From positions 2,514 through 66,513 of the forward strand of contig JBBAJN010000002.1 in assembly GCA_040404045.1 (NCBI GenBank): a stretch of 64,000 bases of DNA. The letters are read 5' to 3'. Within the stretch, counting starts at the first letter, position 1. Each line of letters begins with the position of its first letter. This DNA is from Chitinophagaceae bacterium (GTDB lineage Bacteria; Bacteroidota; Bacteroidia; Chitinophagales; Chitinophagaceae). A program made the position numbers and the translations under genes. The notes under the pieces are model-generated. The model ran no database searches. It saw only the letters and a program-made list of their open reading frames with translations, and was not told the origin of the DNA. Below, piece by piece: positions 1 through 64,000 of the stretch.

Positions 1-1
1 C

Positions 2-2377
2 AACATTAAAACCAGTGGGAAATACAAGAGTATCGAAGAGATACGGAACACGGTTGTTTACGCGGCCAACGGAAACGTAACGCGCCTGAAAGATATCGCC
101 GATGTTAATTTCTCCGACGATGAACAAAAGCACATCGTAAGATTGAACGGCCATCGTGCCGTACTGGTGACGGCGGCCCAGAAACCCGGACAAAATATCG
201 CCCGTACACAAAAAGCTTATCTTCCTATACTCCAATCATTCGAAAAAACGCTGCCTCCCAATATTGAACTGATCCGAAACTTCGATCAGGCAGACAATGT
301 GGACAGGAGGTTGAGCGGCCTGGGCATCGATTTTCTGATCGCCATCGGCCTGGTGCTGATCACGCTGCTGCCACTCGGAGGCCGCGCTTCCATTGTGGTG
401 ATGGTAGCCATCCCACTCTCTCTGGGCCTGGGTATCGTGGCCCTGAATGCCATGGGTTACTCGCTTAACCAATTGAGCATTGTAGGTTTGGTGGTGGCAC
501 TTGGACTCTTAGTGGACGACAGCATAGTAGTAGTAGAGAATATAGAACGATGGCTCAGGGAAGGACATAATCGTACCTACGCGGCCATCGAAGCCACCAA
601 GCAGATCACCCTTGCGGTGATAGGTTGTACGGCTACACTAATGATCGCTTTCATGCCCATCATTTTTCTGCCCGAAGGATCCGGCGAATTCATCCGAAGC
701 CTGCCACTCGCAGTGGTGGCCACGGTGTTTGCCTCCATGCTGGTGTCACTCACCATCGTACCATTCATGGCAAGCCGGGTATTGAAAGTAAGCCACAACC
801 CCGAAGGAAATATATTCATGCGCGGACTGCGTAAACTGATCAGTGGCAGTTATTCAAAATTGCTCGACAAAGCACTGCAGCGTCCGGTGACTACCGTGCT
901 CATAGCGCTGGGTTTGTTTGTGGCATCCCTGGGGATCTTCAAGATCATCGGATTCAGGATCTTCCCTGCTTCGGAAAAGCCCCAGTTCCTGGTCAACATC
1001 AACATGCCCATCCAAAGCAATATTGAAACCACCAACCTGATGGCGAAGAAAGTGGAGAAGGTATTGGCTAAAGAGCAAAGCATCAGCTATTTCACCACCA
1101 ACGTAGGCAAAGGAAATCCAAGGATCTACTACAATGAGATCCCGGTCAACGAGAAATCGGATTTTGCCCAGATCTATGTGCAGATGGCAAACGATGTGAG
1201 TGCTGTTGATAAAAGAAAGCTGATCGTTCAGCTGCGGGAGAAGTTCGCTTCTATGCCGGGTGCACAAATTGAAGTAAAAGATTTTGAACAAGGTCCTCCT
1301 ATTGAAGCACCCATTGCGGTACGGATCATCGGTGATAACCTGGACACCTTGAAGCACCTGGCAGAAAGGGCTGAAAACATCATGAAGTCGGTCGATGGCG
1401 CCATCTATGTAAATAACGATGTTGGCTTGCTGAAATCAGATCTCCGGCTGAATATCAACACGGAAAAATCCAGAAGCCTGGGTATCCTGACGTCCGATAT
1501 CGATAAAACAGTTAGGCTGGCCATCTCCGGAGTAGAACTGGGACAATATACTAATGAGCAGGGCGACGATTACAATATTGTGGTGAATTCACCCAAAGAC
1601 AAATTTGCCACCTTAGGCACGTTTGACGAGATCTATGTAAACAATGCCGTAGGCACAGCCATACCCCTGAAGCAGGTGGCTGATATCCAGTTTGAATCAT
1701 CTCCCACCACCATCAAACACCTGAACAAGGAACGCTATGTGCTGGTGACTGCGTTCAACAGGGAAGGCGTGCTGGCGGAAAAGATCACAAAAGATTTTAT
1801 GGCACGGGCCGCAGACCTCAAACTGCCCGAAGGCTACCAGATTCAACTGGCGGGCGAAGTGGAAAGCAGTAAAGAGGCATTCGGGGGAAGCTTTGGGACT
1901 GTTGTGATCGCCACCATCTTCCTGTTCATCATGGTGCTGCTGCTCGAATTCAAAACCTTCAAAAGTACACTGATCGTGCTATCCGTTATTCCGCTGGGTA
2001 TGATCGGCGGCGCCATGATGCTATGGTTTACCGGAAACCCACTGTCATTTGTAGCGATCATTGGATTCATTGCCCTGGCCGGCGTGGAAGTGAAGAACTC
2101 GATCCTACTGGTGGATTTTACCAACCAGCTGCGGGAACAAGGCATGGGGCTGGATGAAGCCATCAAAGAGGCCGGCGAGATCCGCTTTCTCCCGATCGTG
2201 TTAACCAGTCTTACTGCCATTGGTGGTCTGACCCCGATCGCACTGAACAGCAATCCCCTGGTGTCACCGCTTGCGTTGGTGATGATCGGCGGCCTGATCT
2301 CGTCAACCATCCTGTCAAGGATCGTTACGCCGGTAGTCTATAAGTTGATTCCACCGCGGATAGAATCGATTAGCTAA
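2..2377 (+). CDS. RND efflux transporter permease subunit (AcrB/AcrD/AcrF family), 5' partial
   Basis: Frame is open from base 2 (NIKTSGKYKSIEEIR...) and runs off the window. Motifs LGLLVDDSIVVVENIER, VEVKNSILLV and RFLPIVLTSLT; alternating TM clusters and periplasmic loops. Confidence 0.95.
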   Translation, partial: NIKTSGKYKSIEEIRNTVVYAANGNVTRLKDIADVNFSDDEQKHIVRLNGHRAVLVTAAQKPGQNIARTQKAYLPILQSFEKTLPPNIELIRNFDQADNVDRRLSGLGIDFLIAIGLVLITLLPLGGRASIVVMVAIPLSLGLGIVALNAMGYSLNQLSIVGLVVALGLLVDDSIVVVENIERWLREGHNRTYAAIEATKQITLAVIGCTATLMIAFMPIIFLPEGSGEFIRSLPLAVVATVFASMLVSLTIVPFMASRVLKVSHNPEGNIFMRGLRKLISGSYSKLLDKALQRPVTTVLIALGLFVASLGIFKIIGFRIFPASEKPQFLVNINMPIQSNIETTNLMAKKVEKVLAKEQSISYFTTNVGKGNPRIYYNEIPVNEKSDFAQIYVQMANDVSAVDKRKLIVQLREKFASMPGAQIEVKDFEQGPPIEAPIAVRIIGDNLDTLKHLAERAENIMKSVDGAIYVNNDVGLLKSDLRLNINTEKSRSLGILTSDIDKTVRLAISGVELGQYTNEQGDDYNIVVNSPKDKFATLGTFDEIYVNNAVGTAIPLKQVADIQFESSPTTIKHLNKERYVLVTAFNREGVLAEKITKDFMARAADLKLPEGYQIQLAGEVESSKEAFGGSFGTVVIATIFLFIMVLLLEFKTFKSTLIVLSVIPLGMIGGAMMLWFTGNPLSFVAIIGFIALAGVEVKNSILLVDFTNQLREQGMGLDEAIKEAGEIRFLPIVLTSLTAIGGLTPIALNSNPLVSPLALVMIGGLISSTILSRIVTPVVYKLIPPRIESIS

Positions 2378-4987
2378 TTACTTCTTAACTCGCTCTATGA
2401 GCTCCACGATGAGCGCTGTCCATCCCGTTTGGTGACTGGCACCGAGGCCTTTGCCGGAGTCGCCATGAAAATATTCATAGAACAGCAGCAGGTCCTCATT
2501 TCCGGGCCTTTTGTAAAACTCTGCATACTCGCCAAATACCGGGCGGCAGGCCTCTTCATCTTTTTCGAAGATTCGGGTGATCCTCTCCGTTAGTTTTGTC
2601 GCGATGTCTTTGAGGTTATACTTTTTGCCGCTGCCGGTAGGGTATTCCACTTTGAGGGAATCGCCATAGAACCTCCCGTAGCGGCGGATGCTTCGGATGA
2701 TGAGGTAGTTCATCGGGATCCAGACAGGGCCCCGCCAGTTGGAGTTGCCACCGAAGAAATCGCTGGTGGAATCCCCGGGATCATATTGAATAGTATGGTC
2801 AACACCGGCGATATGCACGGTATAAGGATTCTTGTCGTAATATTTGGACAGTGCGCGGATCCCGTTGTCTGAAAGAAACTCTTCTTCGTTCAATACCCTT
2901 TTCATCAATGCTTCCAGTCGTTCCCGTGGCAGCAGTGAAACCAGGGTCCTGTCCCGTTCACCATGTTCTTCGTTGGGCCAGAACAAATTGTTTTTCTTCC
3001 TGTACTGTTCAAACCAGTTGATGCGTCTTGAAAAATCTTCGAGCTTATCGATCATTTCCATACGGATGATCGACACGGCAAACAAACTGGTGAGACCTAC
3101 TACGGATTGGATCTTCAACTGTATGGGTGCTGATCCCGAAACAGAAAGTGTATCATAGAAAAACTCGTCTTCCTCATTCCACATGCCATGATGGTTGAGT
3201 GCTTCTGCGATGAGTACAAACTGTTCAAAGAATTTAGTGGCTGTGTCTTCGAAAGTAGGATCGTGCATGGCGATCTCCAGGGCCATATCCAGCAGGTTGA
3301 GCGCGTACATGCCCATCCATGCGGTACCATCCGCCTGTTCAAGATGGCTGTCCCGGAGAGGGGCACTGCGATTGAATACGCCGATGTTATCGAGGCCGAG
3401 AAAGCCTCCTTCGAACATATTGTTACCATTGGGATCTTTCCTGTTGATCCACCAGGTGAAGTTGATCAGTAGTTTATGGAAGGCGCGTTTGAGAAAGTTG
3501 AGATCCCCCTTGCCCTTCATCTCTTTTTCGATCTTATACACTTCCAGGGCGGCCCAGGCCTGAACGGGCGGATTCACGTCTGAAAAATTCCACTCATAGG
3601 CGGGGAGTTGCCCATCCGGCTTCATGTACCATTCGCGCATGATCAGCAAGAGCTGGTGCTTGGCAAATACCGGGTCCACCATGGCCATGGGAATGCATTG
3701 GAAAGCCAGGTCCCAAGCCGCATACCAGGGGAACTCCCATTTGTCCGGCATGGAGATGATATCCTGGTTCTTCAGGTGTTTCCAGTCGTGGTTACGCCCC
3801 CATTTCTTTCCATCGCTCACTGGTGTTATGCCATCCCCCCTGCTGAGCCATCTTTCTACATCAAAATGATAGTACTGTTTACTCCATAATAAACCGGCAA
3901 TGGCTTGCCGTTGAACCTTTCGAATATCAGAATCCGGGGGTGTTGACAGTATGGAGTCATAGAATTCATCCGCCTCTTTTTTCCGGATATCGAACAGTCC
4001 TTTAAAATGGGAGGGGAATGGGTCGGCGGGCGCTTTATCAATTAGTCGCAGGTAGATATCCTGGGTTTCGCCACCCTTGAGGTGCAATTTGTAAACGGGG
4101 GAGAACTTGGTGCCTTGCTTTCGTTTCCTGAGCAGGTGCTTGTTCTTACCGTTGACCACGGCTTCGTTGATGGCATCCTTAGTAAAAATGGTAGTCTGCT
4201 CCTTGCCGGAGACGATCTTGTGGTTGGTTTCGTTTTCTGTAAAATAGATATCGTCGGGTTTCTGGAAATAGAGGTTCCAGCTGCCCAGTCGTTTATGGGT
4301 GGCCCTGACATGGCGATCATCCTTCAGGATAATGGCGGGCTTGCGCGTGTTTTTGTCGTACTGCCAACGGTTATAGAACCAGAGCGTAGGCAAAACGGTG
4401 AGGTCTGCCGCATGGCTACCCCGGTTGGTGAGCCTGATGCGGATGAAGATATCTGTACTGCTGTTTTTGGCGTAAGTGACGTGGGCATCGAAGTATTCGT
4501 CTTTGTCGAAGATCCCGGTATCCAGGATCTCGTACTCAGGCTCCATTCGACTTAACTTCCTGTTTTCCTCCTTGAGCTTTTCGTATGGGAAGGCCTTGTG
4601 GGGATACTTGTAAAGGTATTCCATGTACGAGTGGGTAGGGGTATTATCGAGGTAATAATACAGTTCCTTCACATCCTCGCCGTGATTGCCTTCAAAGTTC
4701 ACGAGGCCAAACAACCGTTCCTTCAGGATCTTATCATGGCCGTTCCAGAAAGCGACGGAAAAACAGAGGTTTTGGAAGTAGTCGGAAATCCCCGCAATGC
4801 CGTCTTCACCCCAGAGATAACTCCGGGCATGGGAATGTTCAAATGGAAAGTAGCGCCAGGCGTCACCATTGTGACTATAATCTTCCCTTACAGTTCCCCA
4901 TTGCCGTTCGGCCAGGTAGGGGCCCCATTGTTCAAGGGGTACTTTTTTCTTTTGGTTTTCTTCAAGTCTACCCGCTTCAGCATTCAT
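2378..4987 (-). CDS. Glycoside hydrolase family 63 / MGH1-like glucosidase (mannosyl/glucosyl-glycerate hydrolase-like)
   Basis: Motifs WGPYLAERQWGTVREDYS, MPDKWEFPWYAAWDLAF, FEGGFLGLDNIGVF and FYEYFHGDSGKGLGASHQTGWT. Likely ATG at 4987 (ORF track starts at TTG 5008). Confidence 0.85.
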   Translation of the reverse strand: MNAEAGRLEENQKKKVPLEQWGPYLAERQWGTVREDYSHNGDAWRYFPFEHSHARSYLWGEDGIAGISDYFQNLCFSVAFWNGHDKILKERLFGLVNFEGNHGEDVKELYYYLDNTPTHSYMEYLYKYPHKAFPYEKLKEENRKLSRMEPEYEILDTGIFDKDEYFDAHVTYAKNSSTDIFIRIRLTNRGSHAADLTVLPTLWFYNRWQYDKNTRKPAIILKDDRHVRATHKRLGSWNLYFQKPDDIYFTENETNHKIVSGKEQTTIFTKDAINEAVVNGKNKHLLRKRKQGTKFSPVYKLHLKGGETQDIYLRLIDKAPADPFPSHFKGLFDIRKKEADEFYDSILSTPPDSDIRKVQRQAIAGLLWSKQYYHFDVERWLSRGDGITPVSDGKKWGRNHDWKHLKNQDIISMPDKWEFPWYAAWDLAFQCIPMAMVDPVFAKHQLLLIMREWYMKPDGQLPAYEWNFSDVNPPVQAWAALEVYKIEKEMKGKGDLNFLKRAFHKLLINFTWWINRKDPNGNNMFEGGFLGLDNIGVFNRSAPLRDSHLEQADGTAWMGMYALNLLDMALEIAMHDPTFEDTATKFFEQFVLIAEALNHHGMWNEEDEFFYDTLSVSGSAPIQLKIQSVVGLTSLFAVSIIRMEMIDKLEDFSRRINWFEQYRKKNNLFWPNEEHGERDRTLVSLLPRERLEALMKRVLNEEEFLSDNGIRALSKYYDKNPYTVHIAGVDHTIQYDPGDSTSDFFGGNSNWRGPVWIPMNYLIIRSIRRYGRFYGDSLKVEYPTGSGKKYNLKDIATKLTERITRIFEKDEEACRPVFGEYAEFYKRPGNEDLLLFYEYFHGDSGKGLGASHQTGWTALIVELIERVKK

Positions 4988-5043
4988 GTGTTGAAAATAC
5001 GCAAACAATCCGAGAGAATAAAGGTAGCCGCCTGGCAGGGGGG

Positions 5044-5083
5044 CAATGAGTCAATTGGCTGATTGGCTAATTAGCTAATTGAG
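5044..5083. repeat. Degenerate 8-bp tandem array (consensus YAATTRGC), 5 units
   Basis: caatgagt-caattggc-tgattggc-taattagc-taattgag. Confidence 0.8.
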
Positions 5084-5213
5084 GAGAACGATACCCGAAA
5101 ATTGTCAAAACCACTAAAGTTGTCTAATTCAGCCATGGTAAAAGGTTTGGAATTCAATACAAACCCGTTGGGCATTGAATTAGACGCTTACTCTCACAAT
5201 CCAGACTTTTGAG

Positions 5214-5561
5214 ATGATTCAAATTCTCACATATGGCCAAAATAAGAAGATGTCGGAGGCCGAAGCCTGTCTCTGGAACAACCTGTTGAAAGACAGAAAG
5301 ATGCTGGGATTCTCGTTCGACAGGAGGATTGAGGTGCTTGATCAGAATGCTGCGTTTCTGTGCCTTGAGCTGCGGCTGATCATTGAGATCGACTCCAGCG
5401 GGGGTTATAAAAAAGAAGAAAGCAGAGAAAAATCTGAAATGGAATTCCTTTTCAGGTTAGGAGGATACAGTGTACTCCGTTTCACAGAGTCAGAGATTCT
5501 CAATAACATGGAAAAGGTAAAATCAATGATCAAGGAATGGATCGTGCTCAATGGAAATTGA
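5214..5561 (+). CDS. DUF559 / Vsr-like endonuclease-domain protein, apparently catalytically degenerate
   Basis: Family pattern MSEAEACLW...GFSFDR...FLCLELRLIIEID...GGYSVLRFTESEILNN. The usual xDF Asp and the E-x-D-G-x-x-H His are not present. Confidence 0.65.
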   Translation: MIQILTYGQNKKMSEAEACLWNNLLKDRKMLGFSFDRRIEVLDQNAAFLCLELRLIIEIDSSGGYKKEESREKSEMEFLFRLGGYSVLRFTESEILNNMEKVKSMIKEWIVLNGN

Positions 5562-6827
5562 TCACATCCGTCCTTTCATCATCATGTTCCAGTACAGCCA
5601 TGGTAAACCGTATTTTTTCAACACCCACATGCTCCACCGTTCTTTAGAGGTATCTACAAATTTGGAGAGCAAGGGATCGCTATCCCTCACATTATCATAC
5701 TTGAATTCGCAGAGCAACATCTTACCGTAACCGGTAACTATGGGGCAGGAGGAATATCCTTCATAGACTTTTTCGCTCAACGGCAGGCTCTGCAGGATGC
5801 GGAGGACGTTTTCCACCACGATGGGCGCCTGCTTGCGTATCGCTGCTCCGGTTTTTGCCGTTGGCAAGGCGGCAGAATCACCCAGGCCAAACACGTTCTT
5901 ATAGTGCGGGTGCTGCAGGGTGTGAATATCAACATTCATCCAGCCTTTGTTAGGTCCTTCCTGATGCGCAAATGGTGACTGCTTAATAAAGTCCGGCGCA
6001 CTCTGCGGAGGAGCGAGATGCAGCATGTCGTAGTGCATAGTAATCAGATTATCGCCGCCCAGTTTCTCACCTAGTTTGACATCAAGGTCAGCTTCAGATC
6101 TTTTTGTGTCGGGCTTGATATATTGAAAGGTGATCTCCTGCTTAACAGGGTCAATACTTATGGGTTTATAAAACGGTTTGAAGTTTACGCGCTTCTTTTT
6201 CAGAATACGGTTCAACTCATCAGCAAATACCTTGGTACCAAAGATCACGGTACCCGGTGTTGCAAATACCACATTTGTTTTATCCCTCACGCCCGACTTC
6301 TCAAAATACTCTTCTGCCAGGTACATGATCTTTTGCGGAGCGCCACCGCAGCGTATGGGTGTAGCGGGTTGGGTGAAGATGGCGTTACCTCCCTTGAAAT
6401 CCTTCAGGATCCTGAATGTCTTCTCTGGATCGATATAGTTGCTGCATACCACATCTGTTTTCAATGCTTCACGTAATCCGGGCATGGCGTCAATATCCAT
6501 TTGAATACCTGCGCTGATGATCATGGCGTCGTAAGATATATCCCCACTGCCCTTTGTAGCTACTTGATTTGACTCGGGGTCAAAGCTTGTTACATAGTCC
6601 TTGATCCATTCAACACCAGGCGGGATGAGTTTCTTTTCATCCTTCTTTGTATCGTTGAAATTAAAAGCACCCGCGCCAACAAGCGTCCATGCTGGCTGGT
6701 AGTAATGCGTTGTATTGGGTTCAACAATCGCGATTTTGAGATTCTTATTTTTTCTGCGCAGCTGTGCAGCTGTCATGATACCTCCGGTTCCGCCACCGAC
6801 CACCAGGACATTGTAATGGGATTTCAT
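5562..6827 (-). CDS. sqr: Sulfide:quinone oxidoreductase (heterotroph-type SQR)
   Basis: Rossmann VVGGGTGG, HYYQPAWTLVGAG, cysteine motifs CGGAPQK and YSSCP, GDSAALPTAKTGAAIRKQ; sulfur-cluster context. Confidence 0.88.
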   Translation of the reverse strand: MKSHYNVLVVGGGTGGIMTAAQLRRKNKNLKIAIVEPNTTHYYQPAWTLVGAGAFNFNDTKKDEKKLIPPGVEWIKDYVTSFDPESNQVATKGSGDISYDAMIISAGIQMDIDAMPGLREALKTDVVCSNYIDPEKTFRILKDFKGGNAIFTQPATPIRCGGAPQKIMYLAEEYFEKSGVRDKTNVVFATPGTVIFGTKVFADELNRILKKKRVNFKPFYKPISIDPVKQEITFQYIKPDTKRSEADLDVKLGEKLGGDNLITMHYDMLHLAPPQSAPDFIKQSPFAHQEGPNKGWMNVDIHTLQHPHYKNVFGLGDSAALPTAKTGAAIRKQAPIVVENVLRILQSLPLSEKVYEGYSSCPIVTGYGKMLLCEFKYDNVRDSDPLLSKFVDTSKERWSMWVLKKYGLPWLYWNMMMKGRM

Positions 6828-6846
6828 AATGATGTATTTGATACCT

Positions 6847-6891
6847 GCAAGATAGAAAGGGGAGCGGTGTTAAATAGTGACAGATATCACA
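6847..6891 (-). promoter_or_regulatory. sqr promoter: CRP-like box AGTGA-CAGATA-TCACA (6876-6891) and -7 element TATCTTGC (6854-6847)
   Basis: Near-palindromic TGTGA-N6-TCACA match 22 nt from a Bacteroidota -7-type element; same geometry at three other cluster promoters. Confidence 0.75.
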
Positions 6892-6908
6892 ATACAATCA
6901 GCCAATAC

Positions 6909-8729
6909 TTACCGGAACTGATAATCGTATCCTTCGAGCTGGGTGAGTAAGGTCTGTGGTTCGTCGGTGGCGGTCATACGGCCTTCGATCTTAGGAGCAA
7001 CCGGTGAATGCGCCGCCAGGTATTCGCGGATGATGGGATGAAGTGAGTAGCCGAGCCTGGTGGGATTTAAAACGTTTTCGATTCTGCAAATCATATCATC
7101 AGGATCTCCATCACGCTCACAGGCCACAATACGATACATTTTACTTTTATCAAGGGGTTGGCCCTGCACTTTTACCCAATTCACGCGCTTACCTTTTTCA
7201 TTGCCAGCGGTAATGTTCACCTCCATTCCTGAATACCTCACCACCCAACCACCAAATCTTTCAGATGCTTTCTTTGCAAAAACATTATGCAATTCCTTTT
7301 CCAACCATTGCAACAATTTCTCGCCAGTGATTTCGCCCGACTTAGCCTCGCTGTCCACTGGCAACATGTTCCATAAAAAATCATTGGTGATCTCGCGGGT
7401 ACCTTTTTTATCATCTACCACCAGGGGAGGACAGAACCTGAATCCATTGCTCAATGCAATGTCCGGCTTGAACTTCCAGAAGATCGCATCCGTGATCAGG
7501 TTGTCCATGGTATTTTCCAGCACAAAATACCTGACCAGGGTGTTCTTTGTGCTGCCGATCACTTTATCCAAATCTTTCTTAAATGGTTCCCTGGCTTTTC
7601 TAACCAATTCAACCATCTCAGGATCTGGCTTATACTTCAACGGATCCACTTCCAACAGTTTGTACTGGGTCTCCTTCACCTTTCCGTCTTCAATGATGAC
7701 GTCAAGTTTGGCTACAAAAGAACCAAATGCGCCCGGCTCCGTGACTTTGGTATATTTTGCCTCTATGGGTTTCCTTACCCGCTCGTGGGTATCTGCTCCA
7801 AGAATGAAATCAGCTCCTTCCACCGCCGGGTTGTTTCCAAGGTCCAGCTGCTGTGCTATCCCCAGGTGAGTGACCAGAAACACCATGCTACATTTTTCAT
7901 AATCCCTGAGATAACGAATGTACTTAGCCACATTGGTCTCAGGGTGTGTGAATTTTATTCCAGCTGAATAGGCGGGAGATTGCCGTCTGGGGGTTAGGGG
8001 ATCATTGTATCCAATAAACCCGATCTTGGTCTGGCCAAAATGCGTGGTCCAGTAGGGCGGGAACATCATTTCGCCTTTTCGTTCGGTATCGTCATGGAAC
8101 ATATTGGCGCAGATCTTCTGGGCCTGGTAACCGCCCATGTCTTTCATGAGGTTCTCCTTGCCATATACTACTTCCCAGTTTCCCGGCAGGATCAGATCGT
8201 AGTCGATATTATTAATGAGGGGAACAATGGCCCGGCCTTCGGTAAGGGAAGCCACGCCAGAACCCTGGAAGCAATCGCCCCCATCAATGATCAGGGTGTT
8301 TGCCGGATTTTCCGCTTTCAAAGTTCTCAGCATGGTCTTCAGCGTTGCGAAACCACCGAGTTTCCGATACGTTGCTTTGCCATTCTCCCAGAAAAACTCG
8401 TCGTGCGTGTTCAGCTGTGCGTGGATATCCGCGGTATGCAACAGGGTGATCCGCTGCACTTTCCCCTGCGCCAGCGCGGAAGATTTCTTCCATGACGCTT
8501 CATCTGACAGCTCGTTCCCCTGAGCAGAAGCGATCTGCGGTATGCCGGCCATACCCAGGCCAGCGAGCGACATCTTTTTCAGAAAATCCCGACGATCTGT
8601 GCCGGGGTCACGGCCATGATCCGGGTTCGTTCCCTCGATTCCCTGCTTCTCTACGTGAGCTTGTTTAGAATTCGCAAGATCCGTCCCATGGAGAGTGATG
8701 TTATCGTTTGCATGATGGTGCTGACACAT
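6909..8729 (-). CDS. Tat-exported SoxB-like thiosulfohydrolase (5'-nucleotidase/metallophosphoesterase fold)
   Basis: Twin-arginine signal TDRRDFLKK. Metallophosphoesterase motifs LHTADIHAQL, DGGDCFQGS, PGNWEVVYG, GADTHER, and SoxB-like SNGFRF instead of nucleotidase NxGGIR. Sulfur-gene context. Start uncertain. Confidence 0.75.
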   Translation of the reverse strand: MCQHHHANDNITLHGTDLANSKQAHVEKQGIEGTNPDHGRDPGTDRRDFLKKMSLAGLGMAGIPQIASAQGNELSDEASWKKSSALAQGKVQRITLLHTADIHAQLNTHDEFFWENGKATYRKLGGFATLKTMLRTLKAENPANTLIIDGGDCFQGSGVASLTEGRAIVPLINNIDYDLILPGNWEVVYGKENLMKDMGGYQAQKICANMFHDDTERKGEMMFPPYWTTHFGQTKIGFIGYNDPLTPRRQSPAYSAGIKFTHPETNVAKYIRYLRDYEKCSMVFLVTHLGIAQQLDLGNNPAVEGADFILGADTHERVRKPIEAKYTKVTEPGAFGSFVAKLDVIIEDGKVKETQYKLLEVDPLKYKPDPEMVELVRKAREPFKKDLDKVIGSTKNTLVRYFVLENTMDNLITDAIFWKFKPDIALSNGFRFCPPLVVDDKKGTREITNDFLWNMLPVDSEAKSGEITGEKLLQWLEKELHNVFAKKASERFGGWVVRYSGMEVNITAGNEKGKRVNWVKVQGQPLDKSKMYRIVACERDGDPDDMICRIENVLNPTRLGYSLHPIIREYLAAHSPVAPKIEGRMTATDEPQTLLTQLEGYDYQFR

Positions 8730-8780
8730 GTGAAGAGGGGTTTTGAAATGAATGAGAGGCGGGTAGTTTTTTCGCCCGTT

Positions 8781-9737
8781 TTACCTGGCTTTTGGCCACG
8801 GGCCATATTTATGCTGTTGTTCACTCAGGCTATCTGCATAAGGACCAAATGGATGGTCGCGGGGCTTTTTGGAAATATCCGGCCAGTCTTTCGACAGATC
8901 CTTGGTTGGCCGCGGCATGGAGTTGATATACGCGGCTACATCCCAGGACTGTTCATCGGTAAGTACCTGGTTCTTATAACTCGCCGTGCCAAAAGGCATG
9001 TTGTACTTCACAAAACCGGCTAAACGGGACAGGCGGTAAAGCCCTGCCCCCACATTATAACTGCCCTTACCCCAAACAGGCGGATATACGTACCCGAACC
9101 CTTCCGCGTTCGGTTGTCCTTCTCCGTTAGCACCATGACAAACCTTACACTGCTGGGTATACACCAATTCACCCTTTGCCGGATCAGCAGGTCTGTCAAG
9201 CGGTTTTAGATCCGGGATACCTGAACCCCTGGGTTTTGTTTTCGCGGGGATCTCATCGCCCACCCAATGCATGTAGGCCACGATGGCTTTCATCTCCTTA
9301 CTGTTGGTATCCAGGGCCTTCCCGTTGAGGCTTCTTTCCATGCAATCGTTCACCCGCTTCGGGATGGTTTCGATACCGCCGCTCCTGGCCCTGAACATGG
9401 GATAATTGGCCACTACGGCACTATAGTTATTCCCATATGGCAGGGTGCCTGCGCCCAGATGACAGTTCTGGCAATTCATGCCATTGGTCAGTGGTGCTAC
9501 CTTCCCTTTTGGACCAAGGTAATAGGACGTATTTGAAATGAGCTCATAACCGTAATTCGCCAGCGTATCCTCTGGTTTGATCTGATACTTGTTCCAGCCC
9601 TGCCATGGCGCTTCCTCAGGCTGGGCAAGCGATGGCACATCAGCCTTGTTGTTACAGGCGGGGATCATGAGCGCTGTAACGCCATACAACCCAGCGAGCA
9701 AAAGAGGACCTATTCCATATTGCAGGAGCCTTGTCAT
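8781..9737 (-). CDS. tsdA: Thiosulfate dehydrogenase / tetrathionate reductase TsdA, diheme cytochrome c, probable lipoprotein
   Basis: Two CxxCH motifs (CQNCH, CKVCH), active-site Cys in RVNDCMERSLNG, PPVWGKGSYNVGAG, heme-2 ligand region KYNMP, WDVAAY. Lipobox-like IPA/C after a hydrophobic leader. Confidence 0.82.
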   Translation of the reverse strand: MTRLLQYGIGPLLLAGLYGVTALMIPACNNKADVPSLAQPEEAPWQGWNKYQIKPEDTLANYGYELISNTSYYLGPKGKVAPLTNGMNCQNCHLGAGTLPYGNNYSAVVANYPMFRARSGGIETIPKRVNDCMERSLNGKALDTNSKEMKAIVAYMHWVGDEIPAKTKPRGSGIPDLKPLDRPADPAKGELVYTQQCKVCHGANGEGQPNAEGFGYVYPPVWGKGSYNVGAGLYRLSRLAGFVKYNMPFGTASYKNQVLTDEQSWDVAAYINSMPRPTKDLSKDWPDISKKPRDHPFGPYADSLSEQQHKYGPWPKAR

Positions 9738-10265
9738 TTAGTTAGGAAGTTTATCCCTGAAATAGCCATAGACCCAGGTACCGGCTATAGCGCTGACCAG
9801 AGAAACAATGATCACGGTAGCGCCCGTGCCGATCTGCGCAAACAGTGGTCCTGGGCAAGCACCCGTCATTGCCCAACCCAGTCCAAATATCAATCCGCCA
9901 TAGACCTGGCCTTTGTTGAACTTCTTATCGGGGATAACGATCTTTTCACCATAAATGGTTTTGATATTGAATTTCTTGATCAACAATACAGAGATCATGC
10001 CCACGGCTATGGCAGAGCCGATCACCCCAAACATGTGAAAGCTTTGCAGGCGGAACATCTCTTGTATCCTGAACCAGGAGATCACCTGTGACTTCACCAG
10101 CGCAATACCAAAAAGGATGCCCATGATGAGATATTTCATCAAATGCCACCAGGGTTGGTGTTCTTCCATATTGTTCACACACTGCGCATCCAGCGACCGC
10201 GTCTCAAAGTCTGTATTCTCTTCAAACTTTTTCGCTTTTTCCAAAAATTCTGTAGTAGGCTGCAT
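9738..10265 (-). CDS. YeeE/YedE-family sulfur-compound transporter half (DUF6691-like)
   Basis: KSQVISWFRIQEMFRLQSFHMFGVIGSA and GWAMTGACPGP; 4-5 TM segments. Start uncertain. Confidence 0.85.
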   Translation of the reverse strand: MQPTTEFLEKAKKFEENTDFETRSLDAQCVNNMEEHQPWWHLMKYLIMGILFGIALVKSQVISWFRIQEMFRLQSFHMFGVIGSAIAVGMISVLLIKKFNIKTIYGEKIVIPDKKFNKGQVYGGLIFGLGWAMTGACPGPLFAQIGTGATVIIVSLVSAIAGTWVYGYFRDKLPN

Positions 10266-10275
10266 CTGTAATTTT

Positions 10276-10839
10276 TTAGAGTTTCATAATGAAGGGCAGG
10301 ATCAGGTTTGCCATAAGGAAGCCGCCCGCCATAAAACAACAGGTTGCTATCACAGAAGGCCACTGCATACTGGATATACCCATGATCGCATGACCAGAGG
10401 TGCAACCACCGGCGTATCGTGTTCCAAATCCAACCAGGAAACCACCCACCACCATCAGGATAAATCCGCGGGCAGTGAATAAGGCTGGCCAGTTGAAGAC
10501 TTCAGCGGGAACCATGTTCCGATAGTCTGTCACCCCATAACTGCTCAGCTCACTGGCCAAGGCAGGGTTCACGTGAACCGCTTCGGGATCGGACAACAGG
10601 AAAGTGGTCAGCACAGCGCCAACGATAATGCCAGCCACAAAGAGCAGGTTCCAGGCTTCTTTTTGCCATTCATATTTGAAGAAAGAAATGTTTGCCGGGA
10701 TACAGGCAGCGCAAACATGCCTGAGCGAGGACGAGATGCCAAAGGTTCGATTACCCAATATCAGCAGGATGGGAACCGTTGAACCGATGAGGGGACCTGC
10801 CACATACCATGGCCAGGGATGCTTTAACCATTCTAACAT
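10276..10839 (-). CDS. YeeE/YedE-family sulfur-compound transporter half
   Basis: PWPWYVAGPLIG, FGISSSLRHVCAAC, FLVGFGTRYAGGCTSGHAI. Confidence 0.88.
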   Translation of the reverse strand: MLEWLKHPWPWYVAGPLIGSTVPILLILGNRTFGISSSLRHVCAACIPANISFFKYEWQKEAWNLLFVAGIIVGAVLTTFLLSDPEAVHVNPALASELSSYGVTDYRNMVPAEVFNWPALFTARGFILMVVGGFLVGFGTRYAGGCTSGHAIMGISSMQWPSVIATCCFMAGGFLMANLILPFIMKL

Positions 10840-10859
10840 ATGATTGAATTTATATGACT

Positions 10860-10905
10860 ACAAAATACCTAATAATTAACTAAGGGGAAAGTGACGATTA
10901 TCACA
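10860..10905 (-). promoter_or_regulatory. yeeE-yeeE-tsdA-soxB promoter: CRP-like box AGTGA-CGATTA-TCACA (10890-10905) and -7-like TATTTTGT (10867-10860)
   Basis: 9/10 match to TGTGA-N6-TCACA, overlapping the porin stop codon and 23 nt from the -7-like element. Confidence 0.72.
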
Positions 10906-12325
10906 GACGATAGTTAATGATAAAGTTAAAGTGATGCATATTCACCTTATTGATGATCAGGCGGGCGTTTTCCGGGCTTTCAGCAGCTGGCTTATAAGTA
11001 TACAGCAATTCCATCTGAAGGCCTTTCCAGAATCCGGTGAAATGGTAGTTGAGATCAATCAGGAATTGGTGATAGGAAGGCATGGCATATTTATTCAACG
11101 CCACATTGCCGGTCCCCGGGAGTTTATAATAACCGTAACTGATCTCAGACCGAAAGTTTTTTTTCCATTCCTGGTGCAGGTTCACCGAAACTGCATGAAC
11201 ATCGCCGGACCCTTCGTTCCTTTCCCTTTTGATGAAGGTATACATGGGCTCACGGCCCCACTCGCGCGGGAACAGGAAGCGTCCATCAGCGGTGATGCGG
11301 GTATAGTTCAACAGCAGTTTCGACTTCATCACCTGGTAACCCAGACGGCCAGAGATCACGTTCGATTTTTGCCGGGGATCAAAATAGGTTTTCGACAACG
11401 AATCATTCCCCCCACCGTTGATAGCGTTCTGGTGGATGTATTGCAGGCCTGCCAGCAAAGCGGTTTTGGACGATAATGCCCATTTAGCATCAGACTGAAG
11501 CATCACGGTATTAAAGATATTGTCCGTGTAGTATTCCCAGCCTTGTATCGTCCAGTCCGGCTTCAACTCATACGTGAGGCCTAGTACACCTACTCCAGAC
11601 GAATTCAGGTTAGCTTTGTAGTTACTTCTCTTGCCATCGGTTCCGAATCCCGAGGGGTAAATACCCATAGATTCATCCACTCCAAACCATCTTACTGTTC
11701 CTCTTGGTGATATTTTTGAGATCCATCCACCCTGTAGCCTTAGTCGCGGTATCTCATGCATATCGATCCAAAGCCCTTGCTCGCCCGTAGGCCGCATCCT
11801 GCCATCCTGGGGATTGATGAACGGCGTGTTGATGTTTTGCTTACCGAAGGTCAATGAGGATTTCCTGTAATGATATCTGATGTTGAAATCTTCCAGCCTG
11901 TCCATATCATTCTTATTCTCAAAATCTTCCATATCGAACTGGCCCACTTCGTAGCGGTTGAATGCTCCGGTAGCAGGGTCGGGTTTTGCGAGGTCAGAAG
12001 ATGCCAGGTTCCAGACAAAAAAACCACCTACAGTAAATTGGAAGCCCTTGTAAATACCGGTCTGGTATTTGAGTCCGCCACCAAAAGCATAGGCATAGTA
12101 ATCAGTCAGTTCTTTTTCATTCTGAGTAGTCATGTAGTACAACCTCAGGTGCAAATCCATTTCACTGCCCTTTTTCAGCGCATAAGTCAGAGTAGTGGTG
12201 TCCTGCGGCTGGCCTTCGCGATGCGCATGCCCGCCGCCGTCAGCCACAAAAGGCCCCGGGTTTTGTGCCCATGAAAAAAATGGCAGACACAGCCATGCGG
12301 ATATGAACAATAGAATGACCTTCAC
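10901..12325 (-). CDS. Outer-membrane beta-barrel porin (OprD-like)
   Basis: Signal peptide (GTG start, ..FSWA/Q), alternating amphipathic beta-strand pattern, C-terminal FNFIINYRL. Confidence 0.7.
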   Translation of the reverse strand: MKVILLFISAWLCLPFFSWAQNPGPFVADGGGHAHREGQPQDTTTLTYALKKGSEMDLHLRLYYMTTQNEKELTDYYAYAFGGGLKYQTGIYKGFQFTVGGFFVWNLASSDLAKPDPATGAFNRYEVGQFDMEDFENKNDMDRLEDFNIRYHYRKSSLTFGKQNINTPFINPQDGRMRPTGEQGLWIDMHEIPRLRLQGGWISKISPRGTVRWFGVDESMGIYPSGFGTDGKRSNYKANLNSSGVGVLGLTYELKPDWTIQGWEYYTDNIFNTVMLQSDAKWALSSKTALLAGLQYIHQNAINGGGNDSLSKTYFDPRQKSNVISGRLGYQVMKSKLLLNYTRITADGRFLFPREWGREPMYTFIKRERNEGSGDVHAVSVNLHQEWKKNFRSEISYGYYKLPGTGNVALNKYAMPSYHQFLIDLNYHFTGFWKGLQMELLYTYKPAAESPENARLIINKVNMHHFNFIINYRL

Positions 12326-12392
12326 GATCTGGGTGATTAGATTTTATTGGCCTGGAGAAAATTTGCCGTCTTCGGTAGCCGGCTCCTTATAT

Positions 12393-12420
12393 GGAAGGTT
12401 AAAGAAGGAAGGTTAAAGAA
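12393..12420. repeat. Perfect 14-bp tandem duplication GGAAGGTTAAAGAA x2
   Basis: Read directly at 12393-12406 and 12407-12420. Confidence 0.9.
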
Positions 12421-12444
12421 AGGGGGAAGTAGAAACATCCCCCT
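12415..12444 (-). terminator. Intrinsic terminator downstream of the MBL-rhodanese gene
   Basis: Minus strand AGGGGGA-tgtttctact-TCCCCCT followed by TTCTTT. Confidence 0.75.
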
Positions 12445-12475
12445 GTTTAATCCTCAAACACACTAATGAAAAAAC

Positions 12476-13891
12476 TTATAGTAACGTAGACGGGCAAACG
12501 TAATCAGTCACTTTGAACTTGCCCGACTCCTTGATCGCCTTGAATCCGCCCTTAACGTCAACGAGGTTATCGTAGCCCCTTGCACGAAGGGTGGAGATAA
12601 AGATCATTGACCTGTATCCGCCTGCGCAATGCACATAGTAGGTTTGGTTCTTATTGATCTGCTGCATGCTGTCGTTGATGAAATCCAACGGTGCGTTCTC
12701 AGCATCCACAATATGTTCTGAATCATATTCACTTTTCTTTCTTACATCGAGCACATTCGCTCCCTGGGCGACCAGTCCCTGCAGTTCATCTACTTCTACC
12801 TGCTGGATCATATCCACTTCCTGGCCGGAACGCTGCCAGGCATCGAAGCCTCCTTCGAGGTAGCCTATACAAAAATCATAGCCCACCCTCGCCAGCCTTG
12901 TCACTACTTCCTCTTCACGCCCGGGTTCTGTGATGATCAGGATCTGCTGCTTGATATCCGGGATCATGGCACCCACCCAAGGTGCGAAGCTTCCGTCGAT
13001 GCCGATATTCACACTGTTGGGAACAAAGCCTTTGGCAAAATCCTCTGGCTTCCTGGTATCCAGGATCAGGGCTCCGGTTTCATTGGCTGCCGCTTCAAAT
13101 GCTGCGGGTGAGAGTGCGTGCTGGCCGCGCTTCAAGACATCCTTGATACTGTCGTACCCCTGGATGTTCATCAACACATTCATTGGGAAATAGGAAGGTG
13201 GCGCTACCAGACCGGTCAGTACTTCTTTCTTAAATGCATCCCTGGTCAATGCGGGGTTAAGCGCATAATTGGTTGATTTCTGGTGGCCAAGGGTATCCGT
13301 AGTTTCTTTGCTCATGTTCTTGCCACAGGCGCTACCGGCACCGTGCGCAGGATACACGATGATATCGTTTGCAAGCGGCATGATCTTGTTTCTCAGGGAA
13401 TCATATAAATGCCCTGCGAGAATATCTTCTGTGAGTTCTGCTTTTACTTTTTGGGCGAGGTCAGGACGGCCCACATCACCGATGAAGAGGGTATCTCCTG
13501 AGAACAAACCGATTTCCTTACCCTGCTCATCGATCAGCAGGAAACAGGTGGATTCCATGGTATGTCCGGGTGTATGAATCACCTTGATCAATACATCGCC
13601 TAATCTGAGGATCTCGCCATCGGCAGCAATGTGCGCATCAAAGGATGGTGCTGCAGTAGGGCCATACACAATGGTTGCGCCGGTTTCTTTAGCGAGGTCA
13701 ATGTGTCCGGAAACGAAATCAGCATGGAAGTGGGTTTCCAATACATACTTGATGACGGCACCATCTTTCTTAGCCCGCTCGATGTAAGGTGCTACTTCGC
13801 GCAGCGGATCGATGACCGCAGCTTCGCCCTTGCTCTCGATGTAATAGGCTCCCTGTGCCAGACATCCTGTATAGATTTGCTCTACTTTCAT
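12476..13891 (-). CDS. Persulfide dioxygenase-type MBL-fold hydrolase fused to rhodanese domains (CstB-like)
   Basis: ETHFHADFVSGH, HTPGHT, FSGDTLFIGDVGRPDL, PAHGAGSACGK; C-terminal rhodanese DVRKKSEY...VHCAGGYRS. Start 13891 or 13900. Confidence 0.9.
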   Translation of the reverse strand: MKVEQIYTGCLAQGAYYIESKGEAAVIDPLREVAPYIERAKKDGAVIKYVLETHFHADFVSGHIDLAKETGATIVYGPTAAPSFDAHIAADGEILRLGDVLIKVIHTPGHTMESTCFLLIDEQGKEIGLFSGDTLFIGDVGRPDLAQKVKAELTEDILAGHLYDSLRNKIMPLANDIIVYPAHGAGSACGKNMSKETTDTLGHQKSTNYALNPALTRDAFKKEVLTGLVAPPSYFPMNVLMNIQGYDSIKDVLKRGQHALSPAAFEAAANETGALILDTRKPEDFAKGFVPNSVNIGIDGSFAPWVGAMIPDIKQQILIITEPGREEEVVTRLARVGYDFCIGYLEGGFDAWQRSGQEVDMIQQVEVDELQGLVAQGANVLDVRKKSEYDSEHIVDAENAPLDFINDSMQQINKNQTYYVHCAGGYRSMIFISTLRARGYDNLVDVKGGFKAIKESGKFKVTDYVCPSTLL

Positions 13892-13911
13892 AAGAATCAT
13901 TTTACGGTTTA

Positions 13912-13956
13912 CAAATTTCTGAAGTTGAAAGCTCTTTAACTATGACATTTGTCACA
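13912..13956 (-). promoter_or_regulatory. MBL-rhodanese promoter: CRP-like box TATGA-CATTTG-TCACA (13941-13956) and -7-like GAAATTTG (13919-13912)
   Basis: Same 22-nt spacing as the sqr and tauE promoters; the -7 element has one mismatch. Confidence 0.62.
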
Positions 13957-13971
13957 GAATGAGATAATATT

Positions 13972-14772
13972 TTACTGGAAGAATAACTCCTTGACAATGA
14001 TGTAGAGACCCATCACCATTACAAACCAGCCGAACCCTTTTTTGAGCGTCGTTGGATTGATTTTTCTATTAAAGGAGTTTCCTATAAATAGACCTATGAT
14101 GGCCAGTGCAGTTACGCTGAGCAGTAGCTTCCAATCCATCACCGTATGCGACATATCTCCCAAAAAGCCGATCAGGGATTTCATGGCGATGATCAACAGG
14201 GAAGTACCCACGGCCTGTTTCATCGGCAGTTTGCTGAGGATCACCAGGGCGGGAATGATCAGGAATCCGCCGCCAGCGCCCACCAATCCAGTCAGGCCGC
14301 CCACCAGGACGCCTTCCAGCATGATCAGGGGATAATTGAACTCCTGTGGCTGCACCGCCTCCTTATCCATGGCGGTAGCTTTGTCGCGGATCATACTGAT
14401 AGATGCTGCGGTCATGAGCACCGCGAACAGGAGCATGATCACCAGTGGTTTAGAAAATTCAAACGATCCGATGGTCATGATGTGTTCCGGAATGGCCGGT
14501 ACGATCCATTTGCGGGTGGCATAGACGGACACGATCGAAGGAATGCCGAAAATGATGGCCGTCTTCATGTTCACCATACCCTCCTTATACTTAGGGAAAA
14601 CGCCAACCAGACTGGTTGCGCCAACAATGAACAGGGAATAAGCCGTTGCCAAAACCGGATCGATATGGAACAGGTAAACCAAAACAGGCACGGTGAGGAT
14701 GGAACCTCCTCCTCCGATGAGTCCCAGGGAAATGCCAATGATCAGTGATGCCAGGTATCCAATTATTTCCAT
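13972..14772 (-). CDS. Sulfite exporter TauE/SafE family
   Basis: LGLIGGGGSILTVPVLVY, GLVGAGGGFLIIPALV, KQAVGTSL; about 8 TM segments. Confidence 0.92.
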   Translation of the reverse strand: MEIIGYLASLIIGISLGLIGGGGSILTVPVLVYLFHIDPVLATAYSLFIVGATSLVGVFPKYKEGMVNMKTAIIFGIPSIVSVYATRKWIVPAIPEHIMTIGSFEFSKPLVIMLLFAVLMTAASISMIRDKATAMDKEAVQPQEFNYPLIMLEGVLVGGLTGLVGAGGGFLIIPALVILSKLPMKQAVGTSLLIIAMKSLIGFLGDMSHTVMDWKLLLSVTALAIIGLFIGNSFNRKINPTTLKKGFGWFVMVMGLYIIVKELFFQ

Positions 14773-14775
14773 GAT

Positions 14776-14821
14776 GCAAAGCTAACGCGACCGATTTCCC
14801 TGAACGGTGACAGAAATCACT
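14776..14821 (-). promoter_or_regulatory. tauE promoter: CRP-like box GGTGA-CAGAAA-TCACT (14806-14821) and perfect -7 element TAGCTTTG (14784-14777)
   Basis: 22-nt spacing between box and -7; the -7 element ends 4 nt before the ATG. Confidence 0.75.
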
Positions 14822-14830
14822 AAAGAGGGA

Positions 14831-15460
14831 TCATATCAGAACCTCAATGCTGTTGCGGTGGAGGGCTACCATTTGGTTTCTCTCCATTTTCTTAAGCAGA
14901 CGGGAGATGACTTCCCTCGAAGAGCTAAGATCATGGGCGATCTGCTGGTGGGTGAGATTAAGGTGTTTGCCCAATTTATCAGTCTGCTGTTTGAGATACC
15001 ACTCCAGCCTTTCGTCCATGTTCTTGAAAGCGATGTTATCGATCACCACCAGCAGTTCTTCAAATCTTGAACGATAGGTCTCCAATACGAAATAATACCA
15101 GCCTTTATGATGGGTCATTAATTCATCCATGTACCGTATGGGGATCATCAGCACTTCTGTTTCCTCCACCGCCATGGCCATGATCTGGCTGGCCTGGTTT
15201 CGGGTGGCGCAGATCATGCTCAGGGCGCAGGCGTTACCCCCTTCCAGAAAATACATGAAGAATTCACTGCCTTCGTCGCTTTCCCTGTACAGTTTTACTT
15301 TGCCACTGATGATGAGCATTGTAGCCTTGAAGTACTGGCCCGTCTTCATCATTATTTCCCCTTCACCAAAAGTTCTCCGTTCAGAAATACCGGCAATAAA
15401 AGCAGCCAGCTTTGAATCAAAAATCGGGAATATTTTCTGAAGTTCTTCGGGAGTGTCCAT
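14831..15460 (-). CDS. Crp/Fnr-family transcriptional regulator
   Basis: cNMP-like beta-roll (IISGKVKLYRE...YFLEGG), C-helix MDERLEWYL, HTH LTHQQIAHDLSSSREVISRLL; Cys pair in NACALSMICA. Confidence 0.93.
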   Translation of the reverse strand: MDTPEELQKIFPIFDSKLAAFIAGISERRTFGEGEIMMKTGQYFKATMLIISGKVKLYRESDEGSEFFMYFLEGGNACALSMICATRNQASQIMAMAVEETEVLMIPIRYMDELMTHHKGWYYFVLETYRSRFEELLVVIDNIAFKNMDERLEWYLKQQTDKLGKHLNLTHQQIAHDLSSSREVISRLLKKMERNQMVALHRNSIEVLI

Positions 15461-15543
15461 GGAGCAAGCGTTTTAGAAGATTAGGGTGTGCCACTCAAAT
15501 GTACTGCTTTAAGAGAAGTTAAAAAATGTCGCCACTCATCAGC

Positions 15544-17412
15544 TCAACGGCCCATATAAACCATCAGGATCTGGACGTCGCTTGGGTTGATCCCAGAGAT
15601 CCTCGATGCCTGACCCAGTGTGCGCGGTTTGATGCGGTTCAATTTTTCACGCGCTTCATTGCTGATCGCCTGTACTTTTTTATAATCGAAGGCTGCTGGT
15701 ATTTCCAGTTCTTCCAGTTGGCTCATCCTGGAAACCAGTTCTTTCTCTTTACCGATATAGATATCGTATTTCACTTGTATCTCTGCCTGTTGCAGGTGAT
15801 CCCTGCTTTCCTGCCCGAGCGCTTTGTTCACGGTAGGAATGTGGGCCATCAGTTCCTCTAATGAAATATTTGGTCGGAGTACGATCTGCCCCAGCTTTTG
15901 CTTTTGGGTAAGTCCTGCTGATTCTTTGGACTCCAGGAATGCATTGGCTTCTGCTGGGTCAACCGTCAGTTCGGCCATGATCTTCTTGATCCTTTCCACG
16001 GCATCCTGCTTAGCAGTGACGGCCTCCATCCGGTCTTCTTTTGCCAGTCCCAGATCAAAACTACGCTTCGTGAGGCGCATATCGGCATTATCCTGCCGAA
16101 GAAGGGTCCTGTATTCGGCCCTGCTTGTAAACATCCTATAAGGCTCCTCAGTGCCTTTACTGATCAAATCGTCGATCAGCACCCCAATATAGGCCTCACT
16201 TCGCTTCAGGATCAGTGGTTCCTGTTCCCTGACTTTCAGGTGAGCGTTCATTCCGGCCATTAGTCCCTGGCAGGCAGCCTCTTCATAACCGGTGGTCCCG
16301 TTGATCTGTCCAGCAAAGAACAAATTAGCTAACTGCTTGGTTTCCAATGAGTAATGAAGTTGGGTGGGCGGAAAATAGTCGTACTCAATGGCGTATCCCG
16401 GCCTGAACATCCGGCAGTTTTCAAAACCCGGGACCCGCCTCAGGGCGGCAAACTGAACGTCCTCAGGAAGAGAAGTTGAAAAGCCGTTTACATAGATCTC
16501 GATGGTATTCCAGCCTTCCGGCTCTACAAACAGCTGGTGCCTTTCACGCTCCGCAAACCGATTGATCTTGTCCTCTATGCTGGGACAATACCGGGGGCCT
16601 ACGCCTTCGATTCGCCCTGCATACATCGGACTTCTGTCGAACCCTGTTTTTAGGATGTCGTGCACCGACTGGTCCGTATATGTGATCCAACAACTCCTTT
16701 GTTCTGAAGGCTTTATTCTTTCTATGTCCTTGTAAGAAAACCCACTGATCTCCTCATCACCTTTCTGCTCCTCCATTTTTGAATAGTCCAACGACCGTCC
16801 ATCTATCCGGGGCGGTGTGCCAGTTTTAAGCCTGTCGCTTTCAAACCCTAATTCAAGAAGTTGCTCGGTAATGCCGGTTGCTGCCTTCTCGGCCATCCTT
16901 CCTCCGCCAAACTGCTTTTCCCCAATGTGTATCAAGCCGTTAAGAAAGGTTCCATTGGTCAGCACCACGGCTTTTGACTCAATATGATGCCCCAAGCCTG
17001 TGATTACACCCTGGCAACGACCGTCTTTAACAATTAGCCCATTGACCATATCCTGGTAAAAGTCAATGTTCGGTGTGCCCTCAAGCATTTCCCGCCACCT
17101 CTGGGAGAACAGCATCCGGTCACTTTGTGCCCTTGGACTCCACATGGCGGGGCCCTTGGACTTGTTGAGCATCCGGAATTGGATCATGGTTTGATCCGTC
17201 ACGATGCCGGAATAGCCTCCCATGGCGTCAATCTCCCGCACAATCTGGCCCTTTGCAATACCACCCATGGCTGGATTACAGCTCATTTGGGCAATGGTCT
17301 GCAGATTCATGGTCACCAGCAAAACTTTACTCCCCATGTTGGCTGCTGCTGCTGCGGCTTCGCATCCAGCATGGCCTGCACCTACTACTATGACATCGTA
17401 TCTCGGAAACAT
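15544..17412 (-). CDS. mnmG: tRNA uridine-5-carboxymethylaminomethyl(34) synthesis enzyme MnmG (GidA)
   Basis: VIVVGAGHAGCEAA, MSCNPAMGGIAKGQIVREIDA, GPRYCPSIEDK, FFAGQINGTTGYEEAA, FTSRAEYR. Confidence 0.98.
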   Translation of the reverse strand: MFPRYDVIVVGAGHAGCEAAAAAANMGSKVLLVTMNLQTIAQMSCNPAMGGIAKGQIVREIDAMGGYSGIVTDQTMIQFRMLNKSKGPAMWSPRAQSDRMLFSQRWREMLEGTPNIDFYQDMVNGLIVKDGRCQGVITGLGHHIESKAVVLTNGTFLNGLIHIGEKQFGGGRMAEKAATGITEQLLELGFESDRLKTGTPPRIDGRSLDYSKMEEQKGDEEISGFSYKDIERIKPSEQRSCWITYTDQSVHDILKTGFDRSPMYAGRIEGVGPRYCPSIEDKINRFAERERHQLFVEPEGWNTIEIYVNGFSTSLPEDVQFAALRRVPGFENCRMFRPGYAIEYDYFPPTQLHYSLETKQLANLFFAGQINGTTGYEEAACQGLMAGMNAHLKVREQEPLILKRSEAYIGVLIDDLISKGTEEPYRMFTSRAEYRTLLRQDNADMRLTKRSFDLGLAKEDRMEAVTAKQDAVERIKKIMAELTVDPAEANAFLESKESAGLTQKQKLGQIVLRPNISLEELMAHIPTVNKALGQESRDHLQQAEIQVKYDIYIGKEKELVSRMSQLEELEIPAAFDYKKVQAISNEAREKLNRIKPRTLGQASRISGINPSDVQILMVYMGR

Positions 17413-17450
17413 CGGGGCAAAATTACGAACGTAAGACCGATAAACGCATC

Positions 17451-17466
17451 TGTTCCACGTGGAACT
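17451..17466. promoter_or_regulatory. parS site (TGTTCCACGTGGAACT)
   Basis: 15/16 match to the palindromic parS consensus; intergenic upstream of mnmG. Confidence 0.85.
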
Positions 17467-17602
17467 TATGACTGTACCCCGCGAAAGGAGGTCTTATAGT
17501 TCAAGCCTGACCAGCAAATCGGGCTGCCTTGAAGCGATCTTCCAGGGCACTCACTGATGCTCCTGTTAAGCTTGAGCGGGGAGGCGCAGACCCGCAGGCG
17601 GG

Positions 17603-17618
17603 TGTTCCACGTGGAACA
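17603..17618. promoter_or_regulatory. parS site (TGTTCCACGTGGAACA)
   Basis: Perfect 16-bp palindrome matching the parS consensus; intergenic. Confidence 0.92.
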
Positions 17619-17633
17619 AGCTGACTTATGGCC

Positions 17634-18290
17634 TTATTGCTTACAACTAAACTGCTGAACAACAACCAGTCGGTTGCCCGCCATGTATGAGATCCCTATC
17701 CCCATCTCCCTGAACTGGGGGTTGAGCAGGGCAACCCTGTGTCCTGCACCGGGCACTCCCTTATCTATCAGCAACAGGATCAATCCCATAAGGGCATCAT
17801 CCTGCCCATCGAACAGGTTCTCACCAGCGCAGTTTTCTATCCCGGCCTCTTCCATACGCTTCTGAAACCCCTTTCCTCCACGCCCATTATGGCTTAGGGA
17901 GCCCTTATGGGCAAGAAAACTTGCCTGCTCTTGGGCCGGCCCCATTAACTTACTTGATATCTGTAACTCTGGAAGGGTATTGGTAGCCCTCATCTCCCGA
18001 ACCAGGGCATTTGCCTCGTTGGATTCCGCCTCAGGGAACTGTTCAAGGAAAGGCTTTACAAAGCGTGCCTGAAAAGCAGAAGGATCTTTGCGCATTAGGT
18101 TAATCCAGTAAAGCATCTCTTTACCCCTGGGATGAATCGTTTCGTACCCGATCTGCCTCTCCAACCGGCCGAGCACGGCAGTATCAGGCTTCCGGTCTAC
18201 CTGAAATGGCCTAGCTGGTAGCACAACAGAGCCTTGCCCAAAAACAAAGCAGGCCGCCAGGAGTAAGGGAACAAGAAGCAAATGTTTCAC
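17634..18290 (-). CDS. CAP (SCP-like) domain secreted protein
   Basis: Signal peptide; YWINLMR, LSHNG, AGENL, PGAGHRVALLNPQFREMGIG. Confidence 0.8.
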   Translation of the reverse strand: MKHLLLVPLLLAACFVFGQGSVVLPARPFQVDRKPDTAVLGRLERQIGYETIHPRGKEMLYWINLMRKDPSAFQARFVKPFLEQFPEAESNEANALVREMRATNTLPELQISSKLMGPAQEQASFLAHKGSLSHNGRGGKGFQKRMEEAGIENCAGENLFDGQDDALMGLILLLIDKGVPGAGHRVALLNPQFREMGIGISYMAGNRLVVVQQFSCKQ

Positions 18291-18748
18291 GCGGTACGTT
18301 TCTTAAGAAGACTAAGGTACTGGTCTTCTTTTCGCCGCATCACCGCCTTGTCGGCTTTTAACTTATCCTTATAGCCGCACAGGTGGAGACACCCGTGGAT
18401 CATGACGCGCCGTAGTTCCTGACCCCGATCAACACCCAGCCCCAATGCATTTTCTTCCACCCTATCGGTACTGATATAAATTTCCCCTGATGTTGGGGCC
18501 CGTTTAGCATTTGTACCCTTTGGCATAGGGTCAGTCAGGTCGAAGGTTATGATATCGGTATAGGTATCATGCTGCAGGAACTCGCGATTAATCTGTATGA
18601 GATACTCGTCTGAACAGAAAACTATGTTCAAGTTCCTGAGGGTTCTACGCTCACGCTCAAATAGTTCCAGCAACAATAGCTTCATTTGTCTCCGTTGGCG
18701 AAACCAGCCTACTTCCTTGATCGCATGAAATGTTATTGTTGCCATCAT
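18287..18748 (-). CDS. ybeY: rRNA maturation RNase YbeY
   Basis: INREFLQHDTYTDIITF, GEIYIS, RVMIHGCLHLCGY (HxxxHxxG). Confidence 0.95.
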   Translation of the reverse strand: MMATITFHAIKEVGWFRQRRQMKLLLLELFERERRTLRNLNIVFCSDEYLIQINREFLQHDTYTDIITFDLTDPMPKGTNAKRAPTSGEIYISTDRVEENALGLGVDRGQELRRVMIHGCLHLCGYKDKLKADKAVMRRKEDQYLSLLKKRTA

Positions 18749-18799
18749 TCAAAAATAATAATACATCAGCAGACGTACCTTTGCACTGAAATTTTAGCC

Positions 18800-19021
18800 A
18801 TGAGATTATCAGAAGTTGCTGTTGGTGTACCGGTGCGAATCAAGGATTTCGAACAGGATGATATCTTCCTGAAGTTGATGGAGATGGGCTTTATCCCGGG
18901 AGAGCGGGTGATGGTTCATCAGGTTGCCCCCTTGGGTGATCCAATTTCCATTGAAGTGGCGGGATATCACCTGAGCCTACGACTGAATGAAGCAGCAAAG
19001 GTTTTTGTGGAAGAAGTGTAA
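18800..19021 (+). CDS. feoA: Ferrous iron transport protein FeoA
   Basis: KLMEMGFIPG...APLGDPISIEV...LSLRLNEA; ATG 18800, with -7 element TACCTTTG upstream. Confidence 0.9.
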   Translation: MRLSEVAVGVPVRIKDFEQDDIFLKLMEMGFIPGERVMVHQVAPLGDPISIEVAGYHLSLRLNEAAKVFVEEV

Positions 19022-19088
19022 GCCAACGCCAAATTTAATGCGCTAAAACATCCCCAAATTTACATAACTTATTGTTTTTCAATTATTT

Positions 19089-19658
19089 ATGAAAATTGGA
19101 CTCTATTTTGGGTCATTTAACCCGGTGCATCATGGTCATTTGATCATCGCAAACCATGTAGTGCAAGAGACGGATCTCCAGCAGGTCTGGTTCGTAATCT
19201 CACCCCAGAATCCGTTCAAACAAAGCCATTCCCTGTTGAATGAATATCATCGTCTCCATCTGGTCCAGTTGGCCATCGAAGGAGAAAAGAACTTGAAAAC
19301 ATCGGATATAGAATTCCGTCTGCCCAAACCATCCTACTCCGTCACCACCCTACAATACCTGGAAGAGAAATATCCCGAACACCAGTTCTCTATTATCATG
19401 GGTAGCGACAGTCTGCAGAATCTGGACAAGTGGCACAACGCAGAAGTGATCATGAACCGATACACCATATATGTATATAAACGTCCAGGCTTCGAGGTGA
19501 GGGAAGATCTGCCTGTCAGGAAAATTGTCCTGGATGCACCCCTGCTTCAAATATCGTCTACCCGTATCCGTGAGTCAATCAAAAAAGGCCTGTCGATCAG
19601 ATACCTGGTTCCCGACAGCGTCAAAGAAGATATCGAAGCGAACCACTACTACAAATAG
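19089..19658 (+). CDS. nadD: Nicotinate-nucleotide adenylyltransferase
   Basis: GLYFGSFNPVHHGH, SPQNPFK, IIMGSD, ISSTRIRE. Confidence 0.96.
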   Translation: MKIGLYFGSFNPVHHGHLIIANHVVQETDLQQVWFVISPQNPFKQSHSLLNEYHRLHLVQLAIEGEKNLKTSDIEFRLPKPSYSVTTLQYLEEKYPEHQFSIIMGSDSLQNLDKWHNAEVIMNRYTIYVYKRPGFEVREDLPVRKIVLDAPLLQISSTRIRESIKKGLSIRYLVPDSVKEDIEANHYYK

Positions 19659-19694
19659 CTGCGCGAAAGGACTCTACGCTTCAGCCGTGTAAAG

Positions 19695-20954
19695 CTAAAA
19701 TATCCACCCCAGCAGTAGACATCCTATGGCAATCAACGGAGCAGGAATTCGCGTGAACATTAAAACGAGGAAGGTCGATCCAATCACGGAGATCTGCATC
19801 ACACTGATCACCTTTCCATCCATGGCGTCTATAAAAGAAATATCCCGGGTAAGATAAATCGTAGACGCCGTCATAATCCCTACTACAGCGGCATTGATGC
19901 CTTTCAACGATCGATATATCCCCTTATATCGCTGCAGGTTCTGCCAGACCGGGAAAAAGAAAAGTACCAACAAGGCGCTAGGCAAAAAAATCCCAATAGC
20001 GCCGATCACACAACCCAACAACTGCATTTGATAACCGGAACTGCGTAAAGACAGTCCGCCAATAAATGAAGCTATCGAAAACACGGGGCCCGGTATCGCC
20101 CTAACCACACCGGCTCCGGTAAGAAACTCCTCCTGCTCCATCCGGATCACATTCTGGTTCTTCTCCATGATCCGCCTGGACGTTGGACGAACAACATACT
20201 GCTCATACATCATCGGAATCAACACATCCCCACCACCAAATACGATACTGCCAAAACGATACTGGTTCTCAAAAAGGTTGAAGACCTTCCTGTTCTCCCA
20301 TTCCTGCTTTCGGGAAACCTCCGACAGCACACCACCAATAATGAAAATGAAAAAAAAGATCAGGAGGTTACCCCATCTTACCGGCTTATAATTGGAACTC
20401 GCATCTCTCTTTTGCTCACGGTCCGTCAGGGATGACACCAGGCCCCCCAGAATAATAACTATCGGAAAAATCCAGGGTGATCTGAAAAAATAATAAGTCA
20501 CTACCATGGAACACACCATGATATATCTTGCCATCCTATTCCTAACCACCAGCGTAAATGCCCTGAAACTGGCAAATGCCAGAAAGCCAACCGCCATGGG
20601 CTGAATGAACTTGAAGATATCTGTATTGATACGGTTCCTCTCGATATATTCGATCAGGAACGATAAGCTTCCCATCAGTATACAAGCTGGCATTATCCAT
20701 ACCAGCAACGTAACCAGCGCAAGTGGCAACCTGCCCCGCTTGAATCCGATCAACGTAAGGGTTTGGGTGGAAGACGCGCCTGGCAGCAACTGGCAGAAGG
20801 CATTATACTGAAGCAGTTCATCTTCCGTAAGATCTTTCCGCTCGTGAACAAAGGTTTTCAACATCATCCCCATATGACCCTGCGGACCACCGAAAGCGGT
20901 AATCGAATGCAGGAACACAGCCCGTAAAAAAGGTATATGACGAAGAATATTCAA
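19695..20954 (-). CDS. chrA: Chromate efflux transporter, ChrA family
   Basis: Duplicated motifs TAFGGPQGH / LLPGASST and [11 protein letters not shown] / AIPGPVFS. Confidence 0.88.
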
Positions 20955-21035
20955 AAGCAGATTTGGTTGGCTGAATTTAATACTCTCCTCCCACTATGCC
21001 AATTTCATCACTAAATTGCAGAAGATTAAGAGCCA

Positions 21036-22061
21036 ATGAAAATTTCCATCGCCGCCCTCCTGATCATCCTCCTGTCCACTAACGCCTGTTCACCGTCCTA
21101 CTACAAAAAACTTTCAAAATCAAAATGGCAACAAACATTGGTCAACATTCCGGACTACAGCAACCTGCAATACTGGGCTGCCCATCCCCATAAAATTGAT
21201 CCTTCAGATAGCGTTCCCGCCCCCTTTCGGAATCAATGGCGCGATAGTGCCGTTGACGTATTTTTTATCCATCCGACCACTTTCACTGACCCAGCCCGTA
21301 TAGAAGAATTCAACGCCAAGCTGACGGACGATAGCCTAAACATTAAAACCGACTATACCAGCATTCTTTACCAGGCCAGCGTTTTTAATGGCGATTGCCG
21401 CGTATTCGCCCCCCGATACCGTCAAGCCCATATAGGTATGTACAGGTACAAGGATACGGCCAGGGCATGGCAAGCGTTCGACACTGCATACGCAGATATA
21501 CGGGCCGCTTTTATACACTACCTTGAAAAATATAAAGGCCGTCCGATCATCATCGCATCACATAGCCAGGGAACCCAACACGCCAAACGATTACTAAAGG
21601 AGTTCTTCGACGGACAAACCCTCGGAAACCGGCTCGTGGCCGCATACCTACTGGGTATCCCGGTAGACCAGCAGGAATTCAATGATATCCCTGTTTGCAG
21701 GGACTCCACCCAAACCGGGTGCTTCGTCAGCTGGCGCACATTCAGGCGCAATTTCGAAGGACCGGAATATATTGCACGAGAAACACCAAAGTCCGTAGTC
21801 AATCCCCTAACCTGGAAAGCCGATACCGGCTACGCCGCTTCCAGCCTGCACAAGGGAGCCATACTATACAAATTCAATAAGCTCATCAAAAGCCCGAACG
21901 ATGCACAGGTTCACGACAACATCCTGTGGGTAAGCCGACCAAAATTTCCAGGTGCATCATTCTATAAAACAAAAAACTACCACGCGGGCGACTATAATCT
22001 GTTTTACCAAAATATCCGCGAGGACATCCGAAGGCGCATTGGATTTTTCTGGAAAAGGTGA
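21036..22061 (+). CDS. DUF3089 alpha/beta-hydrolase, probable lipoprotein
   Basis: Lipobox NA/C; DVFFIHPTT, FAPRYRQA, nucleophile elbow ASHSQG, YHAGDYNLFY. Confidence 0.82.
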   Translation: MKISIAALLIILLSTNACSPSYYKKLSKSKWQQTLVNIPDYSNLQYWAAHPHKIDPSDSVPAPFRNQWRDSAVDVFFIHPTTFTDPARIEEFNAKLTDDSLNIKTDYTSILYQASVFNGDCRVFAPRYRQAHIGMYRYKDTARAWQAFDTAYADIRAAFIHYLEKYKGRPIIIASHSQGTQHAKRLLKEFFDGQTLGNRLVAAYLLGIPVDQQEFNDIPVCRDSTQTGCFVSWRTFRRNFEGPEYIARETPKSVVNPLTWKADTGYAASSLHKGAILYKFNKLIKSPNDAQVHDNILWVSRPKFPGASFYKTKNYHAGDYNLFYQNIREDIRRRIGFFWKR

Positions 22062-22092
22062 TTTAAACGCTTCAATTTTGTACCTTAACCAT

Positions 22093-22917
22093 ATGAAAAC
22101 CATCATCGTTCCAACCGACTTTTCTCCGGTCTCTGTCAATGCCCTTCATTATGCCATCAATATGGCAAAGGAAATTGGCTGCACGGTCACCCTATTCCAT
22201 GCCTACCAGATCCCGGTTGCATTCAGCGAAGTTCCTGTTGTCACCATCAGCATGGAAGAGATGCAAAAACAGACGGATGATAAACTAATGGAGTTGAAAA
22301 AAAATGTGGAACATCTTACCTCGGGCGACGTCACTATTCATATCAAGTACGCCCTGGGTGACACGGTTGAAGAACTCGAAAAACTCTGTAATCAAGAGAA
22401 CGTCTTCTCTGTAGTGATGGGGACCCGTGGCGCCGGAGCGATGGAAGTTCTTTTCCTTGGCAGTACCACCCTTTCTGCAGTCAACCACCTCCATGTTCCG
22501 GTCATGATCATTCCCCCCGGAGCCCGATTCCGTCCCATTCAAAAAATTGGTTTTGCATGCGACTATTCCCAAGTGGCAGCATCTACACCTATAAAAGAGA
22601 TCAGCGAGTTGTGTAAGATCTTTGGCGCAGAATTGAAAGTGCTGAATGTTGACTATGAAAACAGGAAATTTACCGCAGAGGTTCCGCTCGCACTCACGAA
22701 AGTGTACGAACTTCTTGAACCACTAAATCCCGAATATCATTTTATCGACGACCCCGATATCGAAGATGGCATCAACAAATTCGCTGATACCCATGGCATT
22801 GATATGCTGATCACCATTCCTAAAAAGCATCGCCTGCTTGATGGTATTTTCAGGAAAAGTCGTACCCGCGAACTGGCGCTGCATGCGCACGTTCCCATTG
22901 TTGCCATCCACGAATAA
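22093..22917 (+). CDS. Universal stress protein (tandem Usp domains)
   Basis: MKTIIVPTDFS, VVMGTRG...LFLGSTT, second domain KIGFACD; real start ATG 22093. Confidence 0.92.
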   Translation: MKTIIVPTDFSPVSVNALHYAINMAKEIGCTVTLFHAYQIPVAFSEVPVVTISMEEMQKQTDDKLMELKKNVEHLTSGDVTIHIKYALGDTVEELEKLCNQENVFSVVMGTRGAGAMEVLFLGSTTLSAVNHLHVPVMIIPPGARFRPIQKIGFACDYSQVAASTPIKEISELCKIFGAELKVLNVDYENRKFTAEVPLALTKVYELLEPLNPEYHFIDDPDIEDGINKFADTHGIDMLITIPKKHRLLDGIFRKSRTRELALHAHVPIVAIHE

Positions 22918-22920
22918 CAA

Positions 22921-24357
22921 CTAGAATTCGGCCGACTTCGGTGTCCTTGGGAAAGGAATCACGTCGCGGATATTAGTCATTCCGGTAACAAACTGGACCA
23001 TACGCTCAAACCCAAGCCCAAAGCCACTATGGGGAACCGTACCGAACCTGCGTGTATCGAGATACCACCAGAGTTCATCGGTTGGAATATGCATCTCGCC
23101 CATGCGCTCCACCAGTTTGTCGAGACGTTCTTCACGCTGCGATCCACCAACGATCTCGCCAATCCCCGGGGCTAAAATATCCATCGCGGCTACGGTTTTT
23201 CCATCGTCGTTCTGGCGCATGTAGAACGCCTTGATATGCTTGGGATAGTTGCGCACAATGACCGGTTTTTTGAAATGCTTCTCCACCAGGTAGCGTTCGT
23301 GTTCGCTCTGCATATCGATTCCCCAACTGACATCATACTGGAACTTCTTTTTCTTATAGGCCGGTGACTGCAACAGGATATCAATAGCCTCTGTATAGGT
23401 GATGCGCTCAAAATCATTGTTCAGCACAAACTCCAGCTTCTCGATCAAACCCAGCTCACTTCGTTTATCCTGCGGCAATTGCTTCTCCTCCTCAGCCTGA
23501 CGCTGGGCCAGGAATTCCAGATCCTCCCGGTTATGCTCCATCACATAAGCGATCAGGTATTTGATAAACGACTCTGCCAGGTTCATGTTATCCTCTATAT
23601 CATAGAATGCCATCTCCGGTTCAATCATCCAGAACTCTGCCAGATGCCGCGACGTATTAGAGTTTTCCGCACGAAACGTTGGACCAAACGTGTAGATCTC
23701 TCCAAAGGCCGTAGCAGCCAACTCGCCCTCCAATTGCCCGCTCACCGTAAGGTTAGTGGCCTTGCCGAAAAAGTCGTCCTTAAAATTGATGGAACCATCG
23801 TCGTTTCGGGGAGGATTGTCAAAAGGAAGGGTGGAAACCCGGAACATCTCACCGGCCCCCTCCGCATCGCTGCCGGTAATGATGGGCGTATGTATATAGA
23901 CAAAACCACGTTCGTTATAAAACTTGTGAATGGCAAAAGCCAACGCATGACGGACCCGAAAGACGGATCCGAACGTATTGGTCCTGAACCGGAGATGCGC
24001 AATCTCCCGCAGGAACTCCAGGCTGTGCTTCTTCGGTTGAAGCGGGTATTTCTCTGCATCGGAATCGCCCAGGATCTCAATGCTGCCGGCCTTGAGCTCC
24101 ATTTTCTGCCCCTTTCCCATGGAGGGAACAAGCACACCATTTACCCTGATGGCCGCACTGGTGGTTACCCTTTTGAGCAGTTCTTCATCAAACTTACCCA
24201 GCTCAACCACCACCTGCAGGTTGGTATTAGTAGAACCATCGTTCAAAGCAATAAACTGATTGTTCCTGAATGTTTTAACCCAGCCCATAACAGTCACCTG
24301 CTGCTCTGTGGCCTCCCCTTCTAACAGGGTTTTTATCTTGGATCTCTGATTAAACAT
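22921..24357 (-). CDS. asnS: Asparagine--tRNA ligase
   Basis: [64 protein letters not shown]; ATG 24357. Confidence 0.98.
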
Positions 24358-24592
24358 GGCGCAAAGATAATATGGTAAATGCCCTTCCGGCTTCAAATTT
24401 TAATATTTGAGTACGACTAATAATTTGGCTTTTTGGGAGAAATGGCGTAAAATTGTGCCGGATATCCACTGGTCGACCTCATTTTTCTTTCCCCGAAGCG
24501 CACCAGTAATAACCAATCACCGTTAATATCAACTCAATTTTTCAATTCCGGTACTGGCCAAATCCCATGTTGCCATTTTTTCAATTCACCTT

Positions 24593-26281
24593 ATGTACGA
24601 TATTCTACAATTGAACGACATGCTCGTTCCCGAGTTGCTTGATATAGCAGAACAACTCAAAATGGCTAATGCCAAGAAACTGAGTAAACAGGAACTGATC
24701 TACAAAATCCTTGATAAGCAGGCCTTGACGAATAGCGAAAATATGGACAAATCGAAAGATGATAAGAATAAGAAGAAGCGTATTGTAAAAGCTACCACCT
24801 CTAACTCAACTGAGGAGGCTATTGTTGAATCCGACGAACCGGCGCAAAAAGAAAAGCCAATCAGGCAACTCCGTAAAAAATCTGACGCGCCTCCAGCCGT
24901 TGCACCTGCACCTGCGGCGAAGCCAGTAACGGATACACCTCCTGCAGCCCAGCCTAAGAAAATTGAACGTAAACCCGCAAAGAAAAAACCGCTTGAGGAA
25001 ACACAATCTGTCATCCCTGACCTGATCGATAATGATGACCAACCGGACATTGACGTTCAAGAAGTAAATAATGAACAACAGGCTGGTGAAAACGAACTTA
25101 ACCAGGAGCCTGCAGGCCCAACCAAGCAATTCAACATTCGCCGCCAGGAAACATTCAATATCGAATTTGACGGTATCATCATGAGTGAAGGTGTGCTGGA
25201 AATGATGCCTGATGGATATGGCTTCTTGCGCAGCAGCGACTACAACTACCTGTCCTCCCCTGATGATATTTATGTTTCCCCTTCGCAGATCAAATTATTT
25301 GGTCTGAAAACCGGTGACACGGTCTATGGATCCGTCCGTCCACCTAAAGAAGGTGAAAAATATTTTGCATTGCTGAAGGTCGAAACAATGAACGGCAGAT
25401 CTCCTGAAGAAGTCAGGGACCGTGTTCCATTCGACTACCTCACACCGCTTTTCCCGTACGAAAAACTGAATTTATATACCAGCCCTACGATCTATTCCAC
25501 CAGGATGATGGACCTGTTTTCTCCCATCGGAAAAGGACAGCGTGGACTGATCGTTGCCCAGCCTAAAGTGGGCAAAACCGTGCTGTTGAAAGATGTGGCG
25601 AACGCCATCGCTGCCAATCATCCGGAATGCTACCTCATGGTGGTGCTGATTGATGAAAGGCCTGAAGAGGTGACCGATATGGAACGTAGCGTAAATGCCG
25701 AGGTGATCGCATCTACCTTTGATGAACCAGCCGAGAAACATGTTAAAGTCTCTGGTATGGCCCTCCAAAAAGCGAAGCGCCTGGTTGAGTGCGGACACGA
25801 CGTAGTGATCCTCCTCGACTCTATCACCAGGCTGGCACGGGCACATAATACCGTTGCGCCTTCATCAGGTAAAGTATTATCTGGTGGTGTGGAAGCTAAT
25901 GCCATGCAAAAACCAAAACAATTCTTTGGTGCAGCCCGGAAGATCGAGAACGGCGGTTCGCTCACCATCATCGCTACAGCCCTGATAGACACAGGAAGCA
26001 AAATGGATGAAGTGATCTTTGAAGAATTTAAAGGAACAGGTAACATGGAATTGCAGCTGGACAGGCGACTGGCGAATAAGCGGATCTTCCCTGCCATCGA
26101 CCTTCCATCTTCATCTACACGCCGTGAGGACCTCCTGCTGGATAAAGACACGCTTCAAAGGATGTGGCTGCTCAGAAACCATCTTGCAGACATGAATGCT
26201 GAAGAAGCCATGCAGTTGCTGATGAAGAACATGCGTGGTACCAAAGACAACGCAGAGTTCCTCGCCAGTATGAACAGGTAA
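24593..26281 (+). CDS. rho: Transcription termination factor Rho with long N-terminal disordered insertion
   Basis: [59 protein letters not shown]. Confidence 0.98.
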
Positions 26282-26313
26282 AACGAAAAAGCAAAAAGCA
26301 TTTTTTAAACGAG

Positions 26314-27363
26314 ATGCCAATTGAAAAAATAGATATTGCACGTTTCTTATCAATGACCGGTCTTCCGGTCATTGACGTTAGAAGTCCTGCCGAATTTGAA
26401 CAGGCCAGGATCCCGGGCGCATATTCTTTGCCCTTATTCTCCAACGAGGAACGGAAAATCGTAGGTACCGCATACAAACAACAGAGCCGTGAACAGGCCA
26501 TTAAAATCGGACTCGATTTCTTTGGTGTGAAGATGAGGAAGATGGTGGAGGAGGTTGAATCACTCACGAAGAAATCTGACAATAAACAAGTGGTGGTCCA
26601 CTGCTGGCGCGGGGGTATGAGAAGTGCAGGCGTTGCCTGGCTGCTGGACCTCTACGGATTTAAAGTATACACCCTGATCGGCGGATACAAAACATACCGG
26701 CACTGGGTGCTTGACTTCCTGAAACAGGACCATAACTTCCAGATCCTTGGGGGCTATACCGGCTCTGGTAAAACGGAGATCCTCCATTTTTTAAAGAACC
26801 TGGGCGAGTCCATCATTGACCTCGAACATCTTGCCCATCATAAAGGCTCCGCCTTTGGCGCCATTGGACAGCCCAAACAACCAGCACAGGAAATGTTCGA
26901 AAACCTCCTGGCGCAAGCGATCTTCGAAGAAGAAAACAAAGGCGTTCCCATCTGGCTCGAAGACGAAAGCCAACGCCTCGGCCATATCAACCTGCCGCAA
27001 GACCTATGGACCATCATCAGGTCAAAGCCCGTTCATTTTGTCAACTTGGCTTTTGAACAACGACTGGATTACATCGTTACCCATTATGGCAAACTACCCA
27101 AGGCAGATCTTGCCAGCGCGATCACCCGAATACAAAAAAGACTTGGCGGACTGGAAACAAAAACAGCACTTAACTTTTTAATCGAAGGCAATATCAAAGA
27201 GGCGTTCAGGGTGTTATTAGCCTACTACGACAAACAATACCAAAAGGCCTTGTACAACCGCCCGGAAAAAGATAAACTGATCAACAACATTGAAGGACCC
27301 GAGCCTGGTGCAGAACAAACGGCAAAACTGGTCCTGGAAATAAAAAAGACCATCAATGCCTGA
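26314..27363 (+). CDS. mnmH: tRNA 2-selenouridine(34) synthase MnmH/SelU
   Basis: Rhodanese domain IDVRSPAEF...[10 protein letters not shown]-loop [21 protein letters not shown]; overlaps selD. Confidence 0.95.
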
Positions 27364-28414
27364 AACAACTGAAAAAATACGACTTACCCAATACTCACAC
27401 GGAGCTGGATGTGGCTGCAAAATATCGCCTATGCTGCTTGAAAAGATCCTGCATTCGAATTTCGCTATGCCGGATAACGACAAGCTCATTGTTGGTAACC
27501 ACAGCAAGGACGATGCCGCGGTGCTTGATCTCGGCAACGGCACCGCATTGATCTCCACCACAGACTTCTTCATGCCCATTGTAGACGATCCATTTCAATT
27601 TGGAAGGATCGCCTCAGCGAATGCCATCAGCGACGTATACGCCATGGGCGGTAAGCCCGTTTTGGCGATCGCCATTCTGGGCTGGCCCATCAACGTTCTT
27701 GGTCCTGAAATAGCGCGCCTCGTTATTGAGGGTAGCAGAAGCATTTGCATGGAGGCCGGTATTCCACTTGCAGGTGGACACAGCATCGATTCCCCGGAAC
27801 CCATATTCGGCCTTGCCGTGAATGGCCTGGTATCCACCTCGGCTATCAAACAAAACAATACAGCCCGCGAAGGGGATTACCTGTTCCTCACTAAGCGTCT
27901 GGGTGTTGGCATCCTTACTACTGCAGAAAAGAAGGGTATCCTGAAAGCTGGCCATGAACAACTTGCAGCAGAACAGATGATGCAATTGAACAAGGTCGGC
28001 GAACGATTGGGCACCATCGCATCCGTCAACGCGATGACCGATGTAACCGGATTCGGCCTGCTTGGACACCTGATTGAAATGGCGGAGGGAAGCGGCTTGT
28101 CGGCCGAAGTTACCCTTCAAAACGTACCACTGATCACCAGCGACCTGGCAGACTATATAGATATGAAAGCGGTGCCCGGTGGCACCAATCGCAACCTGGA
28201 CAGCTACGGTTCAAAATGCAGGATCGTAAGTGAACAAACCTTAGCCAAATCGATACTCGCAGATCCCCAGACCAGTGGCGGACTGTTGATCGCTGTCAGC
28301 CCCGAAGGGATCAACGAAGTGCGTGATGTATTGACAGCGTTTGGGCTTTCTGATTTCATCAACCCCATTGGACGGATCATCCGTAAGGGCGACTACATAG
28401 TGGAAGTTAACTAG
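27356..28414 (+). CDS. selD: Selenide, water dikinase SelD (Cys form)
   Basis: [61 protein letters not shown]. Confidence 0.97.
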
Positions 28415-28652
28415 TTTGTTTTACCACAAAGGTATCTATCCTTTGTGCGAGCCTTCTATCCTTGTCCGTTACTATGTTCCCTGCGTCGTGGGTTGATAGC
28501 CAAACCTCAACAGTGTTGTACACATTTGTCCACCTGGGATGGTGGTCCATCTTTTCAGCCTCCATGGCCACCCTGGTCATAAAGGCAAATGCTTCTGAAA
28601 AGTTTATGAATTGAAATCTCCTGTAAAGAGTATTGTCTTTTTCTTCCCACAT
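28407..28652 (-). CDS. Pterin-4-alpha-carbinolamine dehydratase
   Basis: [12 protein letters not shown]...[13 protein letters not shown]...THDAG..TDKD. Confidence 0.93.
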
Positions 28653-28668
28653 AGTTTGTGATTTATCG

Positions 28669-29106
28669 TCAGAAAATCAAATGCCCCTTGTTCTTGATCT
28701 TATCGGTTGGCAACTCCATCACCAGCTGCACACCCGGGATCATCTTCACAGATTGTACCATTGCGTCAATCAGATCGTCGTTCACCTGGTCGCCTGTCAG
28801 CAGCCATAAAAAATCGAGGTGCTTGAATTCCGGTAAAAGATACTCCCCATCGTACTGGTTATTATACAAATAATGCACCAGTGTACTTGCCGGTTCACGG
28901 TACTCGTAGATGGTAAAGAAATAGTTTCTGCCTTTTCGCTTCAGCGTGATCTCTATGTCGTGGTTAGCCCTGAAATTGATCTGCATGCCCTGATTCAGCT
29001 GCCAGCAAAACTGATAGTCAGCAAGTGGTCCAACAATACCAAGCAACCGGGTTCCCTCAAAGAACTCTTCGGCCAGGGCATCATTATCTACTTTAAGTCT
29101 GATCAT
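28669..29106 (-). CDS. IPExxxVDY-family protein (Bacteroidota conserved, function unknown)
   Basis: YQFCWQLN...[14 protein letters not shown] pattern. Confidence 0.7.
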
Positions 29107-30749
29107 TAAAAATTGATATCAAATACGAGCTCTTCTGCACCGCGTTTCACTACTACTTTTGTGGCATCGCCTTTCTTGAATTTAGCCAGCGCTTCCATAT
29201 ATGACTGGACCGAACTCACTTTGTAATCTCCGAGTTGAACAACTACATCACTGGCCTTCAATCCTGCTTTCTGCGCTGCGCGTCCCTCGCTTACACCATC
29301 TACACGAACTCCTGATCCAGCATAGGTATAATCCGGAATGATGCCCATCGAAACCGTGAAGCGGCTGGAGGTGCCCATCTGTTGTTCGCGTGTTTTTGTA
29401 AAAACCAGTTTACCCGTAGTGGATGTACTGCTGATGATCTCCGTAATAAAACGAATGATCTGCCACTCGCCGATGTAATTGATCCGGGGCGCATCATCAG
29501 AAGGCTTATGATAGTCACTATGAATACCTGTAAAGAAAAAGAGAACGGGAATATCTTTTCGGTAGAATGATGTGTGATCGCTTGGTCCTGTTCCACTGGA
29601 ATCGATCTTAATACCAAACCCCGTTTTGGCATTGGTCTTCACCACAGAAGCCCAGGTTGGTGATGTTCCATAACCACCAACGGTCACCATTTTCGTTGTG
29701 TCGTTCATTCTGCCTACCATGTCCATATTGATCATGTAACTGACGGTACGAAGATCAACGGTAGGATGTTCAACAAAATATTTAGATCCAAACAGTCCCA
29801 GCTCTTCGCCAGAAAAAGCAATGAACAGGTAGTTTTGATTCTTAAGTTTAGACTTCTTCAAGAGGCTGGCTAATTCAAGCAGGGCCGCCGTACCACTGGC
29901 ATTATCGTCGGCTCCGTTATGAATAAGTTGTTCTCCCGTCCGAATCATAGAATTACCATCTTCGCCATATCCCAAGTGATCAAAATGCGCGCCAAGCACC
30001 ACCGTATTGGCGGCTCCGTTATCAATATAACCAACCACATTATGCGCCGTCCTGGATTTTGGTGCCGTTTCAATTTTAATCCTGAGATCGTAAGACGCCT
30101 CGGCATCACTAAAGTTCTCCATCCATGCCTTTCGTGTAACATACAACACAGGAATGGAGGCTTTGTCCGACTTGTCTTTACCATCGAACTTCAGCTCCTC
30201 GGCATTGGCCTCTGTATTATACAAGACCACCGCCGTTGACCCTTTATCGCTGGCATTCTTAATCTGTGCGCGTATCCATGTAGCCTGGTCAAAATGCGGG
30301 TTGTCTTTGTTGGCGATCAAACCCTCCGCAAGGTTCAGGAACCATGGCGAACCCCGTTCTGCAATGGAAACAGAGCTGAGGGATTCGATCAATTTCGTAT
30401 CGGGGCTGAACCCAAGCGGGTAAAATTCCACGCCGGCCTTGAGATCCTTACCATTCACGTTGAAAAGCGACGACTTCAGCAACTCACGACCCTCGTCAAT
30501 AGTAAATGGTTGGAGGAAGCTATTGTTATCGCCTTTGGGTGTCAGGCCCGCGCTAATGAACTTTTCTGTAATATACTTCACCGCCAATGCTTCACCGGGA
30601 GTTCCTGCCCTTCGGCCCTCTAATTTATCATCTGCCAGGTAGGTGATGTGGGATTTCAGGGACTCCACCAGTTGTTTGTCTGCCTTCTTCAGTTTCTGGG
30701 CAAATGCGAACACAGGCAACAGAAGAAAGACAAAGAGTATATTTTTCAT
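29106..30749 (-). CDS. M28 family aminopeptidase with PA-like insert and C-terminal PDZ domain
   Basis: Signal peptide; LGAHFDHLG, NGADDNASG, FSGEELGLFGS, INMDMVG, PSDH, DYHKPSD; PDZ GVRVDGVSEG. ATG 30749. Confidence 0.9.
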   Translation of the reverse strand: MKNILFVFLLLPVFAFAQKLKKADKQLVESLKSHITYLADDKLEGRRAGTPGEALAVKYITEKFISAGLTPKGDNNSFLQPFTIDEGRELLKSSLFNVNGKDLKAGVEFYPLGFSPDTKLIESLSSVSIAERGSPWFLNLAEGLIANKDNPHFDQATWIRAQIKNASDKGSTAVVLYNTEANAEELKFDGKDKSDKASIPVLYVTRKAWMENFSDAEASYDLRIKIETAPKSRTAHNVVGYIDNGAANTVVLGAHFDHLGYGEDGNSMIRTGEQLIHNGADDNASGTAALLELASLLKKSKLKNQNYLFIAFSGEELGLFGSKYFVEHPTVDLRTVSYMINMDMVGRMNDTTKMVTVGGYGTSPTWASVVKTNAKTGFGIKIDSSGTGPSDHTSFYRKDIPVLFFFTGIHSDYHKPSDDAPRINYIGEWQIIRFITEIISSTSTTGKLVFTKTREQQMGTSSRFTVSMGIIPDYTYAGSGVRVDGVSEGRAAQKAGLKASDVVVQLGDYKVSSVQSYMEALAKFKKGDATKVVVKRGAEELVFDINF

Positions 30750-30897
30750 GATAATCGTCGCAATTATGGGCAAATTTAAGCATGCGCCTCAACACTGGCT
30801 GTTTAATATTGTTATAATATCCGCCTCCCGTTTGCCTTTTTTCCCCTTTCGTAAATGGATATAGTTGGGTTAAGCTAATTTTACAGACTGTAAACTT

Positions 30898-33003
30898 TTG
30901 ACAAGCAATCTACATATCGCCCTGCTCGGGAACCCCAATAGTGGAAAAAGCTCCTTGTTCAATGCCCTGACGGGCCTGAACCAGAAAGTGGGGAATTTTC
31001 CAGGCGTCACCGTTGAAAAGAAAACAGGGCACACTTCCCTGTCTCCCCAGACCAAAGCCACCATCATTGACCTACCCGGTTCTTACAGCCTCTACCCGAG
31101 GCGGGCAGACGAGTGGGTCTCTTACCGCGCTGTGATGGAGCCGGAAACAGAGATCAACCTGATCGTGGTCATTGTGGATGCCAGCAACCTGCAGCGTAAC
31201 TTGTTGTATGCCTCACAGGTGGCTGATCTCCAGAAACCAGTAGTGATTGCGCTGACCATGATGGACCTGGTTAAAAAGAAAGGCATTACGATAGATGTGG
31301 AAGGACTGGCGCGCAAGCTCAACCTTCCGGTAGTCCCGATCAACCCAAGGAAAAACGAAGGCATCGCAGAGCTGAAAAGGGTGATGGAGAAAACGGCAAA
31401 GCAGACACTTCCGTTCAAACAGTTTGTGGAATTAGGTGAACTGGCTAAAGCGCCTGTTGAAGAACTGAAAGCGGTTTTCCCCGGCTTAAGCGACTATTCC
31501 GCCGTTCATCTTTTGATCAATCACGAATCCATGTCATTTAAAAATGACATGCAGGACAGGATCGAAAAGATAGAGCGCGACAATAATTTCAACCATACTA
31601 AGGTACAAGCAGAGGAGATCCTCAAGCGTTACGGTCGTATCAGAACCATCATCGACGAAACTGTAAAGCAGGAAGGACCCCCGAAAGAAGAACTGCGCAG
31701 CAAAATTGACCAGATCCTCCTCCACAGGGTGTGGGGCTACCTGATCATGTTTGCCGTCCTCTTTGTTTTGTTTCAATCCGTATTCTGGATCGCAGAATAT
31801 CCCATGACCGCCATTGAGCACGTCATAGGATCCCTGGGCTCATGGCTGACCAACCAGCTCTCTGAGAACTGGTTCAGCAATTTGCTGGTTAACGGTTTTC
31901 TGGCCGGCCTCAGCGGAATCCTTGTGTTTGTACCACAGATCATGATTTTGTTTGGGCTGATCACTTTGTTAGAGGATACCGGCTATATGGCCCGGATCAG
32001 TTTCCTAACGGACAGGATCATGCGAAAAGTTGGCTTGAACGGAAAAAGTGTAATGCCCATGATCAGTGGCTTTGCCTGCGCCGTACCAGCCATCATGAGC
32101 GCGCGTAACATCGAGAACAGAAAAGAACGCCTGCTCACCATCATGATCACACCGTTGATGAGTTGCAGTGCCCGTTTACCGGTATATACCATCCTCATCG
32201 CACTGGTGATCCCAAAGCAATCTGTACTTGGCGTACTTAGCCTGCAGGGTTTGGTGATGATGGGTTTGTATCTGCTGGGCCTGGTAATGGCTATGCTTGT
32301 GGCCTACGTCATGAAACTTTTTATCAGGCTTGAAGAAAAAAGCTTTTTTATCCTCGAGCTGCCGGTCTACCGCTCCCCGAGGTGGAAGAACGTGTTCATT
32401 ACCATGATCGAGAAAGCCAAGATCTTTGTGGTGGATGCCGGTAAGGTGATCATGGTGATCTCTTTGCTGCTTTGGGCCCTGAGTTCCTTTGGTCCCCCCG
32501 AAGCCCGTGAGCAAGTCAGGGCCTCCTATGACCGAGCGATCGCGGAGTACCCTGAAAAAACAGATGAACTTCGCGCGGTAAGGGATGCCGCATTGCTGGA
32601 GAATTCATATGCCGGGATTGCTGGTCATGTAATAGAACCAGTGATCAGGCCTTTGGGGTATGATTGGAAAATCGGGATTGCGCTGATCACTTCGTTTGCT
32701 GCCAGGGAGGTATTTGTTGGAACGATGGCAACCCTGTATAGTGTAGGCGACCAGGATAGTGATGATAACCAGACTCTGCGACAAAAAATGAACGCTGCTG
32801 TCAAACCAGATGGCTCCAAGGTGTATACACTGGCCACCGGAGTTTCATTGATGATCTTCTACGTACTGGCCATGCAGTGCATGAGTACCCTGGCGGTGGT
32901 GAAAAGGGAAACGGGCAGTTGGAAATGGGCTGTGATACAATTCGTGTATATGACCGCCCTGGCTTACCTCCTCAGTTGGGCAGCCTATGCCATCCTCTCA
33001 TAA
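30898..33003 (+). CDS. feoB: Ferrous iron transport protein FeoB
   Basis: GNPNSGKSSLFN, VGNFPGVTVE, DLPG, gate-domain GFACAVPAIM and LMSCSARLPVY; TTG start. Confidence 0.97.
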   Translation: MTSNLHIALLGNPNSGKSSLFNALTGLNQKVGNFPGVTVEKKTGHTSLSPQTKATIIDLPGSYSLYPRRADEWVSYRAVMEPETEINLIVVIVDASNLQRNLLYASQVADLQKPVVIALTMMDLVKKKGITIDVEGLARKLNLPVVPINPRKNEGIAELKRVMEKTAKQTLPFKQFVELGELAKAPVEELKAVFPGLSDYSAVHLLINHESMSFKNDMQDRIEKIERDNNFNHTKVQAEEILKRYGRIRTIIDETVKQEGPPKEELRSKIDQILLHRVWGYLIMFAVLFVLFQSVFWIAEYPMTAIEHVIGSLGSWLTNQLSENWFSNLLVNGFLAGLSGILVFVPQIMILFGLITLLEDTGYMARISFLTDRIMRKVGLNGKSVMPMISGFACAVPAIMSARNIENRKERLLTIMITPLMSCSARLPVYTILIALVIPKQSVLGVLSLQGLVMMGLYLLGLVMAMLVAYVMKLFIRLEEKSFFILELPVYRSPRWKNVFITMIEKAKIFVVDAGKVIMVISLLLWALSSFGPPEAREQVRASYDRAIAEYPEKTDELRAVRDAALLENSYAGIAGHVIEPVIRPLGYDWKIGIALITSFAAREVFVGTMATLYSVGDQDSDDNQTLRQKMNAAVKPDGSKVYTLATGVSLMIFYVLAMQCMSTLAVVKRETGSWKWAVIQFVYMTALAYLLSWAAYAILS

Positions 33004-33008
33004 GAAAA

Positions 33009-34160
33009 TCAGGTCCGGCTCCTGATGCGCATCCTCAACTCACTTAACAACTGATTATACATATCACGCATCATCTGGTCGTTAGTTGTTGAATTCCAAC
33101 GGTTATTCACCAGCTCCCAATCCGCAGGGCCGAGCGCCCTTGAATCACCAGAGAAGGTTGCCGTTTCAAAAATGGCGGCATTGTTCACATTCACGCGATT
33201 CCATTCGAGGTTGGTATTTGTTTCAACATCCACGATCCGATAATCGATATCTGCACCGGGGTTCTGGAACCTGGTCACAGACAATGTGGCCTTCACATTC
33301 TGATAGACAGGCTTTCCTGCAGTGTCTTTCCCTATCTCTACATTCCTGGACAACTGCCTGTTGTATCTGTTCAGGATGGTTGGTGGCATCGATAAGTTAC
33401 CCCAGCTGATGTCCACGATCCAGTCCGGCCTGATATTCAGCCGTCTGGCATCCATATCTGTGAAGAACCTGGCAGAACCTATCCCCATCTGGCCACCAAG
33501 GTCCCTCGCTAATTGTTCGTGCATAAACCGAACCCGCATGTCGTTATTCCAGCTATTGCCCCAATTTCCATTGTAAAGCCTGTCCTGCACCGGATTAATC
33601 ATGATGTTTACGATACTGCGCTCATACGCCTCCCGTTGCAGCCTGCTGACATCCTTGTAGTTGGGCACATACTGGCCTGATTTCTGAAAAAACTGGTGGG
33701 CATTCCTCGCACCTTCCCGGGTGTCTTCCCTCATTTCCTGAAGCCCGGCATTGTAATATACCTCTGCTGCCTCTTCACGCACCCTTTGCTGCTCCTCAAA
33801 ATAGTTTCTGGCATCCACATCCCTAAAGACCGATGAGGTCCGTATTGCGTCGCTGAGGCGCTGGAGGGAATTAAACTCACTGATCATCTGATCATATCTT
33901 CTCAGGTCAGAAGAGCCCCTGTATGCAGAAATCCTGTCTTCGTGACCCTGCACAGCCTGTTTGAACAGGTCCTTCACGTCTGCTTTTAGTTGAGGATCAT
34001 TCGGTTTTTTCTCAAGTTTTTTCAGGGTTTCAAAGAAAACCCGATCTTCTGAGTAAGAAACCGCTTTCTGGGGATTTCGGCACCCTGAACCCAGCAGCGT
34101 GACGAACAAAAGGATAAGGGGAAAGTAATTTCTCATGTGCAGGTCTTTCTTATTGGACAT
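33009..34160 (-). CDS. Conserved hypothetical lipoprotein (helical N-half, alpha/beta C-half)
   Basis: Lipobox LGSG/C after MRNYFPLILLFVTLL (start 34136 or 34160); family not recognised. Confidence 0.6.
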   Translation of the reverse strand: MSNKKDLHMRNYFPLILLFVTLLGSGCRNPQKAVSYSEDRVFFETLKKLEKKPNDPQLKADVKDLFKQAVQGHEDRISAYRGSSDLRRYDQMISEFNSLQRLSDAIRTSSVFRDVDARNYFEEQQRVREEAAEVYYNAGLQEMREDTREGARNAHQFFQKSGQYVPNYKDVSRLQREAYERSIVNIMINPVQDRLYNGNWGNSWNNDMRVRFMHEQLARDLGGQMGIGSARFFTDMDARRLNIRPDWIVDISWGNLSMPPTILNRYNRQLSRNVEIGKDTAGKPVYQNVKATLSVTRFQNPGADIDYRIVDVETNTNLEWNRVNVNNAAIFETATFSGDSRALGPADWELVNNRWNSTTNDQMMRDMYNQLLSELRMRIRSRT

Positions 34161-34215
34161 GTATTTGTTCCGAAAGGTACAAGGCAGCCCGCTAAAGAAA
34201 CGTGAAATTCAATTT

Positions 34216-34836
34216 CTACAACACGCCCAGGGCAGCCAATTCATTCCTGAACTGGGCAGGATTCTGGAAATGAATCGTGTGCATACCAAGTTCGCGGGCC
34301 GGATGCAGGTTCCTTGCATTGTCGTCCGTATACACGGCAGTATGCGGATCCACATCGAATCGGTCTATGATCATGTGGTAGATGTCCGGAAATGGTTTCC
34401 GTGTTTTCTCTTCGCCCGAAACCACCCTGCCATCAAACCAGTGCAGGAAATCAAATCTCTCCAATGCTATCGGGAATGTCTCAGCGCTCCAGTTGGTGAG
34501 TGCGAGTAACTTGTACTTCCTGGTTTCCTTAAGTACCCTGAAGATCTCTACCGTATCATGGATAGGGCCATGTAACATTTCTTCCCACCTGCCATAATAA
34601 GCGCGGATATTATGTTCATGATCCGGAAACTCCTTCACCAGTAGTTCAGTAGCTTCATGAAGGGTTCTGCCTGCATCCTGTTCTTCGTTCCAGTGCGGCG
34701 TACAGATGTTATCGTAAAACCATTTCATCTCTTCCTCGTTATCGAAAATGGTTTTATATACGTAATCCGGGTTCCAGTCCACCAGTACACCGCCCAGGTC
34801 AAATATGATTGTTCTAATCTCCGCCATGATCTCCAA
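34216..34836 (-). CDS. HAD-superfamily phosphatase
   Basis: IIFDLGGVL, LTNWS, RKPFPDIY, DDNARN. Confidence 0.9.
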   Translation of the reverse strand: MEIMAEIRTIIFDLGGVLVDWNPDYVYKTIFDNEEEMKWFYDNICTPHWNEEQDAGRTLHEATELLVKEFPDHEHNIRAYYGRWEEMLHGPIHDTVEIFRVLKETRKYKLLALTNWSAETFPIALERFDFLHWFDGRVVSGEEKTRKPFPDIYHMIIDRFDVDPHTAVYTDDNARNLHPARELGMHTIHFQNPAQFRNELAALGVL

Positions 34837-34861
34837 ATTTAACTACATAAATCCAACCTTG

Positions 34862-35869
34862 TTAACTAATTCCCTCCCTGGCACTGATCTCCAGCATCCT
34901 GTCCATTGGTTTTTTTGCCGCGAGCCTTAGTGACTCTTCCATGAAGATCTCTGGTTGCTCATATTTCATGCAGAGATAGAGTTTTTCGAGTGTGTTCAGC
35001 TTCATATGCGGGCAATCATTACAAGCGCACGCATTATCGGGCGGCGCCGGAATAAAGGTTTTTTCGGGAGAATTCTTCATCATCTGGTGAAGAATACCCG
35101 TTTCAGTAGCAACGATGAAGGATTTTGATGGATCCTTCTCCGTAAACTTCAGCAATTGGGTGGTTGACCCGATATAATCAGCCACTTTGAGAATAGGATC
35201 TTCACATTCCGGATGCGCGATCAATTTAGCCTCCGGATGGCGGAGTTTTAGTTTGGTGATCTTTTCCAGGCTGAAGATCTCATGCACCATACAAGCTCCG
35301 TTCCATAGTAACATATTACGGCCGGTCACATTGTTGATGTAAGCACCCAGATTCCTGTCCGGTGCAAATATGATGGGTTGATCCTTGGGAAAACTATTCA
35401 CAATGGCCACAGCATTGCTGCTGGTGCAGATGACATCGCTAAGGGCCTTGATCCCCGCGCTGCAGTTGATATATGAAATGACCACATGATCCGGGTTTTC
35501 TTCCCTGAACTTTTTAAACAATGGCGGTGGACAGGAGTCACTCAAAGAACATCCTGCTTTCAGATCGGGAATCACCACTTTTTTGGTAGGATTAAGGATC
35601 TTGGCTGTTTCAGCCATAAAATGAACGCCAGCAAAAACGATCATGTCTGCCTGGGTCTTCTCAGCTTGCCGGGCTAACCCGAGGCTATCCCCGATATAAT
35701 CCGCCACATCCTGGATATCCGGCTCCTGGTAATAGTGCGCGAGAAGCACGGCATTTTTTTCTTTTTTCAATCTGTTGATCTCAGCGAAAAGATCGAGCGT
35801 GGGATCTATCTCCACATCGTAAAAACCACGTTGCTGGATCTGGGCAATATCATTGTGTATAAGAGCCAT
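34862..35869 (-). CDS. nadA: Quinolinate synthase NadA
   Basis: [54 protein letters not shown]. Confidence 0.98.
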
Positions 35870-35879
35870 AGTATTTATA

Positions 35880-36385
35880 GTACTTATTTATATTTAAAAT
35901 TACCTATTACTATTATGTCTGTGAATTAGGGGATATAAAAACTGTTTCATTTTTGGAATTTGATAAATCCCTTGTTTATCCACGCTAATTCACAAATAGT
36001 GAACATTCTAAATTCTCCTGTTTTCGGGCGAATTGCCATCTTTTACACAGTGTGGGTATCTTAACCCGGCGGATAATTATTCCTCGCTGTGAATCAATGA
36101 CCCTGTTGATAACAGCAGGCAAAACTAAATTAACCAAAGAGTATGGGTAAAAAATCTCCATTCCCAAACTTATTTACCGCCTTTGCGTCCACAATTTCCA
36201 CTGCCCAAACACCGGCTTTTCCACCGAAAACGTGGTTATTCACATATTCATTGTGAAAACAGACAATCGGCCTCCAACCTCCCTGCCGGCAATTCACACC
36301 CCCCTGTGGAATACCCCGCCAGCTCCAAAGTGAAATCCAGTATTTATGCTGTTTTAGCCCGTTTTCCACAGTTTGTTGATAAACA
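35880..36385. other. Putative chromosomal replication origin (oriC)
   Basis: About a dozen DnaA-box-like 9-mers, e.g. TTATCCACG 35976, TAATTCACA 35986, TGTTGATAA 36104 and 36374, TTATTCACA 36236, TGTGGAATA 36305, TTTTCCACA 36362. Terminal box TGTGAATTA 35920-35928 sits next to trio-like TATTACTATTAT 35905-35916 and an AT-rich tract. By eye the + strand shifts from C-rich to G-rich around here. Confidence 0.85.
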
Positions 36386-36431
36386 CAATTTCACCTATTT
36401 TTGCCCTCCATTTTTAAATACAATAATTATT

Positions 36432-38558
36432 ATGTCCATAATCCAGTCGTTGAGAGATAAGGCAGCTGTCCTTCTTACGGGACTTATTGCATTGAGTCTC
36501 ATAGGATTTCTTGTTCAGGATGCCTTCATTGGAAGGAGCAGTGGCGCCTTTACAGGCAACACCACAACTGTTGGTTCAATTAACGGAACAGAAATCGACG
36601 CCCAGGAGTTCAACACCAAGGTGAGGATGTTTGAGGAATCAAACCGCCAGCAGGGTATGCAAAGTAACGAAATGATGACCCAGAACATCGTTGAAAATGT
36701 TTGGAATACCTATATCCAGGAGAATCTGATCAAAACCGAAGCCGACAAGCTGGGCATCAGTTTTACCGCCAAAGAAATGAGTGATCTGTTGTTCAGCGAG
36801 AATGCTCCCCAGGAGTTCAAACAACTTTTCACTGATCAGACCACCGGCCAGTTCAATATTCAGGCTGCAAGGACCTGGTTCAGCAATATTAAGAAGAGCA
36901 AGAAGCCCGAAGAAGTGAAAATGGTGAACGAGCAGTTGATCGATCCATTGATCACCCGCCAGCTTGCTGAAAAATACAGCACCATCATCAGCCAGGGCAG
37001 CTATGTTCCAAAATGGATGGTTGAGAAACTCACGTCCGACAACAGTGCTTTTGCCTCGCTGAATTATGCCATGGTCCCCTACGGTACCATCGCGGATACT
37101 GCAGTTAAAGTAAGCGACGACGAGATCAATAAATATGTATCAAGTCACAAGGACGAGTTCAAACAGGATAAGACAAGGAGCATTGCTTATGTAACATTTG
37201 ACGCCAATCCAACATCTGTGGATAGCGCAGCGGTTTTCAATAAGCTTGTTGCTGTTAAGGAAGAACTTGCAAGCGCTACGGATCCCAAATCGGTGGTTGC
37301 GCGTAACGGAAGTACGATGCCCTATTTCGATGGCTATGTGTTGAAGTCGAGGTTGGCCATGGATGCTAAGGATAGTCTGGTTGCAGTACCAGTGGGTGGT
37401 GTTGTTGGTCCTTACCGCGATGCCAATGCCTATGTTGTTGCCAAGAAGGTGGACGTCAGGCAACTGCCGGACTCCGTGAAAGTGCGCCATATATTGATCG
37501 GCGTGGTAGATCCAAGGACAGGCCAGCCCAGGCGTGCGGACAGCGCGGCAAAGAAAACAGTGGACAGTTTGTTTGCTGCCATCAAATCCGGGGCCGACTT
37601 CAGGACCATTGCTGCAACATTCAGCGAAGATGAGGGCAGCAAGAACAATGGTGGTGAATACAATTTCTCTTCAGTTGATATGGGCAACCTCGCGAAAGGC
37701 TTTAGCGATTTTGCTTTCTACAAACCAACAGGAAGTCGCGATGTGGTAAAAACAGAATTTGGCTATCACATCATGGAAGTGATGAGCCAGAAGAATTTCG
37801 AAGAGTCATACAAAATAGCATATGTTTCCAAACCTATTTTGTCAAGCGAAGAAACAGATAATACGGCCTCTTCTGCCGCAACACAGTTTGCCGGGAACAG
37901 TCGTGATCTGAAGTCCTTCGAGCAAAACATATCCAAAAACAACTTGGTTAAAAGACTGGCGGACGGCATCAAAGAAATTGATTACTCTGTTTCAGGTATG
38001 CCTTCAAGGCCTTTTGTGAAATGGATCTGGGAAAACAAAGTGGGCACTGTATCTGAGCCATTTGATTTCAAGGATAAGTATGTTGTTGCTGTGATCACCG
38101 GAGCAAACGAAACGGGTGTTCAGTCTGCTGCTTCTGCCAGGATAACTGTTGAGCCCATCATCAGGAATCAGAAGAAAGCAGCAATGATCATCAAGAAGGT
38201 TGGGAAAGTACCCACACTGGAAGCCATGGCTGCGGCAGGAGGTCAAACCGGCCAGATCGATACCCTCAGGTTCAGCGATCCGTTTATTCCAAATATTGGC
38301 CCAGAAGTGCGGGTGATCGGAGCAGCGTTCAACAAGGCCAACCAGGGCAAAGTTTCTGGTTTTATTGAGGGCCAGACTGGTGTGTTTGCTGTTAAAACAA
38401 ACGCGATCGGCGCATTGCCGAACACCTCTGGCGGTGATCTCGAGAACCAGCGCCGTGCCATGCAGGCTCAGCTTAAGCAGTACAGTGCATATGGAAGTTT
38501 CGAAGCGCTGAAAAAAGCCGCTAAGATCGAAGATACCCGCAGGGCCGCCGGCTTCTAA
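36432..38558 (+). CDS. Periplasmic chaperone / peptidylprolyl isomerase (PpiD/SurA N-terminal plus parvulin domain)
   Basis: MSIIQSLRDK plus TM anchor; VKVRHILI, FSEDEGSKNNGG, VKTEFGYHI. True start ATG 36432, with -7 element TATTTTTG at 36396. Confidence 0.88.
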   Translation: MSIIQSLRDKAAVLLTGLIALSLIGFLVQDAFIGRSSGAFTGNTTTVGSINGTEIDAQEFNTKVRMFEESNRQQGMQSNEMMTQNIVENVWNTYIQENLIKTEADKLGISFTAKEMSDLLFSENAPQEFKQLFTDQTTGQFNIQAARTWFSNIKKSKKPEEVKMVNEQLIDPLITRQLAEKYSTIISQGSYVPKWMVEKLTSDNSAFASLNYAMVPYGTIADTAVKVSDDEINKYVSSHKDEFKQDKTRSIAYVTFDANPTSVDSAAVFNKLVAVKEELASATDPKSVVARNGSTMPYFDGYVLKSRLAMDAKDSLVAVPVGGVVGPYRDANAYVVAKKVDVRQLPDSVKVRHILIGVVDPRTGQPRRADSAAKKTVDSLFAAIKSGADFRTIAATFSEDEGSKNNGGEYNFSSVDMGNLAKGFSDFAFYKPTGSRDVVKTEFGYHIMEVMSQKNFEESYKIAYVSKPILSSEETDNTASSAATQFAGNSRDLKSFEQNISKNNLVKRLADGIKEIDYSVSGMPSRPFVKWIWENKVGTVSEPFDFKDKYVVAVITGANETGVQSAASARITVEPIIRNQKKAAMIIKKVGKVPTLEAMAAAGGQTGQIDTLRFSDPFIPNIGPEVRVIGAAFNKANQGKVSGFIEGQTGVFAVKTNAIGALPNTSGGDLENQRRAMQAQLKQYSAYGSFEALKKAAKIEDTRRAAGF

Positions 38559-38579
38559 GGATTCTTCTATTCGATATTG

Positions 38580-38606
38580 AAAGGCTCCCCCGAGGGAGCC
38601 TTTTTT
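38580..38606 (+). terminator. Intrinsic terminator after the PpiD-like gene
   Basis: AAGGCTCCC-CCGA-GGGAGCCTT followed by TTTT. Confidence 0.9.
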
Positions 38607-38620
38607 ATTAACTTTGCAAT

Positions 38621-39130
38621 ATGGATGGCACTATTGTAAATAAAGTTGCTGAGAGTGGTCTGATTACGCTGGACCTGGAAACCTTTTACCCTACCGAGGA
38701 GATCCTGGCCTTTGACCTTAAGGACCATCTGTTCATGGGCCTGATCTTAAAGGAGAAAGACTTCAGGGCAGCATTGGCAAATATGGATTGGGAGAGCTTC
38801 AGAGATCAATACGTAACCCTTTTCTGCTCTGCAGATGCGATCATCCCTTTATGGGCCTATATGCTGGTCAGCAGCCAGCTCAGCGGGGTTGCCCGCAGGA
38901 TATTTTCCGGCTCGCCAGAAGAAGCGAGAAAACAGTTGTTTATGGAAAGGCTGAAAGCGATAGACAGCAATGATTTTGCTGACAAGCGCGTAGTCATCAA
39001 GGGTTGCGGAGACCTGGAAATAGGGGAGTATGCCTATATAGAGATCACCAATAAACTCACCCCTGTGGTGAAGAGCCTAATGTACGGTGAACCCTGTTCA
39101 ACCGTGCCGGTGTACAAGAGGAAAATGTGA
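38621..39130 (+). CDS. DUF2480 family protein
   Basis: IVNKVAESGLITLDLE, GLILKEKDFR, DAIIPLWAYML, VVIKGC, KSLMYGEPCSTVPVYK. Confidence 0.85.
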   Translation: MDGTIVNKVAESGLITLDLETFYPTEEILAFDLKDHLFMGLILKEKDFRAALANMDWESFRDQYVTLFCSADAIIPLWAYMLVSSQLSGVARRIFSGSPEEARKQLFMERLKAIDSNDFADKRVVIKGCGDLEIGEYAYIEITNKLTPVVKSLMYGEPCSTVPVYKRKM

Positions 39131-39148
39131 GGAATGTGGTGAATACAA

Positions 39149-40246
39149 TTAGAACCACCCGCGCCTCCGGAACTGCCACAGCATCCAAATCGGGATCAGG
39201 AGCATGAGACCTACGGCAAAATAAAATCCCCACTCGTGGTGTGCATAGGGTATGATATCGAAGTTCATTCCAAAAATTCCCCCGATAACCGTAGCGGGGG
39301 CGAGCAGGCAGGTAACGATGGCCATTACCTTCATCACCTCATTCAGTTTCAGGTTCACATTGTTGATGTACAGGTCCTGCATACTCATCAGGATATCTCG
39401 ATAGTTCTCCGAGAGATCAAAGGCCTGCGAAATATGGTCATGCACATCATTGAAATATTTTGTGGTGCGGTCTTCCAGCAAGTCGCTTTCGCTCCTGATG
39501 ATGCTGTTGACCAGGTCTCGCACAGGCGCGATGTTTCTTTTCAGGACGATATGTTCTTTCCTGAGCTGGTTGATCTTGATCAGCGACCGGTTATTTGATT
39601 TTCTGATCAACTCTTCTTCCAGCAACTCAATTTGTTCCCCGATCCGCTCCATCACCAGGAAGTAATTGTCAACGATAAGGTCGATCATCGTGTATAGCAG
39701 GTAATCTGCGGTCCTGCTTCTGATCTGGCTTTTGGCGAGCGATAATTTTTGGCGCAACGGGTTGAATACGTCACGACTGGCATCTTCCTGGAACGAGATG
39801 ACCACGTTGTGCCCAAGGACAATACTGATCTGCTCAGACTCTACCGTTTTCTTCTCTTCGTTAAAATAAAGCATGTTCAGCAGACAGAACATCACATTGT
39901 CCACTTCTTCCATTTTGGGTCGCTGGTTCACACTGAGGATATCTTCAACAACCAGGGGGTGTATATCAAAATGCTGGCAAACAAGATCCACATCATTTTT
40001 CCTAAGGCCGTCGATGTTTATCCAGCTTAAGCGGTTACTGAATTTATAAGTAAAGCAGTCTTCCACCTTGTCCGACTCAAATTGTGAGATATTGTCGGTA
40101 TCATAGTCATATACAAATACCCGGATGTCTTTGGCCTCCTCACGGGTGGGCATAATGGTAGGATTCACATTCAGGATCTCTTTGGTTCTTTCGCTACCAA
40201 AAAGCTGCTGAAGCCCCAATAATTTCAAATAGTTCTTACCATTCAT
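39149..40246 (-). CDS. corA: Magnesium/cobalt transporter CorA
   Basis: WINIDGL, QRPK, GGIFGMNF signature and two C-terminal TM segments. Start ATG 40246 (track gives TTG 40252). Confidence 0.95.
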   Translation of the reverse strand: MNGKNYLKLLGLQQLFGSERTKEILNVNPTIMPTREEAKDIRVFVYDYDTDNISQFESDKVEDCFTYKFSNRLSWINIDGLRKNDVDLVCQHFDIHPLVVEDILSVNQRPKMEEVDNVMFCLLNMLYFNEEKKTVESEQISIVLGHNVVISFQEDASRDVFNPLRQKLSLAKSQIRSRTADYLLYTMIDLIVDNYFLVMERIGEQIELLEEELIRKSNNRSLIKINQLRKEHIVLKRNIAPVRDLVNSIIRSESDLLEDRTTKYFNDVHDHISQAFDLSENYRDILMSMQDLYINNVNLKLNEVMKVMAIVTCLLAPATVIGGIFGMNFDIIPYAHHEWGFYFAVGLMLLIPIWMLWQFRRRGWF

Positions 40247-40288
40247 GAACAAAAGGTAAACAGGAATGTGGAGATAAAAAAAGCAGGC

Positions 40289-41761
40289 TTATTTCATATT
40301 GTCGCGGTAAGCCCCCATGGTCCGCAATATAACGGGATGGGCCTCACCATTCGGCTTGAAAATGATGTTGCTGATGGGTTCCGCGGGGAACACCTGGGCC
40401 GTCATCGCCACTTCGCCGTTGCCAACATACAGCTCGGCCACACTGGCATCAAAATACAACCTGAATTTCAGCGGGCCGGAGAGTTTTCCGGGAACCACGG
40501 CCTTATACACCGAAAGTCTTCTATAGGCCTCGTTATCAAATCCCTTTGAGCCGGAACGGTCGATCACCACTTCCCTGGCGGCAGTATTGAAACGCACCAC
40601 CAGGTCGTTAGCGCCAACCACCATCTCCTGCGATCTTGCAGCTTCCGTATTCCATTCCCATTCCACCATAAAACTTTGGCTGTCTACGCGTATCGGTTTG
40701 TCAGACTTCAGTTGTACTTCTGATGTTTTCAAGGTTGCCACTTCGTCAACCGGGTTTTGCAACAGGATCCAGTCATTTTCAACCTTTTTGAGCTGCAGGG
40801 TTCGGGGTAACGACATGCTGCCGCGCCATTCGCCGGCGGGAATGGCGCCAGCATAATTCCAGTTATTCGCCCAGCCGATGCTGATCGGGGCTTTGCCGGG
40901 TGGAAGATTGTTATACACGATGGCTGCGTAGTAATCGGGCCCGTAATCGGGGCGAAGGATCTTGTCAGGCGCAGACTCGTTGATGAATTTTGTTCCGTCG
41001 AACTCGCCTACGAAATACTGCATGTAGGGTGAAGGCGAGTGCATGAACACCCATTTAAATTTTCCGGGTACGTCAGCAACGGGAACGCGAAACAGGTCGG
41101 GGCATTCCCATACGCCGGCCGTGTCGCCGGCAGGACCAAATTCACTGAGCAGGGTCCAGGCTTTCAGCGATTTTGAACTGTAGAACTGGACCTTTTTTTC
41201 ATGGGGGAGCATCACGGCCATGACCCATTTTTTTGAGGGCTCATGCCAGAACACTTTGGGATCGCGGAACTCTTTTTTTTCCAGGTCAAGGACGGGGTTG
41301 AACCTGAACTTGGTAAATGTGCGTCCCGAATCGAGGCTGTAAGCAATGTGCTGCGACTGGTTGGTATTGGGTACGTCTGCAGTATAGATGGCCACCATGG
41401 GCACCTGGCCGCGGACTTGTATGAAACCTGAGGTGTTGAAGGGATCCACCACCGCGGAACCCGAGAAAATCCCTACGTTATTTTCTTCGGGGATGGCTAC
41501 TGGAAGCTCTTTCCAGTGCACGAGGTCGGCACTGACCGAATGCCCCCAGCTCATGTGGCCCCACTGGTTTCCAAAGGGATTGTACTGGTAAAACAGGTGG
41601 TATTCGCCGGCATAGAAAACCAGGCCGTTGGGATCGTTGATCCAATTTTTGTTGGGAGTGAAGTGGTACCGGGGCCTGTATTTTTCTTTAAAGGCTTGTG
41701 ATAAAACGGTGCTATGGGAAAAAAGGACAAGAAAGACGAAGACAAAACCTTTTCGCATCAC
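40289..41761 (-). CDS. Secreted GH32 beta-fructofuranosidase / levanase-inulinase
   Basis: Signal peptide; WINDPNG, WGHMSWGH, FSGSAV, FRDPKV, WECPDL. Confidence 0.93.
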   Translation of the reverse strand: MMRKGFVFVFLVLFSHSTVLSQAFKEKYRPRYHFTPNKNWINDPNGLVFYAGEYHLFYQYNPFGNQWGHMSWGHSVSADLVHWKELPVAIPEENNVGIFSGSAVVDPFNTSGFIQVRGQVPMVAIYTADVPNTNQSQHIAYSLDSGRTFTKFRFNPVLDLEKKEFRDPKVFWHEPSKKWVMAVMLPHEKKVQFYSSKSLKAWTLLSEFGPAGDTAGVWECPDLFRVPVADVPGKFKWVFMHSPSPYMQYFVGEFDGTKFINESAPDKILRPDYGPDYYAAIVYNNLPPGKAPISIGWANNWNYAGAIPAGEWRGSMSLPRTLQLKKVENDWILLQNPVDEVATLKTSEVQLKSDKPIRVDSQSFMVEWEWNTEAARSQEMVVGANDLVVRFNTAAREVVIDRSGSKGFDNEAYRRLSVYKAVVPGKLSGPLKFRLYFDASVAELYVGNGEVAMTAQVFPAEPISNIIFKPNGEAHPVILRTMGAYRDNMK

Positions 41762-41825
41762 AAATACTTTAGGGCAAGTTAAATTCTTTATTGATTAACT
41801 GGAACCTGAGCATGCAAATTGTGGA

Positions 41826-42731
41826 CTAGGCCACCAAGGCCGCCGCTCCAAAAACCCCTGCGCTGTCACCCAGGCTGGGCTTTAGTACGGGCACATCGAG
41901 CCGGTTGTTGAAGATATAGCGGCCAATGCTCTCAACGCCCAGGGAGTAGATGGAATCAATGTTTCCCACCCCGCCGCCGATCACGATCACATCGGGATCA
42001 AGCATATTGGTGATGGACGAAACGGCTTTTCCGAAGAAGTTATGAAGCCGGTCCAGGGTTTGTTGTGCAAACGGATCACCGGGATCCTGAACGATCTGTT
42101 TCAGCGTTTTCTCCTGCCCGCTGATGGAATGATAGAAACGCTGAAGCGCGGGGCCCGACAAAACCGTTTCCACGCATCCGGTTTTACCGCAATAGCAGGA
42201 GCCTCCCGATTCATCGAGAAAATTATGTCCCCATTCTCCTGCTATACCGTGTTTACCATTCCATACTTTGCCATCGATCACGATACCGCCGCCCACTCCG
42301 GTTCCCATGATGATACCAAACACCATCCGCGCGTCGGGTGTTTTTTCTTTGACTACGCCCCAGTGTGTTTCGGCGAGAGCGAAGCAGTTGGCATCATTGG
42401 CCAGCATAACCGGTATTCCCAGCTTCTCTTCGAGGTCCCGCTTGAGCGGCTGGCCATTCAGTGAGGTGCTGTTGCAGTTTTTCATGGTCTGCGGGATGGG
42501 ATCTAAAACACCCGGGGTACCAAAACCAATGGCCTTTGGGGATAGTCCTGATTCGCTGTGCATCAGACTTACGAGGGCAGCGATCTGGTCAAGGATATGA
42601 CCATAGCCCTTGTGGACTTCTGTATCAACACGGTTTCGGATAATGGGCGTTGGGTTCTGAAGAGCGGGAAGGATGACCCCCTCTATCTTTGTACCCCCCA
42701 GATCAATACCCCATATGGGAGCGGTATTCAT
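41826..42731 (-). CDS. ROK-family sugar kinase (Mak/fructokinase-like, no HTH)
   Basis: GIDLGGTKIE, ANDANCFALAE, MGTGVGGG, AGEWGH, CYCGKTGCVE. Confidence 0.88.
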   Translation of the reverse strand: MNTAPIWGIDLGGTKIEGVILPALQNPTPIIRNRVDTEVHKGYGHILDQIAALVSLMHSESGLSPKAIGFGTPGVLDPIPQTMKNCNSTSLNGQPLKRDLEEKLGIPVMLANDANCFALAETHWGVVKEKTPDARMVFGIIMGTGVGGGIVIDGKVWNGKHGIAGEWGHNFLDESGGSCYCGKTGCVETVLSGPALQRFYHSISGQEKTLKQIVQDPGDPFAQQTLDRLHNFFGKAVSSITNMLDPDVIVIGGGVGNIDSIYSLGVESIGRYIFNNRLDVPVLKPSLGDSAGVFGAAALVA

Positions 42732-42842
42732 TAATAAGCGACGTTTTTAACCGACTGTAAGTTAGCGAAATCGAGTTGAAAAATCTATGTACATTTATTG
42801 TGTTCATGAAGCATAATCATCACCATTCCTTATACGAGAAAC

Positions 42843-44150
42843 ATGTTTTCATTTCCCGTTCGGATAGCCCTTATAGCCGCCCTTGGCGGATTTCTTTTTG
42901 GGTTTGAAACTGCTGTGATTTCCGGCGCTGAAAAGATCATCCAGGGCCTCTGGTCGCTCACGCCTTTCTGGCAGGGATTTACTGTGGCTTCGAGCCTGAT
43001 TGGAACAGTCATTGGATCATTGGTTGCGGGATTGCCCGCACAAAGGTTCGGCAGAAAGAAAGTGCTGATCGCCATTGCCATCATGTATTTGTTATCGGCC
43101 GTGGGTTGTGCCCTTTCCAGCAGCTGGCTGTTATTTGTCACATTCCGGTTCATAGGGGGCATTGCCGTGGGCGCTTCTTCCGTAGTAGGTCCTATGTATA
43201 TTTCAGAGATCTCGCCGGCGCATCTGCGCGGCAGGCTTGCCGGATCGTTCCAGTTGAACATCGTGCTGGGTATTTTTGTAGCCTATATTACCAATTACAT
43301 ATTTGCCGGTTCCGGGGAAGACGCCTGGCGTTGGATGTTGGGCGTCATGATGGTGCCTGCAGTCATATTTGCGATTTTGGTTCGCACTATTCCTGAAAGT
43401 CCCCGCTGGCTGATCCTCAATCATGAAACGGACAGAGCGATACCTATCCTTAACCGCATTGGCGAGTCGAACACGGTGCGCGCCATTCATGAGATCAGGG
43501 CATCTGTTACCGATATCCGTCAGAAACTTTTCCAGCCGCGGTACAACAAGCCCATTTTGTTTGCAGTTATACTGGCCATGTTCAACCAGCTTTCGGGCAT
43601 CAACGCAATTATTTACTATGCCCCACGGATCTTTGAGATGGCAGGATTTGATCAGTCGAACTCTTTCCTGCAGCCGATCTATATAGGGGCAGCGAATCTG
43701 GTCTTCACGTTGTTGGCCATGACCATGATCGATCGATTTGGACGGAAGAAACTACTCATTATAGGCTCTTTTGGAATGATCCTTTTCCTTGGATTGACGG
43801 CTTCGGCGTTCAGGAATCCTGGCGTTGCCGATCCCAATGTCATCTGGTACCTGATCGGGTTCATCGGCTTTTTCGGATTCTCACAGGGCGCTGTGATCTG
43901 GGTATTTATCTCAGAGATCTTCCCCAATTCTGTTCGCTCGCAGGGCGGCTCGCTTGGCAGTTTCACACACTGGATCATGGCCGCCATTATATCCTGGTCC
44001 TTCCCCGTGATTGTTGAGGGCAGTGATTTGGGCGGGTATTATTCGTTTATTTTTTATACGGTCATGATGGTGCTCCACCTGGTGTTTGTCTGGAAGTTCC
44101 TCCCTGAAACCAAAGGTAAAACGCTGGAAGAGATCGGGCAATCGATGTGA
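42843..44150 (+). CDS. Sugar porter family MFS transporter
   Basis: ALGGFLFGFETAVISG, RFGRKK, YISEISP...RG, PESPRWL, QLSGINAIIYY, PETKGKTLEEI. Confidence 0.95.
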   Translation: MFSFPVRIALIAALGGFLFGFETAVISGAEKIIQGLWSLTPFWQGFTVASSLIGTVIGSLVAGLPAQRFGRKKVLIAIAIMYLLSAVGCALSSSWLLFVTFRFIGGIAVGASSVVGPMYISEISPAHLRGRLAGSFQLNIVLGIFVAYITNYIFAGSGEDAWRWMLGVMMVPAVIFAILVRTIPESPRWLILNHETDRAIPILNRIGESNTVRAIHEIRASVTDIRQKLFQPRYNKPILFAVILAMFNQLSGINAIIYYAPRIFEMAGFDQSNSFLQPIYIGAANLVFTLLAMTMIDRFGRKKLLIIGSFGMILFLGLTASAFRNPGVADPNVIWYLIGFIGFFGFSQGAVIWVFISEIFPNSVRSQGGSLGSFTHWIMAAIISWSFPVIVEGSDLGGYYSFIFYTVMMVLHLVFVWKFLPETKGKTLEEIGQSM

Positions 44151-44159
44151 GGTTTGGGC

Positions 44160-44873
44160 TTAGAGCATCTTGCGCGCACTTTCCAGGTCTTCGGGCGTGT
44201 CAATGCCTATAGCGCTGAATGCAGTTGTCACCATACGGATCCTGATACCGTTTTCCAGGTAGCGGAGTTGCTCCAGTTTTTCCACTTGCTCCAGGCGGCC
44301 GGTGGCCCAACTTACAAATTGCAGCAAGGCATTTTTTCTGTATCCATAGACCCCGATATGCCGGTGATAGGTGAAGGCGGCTTCTGCGTCCCTTTTGTAG
44401 GGTATGCATGACCGTGAGAAATACAACGCGTTGTCGGCGTTGTCTGTAACCACTTTTACGATATTGGGATTATTGAGCTGGTCTTCTTGAATCGGGTGCA
44501 TCAGGGAGGCAACCTGTACGAGCTGGTCTTCAAAAGATTTCAGCAATTTTGCCAGGGGTTCTTTTTCCAGGAAGGGTTCATCACCCTGCACGTTGATGAT
44601 CACGTCTACATCCAGGTCTTGCACGGCTTCTGCGATCCTGTCGCTCCCGCTTTCATGTTCTTTCTTACTCATCACTGCTTTACCACCATGGGAAGTGATC
44701 TCGTTGAAAATGATCTGGCTGTCCGTTGCTACAATAACATCGTCGAACAGTTCGGTTGCCACAGTATTGTCATAGGTGTGCCTGATTACTGTTTTGTTGC
44801 CCAGCATCTGCATAAGTTTGGCCGGGAAGCGGGTAGCGGCATAACGTGCGGGAATAACAGCGATCTTTTTCAT
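44160..44873 (-). CDS. kdsB: 3-deoxy-manno-octulosonate cytidylyltransferase
   Basis: [49 protein letters not shown]. Confidence 0.96.
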
Positions 44874-44921
44874 GGGCTAAAGATATTCTGAAATCCGTTT
44901 CTAATACTATGAGTGGGTGGG

Positions 44922-45749
44922 TCAGGACTCGTTGAGTTTCTGGAAAGGCTTTTTCATAAGGGATACAAAGTCCTCATCCTTTTCGTTGGGGTAGTATCGG
45001 TCCAGGCCGTACTTGATATCTTTGGGGTGCAAAGTGCTGAATGTGCCCAGCATCCTGTCCCAGATGGAGAATACAGCGCCATAGTTGGTATCCGTGTAGG
45101 GTTGTTTCCAATGGTGATGCACTTTGTGCATATTGGGGGAGACCAGGAAATAACTGAGGAATTTATCAATGGCAGGTGGAAGCGAGATGTTGGCGTGGGT
45201 GAACGTGGTGAAAAAAACCAACAGGGTCTGGTAGATCATTACTGCGTACATGGGAACGCCTGCGATGAGGATGCCCAGCATGAAAAAGATACCACGGAAT
45301 ACGCTTTCGAGGGGATGATGCCTCAGGCCGGTAGTGACGTCTACGTTATTATCGGAATGATGGATGATGTGCATGCGCCAGAACAGCGGGACCTGGTGTT
45401 CTACCATGTGTACCAGCCAGCCCCCAAAAAAATCAAGCACGAGGGCAGATATGACGATGGTCCAGAGCACATTTGCCTTCAGCCAGTAGACCAGTCCGAA
45501 TTGTTCCTGTTTGGTCCAGTCTGCGATCATCAGGATCAGGATGGCGAGCAGGGTGTGGATCACGAAATGCATGATGGTGAAACTGAGATTGACAAAAGCG
45601 TGGCGGGCTTTTGTTTTCTTGTATGTCATCGAGATCAGGGGAATGGCGCCTTCAATCACCCAAAGCAGCAGCATTCCGCCCACGAAGAAGGAGAGTCGTT
45701 GCAGGGGCCTGTTCTCGAGGCCGTTAAAAAAGTCCAGGATGGATTCCAT
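44922..45749 (-). CDS. Sterol desaturase / fatty acid hydroxylase family membrane protein
   Basis: His boxes HMVEH, HIIHHSD, LRHHP, HKVHHH; TNYGAVFSIWDRMLGT. Confidence 0.88.
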   Translation of the reverse strand: MESILDFFNGLENRPLQRLSFFVGGMLLLWVIEGAIPLISMTYKKTKARHAFVNLSFTIMHFVIHTLLAILILMIADWTKQEQFGLVYWLKANVLWTIVISALVLDFFGGWLVHMVEHQVPLFWRMHIIHHSDNNVDVTTGLRHHPLESVFRGIFFMLGILIAGVPMYAVMIYQTLLVFFTTFTHANISLPPAIDKFLSYFLVSPNMHKVHHHWKQPYTDTNYGAVFSIWDRMLGTFSTLHPKDIKYGLDRYYPNEKDEDFVSLMKKPFQKLNES

Positions 45750-45752
45750 AAA

Positions 45753-45842
45753 CAATTGGCTAATGAGCTAATTTACTGATTAGCTGATTAGCCAATAGAA
45801 AAATGTTTACGTCGGTTCTGACCTAAGAATGAGCCAATTGTT
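45753..45842. repeat. Degenerate 8-bp tandem array (YAATTRGC), 6 units plus 2 downstream units
   Basis: caattggc-taatgagc-taatttac-tgattagc-tgattagc-caatagaa; then gaatgagc-caattgtt at 45827-45842. Confidence 0.8.
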
Positions 45843-46956
45843 ACTGGTTCAGCATAAGCGGCATAACGAGCATCAGCAAATCTTCATTTTCCCCCTGGTC
45901 GGTGGGTTTGATGATACCCGCTTTGGTAGGCGTTGAAAGCTCCATGCGCACTTCCTCGCTTTCTGTGGCGGACATCATTTCGATCAGGAAGCGGGCGTTG
46001 AAAGCGATCTGCATGTCTTCCCCATCGTACTGGCATTTCATTCTTTCGTTTCCTTCAAAGCTGAAGTCTACGTCTTGTGCAGTTAGCTGTAACTCAGAAC
46101 CAGAGATGTTCAGGGCTACCTGGTTGGTGCTCTTGTTACTGAAAATGCTTACACGCCTCAATGCGCTTTGGAAATCTGTGCGGAGGAGATTCATCTTATA
46201 TGGATTGTCGCCCGGGATCACCACTTTATAATCGGGGAACCTCGCATCGATCAGGCGGCAGACCATTTGAGTAGATCCATGGTCAACAAACAGATGGTTA
46301 CCATTATAAGAAATGTTCAGTTCGTCTTCATTATCCGGCAAGGCGCTTTTCAATAAATTCAGCGGCTTGCGGGGAACGATAAAGCTGTCCGCTTTGGGGC
46401 AGCTCACATCGGTCCTTTTATATTTCACCAGGCGATGCGCGTCGGTTGCCACTACGGTCAGTCCTTTTTTGTCGAGCTCGAAGAAAACACCCGTCATAGC
46501 TGGTCTAAGGTCATCATTGCTTACGGCAAAAAGTGTTTTATTAATGGCGGTCAGCAATGCGGAAGAAGTCATACTGAACGACGTTGTGGTATCAGCAGAG
46601 GGTTCCTTCGGAAAATTGTCTGGGTTCTCGCCCATCACCTTATACTTACCGTTGTCGCTGGTGATCTCGATACCGAAATTTTTATCGATGTTAAAAGTCA
46701 ACGGTTGCTCAGGTAAATTCTTCAGTGAATCCATCAGGATCTTTGCGGGGATACAAACTTTACCGCTATCTTTCGCTTCAATATCCATGTGGATTTTCAT
46801 GACTGTTTCAAGGTCGGTCGCTACCACGGTCAGCCTGTTTTTCTCTATCTCAAATAGGAAGTCTTCAAGAATAGGCAGTACGGTATTTGCGTTGATCACA
46901 CCATTGATCTGTTGCAGTTGTTTGAGGAGAGCCGACGCGGATACGATGAACTTCAT
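45841..46956 (-). CDS. dnaN: DNA polymerase III beta clamp
   Basis: NTVLPILEDF, VVATDLE, DDLRPAMTGV, VATDAHRL, FPDYKVVIP, AFNARFL, LVMPLML; ATG 46956. Confidence 0.97.
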   Translation of the reverse strand: MKFIVSASALLKQLQQINGVINANTVLPILEDFLFEIEKNRLTVVATDLETVMKIHMDIEAKDSGKVCIPAKILMDSLKNLPEQPLTFNIDKNFGIEITSDNGKYKVMGENPDNFPKEPSADTTTSFSMTSSALLTAINKTLFAVSNDDLRPAMTGVFFELDKKGLTVVATDAHRLVKYKRTDVSCPKADSFIVPRKPLNLLKSALPDNEDELNISYNGNHLFVDHGSTQMVCRLIDARFPDYKVVIPGDNPYKMNLLRTDFQSALRRVSIFSNKSTNQVALNISGSELQLTAQDVDFSFEGNERMKCQYDGEDMQIAFNARFLIEMMSATESEEVRMELSTPTKAGIIKPTDQGENEDLLMLVMPLMLNQ

Positions 46957-47074
46957 GAAGTTTTTGTTTGTGAGCAAATATAAGGGGGTAGAATTTATTA
47001 AAATCCGTGATTTTTGAACATTTTACCCGTGATTCTATGTTAAATTGTGTAACCAAATTACATTGGGAAAATCG

Positions 47075-48394
47075 ATGTTTGACAAGCTTTTCGGGTGGTT
47101 CAGGAAAACGGCGGAACCCCGGCCAGATATAGTTTTTGGCAGGTATTCCGACAATAACAAGACCGTTAAGCAGGTGAACCGCTGGACGGAGGCAGACAAT
47201 CTTTTTAAGGACCGCCAATATCAACAAAGCATCGATGCGTTTTTCGAGTATTTACGGGACGATCATGTCAGGAATGTGGAGACGGACCGTAAGGGTGAGA
47301 TATTGAATTTTACCATTTACCAGGGATCGAAGGTAGTCAGGGGTATCTGTAACAATGAGCGATTATCAGCGGAGGTCATGCTGGCCCGGATGCCCGAGCC
47401 CAGCATCCCGGTAATGCGCAGGCTTCTGGAGCAGAACTACCTGTTGTACTATAGCAGGTATACGCTGGACAATAACAAGATCTGCATGCGGTTTGACAGC
47501 GAGATCGAAACAGCCAATCCCAATAAGCTTTATTATGGTCTGAAGGAACTGGCCACCAAGGCGGATAAGCAGGATGATCTTCTGGTTCAGGATTTTGCCT
47601 CACTTGAGCAGATCGACACGGATCATGTGGCCCAGCTGCCCGATCGGGAGAAACAGGTTAAACTCGATTATTTCCGCAACTTCATCAAAGGCACCGTGGA
47701 ATATATTGACACGCTGGACAAGGACAAGCTCGCTGGCGGGATCTCATATATGTTGCTGGCGTTGGGGTACCGGATTGATTACCTGATTGCGCCCGAGGGT
47801 AAGTTGTTGCAGGAAATGGAGAAGGTGATAAGCATCTATTTCAGCAAGGAGGAAAGGTCCGCGCAGGAAAAGAACCACCTAATGACGGAGGCCTTTCGAA
47901 AAATGCTGGACAAAAAAGACCAGGATATCCTGCCCTACCTGTTCAGATCAACATCCACATTTTCCATTGTGACACCGCAGCCGCACAATGTGATCGCCGA
48001 AGCCCTCAATACGGCGATACAAAATATGCTGTGGTACCGCGACAATAAATATCCGGAGATCGCCCGGCAAATCATGGAGTATGGCATATCCTACTGCCAG
48101 TATTCATACAGCTTGCCCAAACCCATGAGCCTGCTGGTTCAGATGTTCATGGAAATAAATTATCCGGATTACTTCATGCATCTTGACTTCAAAGGGAAAT
48201 TGTACGATCCGGCCGCTAACCAATTCGAAAAACAGGAAATTGAAGACCACGCTGAGCAGATCATCAGCGCATGGACAGAAAAATACCCGAGCCTGGTGTG
48301 GAAAGCATCAAACATCAGGTACGACAATATCATTAGTTTTAATCAGAGTTTCCTGAACGAGATCCAGGGATTGAATTTCGAAGGAGTAAAATAA
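47075..48394 (+). CDS. Hypothetical protein with a YbjN/CesT-like domain and helical C-terminal region
   Basis: IPVMRRLLEQNYLLYYSRYTLD...LKELATKADKQDDLL fits the T3SS-chaperone-like pattern; no signal peptide; ATG 47075. Confidence 0.55.
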   Translation: MFDKLFGWFRKTAEPRPDIVFGRYSDNNKTVKQVNRWTEADNLFKDRQYQQSIDAFFEYLRDDHVRNVETDRKGEILNFTIYQGSKVVRGICNNERLSAEVMLARMPEPSIPVMRRLLEQNYLLYYSRYTLDNNKICMRFDSEIETANPNKLYYGLKELATKADKQDDLLVQDFASLEQIDTDHVAQLPDREKQVKLDYFRNFIKGTVEYIDTLDKDKLAGGISYMLLALGYRIDYLIAPEGKLLQEMEKVISIYFSKEERSAQEKNHLMTEAFRKMLDKKDQDILPYLFRSTSTFSIVTPQPHNVIAEALNTAIQNMLWYRDNKYPEIARQIMEYGISYCQYSYSLPKPMSLLVQMFMEINYPDYFMHLDFKGKLYDPAANQFEKQEIEDHAEQIISAWTEKYPSLVWKASNIRYDNIISFNQSFLNEIQGLNFEGVK

Positions 48395-48398
48395 GGGA

Positions 48399-49508
48399 AT
48401 GGAAGCCAGCACAGCGCAATCTATCATAGAGTCATTTCAGTACGTAGTGGTCCAGATCGCTACCCAAAGCGGCACGGGTACGGGCTTTTACGTGAAAGAG
48501 TTCGACCTGATCGTCACCAACCACCATGTTGTAAAAGATTTTGCCGAAGTGACCATGATGGGAAAACATTTCTCAAAAACGATCTCCCGGGTTTTGTATA
48601 CCGATTCGAAGCATGACCTCGCTTTTCTTTTGCCCCCGGATCACGTGGAATTCCCTGAGATCAGGCTCGGAAATTATAATGATATCAAAGATGGGGATCC
48701 TGTGATCGCTATTGGTCACCCCTATGGCTTAAATTATTCCGCTACGCAGGGTGTGGTGAGTAAAGTGAACAGGATCCGCGAAGGCCTGAAATTCATCCAG
48801 ATCGATGCGGCCATCAATCCAGGCAACAGCGGCGGACCACTGGTGAATAAATATGGCCATATCATAGGCGTCAATTCCTTTATCATCCGCGGTGGGGATA
48901 ACCTGGGATTTGCGCTTCCGGTTAATTATCTCAATGTTGCGCTGAGTCTTTACCTGCCCCACAAGGGAAAAGCTTCTTCGAGGTGTCCTTCATGTGATTT
49001 CCTGGTGCTGGGTTCAAACATTGACTCAAATAGATATTGCCCCAGTTGTGGTACCGAAGTGACCCTCCCCCTGATCCCGGAGAAAGAAGCCGAAACCGTT
49101 GGTATCCCGCGCATCATAGAGGATATCCTGGGCCAGTTGGGCAAGGATATCAAGCTCGCCCGTAATGGTGTGAACAACTGGGAGGTGAAGGAAGGATCCG
49201 CAAAGATCAAGATCAGTTATAATACCGACAGCTACTTTATTGCCGCAGATGCATTTCTCTGCCAGCTACCCTCAGATGTCACCATGATCAAACCCCTTTA
49301 CCAGTACCTGTTGAAAGAAAATCATCGGATCAACGGCCTGGTACTCAGTTGCTACCAACAGAATATCGTTCTGTCGAGCCTGACGTACGACCACGATCTG
49401 AACAAGCAAAATGGTACCGCCACCTTCGGTAACCTTTTCAGGAAAGCCGATGAGTACGATGGTTTCCTGAAAAGGGAATTCGGTTGCCTGCAGAGGTTGG
49501 AAGAATAG
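48399..49508 (+). CDS. Cytoplasmic trypsin-like (S1C) serine protease with Zn-ribbon and C-terminal YbjN-like domain
   Basis: Catalytic triad VTNHHVV / HDLAFL / AAINPGNSGGPL; CPSC-x12-CPSC; C-terminal LYQYLLKENH...FRKADEYDGFL. No signal peptide or PDZ domain. Confidence 0.8.
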   Translation: MEASTAQSIIESFQYVVVQIATQSGTGTGFYVKEFDLIVTNHHVVKDFAEVTMMGKHFSKTISRVLYTDSKHDLAFLLPPDHVEFPEIRLGNYNDIKDGDPVIAIGHPYGLNYSATQGVVSKVNRIREGLKFIQIDAAINPGNSGGPLVNKYGHIIGVNSFIIRGGDNLGFALPVNYLNVALSLYLPHKGKASSRCPSCDFLVLGSNIDSNRYCPSCGTEVTLPLIPEKEAETVGIPRIIEDILGQLGKDIKLARNGVNNWEVKEGSAKIKISYNTDSYFIAADAFLCQLPSDVTMIKPLYQYLLKENHRINGLVLSCYQQNIVLSSLTYDHDLNKQNGTATFGNLFRKADEYDGFLKREFGCLQRLEE

Positions 49509-49513
49509 AGGCA

Positions 49514-49990
49514 ATGAGTAAATTAAGTAAAGACCAGGCCCTCCAGAAACTCCGCCATTACTGTGGCTACCAGGAACGGTCGCACAAAGAGGTGAAGGAG
49601 AAACTCTATGGTTTTGGTTTATACAAGCAGGAGGTAGAGGAAGCGATCGCTACACTCATTGAAGAGGACTATCTTAACGAGGAACGATACGCCATGGCGT
49701 ATGCAGGGGGACATTTCCGCAGCAAACAATGGGGCCGTGTGAAGATCACCTACGAACTCAGGCAGAAAGGAGTGAGTGCCTACTGTATCAACAAGGCCCT
49801 GAAAGAAATCGACGAGAATGATTATCTGGAGACCCTCCGAAGCCTTGCCCAAAAGAAGGCGGAGTCGCTGCGTGGCGAGGGCCTTAACGCGTTCGCCCGC
49901 CAGCAGAAGATCATGAATTACATGATGCAGAAGGGATTTGAGCCCCCGATCATTCAACAGGTGTTGAAGGCTATGCAAGTGCCCGAATAG
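49514..49990 (+). CDS. recX: Regulatory protein RecX
   Basis: YCGYQERSHKEV..KL, YLNEERYA, WGRVKI..ELRQKG, YMMQKGF; ATG 49514. Confidence 0.92.
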   Translation: MSKLSKDQALQKLRHYCGYQERSHKEVKEKLYGFGLYKQEVEEAIATLIEEDYLNEERYAMAYAGGHFRSKQWGRVKITYELRQKGVSAYCINKALKEIDENDYLETLRSLAQKKAESLRGEGLNAFARQQKIMNYMMQKGFEPPIIQQVLKAMQVPE

Positions 49991-50056
49991 GGCTTTCAAA
50001 ACAACACGGGGTGAACGCTTTCTGGCTTCGTTCTAATTTTGGTAATTTACAGGGCT

Positions 50057-50896
50057 ATGTCGTCATTAACAGTCAGTATCATACAAGCCAACCTGGCATG
50101 GGAGGATAAGGCAGCGAACCTGCGCATGTTTGAAGATCGGATCAAGAGCCTGGGTCCAACGGAACTCATTGTGCTTCCGGAAATGTTCAGCACGGGTTTC
50201 AGTATGAAACCCAAAGTGCTGGCAGAAACCATGGCCGGCGATACCGTCAATTGGATGAAACAGCTCTCCGCTTCCAAAAAATCGATCATTACGGGCAGCC
50301 TGATCATAGAAGACGGCGGCAATTTCTACAATCGCCTGATCTGGATGCTTCCCAATGGGCAGTACGGGTACTACGACAAGCGACATTTGTTTGGCTTTGC
50401 CGGTGAGCATGATCATTATGCTTCCGGCAATAAAAGACTGATCGCTTCGGTTAAAGGCTGGAAGATCAACCTGCAGGTGTGCTACGACCTTCGGTTTCCC
50501 GTTTGGGCCAGGCAGCAGAATGCTCCCGAGGTAGAAATTGATGAAGAAGATTTCGGCGGCCCCCAGTTTGTTCCGCATGCACCTGCGGCGCCGGAATATG
50601 ATGTCCTGATCTATGTGGCCAATTGGCCGGAGCGAAGGTCCCATGCCTGGAAAACATTGTTGCAGGCACGCGCCATTGAAAACCAGTGCTATGTAGTAGG
50701 CGTCAATCGTGTGGGGCAGGACGGTAACGGGATCAACCACAGCGGCGACAGCATGATCGTTGATCCGCTCGGCGAAGTGCTGCATACTGCTCAGGATGAA
50801 CATGTTCATACCCTCACCCTAAAGAAAGAAGATCTGGAATTGATCCGGTCAAAATTTCCGTTTCTCAAGGACGGCGATTCGTTTATGATCGTTTAA
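50057..50896 (+). CDS. Nitrilase-family amidohydrolase (omega-amidase / YafV-like)
   Basis: LPEMFSTGF, YDKRHLF, QVCYDLRFPVW, VANWP, ARAIENQCYV; ATG 50057. Confidence 0.92.
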   Translation: MSSLTVSIIQANLAWEDKAANLRMFEDRIKSLGPTELIVLPEMFSTGFSMKPKVLAETMAGDTVNWMKQLSASKKSIITGSLIIEDGGNFYNRLIWMLPNGQYGYYDKRHLFGFAGEHDHYASGNKRLIASVKGWKINLQVCYDLRFPVWARQQNAPEVEIDEEDFGGPQFVPHAPAAPEYDVLIYVANWPERRSHAWKTLLQARAIENQCYVVGVNRVGQDGNGINHSGDSMIVDPLGEVLHTAQDEHVHTLTLKKEDLELIRSKFPFLKDGDSFMIV

Positions 50897-50897
50897 C

Positions 50898-50921
50898 CGA
50901 TTGGCGAATTGACGGATTGGG
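50898..50921. repeat. Degenerate 8-bp tandem array, 3 units
   Basis: cgattggc-gaattgac-ggattggg immediately after the amidohydrolase stop. Confidence 0.5.
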
Positions 50922-50943
50922 TGAACGCGGGATAATGCAATGC

Positions 50944-52536
50944 TTACTCAAGAATTTTTTTTGACCTGATGATCTCAAATGCTTTTTGCATTTTGAGGTC
51001 GATCATATGCACCACGGCGCTCGAACTGGGTGGTACAAATACATCAGGCGCTATGCCCCTGCCATTCTTGGGCGGATGATTGTACTGTATCAGCCTGAAC
51101 AGGGGCATCCTTACCCTCACGCCGGTCTGAGGCAGGGTGATGTTCGGGATCATCAGGCCATTGTTGCCATGGCTCCCGCCGCTGGTCTCTTCTCCGATGA
51201 ACAGCACGTTCTGCTGGCCCTTCATGGTTTGCGCGAATAGGGTCGACGCGGAGAATGTAGGCCCGCCGATCAGTACATAGATATTCCCGTTGTAAAAATT
51301 TTTCTTTTTGGGTTTATACACATGCCGTTCCCAGTACTTGAAATGATATAGGCTGTCGTGCTTCCTGGATGTGAACAGACCGAGGGCCAGGCTATTGACA
51401 AATCGGGCCTGGAAATATCTTCCATAGCTGCCGAATGTCTTTCTTACGGCGTAGGCAGTATCGGCTACTTTGAAAGGGGTCTTGCGCAGGTACTGCGAAA
51501 GGCGGGTATAGTGATTCACTTTTCCGCCGCCGTTGCTCCTGATATCGATCACCAGGTTTTCGATATGTTCTTTTTTGAGTGTCCGGAAAGAGGACTTGAA
51601 GAACGCAGGAAGCCGGTTTCCGGAATCAAAAGAGTTCAGGCTCATGACGGCCGAATGGGTGGAGGAATCAATGGTCAGTGAACGAACATCCTGCAGGCGC
51701 TCTTTCTTGCTCCGCTTTTTCGGCTTGCTTTTTTTAACGTCGCGCTTCACTACTTTCTGCAGCGTATCGGCATAGGGATCATACAATGGCAGATCGACAA
51801 CCCGCTGCTCCCCGGTGCTGTCTGTATAATTCACTGTATAGGATTTCTTAAGGCCGAATATGTTGCGGTGGTATGAAGGAAATGCATTGGAGACCCGGAT
51901 ATAGTTGATGTTTTCTGCATAGCCGTCGGTTGGCAGGTACCGGAACATCACATTGGTGATCTGTGCTGCGCTGAATCCGTCTATGCTGTTGATCACGGTG
52001 CCTCTTTTGATCACGGAGTCTTTTCTGTTCAGGTTGGAGGTCACCACCATGGAATCACCCCAAATCTTCAGGAAGAGGGGGAATGAGGGGAGCCGGATGC
52101 CTCGCATGGCTTTATTGTATTTTTTAGAATAGTTGAAAGAAGTGTGGCCACATCGCACGCTGGCGGTAACCGGAGCAACAATGCGGAAACCGAATTGCTG
52201 TTCTGTCATGGAATCTTTAATGGATGCCCTGTAGAAATTGAAGGTCTGGTCAATAGAATCTTTTGGCGTATACCAGTACAGGGAGGGATGAAATTTTTCC
52301 ATCATGGCGCGCATGAGATCGAAATCTTTCTGCAACGCCTCGGGTGCATATTTCTTTAGCGGGGTAAAATTCTTAAGATCTTTCTTTGAGGGTGAAAGTT
52401 TATTGGCGCATGAGAGGAAAAAGAATAGAGAACAGCATACCAACACCATAGGCAAAATGCCCCTGGCATTCCCGGGTAAGGCGATCTCCATTCTTTTCAT
52501 GGGGCCCAATTTCATCAGTTTCTGAATGCGTTCCAA
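50944..52536 (-). CDS. S41-family peptidase, probable lipoprotein
   Basis: LVIDIRSNGGG, TFSASTLFA, IGEETSGG, GRGIAPDV; lipobox FLS/C. Start uncertain (52536, 52500 or 52449). Confidence 0.85.
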   Translation of the reverse strand: MERIQKLMKLGPMKRMEIALPGNARGILPMVLVCCSLFFFLSCANKLSPSKKDLKNFTPLKKYAPEALQKDFDLMRAMMEKFHPSLYWYTPKDSIDQTFNFYRASIKDSMTEQQFGFRIVAPVTASVRCGHTSFNYSKKYNKAMRGIRLPSFPLFLKIWGDSMVVTSNLNRKDSVIKRGTVINSIDGFSAAQITNVMFRYLPTDGYAENINYIRVSNAFPSYHRNIFGLKKSYTVNYTDSTGEQRVVDLPLYDPYADTLQKVVKRDVKKSKPKKRSKKERLQDVRSLTIDSSTHSAVMSLNSFDSGNRLPAFFKSSFRTLKKEHIENLVIDIRSNGGGKVNHYTRLSQYLRKTPFKVADTAYAVRKTFGSYGRYFQARFVNSLALGLFTSRKHDSLYHFKYWERHVYKPKKKNFYNGNIYVLIGGPTFSASTLFAQTMKGQQNVLFIGEETSGGSHGNNGLMIPNITLPQTGVRVRMPLFRLIQYNHPPKNGRGIAPDVFVPPSSSAVVHMIDLKMQKAFEIIRSKKILE

Positions 52537-53546
52537 CCTTGAGCGGTGAGGGCATGCCGGTTTCCGCCCTTGGTGATAATGACTGCGCCATCGATGGCAT
52601 CAGTGACATAACCGATCACGCTGATCTGTTCATTGAGGATCACTTTCTCGTGATCCTCCTGGCGGATGGTAAACAGCAGTTCATAATCTTCGCCGCCACT
52701 AAGAGCGCATGCCGTAGGGTCGATCTCGAATTTATAGGCTGCTTTTCGCATGTCTTCGCTGACCGGCAATTTCTCTTCATAGATCACTGCACCGGTTCCG
52801 CTTTGTTCGCAGATGTGCAGGATCTCGGAGCTGAGGCCATCGCTGATGTCCATCATGGAAGTGGGGACGATACCGGCTTCTTCGAAATAAGCGATGATAT
52901 CTTTACGGGCCTCGGGCTTCAGCAACCTTCGTATAACATAGTCTTCGCCTTCCAGGTCAGGCTGTATCTGCGGATTTTCAAGAAAAATCTTCTTCTCCCT
53001 TTCCAGGAATAAAAGCCCTATATAGGCCGCACCCAGGTCTCCCGAACAGCAGATCAGGTCGCCAATTCTTGCGCCCGATCTTTTTACTATTTTATCGGCA
53101 ACAATTTCGCCTACTGCGGTAACTGATATGATGAAACCTTTTTGTGAAGATGCGGTATCACCGCCGATCAGGTCAACACCATATTGTTCGCAGGCAGTAT
53201 ACACACCGTCGTAAAATTCTTCCAACCCTTCCACACTGAACCGGCTGCTCACGCCCAGGCTGAGCGTGATCTGCGTAGGCGTTGCGTTCATGGCGTAGAG
53301 ATCGCTCAGGTTGACCACCACTGACTTATAGCCGAGGTGCTTCAAGGGGGTATACATCAGGTCGAAATGAACGCCTTCAATGAGCAGGTCCGTGGTGATA
53401 ACGGTTTGTTTCCCGAAGTGATCGATCACGGCTGCATCATCGCCGACGCCTAATATGGATGAAGCGTTTTGAAGTTCAATATTCTTGGTTAGGTGCTTGA
53501 TCAGTCCAAATTCACCATAGGTAGAGATCTCAGTTCTTTGTTCCAT
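52515..53546 (-). CDS. thiL: Thiamine-phosphate kinase
   Basis: GVGDDAAV, TTDLLIEGVHF, VNLSDLYAM, LIGGDT, MDISDGL, GGEDYELLFT. Confidence 0.96.
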   Translation of the reverse strand: MEQRTEISTYGEFGLIKHLTKNIELQNASSILGVGDDAAVIDHFGKQTVITTDLLIEGVHFDLMYTPLKHLGYKSVVVNLSDLYAMNATPTQITLSLGVSSRFSVEGLEEFYDGVYTACEQYGVDLIGGDTASSQKGFIISVTAVGEIVADKIVKRSGARIGDLICCSGDLGAAYIGLLFLEREKKIFLENPQIQPDLEGEDYVIRRLLKPEARKDIIAYFEEAGIVPTSMMDISDGLSSEILHICEQSGTGAVIYEEKLPVSEDMRKAAYKFEIDPTACALSGGEDYELLFTIRQEDHEKVILNEQISVIGYVTDAIDGAVIITKGGNRHALTAQGWNAFRN

Positions 53547-53549
53547 AGG

Positions 53550-54323
53550 TTATTTAATATTTTTGATCCACTGGATAAGTTCATCGTGGATATGGCCATT
53601 GGTGGCAATGATCTTCTCCTGGTAGGGTGAGTACGTGTTGCCGATGAAGTCGGTGACCTTTCCGCCGGCTTCTTCTACGATCAGGAATCCTGCGGCGCTG
53701 TCCCATGCATTCAGGTGATGTTCGAAGAACCCGTCGAAGCGGCCGCATGCCACCCAGCAAAGGTCTATCGCTGCTGAGCCAAGGCGCCTGACCGGAACAC
53801 CGGCACGTATGAATCGTCCAAAAACGTCGAGCGGGCCATTTTCCTGGTCCAAATAGGTGTATGGGAAACCGGTAACCAACAGAGATTCCAGCACATTGGA
53901 TTTCCTGCTGACGGCGATCGTTTTATCATTCAATGTGGCGCCTTTGCCTTTTTCCGCAAAGAAGAATTCGTCCATAAAAGGATTGTATACCGCGCCCATG
54001 ATCATGTCGCCATCTTTTTCAACACCGATGCTAACGCAACTGAGCGGAATGCCATTGGCATAATTGACGGTGCCGTCTATCGGATCTATGATCCACTTCA
54101 CGTTGGAGTCTTTGGGCAGGTCACCCGATTCTTCCGTTAAAATGTAATGATCGGGAAACGATTCGCGGATGATGCCGATGATGAGTTTTTCGGAAGCATG
54201 ATCCACTTCTGTAACGAGGTTGTTTACACCTTCTTTATTACTGATGGCAAAATCACGGGTAGAGAACTCCTTCATCAACTTGCCGCTTTCCAGAGCTGCG
54301 CGCACAAGTGTAGATTGTAACAT
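53550..54323 (-). CDS. suhB: Inositol monophosphatase family protein (SuhB)
   Basis: LVTEVD, WIIDPIDGTVNY, RRLGSAAIDL, WDSAAG; ATG 54323. Confidence 0.9.
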   Translation of the reverse strand: MLQSTLVRAALESGKLMKEFSTRDFAISNKEGVNNLVTEVDHASEKLIIGIIRESFPDHYILTEESGDLPKDSNVKWIIDPIDGTVNYANGIPLSCVSIGVEKDGDMIMGAVYNPFMDEFFFAEKGKGATLNDKTIAVSRKSNVLESLLVTGFPYTYLDQENGPLDVFGRFIRAGVPVRRLGSAAIDLCWVACGRFDGFFEHHLNAWDSAAGFLIVEEAGGKVTDFIGNTYSPYQEKIIATNGHIHDELIQWIKNIK

Positions 54324-54448
54324 GTTGCAAAGGTAATTTTTGTTGGGCAGAATGCAGTAGGGGTAATCAGGGGCAGGAGCTATGGCGATTGAAAATCTGC
54401 GCTCCGCTCTCTGGCCCTTATGCTCTATTTTTGACAAAACGAGTCTTT

Positions 54449-56383
54449 TTGCTTTCCGTCATCATTGTGAATTATAATGTCAAGTATTTCCTGGAGCAGT
54501 GCCTGTTCTCGGTCATGCGTGCCATGGAGCAGGTGGAGGGGGAAGTGATCGTGGTTGATAATGCATCGCAGGATGGAAGCAGGGAGCATCTACACGGGAA
54601 ATTCCCAACCGTCCACTTTATCTGGAACAAGGAAAATCTGGGTTTTGCCAGGGCCAACAATGAAGCCCTCGCCGTTGCCAGGGGGGAGTACATCCTGTTC
54701 CTGAATCCTGACACCATTGTGGCGGAAGACAGTTTTTCAACCTGTATCCGTTTTCTCGAAAAACATAAAGATGCAGGCGCCGTAGGAGTGCAAATGATCG
54801 ACGGCTGCGGCAAGTTCCTCAAGGAGAGCAAGCGGGCATATCCTACGCTAGCCGCTTCCTTCTATAAGTTAAGCGGTTTATCTGCTTTGTTTCCTTCTTC
54901 CCCCACGTTCTCAAAATACCACTTGGGCCACCTGGACCCCATGAAGGACCATGAGGTGGACGTGCTATCGGGCGCTTTCTTCATGGCCAGGAAAGCAGTT
55001 TTGGAGAGAACCGGGGGGTTCGACGAGCATTTCTTCATGTACGGGGAGGATATTGACCTGAGTTACCGCATCCAGAAGCTGGGATACCACAACTACTACT
55101 GCGCGAGGACCACCATTATCCATTTTAAGGGAGAAAGCACCAGGAAGGGCTCACTGAACTATGTCAGGATGTTCTACCTGGCCATGATCATCTTTGTTCA
55201 GAAGCATTATACCGGCATAACGGCAAAACTTTTCCGAATTGTGCTAAAAATTGCCATCTGGGCCCGGGCAGCAGTCTCTGTTTTTGCAGGGCTGATCAGG
55301 CATAACGGGCTGCCCATGATCGATGCGGTGAACACCCTGTTTGCCGTGATCTCGGCTACCTGGTTCTGGAACCGGTTTGTAAAGCCGGAGACGGTGTATG
55401 AGCGGGAGCTGCTGCTTTTTGCGTTTCCGGCCTTTACCCTCATTTTCCTGGCAGTTGCATATTATGCCGGGTTATATGATCGCCAGCAGAAAAAGGGCCG
55501 GGTGATCCACTCCACTATTTTCTCCGTGGTCATCGTGCTTGCCCTTTACTCCCTGTTACCCGAGAAATACCGGTTTTCGCGGGGGATCCTATTGTTGGGT
55601 TCATTGTTCTCATTTATTCTATTGGGAATAAACAGGATCTTATTGCGCAAGTGGGGCTGGATAGAGGAAGAGGAGGATGAGAAACTGGGGACCGTGATTG
55701 TTGGGACGGGTAAGGAGTATGAAGAAGTCACCAGGCTGATGCAGGTGGCAGACAAAGAGGAAAGGGTTTTAGGAAGAATAGCGCTGACCAAAGACGGACA
55801 AGCCTCGATTACTACATTAGATAAGCTGGGTGAGTTCCTGCACGAAGTCCCCCTTAGGGAGATCATCTTTTGTCAGGGTGAGCTCAGCTTTAAGAACATC
55901 ATTGAAAGATCGGCCCAGCTCAACACTGACTTGCGGGTTCGAATTCACGCAATGGGTTCGGGAGCCATCGTTGGAAGTGATTCCAGGAGAACATCGGGAA
56001 GAACAGTTTCTGCGGAGCAGGCCTATGCGATTGCCACGCCTGAGGAGAAAAGATTTAAGCGATTATTGGATGTAGTTGTAGGCATGTTACTGTTTTTAAC
56101 TTTCCCCATTCATTTTTTCGTCGTGAAAAATCCGTTAGGCTTGTTTTCAAACGCCTGGAAGGTGCTGATTGGACAAAAAACATGGGTAGGATATAGCGGC
56201 AGCAGTATGCAGGGGCTGCCGGCACTGAAGGAAGGCATTATTGGCACCAATGCCTTGCCCGTACAACATGAGAATCGCAGTGAAGACAGCCTTTTAATGC
56301 TTGATCAGTTGTATGCCCAAAACTATCATGTGTATCGTGATCTGCACCTGATATCTAAAGGATACAGGTGGTTGGGAACATGA
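54449..56383 (+). CDS. GT2 glycosyltransferase fused to TM segments and a degenerate priming-glycosyltransferase-like C-terminal region
   Basis: LSVIIVNYN, VVDNAS, GFARANN, FLNPD, FFMYGEDIDL; then TM helices, a CoA-binding-like segment, and KRFKRLLDVVVG. TTG 54449. Confidence 0.85.
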   Translation: MLSVIIVNYNVKYFLEQCLFSVMRAMEQVEGEVIVVDNASQDGSREHLHGKFPTVHFIWNKENLGFARANNEALAVARGEYILFLNPDTIVAEDSFSTCIRFLEKHKDAGAVGVQMIDGCGKFLKESKRAYPTLAASFYKLSGLSALFPSSPTFSKYHLGHLDPMKDHEVDVLSGAFFMARKAVLERTGGFDEHFFMYGEDIDLSYRIQKLGYHNYYCARTTIIHFKGESTRKGSLNYVRMFYLAMIIFVQKHYTGITAKLFRIVLKIAIWARAAVSVFAGLIRHNGLPMIDAVNTLFAVISATWFWNRFVKPETVYERELLLFAFPAFTLIFLAVAYYAGLYDRQQKKGRVIHSTIFSVVIVLALYSLLPEKYRFSRGILLLGSLFSFILLGINRILLRKWGWIEEEEDEKLGTVIVGTGKEYEEVTRLMQVADKEERVLGRIALTKDGQASITTLDKLGEFLHEVPLREIIFCQGELSFKNIIERSAQLNTDLRVRIHAMGSGAIVGSDSRRTSGRTVSAEQAYAIATPEEKRFKRLLDVVVGMLLFLTFPIHFFVVKNPLGLFSNAWKVLIGQKTWVGYSGSSMQGLPALKEGIIGTNALPVQHENRSEDSLLMLDQLYAQNYHVYRDLHLISKGYRWLGT

Positions 56384-56427
56384 TAAATGGCTGATATATT
56401 TTTGCCGAATAACCTATCTTGCATCCA

Positions 56428-57963
56428 ATGTCGCTCATCGAGTTTAACTTGCCGCCGTCGATTGCCAGAGCGCTGAAGCTTCCACAGAATTCACCCAAGC
56501 GCCAGCAGATCAGGGTTCTCAAAAAACTCCTGAAGACGGCACGTTATACAGAATTCGGACAACAGTTCAGATTTGATGAGATCCTCCTTAATAGGCATCC
56601 CGGAAGGAAATTCCAGGAGCTGGTTCCAACGTACGATTACAGCAAGATCCACCGCGACTGGTGGCATAAGACATTGGATGGAGTTCCCGATGTGTGCTGG
56701 CCCGGTAAGATCAAATATTTCGCGCTGAGCTCGGGCACCTCGGAGTCTGCCAGCAAATACATTCCTATCACCAATGACCTCATGCGTGGTAACCGCATTG
56801 CGATGATCAAGCAATTGCTTACCCTTCGCAGTTACGACGTGCCCTGGAAAAATGTAGGCAGCGGCTTCCTGATGCTGGGGGGCAGTACCGATCTTCAAAA
56901 AGGCCCTGGATATTACGCAGGGGATCTGAGTGGGATCACGGCGAAAAAAGCGCCGTTGTGGTTTTCTCCGTTTTATAAACCAGGCAAAAAAATTGCCAGG
57001 ACCACAGACTGGAACAGCAAGTTGGAGCAGATCGTACAGGAAGCTCCCAACTGGGATATCGGGTTCCTTACCGGTGTTCCCGCATGGATGCAGATGTGTA
57101 TGGAAATGATCATTGAGCGATACAAGCTCAATAATATACACGACATCTGGCCGAACCTGCAGATCTTCGCCCATGGTGGCGTTGCCTTCGAGCCTTACAA
57201 AAAAGGTTTTGAGAAACTGCTTGCCCATCCATTAATCTATATTGAAACCTATCTGGCTTCTGAAGGATATATCGCATACCAGGACCGGCAGGATGCGGAT
57301 GGGATGAAGCTCATCATCAATGAACATATATTTTTTGAGTTTGTTCCGTTCGACGAAAAGAACTTTGACCAGGACGGCAATATGGTTGAGAGACCGGAGG
57401 CATTGATGATCCACGAAGTGGAAGCCAATAAAGATTATGCTATCCTCCTCAGCACGTCTGCGGGGGCTTGGAGATATCTCATTGGGGATACGATCCGCTT
57501 TGTGAACCTGGACCGGTGCGAGATCATCATCACGGGCCGAACAAAACATTTCCTCAGCCTCGTTGGCGAACATCTCAGTGTGGACAATATGAATAAGGCT
57601 CTTCAGCTGGCCAGTGAAAAGATGAATATCCATATCCCCGAGTTCACTGTTGCCGGAGTCCCTTACGGCAATTTCTTTGCCCACCACTGGTACCTGGCTT
57701 GTGATAACCACGTGAACGCAGAGGAGCTGAAAACCATCCTTGACGGAAAGCTGAAGGAGTTGAACGATGACTATGCAGTGGAAAGAAAGAGCGCACTGAA
57801 AGAGATCATGGTTGATGTATTCCCCGAAAAAACGTTCATGGACTTTATGGCTTCAAAAGGCAAGGTTGGCGGGCAACATAAATTTCCCAGGGTCTTGAAA
57901 GGCGGATTGCTGCAGGAATGGCAGCAGTTCACAGGTACTAAACAACCTACAGTAGGATCATAA
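56428..57963 (+). CDS. GH3 auxin-responsive family (acyl-acid amido synthetase-like) protein
   Basis: FALSSGTSESASKYIP, GDLSGI, YLASEG, WRYLIGDT, GGQHKFPR; ATG 56428. Confidence 0.9.
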   Translation: MSLIEFNLPPSIARALKLPQNSPKRQQIRVLKKLLKTARYTEFGQQFRFDEILLNRHPGRKFQELVPTYDYSKIHRDWWHKTLDGVPDVCWPGKIKYFALSSGTSESASKYIPITNDLMRGNRIAMIKQLLTLRSYDVPWKNVGSGFLMLGGSTDLQKGPGYYAGDLSGITAKKAPLWFSPFYKPGKKIARTTDWNSKLEQIVQEAPNWDIGFLTGVPAWMQMCMEMIIERYKLNNIHDIWPNLQIFAHGGVAFEPYKKGFEKLLAHPLIYIETYLASEGYIAYQDRQDADGMKLIINEHIFFEFVPFDEKNFDQDGNMVERPEALMIHEVEANKDYAILLSTSAGAWRYLIGDTIRFVNLDRCEIIITGRTKHFLSLVGEHLSVDNMNKALQLASEKMNIHIPEFTVAGVPYGNFFAHHWYLACDNHVNAEELKTILDGKLKELNDDYAVERKSALKEIMVDVFPEKTFMDFMASKGKVGGQHKFPRVLKGGLLQEWQQFTGTKQPTVGS

Positions 57964-58595
57964 TGCTGGAAGCCATCGTCAAGGGTATAGGCCTCGGTCT
58001 TCTTCTCGTCCTCTCCGTGGGCCCGGTCATCTTCACCATCATCAAACAGAGCATTAACAACGGGCATAAAGGCGGATTTAGTTTTGTGGCCGGCGTCTGG
58101 ATCAGTGATCTATTGCTTGTTTTGCTGAGCAATTTTTTTTCCGAGCTGGTCAAGGAATTACTCGAGTTCCGGCATGCCATTGCCTATGTAGGCAGCACCT
58201 TCCTGGCGTGCATGGGGATCTATTACATCTTCTTCAAAAAAGTAACGTTGCAGGCGGGAGAGACCGAACTGGTGAGAACCTTTACAAAAACTGATTTTTC
58301 CAGGATCGCCCTTTCGGGTTTCCTTATCAACACACTCAACCCCAGCGTGCTGATCTTTTGGCTGGTCAATGCTACTGCGTTTGCCACCATACATAGTTTC
58401 TGGGAGCGCATGGTGATTTTTTCGGTATGCCTGGGCTTGAATATGCTGGCAGATGTTTTTAAAGTACTTGGCGCCGGTAAGATCAGGAACAGCCTTACGC
58501 CCAGGCATATTTTGTTGATCAACAAGATTTCAGGAACAATACTGGTTATCTTCGCTTCAGTGTTGTTATACAGCGCGATATTTTTAGGCAATTAA
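57963..58595 (+). CDS. LysE-family transporter
   Basis: SVGPVIFTII, GF.INTLNPSVLIFW; about 6 TM segments. Confidence 0.85.
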   Translation: MLEAIVKGIGLGLLLVLSVGPVIFTIIKQSINNGHKGGFSFVAGVWISDLLLVLLSNFFSELVKELLEFRHAIAYVGSTFLACMGIYYIFFKKVTLQAGETELVRTFTKTDFSRIALSGFLINTLNPSVLIFWLVNATAFATIHSFWERMVIFSVCLGLNMLADVFKVLGAGKIRNSLTPRHILLINKISGTILVIFASVLLYSAIFLGN

Positions 58596-58605
58596 GAGGT
58601 TGATC

Positions 58606-59178
58606 ATGAAGAAATGCATCACTATGATTTTCCTGGTGTTCACCACCGCTGCCCTGTTTGCACAAACAGGGTCCTTTGATATGCTGGTACTTCGCAACAG
58701 CCAGAACAGGACGGTGAAGTCTTACTTCTCCGGCAAAACGATCGAATTCGGGGCCCGTAACGGCCGCGTGATCGGAGGGATGATCCGGAAGATAGAGCGG
58801 GACACGCTGTTCATCCAGCAGTATGATATAAGACAGGCTTACACGATGTGGGGCACGCAGGTGCAGGACACCATATCCACCTATTTTCTCCCCTACCATT
58901 ATAATGAGATTTTGTGGATCCGAAAAGATAAGGCCGGTTTTGAGCTGCTTCGTAATGGGACCTTGTTTATGGTGGGTGGTTCAGCCTATACGGCCCTGCA
59001 CCTGATCAATGCAGCTTATCAGAAAGAGCCCGTGATCTGGAGTACGGTAGCCATATCAACAGGCATTGCTGCAGCTGGTTTTGTTATGAGTAAGTTGCGG
59101 AAAAGAAGATATACGATCGGGGGAAGTTACCAACTGAAATACATCAACACATCCACTGCGCCGGCCACCTCAAAATGA
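58606..59178 (+). CDS. Hypothetical exported/membrane protein
   Basis: Signal peptide, a beta-rich domain and two C-terminal hydrophobic helices; family not recognised. Confidence 0.6.
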   Translation: MKKCITMIFLVFTTAALFAQTGSFDMLVLRNSQNRTVKSYFSGKTIEFGARNGRVIGGMIRKIERDTLFIQQYDIRQAYTMWGTQVQDTISTYFLPYHYNEILWIRKDKAGFELLRNGTLFMVGGSAYTALHLINAAYQKEPVIWSTVAISTGIAAAGFVMSKLRKRRYTIGGSYQLKYINTSTAPATSK

Positions 59179-59188
59179 GCCTTAACCG

Positions 59189-59863
59189 ATGTTTAGAATA
59201 ATCAGGAAGATCTTATTGTTTCTATTTGTTTCCCATTTTCTTTATCTCATTGTACTGATCTGGATCAATCCTCCCATTACCCTTACGCAGGTGGGCAGTA
59301 TTCTTCAGGGCTATGGACTGAAACGCGACTATGTTGGCCGAGCCAGTATTTCTGCTAATGCCAAGCTTGCGGTGATGGCGTCTGAGGATCAGATCTTCCC
59401 GGACCACGATGGCTTCGATTTTAAAAGTATCAAGAAGGCGATGGCTTATAACGAGAAAAAGCCTGGTCGTGTTCGGGGCGCATCAACCATCAGCCAGCAG
59501 GTGGCGAAGAATGTTTTTCTTTGGCAGGGCAGAAGCTGGGTCAGGAAGGGTCTTGAAGTGTATTTCACGTTCATGATCGAATTGTTTTGGAGCAAGCAGC
59601 GCATCCTGGAAGTGTACCTGAACGTGGCCGAAATGGGCAAGGGGATCTTTGGTATTGAAGCGGCATCGCAGGCCTATTTCAATAAGCCCGCAAAGAACCT
59701 GACCCGTAATGAATCCGCCCTGATCGCGGCCTGTCTTCCCAATCCAAAAAAATATTCGGTTAAGCCGCCCTCGCGCTACGTGTCCATTCGTTCCCGCTGG
59801 GTCCTCCGGCAGATGAGCCATTTGGATGGAGATCCCGAAGTGATGAGCATCCTTAAGCCTTGA
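59189..59863 (+). CDS. mtgA: Monofunctional biosynthetic peptidoglycan transglycosylase
   Basis: ASEDQIFPDHDGFD, RGASTISQQVAKNVFLW, RKGLE, RILEVYLN, LPNP. Confidence 0.95.
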   Translation: MFRIIRKILLFLFVSHFLYLIVLIWINPPITLTQVGSILQGYGLKRDYVGRASISANAKLAVMASEDQIFPDHDGFDFKSIKKAMAYNEKKPGRVRGASTISQQVAKNVFLWQGRSWVRKGLEVYFTFMIELFWSKQRILEVYLNVAEMGKGIFGIEAASQAYFNKPAKNLTRNESALIAACLPNPKKYSVKPPSRYVSIRSRWVLRQMSHLDGDPEVMSILKP

Positions 59864-59909
59864 CTTTGTAAAGGCTTAAGGATGCTCATCATGTGATAAA
59901 TGTGAGGAA

Positions 59910-61568
59910 TTATCGAACGATTAGTTCCCTCGACGAACTATTGAGTGTTGGCCATCCCGGTATGCAGGATTCTATCGCCCATTTATAACGGTAGGTACCC
60001 GGTTTTACGGAGGAAAGATCCACGTCAATGGCGAAGGATGAAGGATTCTCACCGCTATAGATGCCCAGGAATTTTTTGCCCTTCAGGGTATATGCCACAT
60101 CATTATCATGCGCGTATAAAGCGAGGAAGACCGGTGTCTGGCTCTTAGCAAATCGTTGGGTCATCTTACCCCTTAACCTGACGCGCAGTGTTTTGCCATT
60201 TATGATCGCGGCCTTGTTTTGTTCTTCCAGGAAAATATTGGAATGGGAGTAAAATGAGTCTACGATTTTTGAATGCATGGGCCTTCTTTCATTTGGCAGG
60301 CTATCCCGGTAAATGCCCAGGTCATCGAGGTACACCAACAACACTTTCTTTCCCTGCAACTCATCTTCGAGTGGCCAGAAATTGTAGTTGTTTCTTCGAT
60401 ATTGAATGGTATTGAGCGAAAATGAAGGCCTCCCTGTGTAGAACCAATACTGCGATGCGCGCTGATAGGAATTTGGAAATACTACGGGCAGGTATTTCGC
60501 GCTGTCTTTAACGGCCTCCGCCCATTCGCGGGTTTTGTGAAACTCATCTTTTTTGAGCCATGCCTGCGGCTTCACGTCCGCCATCATATATATGCGGGTG
60601 GCAAAGGCGATGAGTAAGGAAGGGACCAGCATCCAGTAGGCCCATTTTCGCCACTGGGGCCTTTCTGTAAGATGTTGGTGCGCGAGTACGATCAGGCCTA
60701 CGAAGGCGGGTACGGTCCAGTTTGCTTCGGACCTTCCTTTGAAGGTGGCGATCAGGAACAGCGAGAAAATGCCAACGGTGGTCCATTTCAGCGTTTTCTC
60801 AAACGGATCTGCGGGCTTCTTGGTAAAGGCAGCGTAAAGGACGAGCCATCCGATCAGTGGTCCGGCGAGAAGCACCTGACCGATGAGGTATTGCAGCGTG
60901 AACTCGAACTGGTACTGGGTAGCGTTCCTTTCAAAAAGATGGTAGTTCACCGAGGGCAGGTTGTGCTGCACCTGCCAGATGATGTGGGGCAGAAATAGCG
61001 CAAATGCTACTGTGGCGGCGAGGTAGGATTGCCATTTCCTAATCAGTTGGGGGTTCGCCAGGAGTGTAAAGAAAATGACCAGCACAGCGTGATATTTGCT
61101 GTATAGCATGCAGGCCATGACCAGGCCGAGGAGCAGGCTGTTCTTCCAGTTGGGTCCGGCGAGGAAGTTTTTCAGGACCGTGAAATAGAGGGCGATGAAA
61201 AACATCAGCGGCAAATCGGGTACGGCGAGGATGCTGCCGATCTGCAGGAGGAACATGGAGGCAGCGATGGTATAAAAAAGAGGGTCGTTCTTTTTTTCGC
61301 AGAGTTTGTCGATCAGATAGAGGGTTAGGGTACTCATCAGCACGATGAAGAAACGCACTCCGAATTCGTTATGGAATAGGGAATCCCCCGCCTTGATCAG
61401 CAGTGCGATCATAGGTGGATGATCGTAATAGCCCCAGTCGGGGAATTTGGAATAGACCCAGTAATAAGCTTCATCGTCGAGCAGTCCGGTATTCTTTGCC
61501 AGCAGGAGGTTCAGGATCAACCAAGACAGGTAAAAAAGATCGCGGGCCTTGGATCGGATAAAATTCAT
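59910..61568 (-). CDS. GT39/ArnT-like (GT-C) membrane glycosyltransferase
   Basis: LLDDEAYYW, YYDHPPMIA, SKYHA; multi-TM with a periplasmic C-terminal domain. Confidence 0.85.
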   Translation of the reverse strand: MNFIRSKARDLFYLSWLILNLLLAKNTGLLDDEAYYWVYSKFPDWGYYDHPPMIALLIKAGDSLFHNEFGVRFFIVLMSTLTLYLIDKLCEKKNDPLFYTIAASMFLLQIGSILAVPDLPLMFFIALYFTVLKNFLAGPNWKNSLLLGLVMACMLYSKYHAVLVIFFTLLANPQLIRKWQSYLAATVAFALFLPHIIWQVQHNLPSVNYHLFERNATQYQFEFTLQYLIGQVLLAGPLIGWLVLYAAFTKKPADPFEKTLKWTTVGIFSLFLIATFKGRSEANWTVPAFVGLIVLAHQHLTERPQWRKWAYWMLVPSLLIAFATRIYMMADVKPQAWLKKDEFHKTREWAEAVKDSAKYLPVVFPNSYQRASQYWFYTGRPSFSLNTIQYRRNNYNFWPLEDELQGKKVLLVYLDDLGIYRDSLPNERRPMHSKIVDSFYSHSNIFLEEQNKAAIINGKTLRVRLRGKMTQRFAKSQTPVFLALYAHDNDVAYTLKGKKFLGIYSGENPSSFAIDVDLSSVKPGTYRYKWAIESCIPGWPTLNSSSRELIVR

Positions 61569-62203
61569 GGGCGAATGGTAAGGTTAGGAAGAAAATGGTG
61601 TATGCCGGCCAGTGCTGCCTGCAGTCGTTCCTCATCGTTCCCTGAGATGTCTACCCAGGGAACATGCTGGTTTACCAGGATATCTTTATACATGAGGTAA
61701 AGCTTTTGCCTGGTGTCATGGTCGGGGTACTCACGAAGTTCATCTTTTGTCCATGGCAGATCCGTATTGCAGAGCAGGTAAAGGTCATAGGGCCTTCCTG
61801 CGATCTGTTCCAGGATGAAGGGGTGGCAATTACCAAATACGAATTCGCACCATACTTTCATCACATACATATTGGTGTCCACCAGCAACAACGGTGTTTT
61901 AGTCTGGCGGTTTTGCTGTTCATTCCATTCCTTGTAGGCCAGGATGGCATATTCATCTTCAAGTGCCAATTGTCCCTTTGCAATGGTGAGGAGGTCGTTG
62001 TACGTATAGGAAGTGCCGTAAGCCAGGAGGTATTCACGGGCGAATTCGGGACACCATGGTGCGTCGAAATGCTGTGAAAGTTCCTCGCAGAGTGTGCTCT
62101 TGCCCGTGGATTCCGGTCCTATCACCACGATGCGTTTTACCGCAGGAGCCTGGATGGCGTTTGATGTATCACGACTTCCCGGTATGGTGGCTTCTGTTTT
62201 CAG
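61565..62203 (-). CDS. NadR-type AAA ATPase / ribosylnicotinamide kinase-like protein
   Basis: KRIVVIGPESTGKSTL, PEFAREYL, LVDTN, DLPWTKDELRE. The frame is open to a CTG at 62203; the track start at 62128 cuts the first beta strand. Confidence 0.82.
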   Translation of the reverse strand: MKTEATIPGSRDTSNAIQAPAVKRIVVIGPESTGKSTLCEELSQHFDAPWCPEFAREYLLAYGTSYTYNDLLTIAKGQLALEDEYAILAYKEWNEQQNRQTKTPLLLVDTNMYVMKVWCEFVFGNCHPFILEQIAGRPYDLYLLCNTDLPWTKDELREYPDHDTRQKLYLMYKDILVNQHVPWVDISGNDEERLQAALAGIHHFLPNLTIRP

Positions 62204-62282
62204 TTATTGTATTTGATGAGTTGATAAGGCCTTTTAGATTTACGAGTGGTATTCAAGGTGCAAAATTAGTTAATGCGTTTAT

Positions 62283-62322
62283 TAATCAGCCAATGAGCAA
62301 ATTAGCCAATTAGTCAATTGAT
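62283..62322. repeat. Degenerate 8-bp tandem array (YAATTRGC), 5 units, overlapping the pnuC stop
   Basis: taatcagc-caatgagc-aaattagc-caattagt-caattgat. Confidence 0.8.
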
Positions 62323-62930
62323 CTCGCCCGCCTTGACCATTCGATCAGTCCTGCTACGGCCAGGATCAGCAAAATAAAATAATAAACGCTGGTGAACACA
62401 TACCCCTTCACAAAATAGAGGGGAATGGAACTGAGGTTTGTCGCGATCCACCACCACCAGCTCTCCACTTTTTTGCGTGCCATGAGCCACATACCTGTAA
62501 ATGCAGTGGCCGATGCAAAGGCATCGGCGACAGGGATGACACCCGGGGCGAATTCTTTTTTGAGGTAGCTGAGTGCAGCGTAGATGGTGACGTACCAGAA
62601 AGCGAAGAAAGTAAGTTGTGCTATCCACATGTTGCGGCTGGAATAACCCACATGTACTTTGGCATGGCTTGATTCGTCTTTCTTTTTCCATAATATCCAG
62701 CCGTATATACTCATGATGGTATAGTAGACATTCACGGCGGCCTCGCCAAAAAGCTGTCCGTGTGCGCTGAGGTAGATATAAATGATGGTGTTGATGAGGC
62801 CTACCGGATAGACGAGGATATTCTCTTTCCTGGAAAAAACCACGCTGGCTATGCCCGCCACTACGGCAACTGCTTCCAGCCAACCGGTTTGAAGCATCCC
62901 CTGAATAAACGAGTTCCAGACTTCCTGCAT
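62310..62930 (-). CDS. pnuC: Nicotinamide riboside transporter PnuC
   Basis: RKENILVYPVGL, YYTIMSIYGWILW, DAFASA...GMWLMARKKVESWWWW; adjacent NadR-like kinase. Confidence 0.88.
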   Translation of the reverse strand: MQEVWNSFIQGMLQTGWLEAVAVVAGIASVVFSRKENILVYPVGLINTIIYIYLSAHGQLFGEAAVNVYYTIMSIYGWILWKKKDESSHAKVHVGYSSRNMWIAQLTFFAFWYVTIYAALSYLKKEFAPGVIPVADAFASATAFTGMWLMARKKVESWWWWIATNLSSIPLYFVKGYVFTSVYYFILLILAVAGLIEWSRRARSID

Positions 62931-62996
62931 GATCGCTCAAAAATCAAAACAAATATTCACAACAAGAAATTTCATATTTGTATAAATGTTTGGGGT

Positions 62997-63998
62997 ATGA
63001 AGATATCAGTTTTAGGAGCCGGGATGGTGGGCAGGGCCATGGCACTTGACCTCGCATGGAACCATGAAGTGAGGGTGTTTGATTACAGCGAGTATAATTT
63101 ATCGTTGTTGAGGCAGCGGAACCAAACCATTGATACCATACACGCTGATCTTACGAAGCACGGGCATTTTGGGGAATGGCTCAAAGACGCGGATCTGGTA
63201 TTGATCGCCGTGCCGGGCTTCATGGGGTTCAGTACGGTGAAGGCGGTGATTGAGACGGGAAAAAATATTGTAGATATATCGTTCTTCCCGGAGAACGCGC
63301 TGGAACTGGATGCCCTGGCGAAAAAGCATGGCGTTACAGTGATCACGGATTGTGGTGTGGCGCCAGGTATGAGTAATTATATCATTGGCAGGTATAATGA
63401 GGAAATGAGGATCGATGCCTTCGAGGTCTATGTGGGTGGTTTGCCTAAGCTGCGTAAAAAACCCTTTGAGTACAAGGCGCCTTTTTCCCCTGTTGATGTG
63501 ATCGAGGAGTACACCCGTCCGGCACGCATTATGGAGAATGGCCACATTGTAGTGAAGCCTGCCCTCACAGAGCTGGAGTGGATGGATTTTGATGAATTGG
63601 GAACGCTGGAATCCTTTAATACGGATGGCCTCAGGTCATTGTTATTCACGATGCCGCATATTACCAACCAGAAGGAGAAAACGCTTCGTTACCCCGGGCA
63701 TGTGGAGCTGATCATTGCATTGAGGGAAGCCGGTTTTTTCAGTGAGGAAGAGATTGAGGTCAATGGACATAAGATCAGCCCCCTCGCATTCACGTCCAGG
63801 ATCCTTTTCAGGGAATGGAGGCTGGGTGAAGAGGAAGAAGAGCTGACGGTGATGAAGGTGATCCTGCACGGGGAAGGCAGAACGGTGACGTACAGTATGC
63901 TGGACCGTTATGACGCGGCTACGAAGACCTCATCCATGAGCAGGAGCACGGGCTATGTGGCCACGGCAACGGTGAATATGGTGGGAGCCGGACTGTTT
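62997..63998 (+). CDS. Saccharopine dehydrogenase / lysine 6-dehydrogenase family protein, 3' partial (not in ORF track)
   Basis: My translation: MKISVLGAGMVGRAMALDL...AVPGFMGF...DISFFPE...DCGVAPGMSN...YVGGLP...FSPVDVIEEYTRPAR; no stop before the window end. Confidence 0.88.
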   Translation, partial: MKISVLGAGMVGRAMALDLAWNHEVRVFDYSEYNLSLLRQRNQTIDTIHADLTKHGHFGEWLKDADLVLIAVPGFMGFSTVKAVIETGKNIVDISFFPENALELDALAKKHGVTVITDCGVAPGMSNYIIGRYNEEMRIDAFEVYVGGLPKLRKKPFEYKAPFSPVDVIEEYTRPARIMENGHIVVKPALTELEWMDFDELGTLESFNTDGLRSLLFTMPHITNQKEKTLRYPGHVELIIALREAGFFSEEEIEVNGHKISPLAFTSRILFREWRLGEEEEELTVMKVILHGEGRTVTYSMLDRYDAATKTSSMSRSTGYVATATVNMVGAGLF

Positions 63999-64000
63999 GA

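Follow-up and report, generated by a model that had tools for sequence, protein, structure and literature searches.

How might a bacterium that encodes a SoxB-like hydrolase bring sulfide and thiosulfate to sulfate when its genome has no Sox carrier proteins? The question is raised by a cluster of nine genes, all on the minus strand, at positions 5562-15460 of the window, i.e. the stretch of 64,000 nucleotides of Chitinophagaceae bacterium DNA that we analysed. An earlier note on this DNA had described eight sulfur genes and a Crp/Fnr gene on one strand. All nine were found at the coordinates given there, with domain or structure matches for each:

5562..6827, minus strand: SQR of type II (mitochondrial SQOR-like); match to human SQOR 6oi5, Pfam Pyr_redox_2
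6909..8729, minus strand: SoxB-like dinuclear metallohydrolase, Tat-exported; TIGR04486, 268 bits
8781..9737, minus strand: TsdA, a dihaem cytochrome c; A. vinosum TsdA 4wq7, E = 4e-45
9738..10265, minus strand: half-size YeeE/YedE membrane protein (DUF6691, PmpAB-type); Pfam DUF6691 and Sulf_transp
10276..10839, minus strand: half-size YeeE/YedE membrane protein, the second partner; Pfam Sulf_transp, 63 bits
10901..12325, minus strand: OprD-family outer-membrane porin with a signal peptide; Pfam OprD, 58.7 bits
12476..13900, minus strand: CstB-like persulfide dioxygenase with two rhodanese domains; Pfam Lactamase_B and two Rhodanese domains
13972..14772, minus strand: TauE/SafE exporter of sulfite or a sulfur oxyanion; Pfam TauE, 156 bits
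14831..15460, minus strand: Crp/Fnr-family regulator; Pfam cNMP_binding and HTH_Crp_2

The intergenic gaps along yeeE/yeeE/tsdA/soxB-like/sqr are 10, 0, 51 and 81 nt, and no gap of the cluster has room for an extra gene. As these genes share a strand and are 0-81 nt apart, the proposal that tsdA and the soxB-like gene form an operon with the YeeE/YedE halves is correct. The unit reads yeeE-yeeE-tsdA-soxB-like, its first gene being that at 10276..10839, and sqr lies directly downstream of the soxB-like gene. Outside the cluster lie genes with no relation to sulfur, for an AcrB efflux protein, a GH63-like glycosidase, DUF559, MnmG, a CAP-domain protein and YbeY. The cluster is a real, conserved gene set, judged by its content to serve sulfide and thiosulfate oxidation in a freshwater-type Chitinophagaceae bacterium.

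Four boxes of the type TGTGA-N6-TCAC were found, in promoter gaps only, and sqr has one of its own:

14806..14821, minus strand: Crp-like box AGTGATTTCTGTCACC, upstream of tauE, read in the intergenic sequence with two mismatches to TGTGA-N6-TCACA
13941..13956, minus strand: Crp-like box TGTGACAAATGTCATA, upstream of the dioxygenase-rhodanese gene, from a pattern scan with one mismatch
10890..10905, minus strand: Crp-like box TGTGATAATCGTCACT, upstream of the yeeE-yeeE-tsdA-soxB-like unit, from a pattern scan with one mismatch
6876..6891, minus strand: Crp-like box TGTGATATCTGTCACT, upstream of sqr, from a pattern scan with one mismatch

The Crp/Fnr protein itself contains a Cys78/Cys84 pair, whose residues are kept in 33/37 and 31/37 linked orthologues, respectively. 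We propose that it is the regulator of the module and that the region forms a single regulon.

The sulfide branch resembles known heterotrophic systems. The closest solved structure to the SQR is human SQOR 6oi5 (352 bits, E = 6e-104, residues 3-419), and the protein has the motifs RCGGAPQK and SSCP. The dioxygenase-rhodanese aligns over its full length with 3tp9 (239 bits) and with 3r2u (219 bits), which we take to be CstB of Staphylococcus aureus; it also matches ETHE1 4chl. Its active-site Cys lies in HCAGGYRS, no signal peptide is seen in its sequence, and the protein is predicted to be cytoplasmic. The S. aureus cst operon and the heterotrophic SQR-PDO route likewise combine a type II SQR with a co-encoded TauE, and the two rhodanese domains and full-length match to 3r2u extend the likeness to the dioxygenase. 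In contrast, the cst regulator is CstR, whereas that of our cluster is of the Crp/Fnr type, and CstA has no counterpart here. Unlike cst, the module is also joined with a YeeE pair, a porin and, in the periplasm, the TsdA/SoxB-like pair.

The earlier note had seen no Sox carrier genes in the cluster, and profile searches extended this to the whole genome (3.41 Mb in 219 contigs, 98.3% complete). In that genome SoxY gave zero matches with TIGR04488 or PF13501, and SoxZ a 13-bit noise match only. The SoxA search returned only TsdA itself (37 bits), and the SoxX search only generic cytochromes, all sub-threshold. SoxC, or any sulfite-oxidase fold (PF00174; SorA/SUOX/SoxC-type), was likewise absent genome-wide. 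SoxY was found in 0/19 sampled Bacteroidota carriers; carriers in culture include Lacibacter cauensis, Flavihumibacter, Daejeonella oryzae and Runella slithyformis. Among the systems searched, i.e. the Sox proteins and the sulfite-oxidase fold, the TsdA/SoxB-like pair is the sole candidate for making sulfate.

What, then, is the SoxB-like protein? Its Tat signal is readable (twin-arginine DRRDFLKK, ASA-Q cleavage site). It scores 268 bits with the SoxB model TIGR04486, against a cut-off of 550, and 103 bits with the best nucleotidase model; the corresponding structure matches are 94 bits for Thermus SoxB 2wdc and 79 bits for the nucleotidase 3ivd. Its motifs GNWE, ADTHER, SNGFRFCPP and FGGWVxR make up a hybrid active site. 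Because of the sub-threshold score, these hybrid motifs and its position in a clade apart from canonical SoxB, it is not a canonical SoxB. Compared with canonical SoxB (Thermus thermophilus 2wdc/4uwq; TIGR04486), it is predicted to have the same two-domain dinuclear metallohydrolase fold (TM 0.73/0.82), and it shares Tat export, the Trp that replaces the nucleotidase catalytic His, and the GFR and GGxxxR pocket motifs. However, identity with Thermus SoxB is ~20%, the ~35-residue insertion after motif I of canonical SoxB is missing, GNWE and ADTHER stand in place of xHWE and GHTHD, and there is an extra C-terminal Cys-pair motif. The genome also differs from those with a canonical Sox system in having no SoxYZ, SoxXA or SoxC partners.

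The protein might instead be nothing more than a periplasmic 5'-nucleotidase or phosphoesterase of the ordinary kind, lying among sulfur genes by chance. Pfam indeed reports Metallophos and 5_nucleotid_C only, orthologues are labelled bifunctional metallophosphatase/5'-nucleotidase by NCBI, and in a fold search with the AlphaFold2 model (pLDDT 85.7; top match 2wdc) nucleotidases rank almost equal to SoxB. We nevertheless regard this as very improbable. The metal-binding motifs are kept, as are pocket residues of the SoxB type (the Trp in GNWE, GFR, GGxxxR); neither the NSGGIR motif nor the catalytic His found in nucleotidases is present. The replacements, His to Trp in GNH[DE] and NSGGIR to SNGFRF, are both SoxB-like traits, and the bit scores favour the SoxB model. 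The linkage to tsdA and other sulfur genes is also kept across many families and on a Runella plasmid, which carries the module with a porin annotated as OprD, and a relative (P0371) has a SoxB-like::DsrE fusion. We propose that the enzyme is a sulfohydrolase of tetrathionate or another S-sulfonate.

The match of TsdA to that of Allochromatium vinosum spans both haem domains; both CxxCH motifs are present (CQNCH and CKVCH), the Cys ligand sits in the motif RVNDCMERSLNG, and the N-terminus is a lipoprotein-like signal or anchor. The half-size YeeE/YedE proteins are proposed to be the two partners of a heterodimeric sulfur importer; for PmpAB-type relatives, uptake of zero-valent sulfur has been reported (PMC11582611). 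The OprD-like porin is probably an outer-membrane channel for sulfur anions.

In the pathway that we favour, SQR would convert sulfide to sulfane sulfur, and the dioxygenase-rhodanese would turn persulfide into sulfite or thiosulfate for export by TauE. In the periplasm, TsdA would join two thiosulfate molecules into tetrathionate, from which, or from another S-sulfonate, the SoxB-like enzyme would release the terminal sulfonate as sulfate. The leftover sulfane sulfur or thiosulfate would re-enter through the YeeE pair and be oxidised again. We think it fairly probable that this regulon takes sulfide and thiosulfate to sulfate in a heterotrophic Chitinophagaceae bacterium without a Sox carrier system. 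The flow from TsdA through the SoxB-like enzyme, YeeE and the dioxygenase to TauE, as put forward in the earlier note, is plausible and remains the best-supported reading; its novelty does not stand.

Indeed, knockouts and sulfur stoichiometry showed for Erythrobacter flavus 21-3 that TsdA makes tetrathionate, that a SoxYZ-independent 'SoxB' hydrolyses it and that a dioxygenase oxidises the sulfur set free (Zhang et al., ISME J 2020, PMC7608252). Its tsdA knockout stops using thiosulfate; in its soxB knockout, tetrathionate builds up and zero-valent sulfur is not formed (PMC7608252). The evidence there is genetic and stoichiometric only (PMC7608252), and later work takes the TsdA-to-SoxB route as established (PMC12345210). 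Table S5 of the same study lists two Bacteroidetes, Hymenobacter sp. PAMC 26554 and Maribacter sp. T28, with tsdA and soxB and 'NO MATCH' for soxYZ (PMC7608252), so the earlier suggestion of a pathway undescribed in this phylum does not hold. The logic of our cluster matches the TsdA/SoxB/Sdo pathway of E. flavus, and is thus of a known kind. That organism (TsdA, SoxB D0Y83_01365, SdoA/SdoB) likewise has TsdA, a sub-threshold 'SoxB' annotated by NCBI as metallophosphatase/5'-nucleotidase, no soxYZ, and a metallo-beta-lactamase and rhodanese sulfur dioxygenase in the cluster. The same sequence is proposed for it, from thiosulfate to tetrathionate, then to sulfate and zero-valent sulfur, and on to sulfite. 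In contrast, E. flavus is an alphaproteobacterium in which SQR is reported absent, and only one of its three SoxB-like paralogues is needed. The window adds SQR, the half-size YeeE pair, the OprD porin, TauE, the Crp-type regulator and the arrangement as a single regulon. The likeness between the two hydrolases is one of gene content and annotation. The proposed slot, tetrathionate hydrolysis downstream of a thiosulfate-oxidising enzyme, is also that of TetH/TTH in the S4-intermediate pathway. TetH, found in acidophiles, is a beta-propeller enzyme with no relation to that of the window, which has a metallophosphoesterase fold and belongs to neutrophilic heterotrophs.

The earlier note had made the reading depend on conservation of the tsdA-soxB-like pairing. 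The pairing is conserved: in 64/80 closest species loci the gene directly upstream of the soxB-like one is tsdA, which is also its most conserved neighbour in 98 related loci (TsdA 75, YeeE pair 50, PDO-Rhd 49, TauE 42, Crp 35, porin 33, SQR 18). Among eight sampled Bacteroidota carriers without an adjoining tsdA (soxB-like orthologue of at least 45% identity), six have tsdA elsewhere in the genome. These counts bear on another possibility, that thiosulfate or a small S-sulfonate is the direct substrate of the hydrolase (thiosulfate + water to sulfate + sulfide), with SQR recycling the sulfide and TsdA serving as a parallel overflow or as a reductive tetrathionate reductase. The position of sqr, free thiosulfate bound in Thermus SoxB crystals (2wde), and a sister subclade that has no tsdA and keeps PDO-rhodanese, a thiosulfate maker, are in its favour. 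In addition, the distal residues of haem 2 in TsdA are Asn-Met (in KYNMPFG), as opposed to Lys-Met in the A. vinosum enzyme, an arrangement that is presumably that of Campylobacter jejuni TsdA, biased toward tetrathionate reduction. However, tsdA is linked far more often than sqr, tetrathionate builds up in the E. flavus soxB mutant, and the oxygen-dependent dioxygenase fits oxidative use of the cluster; we thus consider direct thiosulfate hydrolysis quite improbable.

The related loci also raise the possibility of a carrier other than SoxYZ. Secreted DsrE-like or rhodanese genes occur near the hydrolase gene in 45/98 loci, about half (a DsrE-like gene in 27, a single-domain rhodanese in 34), and in most of the 27 the DsrE-family protein, secreted and with a conserved Cys, is encoded within ~100 nt of the soxB-like gene. 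Tetrathionate or thiosulfate might react with a periplasmic Cys protein of this kind to give a Cys-S-thiosulfonate, which the hydrolase would then cleave as SoxB does on SoxY. Such chemistry has a precedent in DsrE3A/TusA of Metallosphaera cuprina, DsrE-family Cys proteins that form Cys-S-thiosulfonates with tetrathionate (PMC4175335). Those products are of the substrate type that SoxB hydrolyses on SoxY, although the M. cuprina proteins are cytoplasmic, archaeal and Hdr-like-linked. The P0371 fusion and the composition of the tsdA-less sister subclade (hydrolase, DsrE-like protein and a periplasmic PDO-rhodanese) also favour a carrier. Against this, no DsrE-like or secreted rhodanese gene lies beside the hydrolase in the window cluster or its nearest relatives, and 31 loci, including that of the window, have tsdA and neither of the two. 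The hydrolase's own conserved Cys residues, C153 and C433, are not kept across the wider family. A carrier would have to be encoded elsewhere, e.g. the 201-residue secreted DsrE-family protein (motif FVVCGQT) on contig C1, which is distant, unlinked and shows no detectable orthology with those encoded in such clusters (BLASTP E = 0.22). For this bacterium we hold such a carrier to be unlikely.

The term 'carrier-free', itself an inference of the earlier note, thus fits the window cluster on gene content; it may not fit the enzyme family, because about half of the related loci add a secreted DsrE-like protein or rhodanese. Given these neighbours and the tsdA-less sister subclade, the hydrolase may in truth act on a thiosulfonate bound to a protein and not on free tetrathionate.

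The nine genes of the cluster, all on the minus strand and set close together, were identified through Pfam, NCBIfam and PDB sequence searches.

5562-6827, minus strand: type II sulfide:quinone oxidoreductase (SQR), 352 bits to human SQOR
6909-8729, minus strand: SoxB-like metallohydrolase, best model TIGR04486
8781-9737, minus strand: TsdA, E = 4e-45 to the Allochromatium vinosum enzyme, both haem domains
9738-10265, minus strand: half-size YeeE/YedE membrane protein (Pfam/NCBIfam)
10276-10839, minus strand: second half-size YeeE/YedE membrane protein (Pfam/NCBIfam)
10901-12325, minus strand: OprD-family porin with a signal peptide (Pfam/NCBIfam)
12476-13900, minus strand: metallo-beta-lactamase plus double-rhodanese protein, full-length to PDB 3tp9 and 3r2u; ETHE1 also matched
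13972-14772, minus strand: TauE (Pfam/NCBIfam)
14831-15460, minus strand: Crp/Fnr regulator (Pfam/NCBIfam)

The flanking genes, which code for AcrB, a GH63-like glycosidase, DUF559, MnmG, a CAP-domain protein and YbeY, are unrelated to these. The mnmG gene (15544-17412) directly adjoins the module in the window and in 19 related loci, which suggests that the mnmG side is a preferred insertion site of the module in Chitinophagaceae. The DUF559 gene (5214-5561, plus strand) forms the other border.

The intergenic distances between the successive yeeE, yeeE, tsdA, soxB-like and sqr genes are 10, 0, 51 and 81 nt. A scan of 11 kb for TGTGA-N6-TCACA, allowing one mismatch, retrieved three sites, where by our own arithmetic fewer than one is expected by chance. 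All three predicted Crp-like boxes lie in promoter gaps, preceding the sqr, first yeeE and dioxygenase genes, and a fourth box with two mismatches precedes tauE. This would place four units under the control of the linked Crp-type regulator, one of them being the yeeE unit with tsdA and the soxB-like gene. To the earlier note, these two genes were apparently in one operon with the YeeE/YedE halves, which agrees with this layout. Scans for sigma-70 promoters and terminators yielded matches no better than chance and were left aside. The regulator itself contains two Cys residues, C78 and C84, in GGNACALSMICATR. Among 37 cluster-linked orthologues, with identities down to 30%, C78 is kept in 33 and C84 in 31, and this conserved pair makes the protein a candidate thiol-based sulfane-sulfur sensor.

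Canonical SoxB works with SoxYZ, and co-occurrence with soxYZ, soxXA and soxCD would be its genomic sign. Profile searches of the whole metagenome-derived genome (3.41 Mb, 219 contigs, 98.3% complete) revealed no SoxY with two models, no SoxZ beyond a 13-bit noise match, no SoxA besides TsdA at 37 bits, no SoxX other than sub-threshold generic cytochromes, and no PF00174 molybdoenzyme (SoxC, SorA/SUOX-type sulfite oxidases). With this, the observation of the earlier note is fully confirmed. The genome has a single SoxB-like gene. SoxY was also absent from all of the sampled Bacteroidota carriers (0/19).

We then considered what the SoxB-like hydrolase is. TIGR04486 is its best model, even though its score is below the cut-off (268 bits, or 251 bits in the genome scan, vs 550). 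Its scores with nucleotidase models are far lower than their cut-offs (UshA, 98.7 bits vs 600; PRK09419, 103 bits vs 1646), and a PDB sequence search retrieved Thermus SoxB at 94 bits and an E. coli nucleotidase at 79 bits. A search of 1.8 billion cluster representatives returned 229 clusters at E < 1e-30. A quick maximum-likelihood tree was built from 71 full-length representatives, including SoxB and nucleotidases. In it, the protein belongs to a separate SoxB-like group of 40 sequences, split from canonical SoxB plus the nucleotidases with an SH-aLRT of 100. Members of this group score 154-346 bits with the SoxB model, and canonical SoxB proteins 401-772 bits. The sampled nucleotidase-side members mostly score best with nucleotidase models, the exception being one cluster representative (P0216), whose best model is SoxB at 223 bits.

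The alignment shows GNWE at motif III of the SoxB-like proteins, vs GNH[DE] in nucleotidases and xHWE in canonical SoxB, and ADTHER at motif V, vs GHTHD in canonical SoxB. In the C-terminal pocket, SNGFRF(C)PP and FGGWVxR take the place of SPGFRWG and QGGDMxR of canonical SoxB and of NSGGIR of nucleotidases. All metal-binding motifs are preserved, and the SoxB-type Trp, GFR and GGxxxR residues are kept; the ~35-residue insertion that follows motif I in canonical SoxB is missing, and there is an extra C-terminal motif, ACERxGDPxDxxCR. Its active site is a hybrid by motif, and the protein is not a canonical SoxB. Membership of the 5'-nucleotidase/UshA family was rejected, as GNWE and SNGFRF replace GNH[DE] and NSGGIR and the scores are so low. 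An AlphaFold2 model from nine sequences was unusable (pLDDT 35.7), and an alignment of 95 sequences was used instead (pLDDT 85.7). The top fold match of the latter model is Thermus SoxB (TM 0.73/0.82, 20% identity), with nucleotidases scoring close behind, so that the fold alone is undecisive, and motifs and gene context decide.

A twin-arginine signal (DRRDFLKK...ASA-Q) can be made out in the SoxB-like protein. Of 92 orthologues in which RRxF[LIM] is recognisable, 81 have Cys N-terminal to the twin-arginine motif. This pre-Tat stretch is Cys/His-rich in the orthologues (related loci L026-L124), with CxC or CxCxxC, often plus His, while the N-terminus of the window protein (8600-8729) has only MCQHHH followed by an insert of ~40 residues. 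We know of no role for a Cys/His-rich motif within a Tat signal. The proposal of a built-in carrier Cys (C153 or C433) in the hydrolase as a family-wide trait was discarded, as these residues are conserved only in the Bacteroidota clade.

The putative TsdA aligns to 4wq7/4wqc (E = 4e-45) over residues 83-278, covering both domains. Its haem motifs are CQNCH and CKVCH, with the Cys ligand of haem 1 in RVNDCMERSLNG and the Met of haem 2 in KYNMPFG; the distal residues of haem 2 are Asn-Met. The protein fits a TsdA, a dihaem cytochrome c with His/Cys at haem 1 and Met at haem 2, and is predicted to interconvert thiosulfate and tetrathionate. Its signal, read from the sequence, is lipoprotein-like, and the dioxygenase and SQR are devoid of signal peptides. 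We call the dioxygenase-rhodanese protein CstB-like because it matches 3r2u, which we take to be S. aureus CstB, over its full length. All three genes of the heterotrophic SQR-PDO(CstB)-TauE sulfide oxidation route, namely those for a type II SQR, a persulfide dioxygenase that has rhodanese domains (PDO-rhodanese) and TauE, are present together in the cluster. The adjacent YeeE/YedE halves, of 175 and 187 aa, match Sulf_transp/DUF6691 over partial profile ranges. PmpAB-type half-size YeeE proteins have been described, and relatives were reported to take up zero-valent sulfur (PMC11582611). The window proteins are longer than PmpA and PmpB (~130 aa), yet they form a half-size pair of that type.

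This gene content is close to that of Erythrobacter flavus 21-3, which lacks a Sox complex and has a thiosulfate-induced cluster with genes for TsdA, for three proteins with a SoxB domain that are annotated as nucleotidases, and for a dioxygenase that joins metallo-beta-lactamase and rhodanese domains (Zhang et al. 2020, PMC7608252). Deletion of tsdA stops thiosulfate use in that strain, and deletion of soxB (D0Y83_01365) causes tetrathionate to build up, with no zero-valent sulfur and reduced sulfate; sulfur is oxidised by SdoA and SdoB (PMC7608252). The support for the hydrolase step is genetic only. As in this TsdA/SoxB/Sdo system, tsdA, a sub-threshold soxB-like gene and a dioxygenase-rhodanese gene are co-located in the window, without soxYZ. 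On gene content, the cluster is a predicted Bacteroidota member of the published SoxYZ-independent thiosulfate oxidation pathway, which it would join to the heterotrophic SQR/CstB-like/TauE sulfide route in one putative Crp-controlled regulon. The earlier note knew of no description of its pathway in this phylum. Its mechanism, in essence, matches that of Zhang et al. (2020), whose Table S5 lists two Bacteroidetes, Hymenobacter sp. PAMC 26554 and Maribacter sp. T28, that have the gene pair but lack soxYZ (PMC7608252), and later papers count SoxB-mediated tetrathionate conversion within the known network (PMC12345210). Given these knockouts and later papers, the pathway is already known, and with the concept published, we claim no discovery of a new one.

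That the hydrolase uses a protein carrier other than SoxYZ is a reading of non-negligible probability. In 27 related loci, a DsrE-family protein that is secreted and has a conserved Cys is encoded beside the soxB-like gene, mostly within ~100 nt, and one to three secreted single-domain rhodaneses are encoded in 34; one or both types of partners are found in 45 of 98 loci. In a sister subclade without tsdA (Hyphomicrobium- and Planctomycetes-type), a Tat-signal PDO-rhodanese is followed by the hydrolase and then a secreted DsrE-like protein, and one metagenomic protein is a hydrolase-DsrE fusion. Cys-S-thiosulfonates are the type of substrate used by SoxB. DsrE3A as well as TusA reacts with tetrathionate to give such Cys-S-thiosulfonates (PMC4175335). 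However, DsrE-like and rhodanese genes are missing from the window cluster and its nearest relatives, and for this reason free tetrathionate remains our likeliest substrate of the putative enzyme here. In addition, the only secreted DsrE-like protein of the genome is distant and unlinked. The interpretation of the earlier note, in which TsdA supplies tetrathionate to the SoxB-like enzyme, is supported in part; its 'carrier-free' character is complicated by the partners found in other loci.

The distant DsrE-family protein (contig C1, 103.5-104.2 kb; L126:1210-1815) has 201 aa and the motif FVVCGQT, and its orthology with the cluster-linked DsrE-like proteins was not detectable. The sister subclade seems to have an all-periplasmic module devoid of tsdA, as seen in loci L129 (6361-10209) and L131 (4518-9089). 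It combines a PDO-rhodanese with a Tat signal, a SoxB-like protein with a Sec signal and a DsrE-like protein that is secreted; L131 has the last of these fused to the hydrolase, with a single-domain rhodanese after it.

We next determined the distribution of the module. Of 400 Bacteroidota genomes sampled evenly, 18 have an orthologue of the hydrolase at no less than 45% identity, and only three of ~22 sampled genomes of the window's own family do so. For the genome-contig scan, a diverse alignment of 14 sequences was too divergent, and a closer alignment was used; with one genome per species, 404 species genomes have a relative. The best 80 of these are Chitinophagaceae, Sphingobacteriales (Daejeonella, Pelobium), Cyclobacteriaceae, Flavihumibacter and Lacibacter cauensis, and many come from lakes and wastewater. 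The pairing with tsdA is conserved: in 64 of these best 80 loci, a same-strand tsdA immediately precedes the hydrolase gene on its upstream side. Six of eight sampled orthologue carriers without an adjacent tsdA have it elsewhere in the genome. Clustering of neighbours in 98 loci gave TsdA in 75, the YeeE halves in 50 each, PDO-rhodanese in 49, TauE in 42, Crp in 35, the porin in 33 and SQR in 18. Two Daejeonella loci (L059 and L061, ~11.7-12.2 kb) code for a second SoxB-like paralogue, 26% identical to the main one and directly after it, which echoes the multiple paralogues of the E. flavus cluster.

The same module is found on the 44.7-kb plasmid pRUNSL04 of Runella slithyformis (NC_015705.1: 8648-21542, L124), with genes for TauE, two PDO-rhodaneses, TrxA, two methyltransferases, TsdA, a DsrE-like protein, the SoxB-like protein, an OprD porin and the YeeE pair. 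By this gene content, the module is plasmid-borne in a cultured strain. The plasmid copy suggests that the module is mobile and fits its patchy distribution. Two further PDO-rhodanese paralogues of the window's genome, on contigs C65 (4805-6280) and C134 (1769-3163), share 70% and 49% identity with the two copies on the Runella plasmid. A 101-aa ORF adjoins the C134 gene, and no obvious second sulfur cluster appeared around either paralogue in the unannotated ORF listing.

Lakes, wastewater and soils harbour abundant heterotrophic Bacteroidota. A compact, mobile module converting sulfide and thiosulfate to sulfate, with no need for Sox, Dsr or an enzyme of the sulfite oxidase fold, would make these bacteria unrecognised sulfur oxidisers. 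As the key enzyme is called a 5'-nucleotidase by NCBI and scores below the SoxB cut-off, standard annotation misses the module. A practical yield of this analysis is an annotation rule, namely a SoxB-like clade member with tsdA and no soxYZ. Lacibacter cauensis, Flavihumibacter species, Daejeonella oryzae and Runella slithyformis are cultured carriers useful for biochemistry. In a broader scenario, which we regard as improbable, the SoxB-like proteins would be a distinct hydrolase family widespread in Bacteroidota, Planctomycetota, Alphaproteobacteria, Bacillota and Armatimonadota, whose ancestral partner, a secreted and sometimes fused DsrE-like Cys protein, would serve as a SoxYZ-independent thiosulfonate carrier. 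The window lineage would then be a stripped-down form using free tetrathionate from TsdA, and its Crp-family regulator (Cys78/Cys84) a novel type of sensor for sulfane sulfur.

Follow-up and report, generated by a model that had tools for sequence, protein, structure and literature searches.

The window analysed here, a stretch of 64,000 nucleotides from a Chitinophagaceae bacterium (GCA_040404045.1, JBBAJN010000002.1:2514-66513), contains a sulfur gene cluster in which every gene is encoded on the minus strand (Table 1). In the yeeE operon, the intergenic gaps measure 10, 0, and 51 nt. Inspection of the sequence upstream of the OprD-like porin gene revealed no box of its own.

Table 1. Genes, operator boxes and -7 elements of the sulfur cluster (positions counted from the first nucleotide of the window; box sequences written in the direction of transcription; bit scores from a matrix built on other genomes).
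Feature	Position	Strand	Sequence or assignment
Crp/Fnr-family regulator, 209 aa	14831..15460	-	Pfam PF00027, PF13545, PF00325
Operator box 4, tauE promoter	14806..14821	-	AGTGATTTCTGTCACC; 24.3 bits
-7 element, tauE	14777..14784	-	TAGCTTTG; perfect TAnnTTTG
TauE/SafE-type sulfite exporter	13972..14772	-	Pfam PF01925, E = 1.3e-45
Operator box 3, PDO-rhodanese promoter	13941..13956	-	TGTGACAAATGTCATA; 33.1 bits
-7 element, PDO-rhodanese gene	13912..13919	-	GAAATTTG
Persulfide-dioxygenase-like (PDO) MBL-fold protein fused to rhodanese	12476..13900	-	Pfam PF00753 + PF00581
OprD-like porin	10901..12325	-	Pfam PF03573
Operator box 2, yeeE(N)-yeeE(C)-cytochrome c-SoxB-like operon	10890..10905	-	TGTGATAATCGTCACT; 25.3 bits
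-7 element, yeeE operon	10861..10868	-	GTATTTTG
yeeE operon body	6909..10839	-	Pfam + NCBIfam
Two half-size YeeE/YedE proteins, yeeE operon	10276-10839, 9738-10265	-	Pfam + NCBIfam
SoxA/TsdA-like dihaem cytochrome c, yeeE operon	8781-9737	-	Pfam + NCBIfam
SoxB-like hydrolase, yeeE operon	6909-8729	-	Pfam + NCBIfam
Operator box 1, sqr promoter	6876..6891	-	TGTGATATCTGTCACT; 18.5 bits
-7-like element, sqr	6847..6854	-	TATCTTGC; irregular
Sulfide:quinone oxidoreductase-like flavoprotein (sqr)	5562..6827	-	Pfam PF07992; NCBIfam type III SQR model below cut-off

The original prediction described a Crp/Fnr regulon with four boxes, each 22-23 nt from a -7 element, and a regulator with an SREVISR recognition helix and a C-x5-C cysteine pair. 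On re-reading the sequence, all these elements were found in their places, and the four 16-mers, read on the plus strand from the box starts in Table 1, match those quoted earlier. The quoted spacing is also right, because the -7 8-mers occupy nucleotides 22-29 downstream of each box and the best register of the sqr element lies 1 nt nearer its box, which puts it off register in matrix scoring. Measured from the box centre to the first -7 base, the distance is 29.5 bp for the tauE, PDO-rhodanese, and yeeE sites of the window and 1 nt off for the sqr site. In the tauE promoter, only 4 nt separate the end of the -7 element from the ATG.

Counting within the window makes a weak, post hoc case against chance, with four occurrences of the shared box pattern where 0.8-0.9 were expected and 2 of 100 shuffles also reaching four. 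This weak significance would leave room for the boxes being chance palindromes, or sites of another, unlinked transcription factor, but conservation, fixed register, and genome-wide specificity all speak against it. All four boxes fall within the promoter gaps of a single cluster and agree in orientation and register, and both box and register are kept in orthologous loci. A matrix scan of the genome, as had been suggested, proved specific: the independent matrix, built from other genomes only, scored 20 bits or more at 12 places, every one intergenic, against 0-1 per shuffled genome (five shuffles). The PDO-rhodanese box is the best match genome-wide, and three window sites are among the best matches, with the sqr box further down. 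The composite pattern occurred 39 times in 16 genomes of the same genus, compared with once for the reversed control, and 4 versus 5 times in 10 genomes of other families. Some 100 related loci, spread over several lineages of Bacteroidota, have the same box 5' of yeeE, tauE, PDO-rhodanese, sqr, and cytochrome c-soxB genes. Boxes precede yeeE, cytochrome c-soxB, tauE, PDO, and sqr in same-genus genomes as well; yeeE is present in 14 loci of the genus, and 12 of them keep its box. Orthologous counterparts exist for the sqr box and for the tauE box. A set of 80 boxed orthologous loci, from Chitinophagaceae, Chitinophaga, Pedobacter, Flavobacterium, Dyadobacter, Cytophagales, and Saprospiraceae, has the common synteny crp-tauE-pdo(-yeeE-sqr). 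Chance is excluded because of the placement in promoter gaps, the conserved register, the specificity of the matrix, and the counts of the composite pattern; on this comparative evidence, the four boxes are functional operators.

The protein encoded next to box 4 has the Crp/Fnr architecture, with an N-terminal cNMP-binding-type beta-barrel and a C-terminal Crp-type helix-turn-helix (PF00027, 38.7 bits; PF13545, 35.7 bits; PF00325, 24.8 bits, all above cut-offs). Its AF2 model (mean pLDDT 84.9) has a long dimerisation helix, residues 119-163, between the domains, and the best Foldseek matches were T. thermophilus CAP, 3dv8, FNR, NtcA, and CRP (E 1e-13 to 1e-15). The sequence holds NACALSMICA, which includes Cys78 and Cys84, and SSREVISRLLKK. 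The recognition helix SSREVISR provides Arg182, Glu183, and Arg187, equivalent to the CRP triad Arg180/Glu181/Arg185, and the operators read TGTGAY-N4-RTCACA. Three Crp/Fnr proteins are encoded in the genome (98% complete), and only that of the cluster has an R-E--R helix; it is the predicted binder of the boxes. Helix and box also co-vary: orthologues with Glu at the CRP-181 position are accompanied by TGTGA boxes and those with Val by TGTAA/TGTTA boxes. At Glu183 loci (n = 102), base pair 7 was G in one or both half-sites of 151 of 158 sites; at Val183 loci (n = 16), both halves had A or T at this position in 12 of 14 sites (Fisher p = 4e-12, without phylogeny correction). In CRP, Glu181 acts experimentally at position 7 of the operator (PMC2677863), and the passages of that source on the E181V specificity mutants of Ebright and colleagues describe a selected G-to-A/T change (PMC2677863). 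The pairing is the same in the natural Val orthologues, but the CRP mutants came from genetic selection, whereas here co-variation points to a switch that evolved naturally inside a single regulator family. Against this co-variation and the single R-E--R protein, attributing the boxes to chance or to an unlinked factor has next to no probability left, and the comparative data bring that reading close to refutation.

The regulon extends beyond the window, where its predicted targets are a single-domain rhodanese, a second PDO-rhodanese (PDO2), and a YgaP-like transmembrane protein with thioredoxin. Genes downstream of matrix sites comprised rhodanese, PDO2, the YgaP-like protein plus thioredoxin, another thioredoxin, and trxB. 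From the sequence comparisons, the rhodanese and second PDO sites outside the cluster are well-supported regulon members, and further genomes of the genus also have the YgaP-like/thioredoxin, rhodanese, and tauE-PDO2 targets. The other thioredoxin, trxB, and a methyltransferase are possible but weaker candidates, the box scores for trxB and the second thioredoxin being weak at about 13 bits. Across lineages, the core consists of tauE, PDO-rhodanese, yeeE, and sqr, and about 70 of the 80 orthologous loci have at least one sqr, PDO, rhodanese, TauE, or YeeE gene within 10 kb. Conservation, specificity, neighbourhood, and helix-box co-variation thus bear out the regulon that had been proposed, but not its limitation to four sites, since at least two more lie elsewhere. 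At the level of comparative data, the operators and their geometry can be regarded as demonstrated, and so can the regulon content and the regulator-box link. The thiosulfate- and sulfite-handling genes and the thioredoxins in the regulon are compatible with other signals too.

The fixed operator-promoter geometry also holds across orthologues, where the conserved register describes a class II site that extends over the -33 region. Of 86 promoter instances from orthologous loci, 54 have a TTTG whose end is exactly 29 nt past the box, with CTTG at that place in many others, and most of the 86 have the 29.5-bp distance from centre to -7 element. A set of 71 promoters from other genomes, in whose selection the -7 motif played no part, gave a sharp nAnnTTTG with 1.2-1.7 bits per column at fixed positions. 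With 29.5 bp to the -7 element, the box centre would fall at about -41.5, over the -33 region, taking the transcription start from the -7 element alone; at this position a class II activator in direct contact with RNA polymerase is expected. The acidic loop RESDEGSE aligns with the activating-region-3 loop KDEEGKE of CRP (hhalign) and is a possible polymerase contact kept from that protein. These features suggest activation rather than repression. A repressor blocking RNA polymerase over the -33 region until a signal frees the DNA would resemble CstR and SqrR/BigR; among the well-studied dedicated persulfide sensors, FisR alone is not a repressor (PMC13467558), and the box does overlap the position of the -33 element. 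However, about 100 promoters from several orders keep one and the same spacing to the -7 element, exact to the base pair and equal to the class II CRP/FNR distance, a phasing that a repressor would not need. Regulon promoters moreover have no conserved TTG at -33, a test that is uninformative in this genome. We thus consider repression very unlikely.

In an hhalign alignment with E. coli CRP, Cys78 adjoins Gly71/Glu72 and Cys84 falls within the cassette helix, placing both cysteines in the former cAMP phosphate-binding cassette. The cAMP contacts Glu72, Arg82, and Ser83 correspond to Leu80, Gln89, and Ala90, and we rejected CRP proper as an identity for the regulator on this ground. Positions 89 (E, Q, or K) and 90 are variable among 81 orthologues. 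The [4Fe-4S] cluster of FNR is ligated by four cysteines, three N-terminal and one central; the regulator's only cysteines are Cys78 and Cys84, it lacks an N-terminal cysteine motif, and an FNR-type oxygen sensor was likewise discarded. The motif G-x-A-C-A-x-S-x-x-C is 100% conserved in the orthologues (81/81; 51-67% identity), and Cys78 is invariant in every homologue examined, distant ones included. In a related subgroup that adjoins PDO/TauE genes and whose boxes keep this register, the second cysteine is missing (SCIMSFLGGLHH); bridging of Cys78 and Cys84 is therefore not a universal mechanism. The two residues are predicted, at low confidence (AF2, pLDDT 60-73), to lie at i and i+6 across a short helix.

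We favour, with moderate confidence, a dedicated class II activator of a sulfide/reactive-sulfur detoxification regulon that reads sulfane sulfur through Cys78/Cys84. The regulator dimer would bind the TGTGAY-N4-RTCACA palindrome through its CRP-like triad and, from an operator centred 29.5 bp before the first base of nAnnTTTG, make a class II contact with RNA polymerase. It would control tauE, PDO-rhodanese, the yeeE-yeeE-cytochrome c-SoxB-like operon, and sqr, together with the distant targets named above. Sulfane sulfur derived from sulfide would persulfidate or bridge Cys78/Cys84 to give the DNA-binding, activating form, the signal probably being read by the invariant Cys78 with, in this subfamily, the help of Cys84. 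We infer that the C-x5-C pair senses sulfide or persulfide, and the sulfide/reactive-sulfur sensor so far missing from Bacteroidota is probably this protein. The same regulator and regulon could instead answer to a sulfur oxyanion (thiosulfate, sulfite) or an organic thiol/persulfide bound non-covalently in the former cAMP pocket, which the cysteines would merely line. Pocket ligands switch most Crp/Fnr proteins, for example cAMP in CRP and 2-oxoglutarate in NtcA, whose structures rank second as a group by sequence; the YeeE/TsuA-like thiosulfate transporters, TsdA/SoxA-like cytochrome, SoxB-like hydrolase, and TauE sulfite exporter would suit such a ligand, as would the retention of one cysteine alone in the related subgroup. 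Residues that react or bind a ligand, however, typically show the invariance that Cys78 has even in distant homologues, the presence of SQR, PDO, rhodaneses, and thioredoxin suggests sulfide/sulfane sulfur over oxyanions, and position 89 offers an anion no conserved Arg/Lys in place of CRP Arg82, which makes a non-covalent ligand a serious but rather unlikely option. A general sensor of thiol oxidation or disulfide stress (oxidants, electrophiles) with a Flp-like switch, not specific to sulfide, would fit the two cysteines per monomer, the absence of an FNR-type cluster motif, and the candidate sites before thioredoxins and trxB. As two of these sites score weakly and the cross-lineage core is without peroxidases, catalase, or methionine sulfoxide reductases, we judge it unlikely.

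Dedicated sulfane-sulfur sensors known so far belong to families other than Crp/Fnr, as the original prediction stated and a 2026 review confirms (PMC13467558), and our literature search found no published Crp/Fnr-type reactive-sulfur sensor. We tentatively propose, at somewhat less than even confidence, that the regulator may be the founding member of a fourth structural class of dedicated reactive-sulfur sensors and the main Bacteroidota regulator of sulfide detoxification, with Glu-to-Val re-tuning of its operator. If so, an ancestral cAMP pocket would have become a cysteine-based sulfane-sulfur receptor in a class II activator of the Crp/Fnr fold, reaching across Chitinophagales, Sphingobacteriales, Flavobacteriales, and Cytophagales (about one in ten Bacteroidota genomes), and a natural helix change would re-tune operator specificity as in the classical CRP E181V experiment.

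E. coli CRP acting at class II promoters shares with the regulator the fold, the Arg/Glu/Arg triad, the TGTGA-N6-TCACA operator, the 29.5 bp from centre to first -10/-7 base (-41.5), and an equivalent of the activating-region-3 acidic loop. The regulator differs in its cysteine pair in the phosphate-binding cassette, in the lack of Glu72/Arg82/Ser83, and in its promoter partner, the Bacteroidota -7 element nAnnTTTG; CRP is global, whereas the regulator would be local to one pathway. The best solved relative by sequence is PDB 3dv8 (EUBREC_1222, Eubacterium rectale; E = 2e-30), an uncharacterised Crp/Fnr protein with a C-x5-C (MCLLSASC) at aligned positions and an R-E--R helix (SHREVITR), but from a Firmicute rather than from Bacteroidota. 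Flp, an FNR-like protein of Lactobacillus casei, reportedly works by a thiol-disulfide switch (Gostick et al. 1998). It has in common with the regulator the Crp/Fnr family, the lack of an Fe-S motif, and two cysteines per monomer, which in Flp reportedly control DNA binding, and is set apart by its cysteine positions, operator, regulon, and response to oxidation; we know of no link between Flp and sulfur oxidation. In CstR, SqrR/BigR, and FisR, sulfane-sulfur donors react with a conserved cysteine pair to give di- to tetrasulfide links. The regulator has conserved cysteines in its sensor part, the pair being invariant in its close orthologues and reduced to one residue in the related subgroup. 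Its gene neighbours and predicted targets belong to the set known from these sensors, namely sqr, PDO/CstB-like PDO-rhodanese, rhodaneses, TauE, and YeeE/YedE (PMC13467558). Unlike CstR (CsoR family), SqrR/BigR (ArsR family), and FisR (sigma-54 activator), the regulator has only Crp/Fnr domains in Pfam; CstR and SqrR/BigR are repressors and FisR depends on sigma-54, whereas for the regulator we predict class II activation of the sigma-70 type.

The four 16-mers proposed as Crp/Fnr operators (hereafter boxes) stood exactly where they had been claimed, at 6876 (sqr), 10890 (yeeE operon), 13941 (a persulfide-dioxygenase-like protein, PDO, fused to a rhodanese) and 14806 (tauE), all in promoter gaps and in one shared orientation. 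Likewise, the Crp/Fnr regulator contained both motifs attributed to it, NACALSMICA (Cys78 and Cys84) and SSREVISRLLKK. Every gene between 5562 and 17412 is on the minus strand. The pattern shared by the boxes was observed four times in the window, with about 0.9 expected, and four was reached in 2 of 100 shuffles. On its own, this count for a pattern derived post hoc is of weak significance, and the case against chance was therefore put on comparative evidence.

Genes of the sulfur cluster in transcription order (window positions), followed by predicted sites on other contigs (contig:position)
Feature	Location	Strand	Evidence
mnmG	15544-17412	-	Pfam/NCBIfam
Crp/Fnr regulator (crp), 209 aa	14831-15460	-	Pfam/NCBIfam
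TauE/SafE exporter	13972-14772	-	Pfam/NCBIfam
MBL-fold persulfide-dioxygenase-like protein, rhodanese fusion	12476-13900	-	Pfam/NCBIfam
OprD-like porin	10901-12325	-	Pfam/NCBIfam
YeeE/YedE proteins, two, half-size	10276-10839, 9738-10265	-	Pfam/NCBIfam
SoxA/TsdA-like dihaem cytochrome c	8781-9737	-	Pfam/NCBIfam
SoxB-like hydrolase	6909-8729	-	Pfam/NCBIfam
SQR-like flavoprotein	5562-6827	-	Pfam/NCBIfam
Site upstream of single-domain rhodanese	C5:10710		matrix scan
Site upstream of second PDO-rhodanese	C65:6282		matrix scan
Site upstream of YgaP-like TM protein (PF11127) and thioredoxin	C60:7973		matrix scan
Site upstream of SAM methyltransferase and DUF3179 protein (C7:46351-48341), perfect -7 register	C7:48326		matrix scan
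Weaker site upstream of trxB-like gene	C215:2834		matrix scan
Weaker site upstream of thioredoxin	C136:5584		matrix scan

In the 6909-9737 region, the SoxB-like hydrolase scored 268 bits, under the 550-bit equivalog cut-off, with the TsdA/SoxA-like cytochrome as its partner gene, and no SoxYZ was found within the window. Directly 3' of the PDO-rhodanese gene, a G+C-rich hairpin (GGGGGATGTTTCTACTTCCCCC, 12415-12445) followed by TTTCTTT looks like a terminator; the porin gene downstream of it had no box in its upstream gap (12326-12475). The -7 element of tauE, the promoter element of Bacteroidota, ends 4 nt before the ATG (14772-14784), and this distance is 4-12 nt in many orthologous loci (e.g., L058, L065, L109, L124, L126), so the tauE mRNA is probably leaderless or nearly so. 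The crp gene appears to be transcribed from a separate promoter that has no box: a perfect TAnnTTTG (TACATTTG, 15496-15503) is located 36 nt upstream of its ATG with no box preceding it, and autoregulation is improbable in the window. In a few other genomes (loci L049, L091 and L113), crp and target genes are divergent, with a box between them. Short N runs (X in translations) break several genes of the source genome (C7:~47800, C6:~6880, C60:~3300); they reflect masking of the sequence and have no biological meaning.

Of 41 related genomes, 25 had an orthologue of the regulator, and 20 loci were taken at full length. Gene order was shared throughout the genus, with mnmG-crp followed by yeeE and the remaining sulfur genes, and a TGTGAY-N4-RTCACA box preceded yeeE, cytochrome c-soxB, tauE/PDO and sqr. 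Scanning one genome per species added 80 loci (51-67% identity of the regulator) from Chitinophagaceae, Chitinophaga, Pedobacter, Flavobacterium, Dyadobacter, Cytophagales and Saprospiraceae, most of them with crp-tauE-PDO and often with yeeE and sqr as well. Upstream of those sulfur genes, 80 boxes were found. The orthologous clusters, suggested as a check of the motif, thus kept the same box before the same genes, both across the genus and in the wider set. In an even sample of the phylum, an orthologue was detected in 28 of 301 genomes and 18 of 144 genera.

With promoters aligned on the box, 54 of 86 instances had a TTTG ending exactly 29 nt past the 16-mer, and CTTG occupied the same place in many of the others. 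A frequency matrix built from 71 promoters of other genomes, selected on the TGA/TCA cores only, had a spacer without information and a sharp nAnnTTTG in columns 38-45; TAnnTTTG is the Bacteroidota -7 element as quoted in 10.1101/172254. These fixed columns put the box centre and the first base of the -7 element 29.5 bp apart. The same distance separates an E. coli class II CRP site (-41.5) from the -12 base of the -10 hexamer, and by this analogy the TA of the -7 element would correspond to -12/-11. Fixed operator-promoter geometry, as originally predicted, is strongly supported by the orthologues and by three window sites, at which the register is exact; the sqr site departs from it, having an irregular -7 element (TATCTTGC) with a best register 1 nt shorter. 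At the -33 region, TTG at N17-23 occurred in 6 of 71 box promoters vs 33 of 229 generic TAnnTTTG promoters, both near chance and so of no help in judging whether a -33 element is missing.

For the genome-wide PWM scan, a matrix made from the four window sites was dropped since it is circular for those sites, and it was replaced by the matrix from other genomes, applied to the 3.41-Mb genome as box plus -7 element at fixed spacing (composite site). Twelve matches of at least 20 bits were obtained, all of them intergenic, whereas five shuffled genomes gave 0-1 each. They included three of the four window sites, the sqr site scoring 16.6 bits, and the sites on other contigs given in the table. 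The site before the methyltransferase and DUF3179 genes may mark a branch of the regulon for methylation of thiols or sulfide. Three candidates from the first scan (C40:9374, C124:808 and C13:42791) were without the -7 register and were taken as noise. In 16 genomes of the genus, GTGAY-N4-RTCAC-N22-24-ANNYTTG occurred 39 times vs once for the reversed control, and in ten genomes of other families, which have no orthologue with Glu183 (Glu-type), 4 times vs 5. Genes following composite sites in the genus were tauE-PDO2, yeeE, PDO, cytochrome c-soxB, rhodanese and a DUF983-like protein, joined in three genomes by the YgaP-like/thioredoxin pair. The predicted functions of the regulon form a coherent set, in that its products would oxidize sulfide, handle persulfide, transport sulfite and thiosulfate, and reduce thiols. 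Hence, the comparative data strongly support the proposed regulon, while its size of four sites was an underestimate.

In about 100 loci, crp adjoins the target genes. Only three Crp/Fnr proteins are encoded in the genome (98% complete), and of these the regulator of the cluster alone has the R-E--R triad. The two paralogues, with helices ATESLIR and SSRQTVT, were rejected as box binders because they have no R-E--R helix. Moreover, helix and box vary together. Distant orthologues with SRVVISR, in which Val replaces Glu183 (CRP Glu181; Val-type), have, in unchanged register, TGTAAC-N4-GTTAC or GTAAC boxes ahead of yeeE, PDO, tauE and a YgaP-like gene, and a member of this subfamily that reverted to SREVISR (L162) has TGTGAC-N4-ATCACC. 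Of 158 composite sites in 102 Glu-type loci, 151 had G at base pair 7 in one or both halves; in 16 Val-type loci, 12 of 14 sites had A or T there in both halves (Fisher p = 4e-12, treating loci as independent and thus ignoring phylogeny). This co-variation reproduces experiments with CRP, in which operators bearing A or T at position 7 selected for Val181 and discrimination there was lost (PMC2677863). The comparative data therefore show the regulator to be the protein expected to bind the boxes and control the regulon. Flavobacterium loci with Glu183 (L083, L087-L089, L092, L094, L096, L098, L100, L103, L106, L121) systematically had hybrid operators with one TGTGA and one TGTAA half (e.g., TGTGAT-AAAT-GTTACT).

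In the mechanism we propose, a Crp-type dimer would bind at -41.5 and activate promoters that depend on the -7 element. A rival reading, repression through occlusion, has to be weighed against the invariant phasing and the conserved acidic loop RESDEGSE, which a profile alignment places on the activating-region-3 loop of CRP; from these two features, we infer an activator. As for the signal, when the regulator was aligned by profile with E. coli CRP, Cys78 fell beside Gly71/Glu72, and Cys84 fell within the phosphate-binding cassette, in its short helix. In place of Glu72, Arg82 and Ser83, with which CRP contacts cAMP, the regulator has Leu80, Gln89 and Ala90, and both cAMP-CRP and FNR identities were ruled out by defining residues. 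In 81 orthologues, G75-x-A77-C78-A79-x-S81-x-x-C84 and Ser91 were 100% conserved, with positions 89 and 90 variable. The AF2 model, confident overall (mean pLDDT 84.9), predicted a helix at 79-85 with lower confidence in that loop (60-73), and its structural neighbours were ordinary Crp/Fnr proteins. The closest solved relative by sequence, the uncharacterised E. rectale protein 3dv8, has the C-x5-C pair and the R-E--R helix in common with the regulator.

In the wider family, Cys78 was universal, and a SCIMSFLGGLHH subgroup (L168, L171, L174, L175, L178, L182, L185) had no second cysteine. This subgroup has helix ARVVVSR, keeps a His-rich stretch and adjoins PDO/TauE; the register of its TGTAAC boxes is unchanged, and its sensing mechanism may be a variant one. 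The missing second cysteine suggests Cys78 as the shared sensing residue and Cys84 as a subfamily feature. Persulfide sensing through the cysteine pair is a plausible hypothesis, with the qualification that only Cys78 is universal. Thiosulfate, sulfite or a thiol bound non-covalently in this pocket would be a rival signal, and the same cysteines could serve general thiol-oxidation sensing. Our preferred signal is sulfide-derived sulfane sulfur, which would act on Cys78 with or without Cys84. The regulator would then represent a class II activator of the Crp/Fnr type, devoted to sulfide detoxification and bearing cysteines in its pocket.

This proposal is directly testable: the operator is defined, the promoter geometry is precise, target genes are listed, and two residues are candidates for sensing; moreover, a relative has a solved structure (3dv8), and culturable genera including Flavobacterium, Chitinophaga and Pedobacter contain orthologues. 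The fixed spacing between box and -7 element also makes these promoters a clean natural data set on how a class II activator and the unusual sigma-A promoter of Bacteroidota work together. The regulator matched at least 7,954 database clusters at E ≤ 1e-10, and the only name listed among the best 120 was "CRP/FNR family transcriptional regulator", an annotation that could be improved. Bacteroidota are abundant in soil, water, sediment and gut, where sulfide is common. To our knowledge, no dedicated reactive-sulfur sensor has been described from this phylum, a gap that the regulator would fill.

A 2026 review places dedicated reactive-sulfur sensors in the CsoR, ArsR and Fis families only, with OxyR, PerR and MarR-type proteins as secondary sensors (PMC13467558), in agreement with the original view that known sulfane-sulfur sensors belong to other families. 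Our full-text literature search found no Crp/Fnr-type dedicated sulfide or persulfide sensor. A CRP-like motif from Chlorobaculum tepidum (10.1101/172254) is spacer-less, with an uncertain binding protein, and is unrelated. If our reading is correct, persulfide sensing would gain both a protein scaffold new to it and the logic of an activator, and the Crp/Fnr superfamily a new effector chemistry.

Follow-up and report, generated by a model that had tools for sequence, protein, structure and literature searches.

Two adjacent genes in a Chitinophagaceae genome, P1 and P2, are a real, conserved, and unstudied two-gene module. Judged from its sequence, P2 is a serine protease of the cytoplasm whose catalytic domain is of the HtrA type, and it shares a chaperone-like domain of the YbjN/TY-chaperone type (TY domain) with its partner P1. 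The genes lie in the 64,000-nucleotide stretch of DNA that was analysed (the window), with the following features.

47075..48394, plus strand: P1, 439-residue partner protein without Pfam or NCBIfam family (ORF; the start agrees with the N-termini of homologues)
47165..47593, plus strand: P1 N-terminal YbjN/TY-chaperone-like domain, residues 31–173 (AlphaFold2, Foldseek, Pfam matches of homologues)
47642..48367, plus strand: P1 C-terminal all-helical domain, residues 190–431 (11 helices in the AlphaFold2 model)
48399..49508, plus strand: P2, 369-residue predicted cytoplasmic protein with protease, zinc ribbon, and chaperone-like domain
48447..48962, plus strand: P2 HtrA-type (S1C-like) protease domain, residues 17–188 (Trypsin_2, PDB profiles, Foldseek)
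48525–48527, 48615–48617, and 48828–48830, plus strand: P2 catalytic codons for His43, Asp73, and Ser144
48975..49058, plus strand: P2 C4 zinc ribbon, C196/C199/C214/C217, CPSC-x14-CPSC (near-invariant cysteines; weak Pfam zinc-ribbon matches)
49104..49481, plus strand: P2 C-terminal YbjN/TY-chaperone-like domain, residues 236–361 (hhalign to the P1 domain; AlphaFold2 topology)
49514..49990, plus strand: recX, context gene outside the conserved module (RecX_HTH1-3)
45841..46977, minus strand: dnaN, divergent upstream neighbour, context only (DNA_pol3_beta domains)

The P1 reading frame opens with the ATG at 47075, extends to 48391, and ends with TAA at 48392–48394; that of P2 runs from the ATG at 48399 to 49505 and ends with TAG at 49506–49508. 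The two genes are separated by 4 nt, and the ATG of recX at 49514 follows P2 after 5 nt. All three RecX Pfam domains are found in the downstream gene. The layout, including the divergent dnaN upstream of P1, agrees with the original prediction. No convincing terminator was found between P1, P2, and recX. Judging from the short intergenic spacing, the three genes probably share one transcript at this locus.

The catalytic domain of P2 is recognized by sequence and by fold. Trypsin_2 of Pfam matches residues 27–158 (E 4.5e-27), profile searches against the PDB match HtrA1/2, DegP/Q/S, and AlgW (E 1e-34 to 1e-42), and Foldseek of the P2 model retrieves DegQ, AlgW, and HtrA1 (rmsd 2.2–3.2, E 5e-18). 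The HtrA/Do model TIGR02037 scores 159 bits against a cutoff of 416 and covers the protease domain alone. The intact catalytic triad that had been proposed is present as His43/Asp73/Ser144, in the window and in all Chitinophagaceae orthologues of P2. Moreover, neither the triad nor the GNSGGP oxyanion motif varies across 76 orthologues at 63–84% identity, which argues for selection on catalysis in the window's clade. P2 is thus predicted, from its intact triad, to be an active enzyme in this clade. Ordinary HtrA-like genes are also present elsewhere in the same genome.

P2 was expected to lack both a signal peptide and a PDZ domain, and both expectations hold. The N-terminus of P2 is not hydrophobic and its maximum KD(19) hydropathy is 1.24, so it lacks both a signal peptide and a membrane segment; by hydropathy, P1 has neither as well. 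The protease domain stands directly at the N-terminus in 22/22 P2 homologues, which likewise lack a hydrophobic N-terminus and membrane segments. The cytoplasmic location of P2 is predicted because a signal peptide and a membrane anchor are absent. Neither Pfam nor NCBIfam matches a PDZ domain in P2, and in the AlphaFold2 model a zinc ribbon and an alpha/beta chaperone-like domain occupy the place where a PDZ domain would stand. The ribbon consists of C196-P-S-C199 and C214-P-S-C217. Its position in place of the usual HtrA sensor is as originally predicted, but the CPSC motifs are 14 residues apart, not 12. The four cysteines are invariant in 206/207 members of the P2 family, and weak zinc-ribbon Pfam matches are found in 20/23 P2 homologues.

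The relationship between the chaperone-like segments of P1 and P2 is evident from profile–profile comparison. In hhalign, residues 53–178 of P1 pair with residues 236–364 of P2 (probability 96%, E 2.7e-9), and with larger alignments the two domains still pair (89%, E 2.6e-6). Both regions fold as helix, three strands, helix, two strands, helix in the AlphaFold2 models of P1 and P2 (pLDDT 92.6 and 94.2, respectively). The P1 domain comprises helices 31–45 and 49–60, four strands within 68–105, helix 111–121, strands 127–143, and helix 149–173. The P2 domain, modelled with pLDDT >90, comprises helix 236–246, three strands within 260–289, helix 294–310, two strands within 315–330, and helix 336–361; residues E241 and W261 are invariant in the family alignment. 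Foldseek of the P1 domain retrieves 2plg (TM 0.66–0.73, probability 1.00), ExsC, CesT, SycH, AmyR, and E. coli YbjN. The Foldseek list for the whole P2 model is uninformative on the C-terminal domain because it is filled by HtrA protease domains. The C-terminal domain of P2 is assigned to the TY-chaperone fold by the order of its modelled secondary structure and by its hhalign match to P1.

Direct assignment of these segments by Pfam or NCBIfam failed, and the question was settled via relatives, profile–profile comparison, and structure. The window proteins do not match Pfam YbjN (PF10722) or TY-Chap1 (PF22551) at E ≤ 0.1; their best Pfam chaperone match is CesT_Tir_1 (E 0.035), and a PF10722 search of the whole genome finds nothing. 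Two stand-alone relatives pass the cutoffs, L050 for YbjN (25.3 bits, cutoff 22) and L051 for TY-Chap1 (27.1 bits, cutoff 27). Among P1 homologues, TY-Chap1 matches 11/21 at E ≤ 1 (best 2e-6) and YbjN matches 4/21. Taken together, profile–profile comparison, AlphaFold2, and Foldseek on the P1 domain support a YbjN/CesT fold in both proteins, in line with the original reading of a YbjN/T3SS-chaperone-like segment in each.

The remainder of P1 is formed by residues 190–431, modelled as 11 helices with pLDDT >90. This domain of about 240 residues matches no PDB fold, viral fold, or PDB sequence profile, and its P240-E-G242 motif is invariant. P1 has more than 2500 homologues, named "hypothetical". 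A FGRYSD peptide, modelled as coil, precedes the TY domain of P1. Its residues G22 and R23 are invariant outside a distant clade, from which the motif is absent.

P1 and P2 occur together. In a survey of 401 Bacteroidota genomes spanning 10 families, 22 carry both genes, 5 carry one (P1 alone in 1, a weak match; the P2 C-terminal domain alone in 4), and 374 carry neither. P2 directly follows P1 in 19 of the 22 genomes holding both and in 76/76 Chitinophagaceae loci where both genes are readable complete. The median gap between them is 13.5 nt (3 nt in metagenome loci), and overlaps of 1 or 4 nt occur. A Sulfuricurvum-labelled metagenome-assembled genome carries the pair as well; its P1 homologue is full-length and precedes P2 by 2 nt. 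Co-occurrence, adjacency, and the pair in Sulfuricurvum point to functional coupling of P1 and P2, and the predicted co-conserved, uncharacterised module is borne out by this gene-neighbourhood survey. Linkage is frequently lost in a large sister clade: the two genes lie apart in 32 of its 53 metagenome loci whose flanks are long enough, as they do in G067, G167, G351, and Bernardetia.

The distribution is patchy (4/21 in the window's own family), and the pair is single copy per genome, with a GC content like that of its surroundings. The P2 tree shows family-level clades that follow bacterial families. In Chitinophagaceae, synteny is kept with kdsB, dnaN, recX, and thiL, and the pair has housekeeping neighbours in Sulfuricurvum and Bernardetia. 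No defence-island signal was found. We infer that the module is part of the vertically inherited genome and not of a mobile defence island. PorP/SprF and bactofilin genes lie downstream in one clade, and a gene for a LuxR-type response regulator lies upstream in another; both arrangements are clade-specific and outside the module.

The preferred reading, to which we give about an even chance, is that the pair is a cytoplasmic protease-plus-adaptor complex joined via the two chaperone-like domains. The TY domains of P1 and P2 would pair with each other, as suggested by the homodimers of YbjN and CesT and the heterodimer of SycN–YscB, and P1 and P2 would thereby be held in one complex. A 3:3 stoichiometry would be possible if P2 forms trimers via its protease domain in the manner of HtrAs. 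Extended segments of client proteins would be caught by the chaperone-like pair and the helical domain of P1, which would hand them to the protease site or control access to it. In the cell, the complex would serve to degrade cytoplasmic proteins in a regulated way or to control their quality. A more far-reaching version can be put forward only tentatively: the pair would be a previously undescribed proteostasis or regulatory system of the cytoplasm in several phyla, in which a TY heterodimer replaces the HtrA PDZ sensor, one of its domains is fused to the protease via the zinc ribbon, and the helical domain of P1 selects clients; the repeated protease-dead forms would then mean that the core activity is client capture, not cleavage.

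If true, the pair would represent a cytoplasmic, ATP-independent relative of HtrA, in which a secretion-chaperone-like domain senses and a dedicated partner assists, and a concrete biochemical function would be assigned to the YbjN fold in bacteria that lack type III secretion. No paper that we found describes a trypsin/HtrA fusion together with YbjN or TY-Chap. With two small, soluble, and confidently modelled proteins, the proposal is directly testable.

Protease-dead relatives bear on this proposal. The His/Asp/Ser triad is lost in 39 of 89 diverged full-length P2 representatives, a share inflated by the clustering at 50% identity, which over-represents fast-evolving dead lineages. The zinc ribbon and the TY domain persist in those 39, indicating that proteolysis is not a universally conserved activity of the P2 family; throughout the 89, the four cysteines, E241, and W261 never vary, and conservation is high in the C-terminal domain. 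With so many dead relatives, the "adaptor-gated protease" is therefore not the full story for the whole family. One could suppose that what is conserved in the pair is a holding or scaffolding function rather than cleavage, with the ribbon, the TY domain, and P1 binding a client or regulator and the trypsin fold serving mainly as a binding platform for which catalysis is optional, much as DegP has a protease-independent chaperone activity. In accordance with this, genome G351 keeps P1 and only a dead, unlinked P2, and dead P2 still adjoins P1 in loci L173 and L182. However, the strict conservation of the triad and GNSGGP across the 76 orthologues of the window's clade speaks against optional catalysis there, and we consider this reading rather unlikely. 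The frequent dead relatives provide a natural experiment for telling the essential activities of the complex from the dispensable ones.

The coupling of the two genes would equally be expected if P1 were an inhibitor, an anti-protease, or a regulated substrate of P2, with the FGRYSD peptide or the TY domain occupying P2 until a signal arrives. The conserved extended motif (G22 and R23) before the TY domain fits such a role, but the distant clade lacks the motif and still keeps the pair. In addition, the single copy, the core-genome context, and the often unlinked genes show no toxin–antitoxin-like behaviour. We therefore regard P1 as an inhibitor or substrate as distinctly unlikely.

A role in stress or DNA damage had also been suggested, and the module might work with RecX in a DNA-damage or RecA-control pathway. 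The spacing of 4 and 5 nt in the window fits this. Of the 80 Chitinophagaceae loci, not all of which are long enough to tell, 40 have recX no more than about 1.3 kb downstream of P2, and another 15 have it farther downstream on the same strand. L058 and L101 lack dnaN and still have P1, P2, and recX together, and in isolated cases elsewhere umuD-umuC lies downstream of P2 (G257) or recG upstream of P1 (G127). A YbjN homologue of Deinococcus binds DdrB (PMC3575483), which counts for this reading too. However, recX/dnaN linkage is confined to Chitinophagaceae, neither gene being found in 100 more distant loci, and adjacent recX is missing in G139 and many other loci of the family itself. No neighbour is common to families, and shared ancestry can account for the synteny. 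A general DNA-repair link, raised by G257 and G127, was rejected, since tblastn with RecX, DnaN, UmuD, UmuC, and RecG gives no match in the other 98 distant loci. Given these results and the housekeeping surroundings, cooperation with RecX is very unlikely, and the suggested role in stress or DNA damage is not upheld.

The proposed anti-phage or conflict system with a protease effector is the most improbable of all, for the patchy distribution and the resemblance of the P2 protease to those of defence reverse transcriptases (RT-Protease_XI), LmuA, and Avs1b in PADLOC, at the domain level only, are outweighed by the lack of a P1 match and of a system-level match in PADLOC, the lack of a phage homologue of P1, a single plasmid match that is a 600-kb chromid with housekeeping neighbours, a stable core-genome position in clades that follow bacterial families, and a P2 that is 63–84% conserved across the family, unlike fast-evolving defence genes. 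A phage or plasmid origin of the pair was rejected on the same phage and chromid results.

The protease-plus-adaptor reading can be set beside known systems. HtrA proteases are extracytoplasmic quality-control enzymes regulated via PDZ domains. P2 resembles this family (MEROPS S1C: DegP, DegQ, DegS, AlgW, MucD, and human HtrA1/2) in catalytic sequence and fold, triad, and GNSGGP motif, and, by analogy, may likewise carry a C-terminal peptide-binding module after the protease domain. Unlike HtrA proteases, P2 has no signal peptide or membrane anchor, carries the ribbon and the TY domain in place of the PDZ domain, and has a dedicated partner gene. P2 is thus an HtrA/Do protease by its catalytic domain, but not by PDZ domain, extracytoplasmic location, or the full-length model, far below whose cutoff it falls.

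SspB–ClpXP, in which the C4 zinc-binding domain of ClpX is a docking site, CpxP–DegP, and MecA–ClpCP are examples of adaptor-assisted proteolysis. The pair may work like them, with a separate adaptor to bring in or gate substrates and a C4 zinc module beside the protease machinery, but shares no homology with them, and the P1–P2 module contains no ATPase.

Class I chaperones of type III secretion form homodimers or heterodimers that wrap around extended client peptides, and they serve as the model for how the P1 and P2 domains might pair and bind clients. The chaperones (SycN–YscB, 1xkp; CesT, ExsC, and SycH) have the same fold as the domains of P1 and P2, which here are fused to other modules and have no effector context. 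No gene for the type III export gate FHIPEP is present in the 98.3%-complete genome, where the pair neighbours dnaN, recX, kdsB, and thiL.

YbjN-like proteins are widespread. The YbjN superfamily (E. coli YbjN, 6vu7; Erwinia AmyR, 5fr7; Synechococcus 2plg; P. aeruginosa BacA, 8q8o; Deinococcus DR1245) and TY-Chap1 also share the fold; they are found, like the pair, in bacteria that lack type III secretion and are cytoplasmic, as predicted for the pair. The known members are stand-alone proteins of about 130–160 residues, whereas in P2 the domain is joined to a protease and a ribbon and in P1 to a helical domain of 240 residues. The description of TY-Chap1 (PF22551) by Iyer et al. 2022 (PMC9503650) concerns ADP-ribosylglycohydrolase-centred systems, which are absent here. 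The domains of P1 and P2 belong to the TY-chaperone superfamily by fold, with window sequences that score below the YbjN and TY-Chap1 cutoffs, and, by analogy with the solved members, both would be expected to dimerise and to bind extended peptides.

The P1–P2 pair lies on the plus strand with recX, next to the oppositely oriented dnaN.

Genes of the region (window positions)
47075–48391, stop codon 48392–48394, plus strand: P1, the partner protein, ORF of 439 aa
48399–49505, stop codon 49506–49508, plus strand: P2, the protease, ORF of 369 aa
49514–49990, plus strand: recX, 3′ of P2
45841–46977, minus strand: dnaN, facing away from P1–P2–recX

As originally predicted, the trio is closely spaced (4 nt between P1 and P2, 5 nt between P2 and recX) and divergent from dnaN. 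Simple scans detect no convincing terminator between the three genes, and the base composition of the region does not differ from that of the flanks. Both proteins are cytoplasmic. No signal peptide is found in P2, in agreement with the prediction, nor a membrane segment, and the same holds for P1 by hydropathy (19-residue maximum, 1.07 for P1 and 1.24 for P2).

P2 is composed of an HtrA-type protease domain, a zinc ribbon, and a C-terminal domain resembling the YbjN/type III secretion chaperone (TY-chaperone) fold. Pfam Trypsin_2 matches residues 27–158 (E 4.5e-27), and NCBIfam HtrA/Do models cover the protease domain only, far under their full-length cutoffs (TIGR02037, 159 bits vs 416). A profile of 23 homologues matches HtrA1, HtrA2, DegP, DegQ, DegS, and AlgW in the PDB (E 1e-34 to 1e-42), every match spanning profile positions about 18–184. 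The active site is intact, the predicted triad being His43, Asp73, and Ser144, the last inside GNSGGP. No PDZ domain is detected, again as predicted. The predicted CPSC pair is present at residues 196–217, but the 12-residue spacing was a miscount; the real spacing is CPSC-x14-CPSC, and all four cysteines are invariant in the homologue alignment. Beyond the protease barrel and the ribbon, the confident AlphaFold2 model (mean pLDDT 92.6, pTM 0.87) contains a helix (236–246), three strands (260–289), a helix (294–310), two strands (315–330), and a long helix (336–361). HtrA protease domains are the sole Foldseek matches of the entire model. The same genome encodes two more HtrA-like proteases outside the window (G000:C162:644-1156, 508-aa ORF; G000:C39:15162-15623, 367-aa ORF), 36% and 27% identical to P2, respectively, in the protease domain.

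P1 matches no Pfam or NCBIfam family, and its >2500 homologues are named "hypothetical" in their sources. In its AlphaFold2 model (pLDDT 94.2, pTM 0.90), residues 31–173 follow the helix/sheet order of the P2 C-terminal domain, and residues 190–431 form an all-helical domain with no counterpart in the PDB, by fold or by sequence, or among viral folds. The YbjN/CesT fold proposed for P1 is borne out in the N-terminal domain by Foldseek, which retrieves 2plg (YbjN-like, TM 0.66–0.73), CesT, and E. coli YbjN, as well as ExsC, SycH, SigE, AmyR, and PA14_16140, all with probability about 1.0. At the sequence level, 11 of 21 P1 homologues match Pfam TY-Chap1 and 4 of 21 match Pfam YbjN. The chaperone-like domains of P1 and P2 are homologous: residues 53–178 of P1 align to residues 236–364 of P2 in profile-profile comparison (probability 96%, E 2.7e-9; 89%, E 2.6e-6 with larger alignments), and a similar acidic helix closes both (ADKQDDLL in P1, KADEYDGFL in P2). 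Two stand-alone relatives of the P2 domain of ~145 aa (locus L050, 1477-1920, genome G311; locus L051, 1471-1899, genome G363) meet the Pfam YbjN/TY-Chap1 cutoffs and connect the fused domain with the canonical family. The window's genome contains neither a type III export gate nor a canonical YbjN gene; hence the P1 and P2 domains are not secretion chaperones. A conserved FGRYSDxxK motif precedes the P1 chaperone-like domain (residues 21–29; window 47135–47161). G22 and R23 are invariant in a 146-sequence alignment. The peptide, modelled as coil and absent from a distant clade, may serve in docking or as a pseudo-substrate.

P1 and P2 are co-inherited. Of 401 evenly sampled Bacteroidota genomes, 23 contain P1 (one being a weak match to a different 609-aa ORF) and 26 the zinc-ribbon-plus-chaperone part of P2; both occur in 22 genomes from 10 families and neither in 374. 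Of the 22, 19 have the two side by side as P1→P2. The distribution is patchy yet concordant; 4 of 21 genomes of the window's family have both genes and 17 have neither. Among 80 Chitinophagaceae loci from named genomes, P2 is directly 3′ of P1 in all, where the contig allows. The spacing is tight (median 13.5 nt, with 1- or 4-nt overlaps in some loci). A sister clade sampled from metagenomes departs from this: P2 is beside P1 in only 21 of 53 loci with enough flank, and P2 is unlinked from P1 in G067, G167, G351, and one Bernardetia chromid. The three sampled genomes nevertheless contain both genes. In a Sulfuricurvum-labelled MAG, a P2 with 41% identity to that of the window starts 2 nt 3′ of a P1 homologue of full length (hhalign E 4.5e-42); the pair sits among tyrS, relA/spoT, rpoZ, and pyrH.

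An exhaustive search of 1.84 billion cluster representatives (50% identity) with the C-terminal 185 residues of P2 retrieves only 214. Most of these measure 345–375 aa and match in their C-terminal part, and the architecture is therefore stable. In the alignment of 206 full-length members (207 rows), the four cysteines and E241 are conserved in 206/207 rows and W261 in 207/207. His, Asp, or Ser is missing in 39 sequences, every one among the 89 full-length 50% representatives, a frequency (44%) that overstates the dead form because such representatives over-represent fast-evolving lineages. On inspection, the protease domain of these relatives is decayed and the ribbon and chaperone-like domain are well preserved, which shows that parts of the family can dispense with catalysis. 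Pseudo-proteases include P0246, P0248, P0288, P0301, P0317, P0353, and P0373, and loci L040, L173, and L182. The conserved function could accordingly be holding rather than cutting, which we consider unlikely. The window's clade retains the triad throughout: only 2 of 102 P2 genes adjoining P1 are dead, both metagenome sequences. G351 has P1 and a sole P2 that is dead and unlinked, on a long tree branch. Somewhat less probable still is a role of P1 as inhibitor or substrate of P2.

A role with RecX or in DNA damage, suggested originally, is improbable. The order kdsB–dnaN|P1–P2–recX–nitrilase–...–thiL is widely conserved in Chitinophagaceae. In the 80 loci, recX is downstream of P2 within about 1.3 kb in 40, 2–5 kb further downstream in 15, upstream in one, and undetected in 24 (several too short to tell); in two Chitinophagaceae loci dnaN is replaced and P1–P2–recX kept. 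Besides P1 and P2, no gene is common across families in 20 regions of 10–19 kb from other families, where neighbours include PorP/SprF, bactofilin, a response regulator, peptidases, and metabolic enzymes. Since recX and dnaN are absent from the more distant loci, their association with P1–P2 is lineage-specific synteny of Chitinophagaceae. In one family, PorP/SprF (a type IX secretion membrane protein) and bactofilin genes lie 3′ of P2 (L135 11327-13441; L136 6705-8335; L138 10912-12687); in another, P1 and a LuxR-type response regulator gene diverge (L139 7684-8370; L140 7269-8126; L141 7278-7952). G257 alone has umuD–umuC 3′ of P2 (L133 6759-11011; P1, P2, a 158-aa Peptidase_S24, and a 441-aa Y-family polymerase on the same strand), and in a single instance, G127, recG is immediately 5′ of P1 on the same strand (L142 9230-12929). 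We discount a general DNA-repair link on these isolated cases; tblastn with RecX, DnaN, UmuD, UmuC, and RecG has no match in the remaining 98 distant loci. A role in defence, also raised originally, is the least probable: in PADLOC, P1 has no match and P2 is similar at the protease domain only, no phage homologue of P1 is found, and P2 sequences group largely by bacterial family in the tree.

We favour, at about an even chance, an adaptor–protease complex of P1 and P2. The two TY-chaperone domains would pair, as in YbjN, CesT, and SycN–YscB, and with the P1 helical domain the pair may bind extended client segments, which would be delivered to, or withheld from, the HtrA-type active site. Full-text literature searches retrieve no description of a YbjN-like or TY-chaperone domain fused to a trypsin/HtrA protease; TY-Chap1 was defined in a paper on unrelated ADP-ribose systems (PMC9503650). 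We regard P1–P2 as a dedicated partner and an HtrA-type protease whose sensor module is of a new kind; the TY-chaperone domain would fill the role of the PDZ domains in HtrA proteases.
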